Assembly (NCBI GenBank): GCA_037443265.1
Contig: JBBIOR010000014.1
Coordinates: forward strand, 29,410 to 45,840
DNA from: Candidatus Fraserbacteria bacterium
Lineage (GTDB): Bacteria; Bipolaricaulota; Bipolaricaulia; RBG-16-55-9
Length of the DNA stretch: 16,431 nucleotides
Direction: 5' to 3'
Under the pieces are notes generated by a model. The model had not been told where the DNA came from, ran no database searches, and saw only the letters and a program-made list of their open reading frames with translations. Positions 1 through 16,431 of the stretch are shown here, piece after piece. The number at the start of each line of letters is the position of its first letter. Within the stretch, counting starts at the first letter, position 1. Both the position numbers and the translations under genes were made by a program.

Positions 1-1
1 C

Positions 2-607
2 TTCGAGCGCCGCAAAGGCGAGCTCATCTTCCAAGAGGGGATGCCCGCTGAGGGGATTTTTCTCATTTGCAGTGGCAAGGTGAAGGTCGTCGGCCAGACG
101 CCGGACAAAGTCAGAAAGCAGATCCTCAAGATCCTAGGGCCGGGAGATCTCCTCGGAGAGGAAGCGTTCTTCGCCCATAGCGCATACAACGCGTACGCGC
201 GGGCACTTGAGCCGACACGACTCTGTTTCTTCGGCAAAGAGGACTTCTTCCACTTCCTGAATCATCATCACTCGGTAGCACTGAGGCTGCTCGAGAAACT
301 CTCCCGCGAACTGAAGGCTTGTCAGGACTCGCTGGTTGAGATCGCCTACGAGAGGGCCGAAGCGCGCATGGCTCGAGCGCTCCTCAAGCTGGGCCACGAG
401 TACGGGATCCGTGAAGGCCAGTCGTGCGTCATCGATCTCCGCTTGAGTCGTATTGAGCTCGCAGAGCTTTTAGGGTTGCGGCCGGAGACGGCCAGTCGCA
501 TCTTAGGCCGCTGGCGCGCGCGCGGCATTTTAGCTGTCGAGGGGCGGCAATTGACCATCCTAGATGAAGACCGCTTGGCTGGATTTACGCGCCCATCGCG
601 TAGTTGA
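2..607 (+). CDS. CRP/FNR-family transcriptional regulator (5'-truncated by window edge)
   Basis: The frame is open from base 2 (FERRKGELIFQEGMPAEGIFLI...), so the ATG at 41 is internal. cNMP-binding-fold motifs (GKVKV, ILGPGDLLGE, YNAYARALE) and a C-terminal HTH, LSRIELAELLGLRPETASRILGRW, with an FNR-type ETxSR recognition helix. Confidence 0.92.
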   Translation, partial: FERRKGELIFQEGMPAEGIFLICSGKVKVVGQTPDKVRKQILKILGPGDLLGEEAFFAHSAYNAYARALEPTRLCFFGKEDFFHFLNHHHSVALRLLEKLSRELKACQDSLVEIAYERAEARMARALLKLGHEYGIREGQSCVIDLRLSRIELAELLGLRPETASRILGRWRARGILAVEGRQLTILDEDRLAGFTRPSRS

Positions 608-611
608 GCCC

Positions 612-1274
612 TCAGCCCTTCGGGTGGGGCGTAGATAGTCCTCGCTTGAGCGCGAAGATGGCCGCTTGCGTGCGATTGTTGATGTGCAGCTTGTGAAAGA
701 TCACAGAGAGCCGGTTGCGCACGGTCTTCTCTGAGATGCCCAGCTTCTGAGCGATCTCGTGATTGCTCGCTCCCTGCCCCAATAGACTTAGAATATCTCT
801 TTCGCGTTCTGTGAGGTGCTCATAGGGCCCTCCTTGAGACTCCCGCTCGGTCAGCCGTCGGAATTCCTCTATCACCTTGCGGGCCATCAGGGGAGTGAGG
901 GTGGCTTCCCCGGCGGCCACGGCCCGGATGGCCTCTATCAGCTCCTGCGCGTTGGCGTTCTTGAGGAGATACCCTACCGCTCCGGCTTTGATGGCCTCAA
1001 AGAGATATTCGTCCTGGCGCTCCATCGTGAGCATGATCACCTTCACTTGTGGGTTCTGTTCCGTGATTTTTCGCGTAGCTTCAATGCCCTCAGAGCCCCG
1101 AGGCATGTGAATGTCCATCAGCACAATGTCGGGAGCGAGAAGCTTGCAGCGCTCTACTGCCTCTTGAGCGTTCGCCGCCTGAGCTACGACTGTCATATCC
1201 GGCTCCGTCTGGAGCATCTGCGCCAGCGCTTGGCGCACCAAGTTGTGATCATCGGCAATCAACACGCGGATCAT
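612..1274 (-). CDS. NarL/FixJ (LuxR-type HTH) two-component response regulator, copy 1
   Basis: Receiver domain (IRVLIADDH, PDIVLMDIHMP, MLT, GYLLK) and LuxR HTH (LTERERDILSLL...SNHEIAQKLGISEKTVRNRLS...KL). The start overlaps the upstream kinase stop codon (ATGA). Confidence 0.95.
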   Translation of the reverse strand: MIRVLIADDHNLVRQALAQMLQTEPDMTVVAQAANAQEAVERCKLLAPDIVLMDIHMPRGSEGIEATRKITEQNPQVKVIMLTMERQDEYLFEAIKAGAVGYLLKNANAQELIEAIRAVAAGEATLTPLMARKVIEEFRRLTERESQGGPYEHLTERERDILSLLGQGASNHEIAQKLGISEKTVRNRLSVIFHKLHINNRTQAAIFALKRGLSTPHPKG

Positions 1275-2203
1275 GGCAGATCCCCCCTTGTCACCGGCAG
1301 GCAGACCAAGATTTCGGTCCCTCGGCCAGGCGCAGTTTGTAGGGAAAAGGTGCCGCCTAAGGCCTCGGCACGCGCGCGCATGTGCCTAAGTCCCATGCCC
1401 TCCGGCGTAGAACCCACGTCGAACCCACGTCCATCATCGCTGATTCTCAGACAAAGGAGCTGCGGCTTGAGGTCCAGCTGAATCCAAACATTCTGTGCCT
1501 GCGCGTGCCGCCGCACATTGTGTAACGCTTCCTGCACGATATGAAATAATCCTACTTCCAGTTCGGCGGGCAAGCGATGCTCTTCGCCTGAGCCTGAGAT
1601 CGCAAGCCGCATGCGGGTCTGATTCAATTCTTCGAAGTCGGCGGCCAGCTTGCGCAACGTGTGAAATAGCCCCAGGCGTTCCAGCTCAATGGGTCTAAGA
1701 GCGTAGACGGCACGGCGCACCTCTCGGATGCTCTGCTGAAGGGCTTCATTGATCACGCCCAGCTCCTGCTCCACTTGACACGGGTTGGATCGCAAGAGCT
1801 TTCGGCAGACGTCGGCCTTGAGCGCCAGCGCAAAGAGGCTGGGTCCCAGGCTATCGTGTAGGTCGCTGGCAATTTGTGCCCTGACATCATCGGCGATCTG
1901 GAGCATCCGCTGCTCTTGTTCGCGCAGGCGCTGCTCGACTCGCTCTTTGGCCGCCAGCTGGCGCTCAATCCACAAGAGGACATACCATGTCACCAAAGGC
2001 CCCAGGAGCGCATAGACGAAGAGTTCAATCCCCAGATGGAACCAGACAGACTCACCGTGGCTGGGATGGGCGAGATTGAGCCAGATCTGCACGCTCGTGA
2101 CGATCAGAAAGATAGCCAAGGGCAGCAGGCGCCTCGTCCAGGCGATCTGCTCCTGGATGCTCAAGCTTCGCCAGCGCTGCCAGATTTGTCTTATAGCCAG
2201 CAC
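1271..2203 (-). CDS. HisKA_3 (NarX/DesK-type) membrane sensor histidine kinase, copy 1, two TM helices with a short His-rich loop
   Basis: H-box IASDLHDSLG, N-box QEALHNVRRHA, G-boxes ISDDGRGF and GMGLRHMRARAEALGG. GTG start preceded by AAGGAG on the minus strand. Confidence 0.93.
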   Translation of the reverse strand: MLAIRQIWQRWRSLSIQEQIAWTRRLLPLAIFLIVTSVQIWLNLAHPSHGESVWFHLGIELFVYALLGPLVTWYVLLWIERQLAAKERVEQRLREQEQRMLQIADDVRAQIASDLHDSLGPSLFALALKADVCRKLLRSNPCQVEQELGVINEALQQSIREVRRAVYALRPIELERLGLFHTLRKLAADFEELNQTRMRLAISGSGEEHRLPAELEVGLFHIVQEALHNVRRHAQAQNVWIQLDLKPQLLCLRISDDGRGFDVGSTPEGMGLRHMRARAEALGGTFSLQTAPGRGTEILVCLPVTRGDLP

Positions 2204-2223
2204 GCTTGCTCCTTAGCCATCCC

Positions 2224-2319
2224 ATTCTAGTCCCTGTGAAGCATCCCAGCTAGGGACAAATATCCCGCAAGAGGCAGGGACGTTTGCATCTACCACAGGC
2301 GTTGCGGAAGCCCTAGAGT
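2224..2319. promoter_or_regulatory. Divergent promoter region 1: minus-strand -10 (TAGAAT, 2224-2229), operator-like box AGGGACAAATATCCC (2252-2266), second element AGGGACGTTTGCATCTAC (2276-2293), plus-strand -10-like TAGAGT (2314-2319)
   Basis: The imperfect palindrome and the element spacing are reproduced in the paralogous intergenic region 4855-4962. Confidence 0.6.
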
Positions 2320-2359
2320 AACCTCAGAGTTCAAAGAGAGAAAGGAGCGAGGAATCACC

Positions 2360-2866
2360 ATGGAAAAGCACAGCAGCAGACATAGGGAGATGACCCGACG
2401 TCAACTGTTCCGTACAGCTGGGGCTGCAGCTCTGGGTGGGCTGGCGCTCTCGCTCGGCCGGCGTGTAGGAAGCCTGGCCCACGAGGCCCACGAGGAGGGC
2501 GAGGTCGATCTGGAGATCCACATGGGCGAGTTCTACTTCAAGACCCCAGAGGGCGAGAACAACGCACCCATTCGCATCAAGGCCGGCGAGCGCCATCTGA
2601 TTCACTTCGAGAACGAGGGCCAGGTAGAGCACGAGGTCCACTTCGGCCGCAACCCGGACCTCGAAGCCAGGCTCTACAAGGAGAACCTCTTTGGCCCCGG
2701 CGGAGATCACGCGGAGCACGGCTTTCTCGGTCTACACCTTAAGCCGGGCGAGAAGGCCGTTCTGCACATCTGGATCCCGGAGGACAAGAAGGGCGAGTGG
2801 GAGATCGGTTGCTTCATACCCGGCCACTACGAAGCCGGCCAGAAGGCTCCTCTGATCATCGAGTGA
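2360..2866 (+). CDS. Tat-exported type-1 (blue) copper cupredoxin, CopI/auracyanin-like, Gln at axial position
   Basis: Twin-arginine signal TRRQLFR plus hydrophobic stretch and SLA|H cleavage site. Cupredoxin ligands HEVHFG ... WEIGCFIPGHYEAGQ. RBS AAGGAG/GAGGA before 2360; an alternative ATG at 2390 (GGGAG) is also possible. Confidence 0.88.
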   Translation: MEKHSSRHREMTRRQLFRTAGAAALGGLALSLGRRVGSLAHEAHEEGEVDLEIHMGEFYFKTPEGENNAPIRIKAGERHLIHFENEGQVEHEVHFGRNPDLEARLYKENLFGPGGDHAEHGFLGLHLKPGEKAVLHIWIPEDKKGEWEIGCFIPGHYEAGQKAPLIIE

Positions 2867-2880
2867 AATCCCCAATTGGG

Positions 2881-2919
2881 GGGGAGGGTACGCCCAACGT
2901 GCCCTCCCCTTAATTTCTT
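2881..2919. terminator. Intrinsic terminator between convergent genes (probably bidirectional)
   Basis: 12-bp stem GGGGAGGGTACG (2881-2892) / CGTGCCCTCCCC (2898-2909) with one G-U pair and a 5-nt loop, followed by TTAATTTCTT. Lies between the cupredoxin stop and the convergent response-regulator stop. Confidence 0.8.
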
Positions 2920-3583
2920 AATCGCGGGGCGACAATCCCTCACGAATCGCAAAGAGCGCCGCTTGCGTGCGATTGTTAATATGCAGCTTATCGAAGATGA
3001 TGGAGAGCCGGTTGCGTACCGTCTTCTCCGCAATCTTCAGCCGCTGAGCGATCTCAGGGTTCGTCGCGCCTTGAGCCAATAAGCTTAAGATCTCTTTCTC
3101 TCGCTCCGTCAGATGGATGTATTCGGCCTCAGGACGGGAGCGCACAGCACTGAGTTTGCGAAATTCCTCCAGCATCTTAAGGGCCATGGTCGGATTGAGC
3201 TGGGCCTCACCACGATGGACCGCGCGTATGGTCTCTAGCAGTTCAGCGGCAGCGGCGTTCTTCAAAACGTAGCCTCGGGCACCGGCCTTGATCGCTTCAA
3301 ACAGAAATTCTTCTTCGGTGTGGATGGTGAGCATCACCACGCGGGTCTGAGGATACTGAGCCGTAATGTGCTGAGTCGCCTTCACTCCGGCATCCGGCTG
3401 GCCAGCCATTTCGATATCCATAAGCACGATATCAGGGTTCAGCGACCGTGCCAGTTTCACGGCCTGCTCGCCATCATGGGCTTGTCCCACCACGAGCATA
3501 TCCTCTTGCAGGCGCAGAAGCTCCGCGAGCGCCTGACTGACCAGCACGTGATCGTCCACAATCAGCACGCGGATCCGGCTCAT
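2918..3583 (-). CDS. NarL/FixJ (LuxR-type HTH) two-component response regulator, copy 2
   Basis: IRVLIVDDH, PDIVLMDIEM, GYVLK, and LuxR HTH LTEREKEILSLL...EKTVRNRLS...KLHINNRTQAA. Clear paralog of 612..1274. Confidence 0.95.
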   Translation of the reverse strand: MSRIRVLIVDDHVLVSQALAELLRLQEDMLVVGQAHDGEQAVKLARSLNPDIVLMDIEMAGQPDAGVKATQHITAQYPQTRVVMLTIHTEEEFLFEAIKAGARGYVLKNAAAAELLETIRAVHRGEAQLNPTMALKMLEEFRKLSAVRSRPEAEYIHLTEREKEILSLLAQGATNPEIAQRLKIAEKTVRNRLSIIFDKLHINNRTQAALFAIREGLSPRD

Positions 3584-3588
3584 GCGTT

Positions 3589-4830
3589 CTACACTCCCGA
3601 TGGCAACGGGATCGTGAGCGTAAGCGTTGTGCCCCGCCCGGCTGCCGAATCGAGCGTGAAGGTCCCCCCCTGCTGCTCCACGCGCTCCCGGATGTGTTTC
3701 AGCCCTAAACCCGCACTGCGGACGGGCTGAGTTATCCCTGGGTGGCCATCAAAGCCGCGTCCGTCATCTCGGATGGTCATGGTGACCCCTTGGGGGTCAG
3801 TCAGATCGAGCTGGAGCCAGACCCGCTGAGCTTGGGCGTGCTTGGCCACGTTGTTGAGCGCCTCTTGAGCGATCCGAAAGAGAGTCGATTCCACTTCATA
3901 GGGCAACTCTCGCTCCGGACCTTGCAGCGAAAAGTCAACGGCACACGGGTGCTGCTGCGCAAACTCTGCAGCCAGCCTGCGCAGGGCACTCACAAACCCG
4001 AAGCGCTCCAGCTGGATGGGACGTAGCGCCCGCACGATCCGCTGCACATTGCTGATCTCCTCCTGCAAGGTCTCGCGGACGCTTAAAAGCTCCTGAGCCG
4101 CTCGGTCCGGATCGCTCCTTAATAGCTGGTGACAGATGTCGAGCTTGATCCCCAGCAAGAAGAGATCCTGCTGGACGCCGTCATGCAGCTCACGCGCGAT
4201 GCGGGCCCGCTCGTCTTGAACTGCCTGCTCGCGCCTTTTGCGCTCCGTCACATCCCGAATGATGAGTACCCGCATCGGCCCTTCTCCTACTTCCTCGGCG
4301 AGGAGACTGCAACTCACTTCCACCGGGATCTGACGTCCATCACGCGCCCGCATCACAGTCTCCCAGCGGCTTGCGTTTGCGGGCCATCTCAAGGAGGGGC
4401 CCAGCAGGCGCTCAAAGGCCTCTCCTAGGGCCTCCTCGGCGCCATAGCCGAAGAGCGTCTCGGCCCCCCGATTCCAGGAACGAATGCGCCTTTGGGCGTC
4501 TACACTCACGATGGCGTCGGCAGAACCCTCAACGACTGCCGCCAGCTGCTGCTCGGCGCGCTCACGCTCCATGCGCCAGCGGAAGAAGATGCTGCTTGCA
4601 AAGAGCAGAAAGAGCAGCGGTCCCAACACCCCATATATGACGATCTCCAGGGCGTAGTGGCCATACTCACCCCAGTGATCATGGACCCAGTGCATCCCGA
4701 ACCACTGGATGATGGAAGTTAGGGCAGAGGCCCCAATCAGCGCTGTGATCAGCATAATTCTCCAGCGCCGGGTTAGCTCCCGCCAGCCTCCGATCAGTAT
4801 TCGGGTCCACTGATTAATGCCTTTAGTCAT
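3589..4830 (-). CDS. HisKA_3 sensor histidine kinase, copy 2, two TM helices with His-rich loop plus a cytoplasmic PAS domain
   Basis: PAS (VVEGSADAIVSVD...WNRGAETLFGY...EALG; RDGRQIPVEVS; IIRDVTERK), H-box ERARIARELHDGVQQ, QEALNNVAKHA, IRDDGRGF, GLGLKHIRERVE. Start placed at ATG 4830 (AGAGGG upstream) because a minus-strand TATAAT at 4855-4860 lies inside the longer 4866 ORF; the start remains uncertain. Confidence 0.92.
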   Translation of the reverse strand: MTKGINQWTRILIGGWRELTRRWRIMLITALIGASALTSIIQWFGMHWVHDHWGEYGHYALEIVIYGVLGPLLFLLFASSIFFRWRMERERAEQQLAAVVEGSADAIVSVDAQRRIRSWNRGAETLFGYGAEEALGEAFERLLGPSLRWPANASRWETVMRARDGRQIPVEVSCSLLAEEVGEGPMRVLIIRDVTERKRREQAVQDERARIARELHDGVQQDLFLLGIKLDICHQLLRSDPDRAAQELLSVRETLQEEISNVQRIVRALRPIQLERFGFVSALRRLAAEFAQQHPCAVDFSLQGPERELPYEVESTLFRIAQEALNNVAKHAQAQRVWLQLDLTDPQGVTMTIRDDGRGFDGHPGITQPVRSAGLGLKHIRERVEQQGGTFTLDSAAGRGTTLTLTIPLPSGV

Positions 4831-4854
4831 AGAAGCCCTCTTCATGTGCTTGGC

Positions 4855-4962
4855 ATTATATCCCATCGACTTCTTCGCCGAGGAGGGACAAACGTCCTGG
4901 GACTCGCCTGCCTTGTCCCAGGCGGTTTTGCTCTACTCAAGCGCTTTCCAGCCATTTACCAT
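4855..4962. promoter_or_regulatory. Divergent promoter region 2: minus-strand -10 (TATAAT, 4855-4860), box AGGGACAAACGTCCT (4884-4898), inverted repeat CCTGGGAC/GTCCCAGG (4896-4922), element TTTGCTCTAC (4927-4936), plus-strand -10-like TACCAT (4957-4962)
   Basis: GGAC-N4-GTCC palindrome; same order and near-identical spacings as 2224-2319. Confidence 0.6.
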
Positions 4963-5019
4963 GGGGTGCCGTAGCAAATTCAAATTATAGAAAGTTATAG
5001 AGAGGAGGAAGCACATAAG

Positions 5020-5511
5020 ATGAAGCTAACACGTCGTCAAGCGCTGAAGATGGCGGGTGTTGCCACGGTGGGAGGGCTGGCCCTCCCGTCGGTACGCAGG
5101 CCCTTCATTGTGCGGGCCCATGAGGAAGAGGAGGAAGAGCCTTGGGAGGCCTTCGTAGAAGAGGAGCTGGAGATCGAGATGGGGTCCATGTACTTCCAGG
5201 TGAAGAAGCCGCAAGAGCAGCCTCCAAACGCTCCCATCACCCTCCAAGTCGGCAAGGTCTACTCGCTGGAGTTCAAGAACGTAGACGAGACTATCCCTCA
5301 CAACGCGCTCTTCGGCAGGGACCCTGATCTGGAGAAGCGCCTGTACAAGACGCCGCTCTTTGAGGATCTCATTGGCATTGAGCTGCACGGCGGCGAGGAG
5401 GGCGAACTCTTCATTCGGGTGCCGGACAAGCCCGGCGATTGGGAGATGGGTTGCTTCGTGAGCGGTCACTATGAGGCCGGCATGAGGGCAACCATCACAA
5501 TCGTGCAATAA
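5020..5511 (+). CDS. Tat-exported type-1 (blue) copper cupredoxin, paralog 2, Met at axial position
   Basis: TRRQALK Tat signal, VRA|H cleavage site and acidic N-terminus. Ligands HNALFG ... WEMGCFVSGHYEAGM. Shares FGRxPDLExRLYK with paralog 1. RBS GAGGAGG. Confidence 0.88.
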   Translation: MKLTRRQALKMAGVATVGGLALPSVRRPFIVRAHEEEEEEPWEAFVEEELEIEMGSMYFQVKKPQEQPPNAPITLQVGKVYSLEFKNVDETIPHNALFGRDPDLEKRLYKTPLFEDLIGIELHGGEEGELFIRVPDKPGDWEMGCFVSGHYEAGMRATITIVQ

Positions 5512-5530
5512 GACACTGACCCCAAGCAGC

Positions 5531-5557
5531 GGGAGCTTCGGCTTACACGGGGCTCCC
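5531..5557 (+). other. Intergenic RNA hairpin without U-tract (mRNA-stabilising or partial attenuator)
   Basis: GGGAGCTTCG (5531-5540) pairs with CGGGGCTCCC (5548-5557), 10 bp including two G-U pairs; no poly-T follows. Confidence 0.55.
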
Positions 5558-5591
5558 CCGACAAAGCGCAGCTCAAGAGAAGGAGCGTCTG

Positions 5592-6251
5592 ATGTTTAAG
5601 AACTCGATCAAGCTACCGCTCCTTGCGCTAATCTTCGCCTCAGTCGGGGTCCTGGTGCTCGTGTGGGATCTCAAAGAGAAGGCGCAGAGGGAGTCGGCTG
5701 CCGCATTGCCCCCAGCAGGGGGCAAGCGGCTTCCCAGCTCCTCCCGGCCCTTACAACTGGACGGCGTGATCGTGGAAGGGGAGTATCAAAACGTCCTGCA
5801 GCCGTCCGAGCTCAATATGGAGCTCTTCTGGACGATCCGTGGCGATCGCATCTTTGTAGGGCTGCGCGCTCCGACTCAGGGCTGGGTGGCCTTGGGACTG
5901 GCCCCGGAGGGTCCCCTGATGAAGGGCGCCGACATCATCATCGGCTATGTCAAACAGGGCCAGCTCTATCTGCAAGACAGCTATGCCGATTCGCCCGCCG
6001 GCCACCAGTCCGATGAGAAGTTGGGTGGAAGAGATGACATCCTCGGGAAGGCCGGCTCGGAAGATCAAGGCGTCACCACCCTCGAGTTCTCGCGGAAGCT
6101 CGAGACAGGGGATCCGTACGATAAGGCCATTCGTGAGGGGGAGCGGGTGACGCTGCTGCTAGCATACGCGACGCAAGATGATTTCACGAGTTATCACGCG
6201 AAGAGTCGGGCCCTTCTGCTGAACATCGATCTCTGGGGAGGGAGTCGCTAA
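5592..6251 (+). CDS. Membrane-anchored DOMON-domain protein, probable b-heme binding (Met/His)
   Basis: N-terminal hydrophobic anchor. DOMON signature GWVALGLAPEGPLMKGADIIIGYV (conserved Met), TTLEFSRKLETGDPYD, and C-terminal conserved His in DDFTSYH. RBS AAGGAG. Confidence 0.85.
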   Translation: MFKNSIKLPLLALIFASVGVLVLVWDLKEKAQRESAAALPPAGGKRLPSSSRPLQLDGVIVEGEYQNVLQPSELNMELFWTIRGDRIFVGLRAPTQGWVALGLAPEGPLMKGADIIIGYVKQGQLYLQDSYADSPAGHQSDEKLGGRDDILGKAGSEDQGVTTLEFSRKLETGDPYDKAIREGERVTLLLAYATQDDFTSYHAKSRALLLNIDLWGGSR

Positions 6252-6613
6252 TGCCGACGCACCTGGAAGCCTATGAGATTGGTCTCATCACTTGGGTGGG
6301 GCTGCTTCTGGTCACAGGGGTTCAGGGGCTGATCTCCGTCTATGTGGAGGGGCAGGAGCTACGCCCCTTGGAGCACAAACCGGCCCGAGAGCCTTGGGAA
6401 GCCGTCTTACTCGTCGCTGCCTTCACGCTGCTAGAGCTCCTCTGGGCAGGGGGGTTCATCCGAGGACTCTTTAGTGTGAGGGCTATGAGCGAGCTGGCCG
6501 TCTATGGGGCGCTGCTTTCTTTTACGCTCGCTGCCTCGCTCCTGGTCTATAGGCGGGCGTTCGTGGCTGATGAGAGCCTGGTACAGGAGCGCGATGATGG
6601 CATCCCCTGGTGA
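6251..6613 (+). CDS. fbcX: Small three-TM membrane protein, probable FbcX-like accessory subunit of the Rieske/cytochrome b complex
   Basis: TAATG coupling to the DOMON gene, directly upstream of the Rieske gene. Motifs GLISVYVEGQELRP and C-terminal YRRAFVADE...GIPW resemble my recollection of Thermus FbcX (not verified by search). Confidence 0.6.
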   Translation: MPTHLEAYEIGLITWVGLLLVTGVQGLISVYVEGQELRPLEHKPAREPWEAVLLVAAFTLLELLWAGGFIRGLFSVRAMSELAVYGALLSFTLAASLLVYRRAFVADESLVQERDDGIPW

Positions 6614-7268
6614 GAGACCCAAAGTGCCGCTGGAGGGCAAGCGTCGGGGATTATCTCGACGTGACCTGGTGAAATGGATGTTAGGGGCCGGTGCAGCTGG
6701 GGCCGCCGGGGTAGCGCTGACCGGAGTCCTCAGCTCGCTGCGGCCTTCGCAGCGCGAGTCCAAATGGCAGGAGCCGGTGGCAGCTGGGGATCGCCTTGTC
6801 TTTGCCCTCGGAGCCAACAAGGGGCAGATCATCCGGCGCGATAACATCCCGGTGAGCGAGGCAGTGCTGGCCTTTCCCGAAGGCAAGGACGGCAATCAAG
6901 ATAATCTGATCATGCTCTGCCATCTCGACCCGGCAACCCTTGAGCCGCCGACGCAACTGGAGTGGACTGCCGAAGGCTTTGTGGCCTACAGTGCTATCTG
7001 CACTCATCTAGGCTGCACCGTCTACTTCTCGCATGAGGCCATGGAAAACATTCCTCACCCTCACCTTCACAGTCCGTGTCATGGAGGCATCTTCGATCCC
7101 CAGCGAGGGGCCATCGTCTTGGGGGGGCCTCCGCCTAGGCCGCTGCCGCAATTGCCCATCAAGATCAACGATCAAGGTGAAATCGTTGCGGCAGGCTGGT
7201 TCGAAGAACCGCCGGGCGTGGTTCCAGAAGAGGAGCTAAAGCGGTGGCACGCGCAGCACCCCAGCTGA
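6597..7268 (+). CDS. qcrA: Rieske iron-sulfur protein of a quinol-oxidising Rieske/cytochrome b complex (box II variant SPCHGG)
   Basis: AGGAG at 6585-6589 before ATG 6594/6597. Tat anchor SRRDLVK, box I AYSAICTHLGC, box II HSPCHGGIFD, Pro loop GGPPPRPLPQLPI. Confidence 0.9.
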   Translation: MASPGERPKVPLEGKRRGLSRRDLVKWMLGAGAAGAAGVALTGVLSSLRPSQRESKWQEPVAAGDRLVFALGANKGQIIRRDNIPVSEAVLAFPEGKDGNQDNLIMLCHLDPATLEPPTQLEWTAEGFVAYSAICTHLGCTVYFSHEAMENIPHPHLHSPCHGGIFDPQRGAIVLGGPPPRPLPQLPIKINDQGEIVAAGWFEEPPGVVPEEELKRWHAQHPS

Positions 7269-8545
7269 AAAGACAAGAGGCAGAGCCTAAGGCAGGCTGG
7301 CTGGACGAGCGCCTGGACCTCGCGCGTTTCAAAACCAAATATCTGCGCAAGGTCTTCCCCGTACATTCGTCGTTCTTTTTGGGTGAGATCGCACTGTTCA
7401 GCTTCGTCATCCTGGTGTTCACAGGGGTCCTGCTGGCCTTCACGTATGAGCCCTCGACGGAGCTAGTCGATTTGGATGGCCAAAGAGTTCCGGCAGCCTA
7501 TGCCAGCGTCGTCCTGAACGACCGCACCCCATTGGGTCTGCTTGTAAGGCAAATCCACCACTGGTCGGCACACATCATGATCGCCGCCGTCATTCTGCAT
7601 CTGCTAAGAATCTTCTTCACTGGGCTCTACAAGAAGCCGCGGGAGCTCAACTGGCTGGTGGGTCTTGTGCTCCTCTTCTTGACGGTCTTTGCTGCCTTCT
7701 CCGGCTATCTGCTCCCCTTCGACGAGTTCTCTGTTACGGCCACCGGGATTGGCTACAACATCGTCCGCTCCGTCCCGTGGATTGGGCCCTCCTTGGCAGA
7801 TTTTCTGTTTGCCGGGAAATTCCCCTCGGCGGCGACGATTCCGCGCTTCTATGCGTATCATGTGGTGCTTGCTCCCTGGCTCTTGCTAGGGCTGATTGGG
7901 CTACATCTCTTGATCGTGTTCAAGCAGAAGCACAGTCAGCCACCTTATGCACGGACACTGGTGGGAAGCCACAAGATCTTGGGAGTCCCGCTTTGGCCTC
8001 AGCAAGCACTCATGATGGCCGTGCTCTTTTTGATTCTATCTGGGAGTTTGTTCTTGATCGCCGGATTCTTCCCGGTGCACCCGGTTGCATATTACGGCCC
8101 ACCGGGGCCGGCCACGCCTATTGTAAAACCCGATTGGTACCTGCTCTGGCCGTATGGAGTCCTCAAGCTCATCCCCGGCTGGATCAATTTTCAGTTTCTG
8201 GGCACGACGATCAACTCTGAGAACGTGGGCGGAGTGCTCATTCCGCTGCTGATCGCCTTGCTCATGGTACTTCTGCCCTTCTTGGATCGGGCGCGTGAGC
8301 CGGTGCACTTTCTGGAGCTGCCCAGTGCTCATCCCGTGCGGACGGCCGTGGGTGTGGGCGCTCTGGCGTTTTTTGCTGTGCTGATGATCGCCGGCTACAA
8401 CGAGGAACTGGGGTTGTCGGTCGGGGCACTCCAGCTGGGAGCTGGGCTCCTGCCGTTGATTTTAGGTGGTCTTACGTATCTTAGTCTACGCGGGGGAGGT
8501 GACAGGCATGGCAGGCTTTCGCTTGTGGGAAGGCATCGGGATTGA
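7244..8545 (+). CDS. qcrB: Cytochrome b (unsplit b6+subunit IV type) of the Rieske/cytochrome b complex
   Basis: GTG start after GAGGAG. HSSFFLGEIALF; heme-ligand helices RQIHHWSAH...ILHLLRIFF and RFYAYH-x14-H; YKKPRELNW; GYLLP; Qo motif KPDWY. No heme-ci Cys. Confidence 0.95.
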   Translation: MARAAPQLKRQEAEPKAGWLDERLDLARFKTKYLRKVFPVHSSFFLGEIALFSFVILVFTGVLLAFTYEPSTELVDLDGQRVPAAYASVVLNDRTPLGLLVRQIHHWSAHIMIAAVILHLLRIFFTGLYKKPRELNWLVGLVLLFLTVFAAFSGYLLPFDEFSVTATGIGYNIVRSVPWIGPSLADFLFAGKFPSAATIPRFYAYHVVLAPWLLLGLIGLHLLIVFKQKHSQPPYARTLVGSHKILGVPLWPQQALMMAVLFLILSGSLFLIAGFFPVHPVAYYGPPGPATPIVKPDWYLLWPYGVLKLIPGWINFQFLGTTINSENVGGVLIPLLIALLMVLLPFLDRAREPVHFLELPSAHPVRTAVGVGALAFFAVLMIAGYNEELGLSVGALQLGAGLLPLILGGLTYLSLRGGGDRHGRLSLVGRHRD

Positions 8546-8825
8546 CGATCTACTTGACCATCTCTATCACGCGGTGATAGATCAACTGAGGGCGGAGCAG
8601 GCTGGCGAACCTGCGGAGACGCTCAAGCTCAAGGTGCGAAAGGCGTTGAAGAGGGTACTCAATACGGACATGTATGCCTCGCCCGTGTGCGGGATCGCCT
8701 CGATCTGCCGACCCTCGGAGGAGGGCCGGGTGAAGCCCTGGTCACGCCGGTCATACGAATGGGGGCTGGTCGCGCAACCCGATCCGGAGCTAGATGCTCC
8801 AGAGTGGAGCAGCACCAAGAGCTGA
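8508..8825 (+). CDS. Hypothetical soluble protein (105 aa) with a C-x5-C motif
   Basis: Strong RBS GGAGGT at 8495-8500 before ATG 8508. Overlaps the cytochrome b 3' end by 38 nt and fills the gap to the next promoter. Contains PVCGIASICRP. Confidence 0.65.
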   Translation: MAGFRLWEGIGIDDLLDHLYHAVIDQLRAEQAGEPAETLKLKVRKALKRVLNTDMYASPVCGIASICRPSEEGRVKPWSRRSYEWGLVAQPDPELDAPEWSSTKS

Positions 8826-8866
8826 TCCAGATCATTGACAAATCGGAGTAACATGGAGTAAACTCC
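8822..8866 (+). promoter_or_regulatory. Sigma70 promoter (TTGACA-N18-TAAACT) with FNR-like box CTGAT-CCAG-ATCAT abutting the -35
   Basis: TTGACA at 8835-8840 and TAAACT at 8859-8864. FNR-like palindrome at 8822-8835 (8/10 match to TTGAT-N4-ATCAA). GGAGTAA direct repeat (8845, 8855) and palindrome GGAGT-AA-ACTCC (8855-8866). Confidence 0.6.
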
Positions 8867-8880
8867 CAAGCCAGGAGTGG

Positions 8881-9207
8881 ATGACTGTGATGAGCCTGCG
8901 AGTCGCAGTGTCTGTGATCTTGGTACTGCTCCTGGTCGCTGTACCTCAGGCCAGAGGCTCAATTCCTTGCATGTCTTTTGAGTCGTCCGCGCCCAGCGAT
9001 TCGCAGGCTCACTACCCACCTATTCCTTCCAATGGCTGCAGTTCCAGCGACCATGCCGCGCCAAGCTTCGCTACCAGCTGCTGTGGGATGGCCCTGCTGC
9101 CGGATGGGTTCTTCCTGCTGGCAGAGAAGTCGTTGGGACACTGGGGCTCTATCGCCTCTTTGGCTCCTTTCAGCCCGGTTCCCACGCATTGGCGTCCCCC
9201 GGCCTAG
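8881..9207 (+). CDS. Secreted Cys-containing leader protein with C-terminal RPP motif (DUF2946/CutF/CruR-like)
   Basis: RBS AGGAG. Signal peptide (SLRVAVSVILVLLLVAVPQARG), low-complexity body with 4 Cys (PCM, GCS, SCCGM) and terminal HWRPPA-stop. First gene of a copper operon. Confidence 0.7.
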   Translation: MTVMSLRVAVSVILVLLLVAVPQARGSIPCMSFESSAPSDSQAHYPPIPSNGCSSSDHAAPSFATSCCGMALLPDGFFLLAEKSLGHWGSIASLAPFSPVPTHWRPPA

Positions 9208-9208
9208 T

Positions 9209-9276
9209 CCCCCTCTAGTTCATCACCCATTCGCTTGCCGAGTTTACATTTCAGGCGATTTCAATCAAGGAGGAGG
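9209..9276 (+). promoter_or_regulatory. Putative SD-sequestering mRNA structure between the leader ORF and the Met-rich gene
   Basis: CCCCCTCT (9209-9216) can pair 7/8 with GGAGGAGG (9269-9276), enclosing an inner stem TCGCTTG (9231-9237)/CAGGCGA (9252-9258). Confidence 0.5.
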
Positions 9277-9281
9277 TTGCA

Positions 9282-10055
9282 ATGAAGCTCAATATGAAAT
9301 TGCTGGGCATCCTGATCGCGATGCTCTTAGTCGGTGGAGCCTATTGGCTTGGATCTTACCTGACGACGGCACAGATGATGCCAGCCCCAGCGCAACAGAC
9401 GACAGACCCGATGTCGCGCATGGCGACAGCTCTAGAGCGCATGGCTCAAGCCATAGAGCGGATCGGCGGCATGGGCTCCGGCAGGATGGGCCTGATGGGT
9501 GGGATGTCGGGCATGATGGGCAGCATGGCCCATGGACAGCCAATGGGCTCCATGATGCAGGACATGAAGACAATGATGGAAGAGATGATGCAGTCCTGCC
9601 AGCAAATGATGGGCCAGAACGGAATGGCAAGCCCAATGAGGGAGCCTCAACCCACAGCTCTGACGGAGGCGGATCTCACCCGCACGACGACCGGGGCGGC
9701 CATCACGGTCGCAGCCACCTTCCTGAATCCCTTGCTCAAGCCAGAAGAGGTCAATGGGAAGCTCGTCTTCAAGCTCGCCCTGGATACGCACAGCGCAGAC
9801 CTCATGTCCTATGACTTGACGAAGATGGCCGTTCTTCGCAACAGCGAAGGGCTGGCCGTCGAGCAGGGCTTTACGTGGGAGCCGCAAGAGGAGTCAAGCC
9901 ATCACCGAGCCGGGCTGCTCAGAGTCGATGCCTCCGTCGGGGGTAAGCCACTCATCACTCAAGACACGAAGTACATCGAGCTGGAGCTGAAGGGTCTTGG
10001 CATTCCCTCTCGGCTCTTTAAGTGGGAAGAGGCCTTCTTGGGCCAGGCAAAGTGA
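9282..10055 (+). CDS. Membrane-anchored/exported Met-rich putative copper-binding protein
   Basis: RBS AAGGAGGAGG. N-terminal TM, about 24 Met in a segment of roughly 90 residues, and a C-terminal beta-type domain with LDTHS and SSHHRAG motifs. Confidence 0.8.
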   Translation: MKLNMKLLGILIAMLLVGGAYWLGSYLTTAQMMPAPAQQTTDPMSRMATALERMAQAIERIGGMGSGRMGLMGGMSGMMGSMAHGQPMGSMMQDMKTMMEEMMQSCQQMMGQNGMASPMREPQPTALTEADLTRTTTGAAITVAATFLNPLLKPEEVNGKLVFKLALDTHSADLMSYDLTKMAVLRNSEGLAVEQGFTWEPQEESSHHRAGLLRVDASVGGKPLITQDTKYIELELKGLGIPSRLFKWEEAFLGQAK

Positions 10056-10069
10056 GCCAGGAGGCGAGC

Positions 10070-10573
10070 ATGAACCTCAAGACTTGGGGCGTGATCCTCG
10101 CGGTCGTGCTCGCTTTGGGCGCGTATCTCTTGTACGCGACGCGTTCGGGAACGGAGCATGCCGGGCCGGCTCCGGCGGCCTCCGACGGGAAGATCTCGAT
10201 CATGCCCGCCGTTCGCAATCTGGGCGACGTCAGCATTCGCAAGGGCACGATTAGCACCCTCTTTACCGTCGAAAATATGGGCAGCGCGGATCTTGTCATT
10301 CAGGATATGGAGACTTCCTGTATGTGCACGGAGGCGGCGCTGGTCCTGGGCAATCAAGAGGGGCCGAGATTCGGAATGCGTGGCCACGGGGCGCGCCCGT
10401 TGGGCTGGTCGGCCACGCTCAAGCCCGGCCAGCAGGCTGCGCTGAAAGTCTATTACGACCCTACAGCGCATGGAGAGATCCTCGGACCGATCACCCGCCT
10501 CGTGCGCATCTACTCCAGCGATCCCAATCAGCCCTACGTGGACGTGAGGATCGAACTCAATCAAGTGCCCTAA
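10070..10573 (+). CDS. DUF1573-like Ig-fold protein with CxC motif
   Basis: RBS AGGAGG before ATG 10070. N-terminal TM, then FTVENMGSADLVI..METSCMCT..LKPGQQAALKVYYDP..GPITRLVRIYSSDP, a typical DUF1573 pattern. Confidence 0.8.
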   Translation: MNLKTWGVILAVVLALGAYLLYATRSGTEHAGPAPAASDGKISIMPAVRNLGDVSIRKGTISTLFTVENMGSADLVIQDMETSCMCTEAALVLGNQEGPRFGMRGHGARPLGWSATLKPGQQAALKVYYDPTAHGEILGPITRLVRIYSSDPNQPYVDVRIELNQVP

Positions 10574-10588
10574 AGAGGCAGAGGAGAG

Positions 10589-12985
10589 ATGGCCCAACAG
10601 ATCAATTTAGAAGCGCACGAGGCTCCTAGGCAAGAGATCACGCTTAAGATCAGGGGCATGAGCTGTGCCTCGTGTGTGGCGCATGTGGAGCAGGCCCTCC
10701 GCGAGCTGCCGGGGATCTCCAACGTCCTCGTGAGCCTAGCCACGAATACGGCCCGGGTCGAATACGTCCCGGGCACAGTCACAGTCGCCCAGATGGAGCA
10801 GGCCGTGCGCGCCGTTGGCTACGAAGCGACGGAGAAAATCACCTCTCTCGAGATCGATCGGGAGCGCGAGGCGCGAGAGCAGGAGATCCGCCGTCAGGGT
10901 CTCTATTTGCTGTTCGCGGCCCCCTTGAGCTTGGTCATCATGCTGGGTACCTTCCGCGACTATTGGATCTTGCCCGCTTTTGTGCCGGAGTGGCTGGGCA
11001 ATAAGCTCCTCTTGGGCCTTCTTACCACCCCCATTGTGCTCGGCCCTGGCCGGCAATTTTTCATAAACAGCTTCCGGGGCCTGCGACACGGCGTCACGGA
11101 CATGAATCTGCTGTATGCGACTGGAATCGGAGCGGCCTACACAATTGCCGTCATCAACACGCTCTGGCCCCAAGCCGGCTTCGGTGGCCAGGGGGCCACG
11201 TTCTACGAATCGGCCGCTCTATTGACCACGTTCATCGTGCTGGGCCGCTTCTTGGAAGCGCTCACCCGAGGGCGCACCAGCGAGGCGATTAGAAAACTCA
11301 TGAGCCTCCAACCAAAGGTGGCCCGTGTGATCCGCGATGGGCACGAGATGGAGATCCCCGCGGAGGAGGTCGAAGTCGGGGATCTCGTGCTGGTTCGCCC
11401 CGGCGAGCGAATCCCGGTCGATGGCCTCGTGCTCGAAGGCTACTCAGCCGTGGACGAGTCGATGATCACCGGCGAATCCATTCCCGTGGAGAAGCAGGCG
11501 GGCGATGAGGTGATCGGCGGCACGCTGAACAAGACCGGAGCTTTCAGATTCAAAGCGACCAAAGTGGGTAAAGAGACAGCGCTCGCGCAAATTATAAAGC
11601 TTGTGGAAGACGCCCAAGCGAGCAAGGCCCCGATTCAAAAATTGGCCGACTGGGTTGCGGGGCACTTCATTTTAGGGGTGCACGCACTGGCGTTGCTCGT
11701 CTTCGTCTTCTGGTTCTTTTTGGGATTCAGCGCCTTCTTCGATCCCAACACGAGCTTCCTGCTTAGTCCCCACAAGTTGAGCGAGATCGGGGTCTTCGGA
11801 TTTTCGCTGCTGCTGTCGATCACGGTGCTGGTGATCTCTTGTCCGTGTGCGGTAGGTTTGGCCACTCCCAGCGCGATGATGGCCGGAACCGGCAAGGCCG
11901 CCGAGCACGGCGTGCTCTTCAAAGGGGCAGAGGCGATCGAGGCGGCGAGCAAGCTTACCACGATCATCTTCGACAAGACCGGGACGCTCACCCAGGGCGA
12001 GCCGGCTGTAACGGATATTGCCCTCAACGGATCGATAAACGGATGGACGGATGAGGGGTTGCTGGCGCTGGCAGCCTCCGTCGAGAAGGGGAGCGAGCAT
12101 CCGCTGGGTGAGGCCATCGTGCGTGCGGCCCATAAGAGGGGCTTAACTCTTACGGAAGTCGAGAGCTTCAACGCGATCCCCGGCCACGGCGTGGAGGCGC
12201 ACTGTCAGAATCGTGAGATTCTCTTGGGCAATCGCAAGCTGATGCGCGAGCACCATATAGACCTCGCCCGCTTGCTCTCGAGGGCTGAGGCCCTAGAGCA
12301 AGAGGGGAAGACCGTCATGTTCGTGGCCGTCGACGGAAAAGCAGCAGGCCTCATCGCAGTCGCCGACACTCTCAAAGATTTCTCGACGGAGGCCGTTCAG
12401 CGCCTGCATCGACTGGGCCTGGAAGTCATCATGATCACGGGAGATAACCGACGAACAGCAGAAGCGATCGCGCGGCAGGTCGGCATCGATCGCGTCTTGG
12501 CCGAAGTCCTCCCTCAGGACAAGGCCGAGGAAGTTCGAAAACTTCAGGCGCAGGGCAAGCGGGTGGCCATGGTGGGCGATGGGATCAACGATGCGCCCGC
12601 ACTCGCTCAAGCCGACGTCGGCATGGCCATCGGGAGCGGCACAGACATCGCCAAAGAGACCGGCCACGTGATTTTGATCAAAGAAGACTTGCGAGACGTC
12701 GTCGTGGCCCTAGAGATCGCCCAGGCCACCATGCGCAAAGTCAAGCAGAATCTGCTCTGGGCCTTCGGCTACAACACCGTTATGATCCCGGTGGCGGCTG
12801 GAGTCTTCTACCCTCTAGCAAAGCTTGTGGTCAGCCCGGAGCTTGCGGCCTTCTTGATGGCGATTAGCTCCGTCTCCGTCACGCTCAACACGCTGCTTTT
12901 GAAGCGCTTTGTGCCTGCACTCCAACGCGAGGCACAACCGGCCATGCCCCGGTGGGAGAGGGCGACGACGGTCAGCCGGGAGTGA
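10589..12985 (+). CDS. copA: Cu(I)-translocating P1B-1 type ATPase
   Basis: N-terminal HMA GMSCASC, TGES, CPC in TM6, [23 protein letters not shown] in TM7 and MAISS in TM8. Confidence 0.97.
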
Positions 12986-12990
12986 TGTGA

Positions 12991-13206
12991 ATGGAAGGCG
13001 CACAGCGAAACGTAGGGCAGATAAGCACGATGGCCTGTGTGGGAATCTCGGGTGCTCTGGCCCTGGGCTTCTTCGCCTTGGCTACGCTCTTTGAGTATCC
13101 AGCGGTCGCCCGCATGGGCGGGGCCGTCTGGGTCTTTCTGCTCAGTATGATCGTGAGCCTGCCCTTGGTCACGTCGTATTTTAAGAAGCGCTTTCGGGGT
13201 GAGTGA
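12991..13206 (+). CDS. Small two-TM membrane protein
   Basis: Starts 5 nt after the copA stop, GGGAG upstream. Two hydrophobic segments, basic C-terminus, one Cys. Confidence 0.65.
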   Translation: MEGAQRNVGQISTMACVGISGALALGFFALATLFEYPAVARMGGAVWVFLLSMIVSLPLVTSYFKKRFRGE

Positions 13207-13411
13207 GATGCCGCCCTGGACGACGATGGGCCTGACGTTACTCGTCTGGCTCTGCACCCTGCCACTGGTGGCGCTTTTGGTCCTGCCTTTCTTCGGCTGG
13301 CGGGTGGCGGGGCTAGTAGCCCTAGGGTTGTTGTTGATCCTACTGCCCATCTGCTGGGCTCTCTGCGCGGTCAAGATCAAGAACTGTGACGAGGCCTCTA
13401 GGGGGAAATGA
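13199..13411 (+). CDS. Small two-TM membrane protein with intramembrane Cys residues
   Basis: Overlaps both neighbours (ATGA junction with the next gene). Contains LVWLCTLPL and LPICWALC. Start is GTG 13199 or ATG 13208. Confidence 0.65.
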   Translation: MSEMPPWTTMGLTLLVWLCTLPLVALLVLPFFGWRVAGLVALGLLLILLPICWALCAVKIKNCDEASRGK

Positions 13412-14682
13412 GCATGCTCTCACGCCGTGAGTTCTTGAAGCGTCTGACCGGAGTGGGCAGCGCACTCTTGGCCTTAGCCCCTCTAGGGGTGCTCGCGGCT
13501 AAGAGCGTGATTCGCATCGGCTTGCAAGCCGATCTCAGTGGGGCACTGGCCGATTACGGCTACTGGCATCAAAAGGTCGCCAAAGCTGCCGTGCGCCAGC
13601 TCAACGATGAGGGTGGCATCGCAGAAAGAGCAGTAGAACTGTTCATCGAAGATACGGCCTCTTTAGCTGCGCAAGGGGCGGAGAAGCTGCGCAAGCTCCT
13701 CTTTCAAGATCAGGCTGATTTCGTCATCGGTTCGCAGCACTCCGGCGTCTCGCTGGCGTCGCTGCCTCTGGCAGCTGGCGTCCAGACCGTCTACTTCCCC
13801 TTAGGTGAAGCTACGGAAATCACTGCTCAGCAAGGCAACCGCTACAGTTTTAAGCTCAATCATACAGTACGTTCGGATGTTTATGCGGCTTATCGGTGGG
13901 CCGTAGAAAACCTAGGCCGGCGTTGGACGCTGCTCGTCGCAGACTATGCCTTCGGCCGCTCCCACGCCGAGGAATGGCCGCCACGGTTGCAGGAGATGGG
14001 CGGTCAAGTCCTAGACATCATCCTCGTGCCGTTGGATACCGTGGACTTCGTGCCCTATCTGAGTCGTGTGGATCGCGCTCGGACGGAGGTACTCTTCCAC
14101 GTGTTCCCTGGGGGGGGTGCCCTGCGGCTGCTCGTTCAGGCAGCCGAGCTGGGACTCCTCGAGAGCGCGCAAGTCTTCGGGCCCATCTGCACTGTCGACG
14201 GCATCGACATCGAGGCCGTCCCTCAACTGGCAGGCAGCTGGTATATTTCCAAGTACCCCCGGCGCGCCAGCGAGGTCCCTCAGGAGCTGCGGGAATTCGA
14301 TCGCGCCTTCCGGCAAGCCGTCGGAGTTAGATCCGATGGGCGCGAGCTGGGAACAGGCCGCGCGACTACGGGCTCCCATCTCTGGTACACCTGGGAGATC
14401 CTGCACCTCTTAAAGCGGGCCGTCGAAGCGACGGGCTGGAAGACCAAAGCGGACAATCCTGATCTCGTTCGGTTTCTCGAGGGGGCGCAGCTTATGGCCG
14501 GCTTTGGGTTCCCCCAGGGCGACAAGTTCATTCGCACCCAGGATCATCAGGGCTTCCATGCCCACTACATCGAGCGGTTGGAGAAAGCCGAAGGGGAGCT
14601 TCAGCTGCAGGTGAAGGCCTTCATCCCAGCAGAGCAGACGGTCTATCCTGCAACGATCGATTATACGCAACAAGGGTTCTGA
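13408..14682 (+). CDS. Tat-exported type-1 periplasmic binding protein (LivJ/LivK-like branched-chain amino-acid-binding fold), orphan
   Basis: SRREFLK Tat signal; IRIGLQADLSGALADYG; LNDEGGIAERAVELFIEDT; ADFVIG; ADYAFGRS; DFVPYL. Confidence 0.88.
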   Translation: MSMLSRREFLKRLTGVGSALLALAPLGVLAAKSVIRIGLQADLSGALADYGYWHQKVAKAAVRQLNDEGGIAERAVELFIEDTASLAAQGAEKLRKLLFQDQADFVIGSQHSGVSLASLPLAAGVQTVYFPLGEATEITAQQGNRYSFKLNHTVRSDVYAAYRWAVENLGRRWTLLVADYAFGRSHAEEWPPRLQEMGGQVLDIILVPLDTVDFVPYLSRVDRARTEVLFHVFPGGGALRLLVQAAELGLLESAQVFGPICTVDGIDIEAVPQLAGSWYISKYPRRASEVPQELREFDRAFRQAVGVRSDGRELGTGRATTGSHLWYTWEILHLLKRAVEATGWKTKADNPDLVRFLEGAQLMAGFGFPQGDKFIRTQDHQGFHAHYIERLEKAEGELQLQVKAFIPAEQTVYPATIDYTQQGF

Positions 14683-14705
14683 AGTATGGAAAGGACATAG
14701 AACTT

Positions 14706-14930
14706 ATGCAGCACCACTTAGGAGAGAACGATCCAATGGGGAGTTCAGTGTCTCAATCAGCCGCCTCGTCCCGTTGGCTATGGCTGGCGGGCTGCTTGGC
14801 TCCCTTGGCAACCGTTGCGGCTGTTTTAGTCTTCAACGTGCCGCTGAACACCGTGCTACTAGTGGGACTTCTGGCACTCTGCCCTTGGATGCATCTGTTT
14901 ATGATGCGGGGTGGAGGGCATCGGCATTAG
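14706..14930 (+). CDS. DUF2933-like small membrane protein
   Basis: Two TM segments with AGCLAP and C-terminal LLALCPWMHLFMMRGGGHRH, characteristic of DUF2933. Start is 14706 or 14736. Confidence 0.75.
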   Translation: MQHHLGENDPMGSSVSQSAASSRWLWLAGCLAPLATVAAVLVFNVPLNTVLLVGLLALCPWMHLFMMRGGGHRH

Positions 14931-14939
14931 GAGGTAACT

Positions 14940-15296
14940 GTGTGGTGTCATCTGTTACTCGGGATGCCGTTGTTGGCACTGGCAGCCTTCTTCTTCCTGC
15001 CACCTCGTTGGGCTTGGTCGACTACCGCTATTCTTGCGGTCATTTCAGCTTTCCTGGGCATGAAGATGTGGCAAGCGATGCGCCAGGCTGTCGTGAGCGG
15101 TCCAGAAGCGATGAAGGGGAAGCTAGCCTCAGTACAGCATTGGAATGGCCGAGCTGGCCAGATCAACTATCGCGGAGAATTGTGGAGCGCCCGAGGACCT
15201 GATGACTTGAGGCCGGGCGAGTGGGTGATCATTGCGGATTTGGAAGGGCTCAAAGCCATCGTGAAACGAGCAGATTCCACCGAAGAGAACCCATAG
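14940..15296 (+). CDS. Short NfeD-family protein (TM helices + C-terminal OB fold)
   Basis: RBS AGGAGGT. N-terminal CH motif, VVSGPEAMKG, GQINYRGELWSARG..LRPGEWVII..LEGLKAIV. Confidence 0.85.
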   Translation: MWCHLLLGMPLLALAAFFFLPPRWAWSTTAILAVISAFLGMKMWQAMRQAVVSGPEAMKGKLASVQHWNGRAGQINYRGELWSARGPDDLRPGEWVIIADLEGLKAIVKRADSTEENP

Positions 15297-15310
15297 AAAG
15301 GAGCGAAACC

Positions 15311-15829
15311 ATGGCAAAACCCAAGGAGCAGAAGCGAAAGCTCAAGGTGAGACGGTGGCGGATCTTGATCTTTGGGATCGTCGTTGTGGTGGTGCTTGGC
15401 ACAGCTGTACTGTTGCTGAAGTCGGCCTTGGCTCCGCCGAGCATCCCCGCCTCGCTCGAGACCTCCGCTGCGGCGAAGGTCGTGACTCTTTATGCCGATA
15501 TGGCGGGCTTTAGGCTGGCGGGATCCGCCCAAGCGGGCTCAGCACATGAATCTCATGCCCCAGCTGCCCCTGTGGTTATCAAAGCCAAGGTGAACGAACC
15601 GCTCACGGTTCGACTCATCAGCTTAGACAATCAGTTTCATATAGATGGGGGCGGCAAGCATCAGTTCGCGATTGACGAGTTGAAGGTCAACATCATCGCG
15701 CCGCCGGAGGGGGTGGCTCAGGCGACGTTTACACCCACGGAGCCCGGGACGTACGAGTTCTACTGCGACATCTGCTGTGGCGGCCGGGCCAACCCCACCA
15801 TGCGTGGGCAGCTGATCGTCGAGTCATGA
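15311..15829 (+). CDS. Membrane-anchored cupredoxin-domain protein with atypical CuA-like motif
   Basis: RBS AAAGGAG before ATG 15311. Basic N-terminus plus TM, then KHQFAID ... FTPTEPGTYEFYCDICCGGRANPTMRGQLIVE. Confidence 0.85.
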   Translation: MAKPKEQKRKLKVRRWRILIFGIVVVVVLGTAVLLLKSALAPPSIPASLETSAAAKVVTLYADMAGFRLAGSAQAGSAHESHAPAAPVVIKAKVNEPLTVRLISLDNQFHIDGGGKHQFAIDELKVNIIAPPEGVAQATFTPTEPGTYEFYCDICCGGRANPTMRGQLIVES

Positions 15830-16431
15830 GCGCGCTCACGCAGGTCTCCGCCCGCAAGGTCCTCCTCGCTGCGGCCGTCGCCGTGGGAGTGCTGGGGATG
15901 GCTGTCTTCTTGGGGCTGCGGCATCCCGCGGCCCCGGAGATCCCGATGAGCCCGCTGTTCCCGGCCATTACCCTCGGCACGGTCATCGTGGCTGGCGCTG
16001 TGGATGGGCTCAACCCTTGTGCCTTCACGGTGCTCTTGCTCTTCATCACAGCGCTTTTGGCCACGTTGCAGTTGAAAAGCCCTCAAGATATAGCCCAGAG
16101 CGTGGCGGCTGTGCGGGCGAGGCTGATCGGCCTGGGCTCGATCTACATTGCCGCGATCTTCTTGACGTATCTAGCTCTGGGTGCAGGCCTGCTGGTGACC
16201 GCCGATCTCTTCGTTCGGGGGCATCTGCCGGCGCGCATAGGAGCGCTGCTGGCCATCATAATGGGGCTCTGGATGCTCAAGGACTACTTCCTGCCTGAGC
16301 TAGGGTTGCGCCTTGCGGCCCCTGCGGCCGTGGGCCGCTGGGCTCGCGAGGCCGCCCGCAAGATGACCGTGCCTGCGCTGGCTCTAGGCGGCGTTTTGAT
16401 CGGGCTGTGTACTGTGCCCTGCAGCGGCGCG
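15826..16431 (+). CDS. CcdA/DsbD-type transmembrane thiol-disulfide electron transfer protein (3'-truncated by window edge)
   Basis: Not in the ORF track because it has no stop in the window. ATGA overlap at 15826; translation MSALTQVSARKVLL...GAVDGLNPCAFTVLLLFI...GGVLIGLCTVPCSGA contains the two PC motifs of the CcdA family. Confidence 0.85.
   Translation, partial: MSALTQVSARKVLLAAAVAVGVLGMAVFLGLRHPAAPEIPMSPLFPAITLGTVIVAGAVDGLNPCAFTVLLLFITALLATLQLKSPQDIAQSVAAVRARLIGLGSIYIAAIFLTYLALGAGLLVTADLFVRGHLPARIGALLAIIMGLWMLKDYFLPELGLRLAAPAAVGRWAREAARKMTVPALALGGVLIGLCTVPCSGA

Follow-up and report, generated by a model that had tools for sequence, protein, structure and literature searches.

A bacterial Rieske/cytochrome b module with a DOMON protein in the cytochrome c slot and a serine at a Rieske ligand site

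Introduction

Which protein would accept electrons from the Rieske subunit in a Rieske/cytochrome b complex whose gene run encodes no c-type cytochrome, and what becomes of the iron-sulfur cluster when one of its ligand cysteines is a serine? Both questions are raised by a Candidatus Fraserbacteria locus within a stretch of 16,431 nucleotides (the window, by which we mean the whole of the DNA analysed). The first-pass annotation of this DNA proposed that a DOMON protein replaces the c-type subunit and feeds a blue copper protein; it was silent on the serine, Ser160, because of which we do not file the window's protein as a canonical Rieske member.

Results

The gene run

An ORF check of the window finds six ORFs, all on the + strand and all where the first-pass annotation had put them, preceded by a two-component system on the - strand:

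2918..3583, - strand: response regulator of NarL/LuxR type, divergent from the operon (PF00072 and PF00196; 61% orthologue in the same position in locus L035)
3589..4866, - strand: sensor kinase with HisKA_3 and PAS domains and a short His-rich extracytoplasmic loop (PF07730, PF02518, PF00989; 50% orthologue in L035)
5020..5511, + strand: Tat-exported cupredoxin-like protein with a type-1 copper motif, candidate acceptor (motif; TIGR01409; weak CopI match)
5592..6251, + strand: DOMON protein, membrane-anchored, predicted haem-b subunit (PF03351, E 2.8e-24; structural model)
5919..5921, + strand: Met110, predicted axial haem ligand (LMKGAD)
6195..6197, + strand: His202, predicted axial haem ligand (SYH)
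6251..6613, + strand: small membrane subunit with three helices (homology to the fourth subunit and the QcrA N-terminus)
6594..7268 (start 6597 in databases), + strand: Rieske-family protein with Tat signal/anchor (PF00355; closest solved relative 1nyk, E 7.7e-29)
7071..7073, + strand: Ser160 (AGT), at the site of the box-II iron-ligand Cys (same in an independent contig)
7244..8545, + strand: cytochrome b, unsplit, eight helices (best-scoring model that of actinobacterial QcrB, E 3.5e-94, which is below its cut-off)
8508..8825, + strand: 105-aa lineage-specific conserved protein with a Cys-x5-Cys motif (family matches in the phylum)

Coordinates and overlaps agree with the proposed coupling of the run from the DOMON gene onward. 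The DOMON and small-subunit genes share a TAATG junction (1-nt overlap, 6249-6253), and the later genes overlap by 17-20 nt (small subunit/Rieske), 25 nt (Rieske/cytochrome b) and 38 nt (cytochrome b/ORF). The cupredoxin gene is separated from the DOMON gene by 80 nt, in which a hairpin without a U tract does not stand out beyond shuffles (z -1.19); no terminator-like site was found on the + strand between the two genes. As the first-pass annotation stated for the run, CxxCH is absent, and this holds for all six proteins; the genome's 16 CxxCH ORFs (>=80 aa) all lie elsewhere.

The Rieske gene is followed by the cytochrome b gene, as in Rieske/cytochrome b complexes. The cytochrome b carries the four haem histidines of such complexes (His105, His119, His206 and His221) and the Qo motif PDWY (296-299), all invariant in 8 of 8 sequences. 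In this 88%-complete genome, a search for the quinone pathway did not find the MqnA family, placed MenB under its cut-off and returned one non-CtaB UbiA homologue.

The last ORF is putatively co-transcribed with the run, yet it is not a core subunit, to judge from its distribution: its family matches 29 of the 184 phylum genomes (two of them marginally), most of which lack the module, so that a core role is unsupported. No homologue was seen at the Gemmatimonadota or Desulfurellales module loci, and the atlas gave KAP NTPase leads only, all below 0.9.

A DOMON domain in place of cytochrome c

The predicted model of the DOMON protein (pLDDT 88.5) consists of a helix (7-37) and a beta-sandwich (about 55-216). 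Its fold matches (VIA-align) are dopamine beta-hydroxylase (DBH), EbdC, the cytochrome domains of PDH and CDH, and NxrC, with Z scores of 12.6-14.7 (EbdC, 14.2), while a CBM9 sugar-binding domain scores 9.7, well below the haem-b DOMON-like matches. DBH, the top match, is not known to have been solved with a haem. Searched by sequence, the protein has 0 matches in the PDB, and NCBIfam has no match for 32 DOMON domains. The Met (PLMKGAD) and His (TSYH) ligand positions claimed in the first-pass annotation are present and near-invariant: in the alignment of module DOMON domains, all 36 have Met110 and 35 have His202, the exception being a frameshifted copy. Both fold and residue pair are those of haem-binding DOMON domains. 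Of the genome's three DOMON paralogues outside this locus, two lack the His.

The gene neighbourhood search that had been suggested indicates that DOMON adjacency is not sporadic. Of the 80 nearest cytochrome b loci, 34 show the order DOMON, small subunit, Rieske, cytochrome b; their hosts belong to Bipolaricaulota/Fraserbacteria, Gemmatimonadota and Desulfurellales. Each of the 19 Deinococcota loci has a cytochrome c in the DOMON slot (DOMON in 0/19), and across the loci compared this slot never holds both a DOMON and a mono/dihaem cytochrome c. Thermomicrobia and haloarchaeal loci (21/80) have neither a DOMON nor a pentahaem cytochrome c gene adjacent. In a quick cytochrome b tree, the DOMON group lacks support for a single origin (69).

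The small subunit is homologous to the gene before Rieske in Deinococcota, Thermomicrobia and haloarchaea, its profile matching the fourth-subunit gene in 19/19 Deinococcota loci, and it also has a match in actinobacterial QcrA, in the membrane part at the N-terminus (7e1v_M, E 2.7e-4). A fold search with it returned nothing at E 0.001, with QcrA chains at E 0.9-2.6, and it was absent from viral contigs. It co-occurs with this Rieske type in the same 10 of 184 phylum genomes. DOMON and small subunit are fused in 28 of the 34 module loci, and among 34 small-subunit relatives scanned, eight carry a DOMON fusion. Possibly the DOMON anchor supplies the missing first helix of the fourth subunit, a visual match for which a profile comparison of the anchor with that helix in fourth subunits lacking DOMON was not significant.

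The recurrence of the module, the fusion, the conserved Met/His pair and the cytochrome c in the Deinococcota slot make the proposed role of the DOMON domain, as a haem-b acceptor replacing the c-type subunit, well supported at the level of sequence. We consider it very unlikely that the domain is instead an accessory or carbohydrate-binding part outside the electron path, with a cytochrome c as acceptor, located beside the operon in relatives and elsewhere in the genome here. DOMON domains can indeed bind sugars (PMC10784544), DOMON genes outside the module are frequent in the lineage (33/61 genomes, with four DOMON genes in this one), and cytochrome c maturation genes are present in this genome along with several c-type cytochromes. 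Moreover, a pentahaem cytochrome c accompanies DOMON in 18 of the 34 module loci, and one related group has it without DOMON, so that a cytochrome c could be the direct acceptor there. However, 16 of the 34 loci have no pentahaem gene upstream, and the near-invariant ligand pair, the fusion and a fold nearer to haem-binding than to sugar-binding members all argue against an accessory role. The haem-c-free chain claimed for this locus fits the window's copy, which lacks CxxCH, but not the module as a whole, in which operons partly have a cytochrome c of their own, which is part of what the first-pass annotation had named as refuting its proposal.

A complex prediction combining the Rieske head, the DOMON domain, haem and 2Fe-2S scored 0.00 in two runs and speaks neither for nor against docking.

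A serine at the box-II ligand site

Box I of the Rieske protein is intact (CTHLGC), while box II reads SPCH rather than CPCH. The Cys directly before the box-II His is the disulfide Cys (Rh C155/H156, PMC7908018). Of 123 related proteins, 114 have the full two Cys and two His at the cluster site, which the window's copy lacks; the other nine, in two separate clades, have Ser at the box-II ligand site.

Two other explanations were rejected. A sequencing or assembly error is contradicted by an independent contig, from the probable source run, that is identical over 4900-9000 (depth 14.6; from the same sample, and so not independent biology) and by five other 90%-clusters with Ser. A private lesion in a decaying operon was first suggested by the finding of Ser in none of the 77 readable homologues of the genome set, and was dropped in view of the nine among 123.

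None of the nine Ser proteins departs from Cys136, His138, His163, the disulfide pair or the PPR loop; the variant persists across 60-75% identity while the remaining motif residues do not change. On the tree, close relatives switch between Cys and Ser (3-4 changes), which fits retained function. The sharing of Ser160 with all other ligands intact suggests a natural Cys/Ser/His2 Rieske cluster, of which we found no description in the literature. In the window's clade the cluster ligands are probably Cys136, Ser160, His138 and His163.

Alternatively, Ser160 could abolish the [2Fe-2S] cluster, leaving a structural or other-metal protein and a cytochrome b-to-DOMON wire like that of plant CYBDOM (PMC10784544), with no Q-cycle. 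The inner cysteines are essential for cluster assembly or stability in a Sulfolobus Rieske-type ferredoxin (PMC2946596), and at another locus of this genome (L047) a DOMON gene precedes a bc-type cytochrome b, no Rieske gene lying in between. That DOMON protein, however, lacks the His ligand, and the invariance of the remaining ligands in all nine Ser proteins, the Cys/Ser alternation and the intact PDWY motif lead us to regard loss of the cluster as quite unlikely.

The cupredoxin and the copper setting

The first-pass annotation placed a Tat cupredoxin upstream of the run on the same strand. Position, strand and Tat signal (TIGR01409) agree with this; as a cupredoxin the protein is putative, having no Pfam match and only a weak CopI match (E 0.0045), and we call it one because of its motif, His94...Cys145-x4-His150-x4-Met155. 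The further suggestion that it is the complex's dedicated acceptor is weak. Cupredoxins lie upstream in 2 of 34 module loci, both distant from the window's; its nearest orthologues (55-62%) are encoded either on a different contig or on the opposite strand; and the family, present in 16/184 phylum genomes compared with 10/184 for the module, is also found without the module, where it accompanies the same kinase and copA/csoR.

A copper-linked setting holds within the window's own small clade, where four other loci are likewise set in copper islands: copA follows the module in L065 and L071, and DUF1573/CsoR-like genes occur in L064 and L066. The copper setting does not extend to the Gemmatimonadota and Desulfurellales copies, whose neighbours are genes for multihaem cytochromes and molybdoenzymes and nos accessory genes. 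A second Rieske/cytochrome b pair lies elsewhere in the genome, in partial support of the suggestion that the window's complex is not the housekeeping complex III. The window's two-component system, putatively metal-sensing in the first-pass annotation, is of the NarL/LuxR type, with a short His-rich loop.

A different function, along the lines of the first-pass annotation, in which a copper-induced complex passes electrons via DOMON to a co-transcribed cupredoxin and serves periplasmic copper handling or the control of disulfides, not respiration, would account for the copper islands, for the cupredoxin-like genes upstream in L064 (two, with the same two-component system) and L078 (two), for the DsbB-DOMON fusions in L065 and L071, and for the cupredoxin-DOMON gap without a terminator-like site. 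We hold this to be unlikely, given the rarity and distance of upstream cupredoxins, the location of the closest orthologues, the family's company in genomes without the module, and the neighbourhoods of the Gemmatimonadota and Desulfurellales copies.

Comparison with known systems

The module shares its gene order with the Thermus/Deinococcus bc complex, in which the cytochrome c and the fourth subunit are named FbcC and FbcX. The fourth subunits are homologous, the cytochrome b is likewise unsplit with PDWY, and the nearest solved Rieske proteins are those of Thermus (1nyk/3fou). In contrast, DOMON here stands for cytochrome c as first gene and candidate acceptor, CxxCH is missing from the run, the window's fourth subunit has three helices, and the box-II ligand Cys is replaced by Ser. 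The actinobacterial bcc complex (QcrCAB; 7e1v, 7q21) provides the best NCBIfam models for both Rieske and cytochrome b, and the N-terminal membrane part of QcrA resembles the small subunit; unlike it, the window has no dihaem QcrC, encodes the QcrA N-terminal helices as a separate gene, and has no aa3 oxidase genes in the operon.

The first-pass annotation was aware of no characterised complex of this composition; two characterised archaeal analogues, which it did not name, are known. In the Sulfolobales CbsAB-SoxLN-OdsN system, the b-type CbsA is the cytochrome c1 analogue, and a hydrophobic subunit, Rieske and cytochrome b lie in one cluster (PMC5461723, PMC11486757). The haem domain of the related FoxC resembles EbdC (PMC13741234), which is among the fold matches of the window's DOMON. 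The systems appear to be set apart by Pfam family, with PF03351 in 0/14 control genomes and PF09459 (EB_dh) in Sulfolobus and Haloferax; SoxN has PPWF and belongs to an archaeal clade (PMC4122944). The haloarchaeal Nar-linked module belongs to the same cytochrome b clade, with the low-potential GF signature; it has no cytochrome c, and a periplasmic b-type cytochrome is its proposed shuttle (PMC3509893). In Haloferax mediterranei, the gene before Rieske matches the small-subunit profile (30 bits) and the operon includes an EB_dh-type gene. This haem-b protein, however, is a nitrate reductase partner encoded three genes downstream, with no match to the DOMON profile, whereas the window's PF03351 DOMON is directly coupled (in relatives, fused) to the fourth subunit.

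The cytochrome domains of cellobiose and pyranose dehydrogenase and plant AIR12/CYBDOM are alike in fold (Z 12.6-13.3) and Met/His pair (scheme in PMC10784544); they differ in their partner, which in the window is a Rieske/cytochrome b complex rather than a flavo/PQQ domain or cytochrome b561.

Discussion

We judge it rather probable that the run encodes a Rieske/cytochrome b complex of the Thermus/actinobacterial clade with a DOMON haem-b acceptor, an arrangement with archaeal precedent for the b-type acceptor (PMC5461723, PMC3509893). From the gene order, conservation, fusion, ligand residues and fold we infer haem binding, cluster occupancy and the following Q-cycle. The PDWY Qo site would oxidise quinol, probably menaquinol, and send one electron through haems bL/bH; the second would pass by way of the Rieske cluster to the Met110/His202 haem b of the DOMON domain, which would be tethered on the outer face beside the small membrane subunit, in the role of cytochrome c1/FbcC. 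The DOMON haem would then reduce an exchangeable partner, which may be the pentahaem cytochrome c in most relatives and possibly the upstream cupredoxin here. The final acceptor would be a copper enzyme, of which the genome encodes two candidates: a NirK-like protein directly upstream of the window and a CuA oxidase.

The fullest form of this proposal, an energy-conserving complex with a Cys/Ser/His2 [2Fe-2S] Rieske cluster that has arisen at least twice, joined to a haem-c-free chain in which a blue copper protein receives electrons from the DOMON haem b, is more tentative, and we would put it at somewhat below even chances.

The favoured reading would extend the archaeal use of a b-type beta-sandwich cytochrome for cytochrome c1 to at least three bacterial phyla, by way of a different family, PF03351. 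The DOMON fusion ties the haem-b candidate to the unexplained fourth subunit, which by homology appears to be the N-terminal part of actinobacterial QcrA, encoded on its own. The fused DOMON protein also occurs in a genus that has been cultured (Desulfurella amilsii, WP_086034766.1), and the module is therefore open to testing. Ligation by a Cys pair and a His pair is treated as a defining property of Rieske proteins. The close Cys/Ser pairs described here offer natural material for the effect of a hard oxygen ligand on cluster assembly, potential and quinol bifurcation, and could show whether the Ser-type complexes gave up their cluster.

Composition and distribution of the DOMON module

The run comprises six genes:

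5020-5511, forward strand, Tat cupredoxin-like protein
5592-6251, forward strand, DOMON protein
6251-6613, forward strand, small membrane subunit
6594/6597-7268, forward strand, Rieske protein
7244-8545, forward strand, cytochrome b
8508-8825, forward strand, 105-aa ORF

Re-reading the window sequence confirmed the six ORFs and their overlaps as first annotated, and a motif search likewise found no CxxCH in any of the six proteins. In a family scan the DOMON protein matches PF03351 (E 2.8e-24), the Rieske protein has a Tat signal, and the cytochrome b is unsplit, with actinobacterial QcrB as its best model. The latter retains four haem histidines and a PDWY Qo motif, which in the clade of Actinobacteria, Deinococcus-Thermus and haloarchaea is linked with menaquinol and with Rieske proteins of low potential (PMC4122944); the Rieske protein has the GF pair after box II, a signature of 120-160 mV (PMC3509893). 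The core of the complex is of the same type as the Thermus and actinobacterial complexes. The window's nearest relatives carry the labels Ca. Fraserbacteria/Bipolaricaulota. The last ORF is lineage-specific and found mostly away from the module.

The small subunit is present in 10 of 184 genomes of the window's phylum (11 copies), and the window-type Rieske protein in the same 10. Scanning a genome collection with a cytochrome b alignment confirmed 223 stretches, of which we retained the best 80; this set overlaps the phylum search, so the counts are not additive, and kin among the loci are not independent. Among the best 80 of 223, DOMON is fused to or directly 5' of the small subunit in 34 loci: 10 belong to the window's lineage or lie next to it, 16 are from Gemmatimonadota or nested among them, and 8 are from Desulfurellales. 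A cytochrome c fills this slot in 19, all Deinococcota and all lacking DOMON; neither is found in 21 (14 Thermomicrobia, 7 haloarchaea), and the remaining 6 are truncated. The small subunit is homologous to the gene before Rieske in all these lineages, to ORF1 of the Haloferax nar operon, and to the membrane part at the N-terminus of QcrA from actinobacteria (E 2.7e-4). Because DOMON is fused to it in 28 of the 34 loci (the window has the split form), DOMON is predicted to lie at the complex's outer face. The module also varies: the Rieske gene is duplicated in L041, L039 encodes a tandem double-DOMON protein, and in L033:16496-17638 and L036:7946-9091 a DsbB part precedes the module's DOMON domain within one fused protein, which suggests a link of the complex with disulfide formation.

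At the level of genomes, substitution of DOMON for cytochrome c is solid, but analogues exist. A b-type acceptor replaces cytochrome c1 in Sulfolobales CbsAB-SoxLN (PMC5461723, PMC11486757) and has been proposed in its place in haloarchaeal Nar clusters (PMC3509893). Those acceptors apparently belong to the sister EB_dh family (PMC13741234, on FoxC), whereas the window protein is PF03351; in mostly open-access main texts we found no paper with a PF03351 DOMON as a Rieske/cytochrome b subunit.

DOMON as a predicted haem-b protein

Across 36 DOMON domains (35 from the best-80-of-223 loci, plus the window), the predicted axial ligands Met110 and His202 are present in 36 and 35, respectively, and a second histidine (138) in 34; two of three DOMON paralogues elsewhere in the genome lack His202. 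The predicted structure (pLDDT 88.5) matches dopamine beta-hydroxylase (Z 14.7), EbdC (Z 14.2), the cytochrome domains of pyranose and cellobiose dehydrogenases (Z 12.6-13.3) and NxrC (Z 12.6), with CBM9 ranking below (Z 9.7). The protein thus looks like a haem-b protein, and that DOMON stands outside the electron path is very unlikely in our judgement. A second DOMON gene, without the His ligand, lies directly 5' of a bc-type cytochrome b at 2468-4235 of L047 (contig G000:C38), with no Rieske gene between them.

Upstream neighbours and copper setting

Upstream of DOMON, 18 of the 34 loci (best 80 of 223) encode a pentahaem cytochrome c and two encode cupredoxins (L078, by script; L064, by hand); 2 carry a DsbB-DOMON fusion, 11 show other genes and 1 is truncated. 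The acceptor beyond DOMON would accordingly seem exchangeable. Desulfurellales copies have nos accessory genes 5' and a monohaem cytochrome c, often with a molybdoenzyme, 3'; in L043 a cd1-type nitrite reductase follows the module. A set of 80 metagenome loci adds a type with pentahaem c but without DOMON, and in two of these loci a cupredoxin lies directly 5' of a DOMON-less small subunit. The DOMON-less order in L243-L267 (pentahaem c, 87-aa small subunit, Rieske, cytochrome b, second pentahaem c) recalls in its layout the Methanoperedens cluster (PMC4683180).

We consider it the likeliest course, and reasonably probable, that quinol would give an electron to the Rieske cluster, which would pass it to DOMON haem b; a periplasmic carrier that can be exchanged would take it up next, and cytochrome b would serve a Q-cycle. 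The first-pass annotation named the cupredoxin as that carrier in a copper-linked system. A copper setting does hold in the window's clade: the four other loci in its starred cytochrome b group adjoin copA, DUF1573 or CsoR-like genes. As claims, both the cupredoxin link and the copper link came out weaker than that annotation had them. The family of the window's cupredoxin occurs in 16 of 184 genomes, often with the same kinase type and copA/csoR adjoining, without the module. The three orthologues nearest to it come from genomes that carry the module, at sites other than upstream of it; the window's cupredoxin is a possible electron partner. That the complex is a dedicated copper-envelope redox system we regard as unlikely.

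Copper-island accessory genes (8881-9207 and 9282-10573) recur 3' of the module in this clade, encoding a Cys/His-rich secreted 108-aa protein, a Met-rich 257-aa protein and DUF1573. Positions 612-2866 and 2918-5511 are tandem copies of one unit, in which a Tat cupredoxin gene and a NarL-type kinase/regulator pair point away from each other (identity 61% between the regulators, 43% between the cupredoxins); the first-unit cupredoxin has Gln where the axial Met is expected. The cupredoxin-DOMON gap holds a 10-bp GC-rich hairpin without a U tract (5531-5556), and over its full length the gap is no more stably folded than its shuffled versions.

Other genes of this genome specify a CuA-type oxidase, cytochrome c maturation, a NirK-like copper enzyme whose gene stops some 2.3 kb 5' of the window (match below the family cut-off), with Rrf2 regulator, radical SAM and Crp/Fnr genes nearby, and another Rieske/cytochrome b pair, of b6-like type, its Rieske gene split across two contig ends:

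L048:10900-12153, a short way 5' of the window, NirK-like multicopper protein ending in an amicyanin-like domain
G000:C12 49621-44249 (minus strand) and G000:C17 3-545, b6-like Rieske and N-terminal cytochrome b, then directly RnfC/RnfD-like and ferredoxin-like genes (labels by eye from translations)

A serine in the Rieske cluster site

The first-pass Rieske call stands as to family, but overlooked that box II reads HLHSPCH, with SPCH for the CPCH of homologues (Ser160, AGT, 7071-7073). The Cys immediately before His is the one that forms the disulfide (in R. capsulatus C155, next to the ligand H156; PMC7908018), so the residue lost is the iron ligand. An assembly slip was ruled out against an independent contig.

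Cys stands at this position in every one of the 77 readable genome-set homologues. Of 77 metagenome Rieske proteins, a single one carries Ser, that of L255, with codon TCC versus AGT in the window. Among 123 Rieske proteins, Ser occurs in nine: the window, five relatives at 67-75% identity (P0126-P0130) and three near-identical L255-cluster members; three more cluster members also have it. Across the 16 aligned proteins nothing changes at any other ligand, at the disulfide pair or in the Pro loop. On a quick tree of 43 of these proteins, Ser needs four changes, three forced by starred branches, and is split between two distinct clades, of which the window's holds six Ser and six Cys rows. The second, independent Ser-type gene is:

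L255:123-2756, Thermaceae-like operon with HTH regulator and no cytochrome c/DOMON gene 5'

Thermaceae loci have the cytochrome b most similar to that of L255, and no DOMON lies upstream in L255, so Ser is not tied to DOMON.

The iron bound by the box II ligand Cys is the one that remains ferric, and [2Fe-2S] ferredoxins engineered to have a Ser ligand are able to assemble; both favour a functional site, as do its long retention and the Cys/Ser interchange. Doubt comes from a Sulfolobus Rieske-type ferredoxin, in which both inner Cys were essential (PMC2946596; substituting residue not named). We put a working Ser-ligated cluster at about an even chance. A cytochrome b-DOMON wire without a Rieske cluster seems to us improbable. 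Mostly open-access main texts yielded no report of a natural Ser-substituted Rieske site, though gene-neighbourhood surveys or supplements could mention it or the DOMON module; PMC4683180 is no precedent, as 'non-canonical' there means extra subunits. The conserved serine in the Rieske site is the new surprise of the locus and its most testable one.
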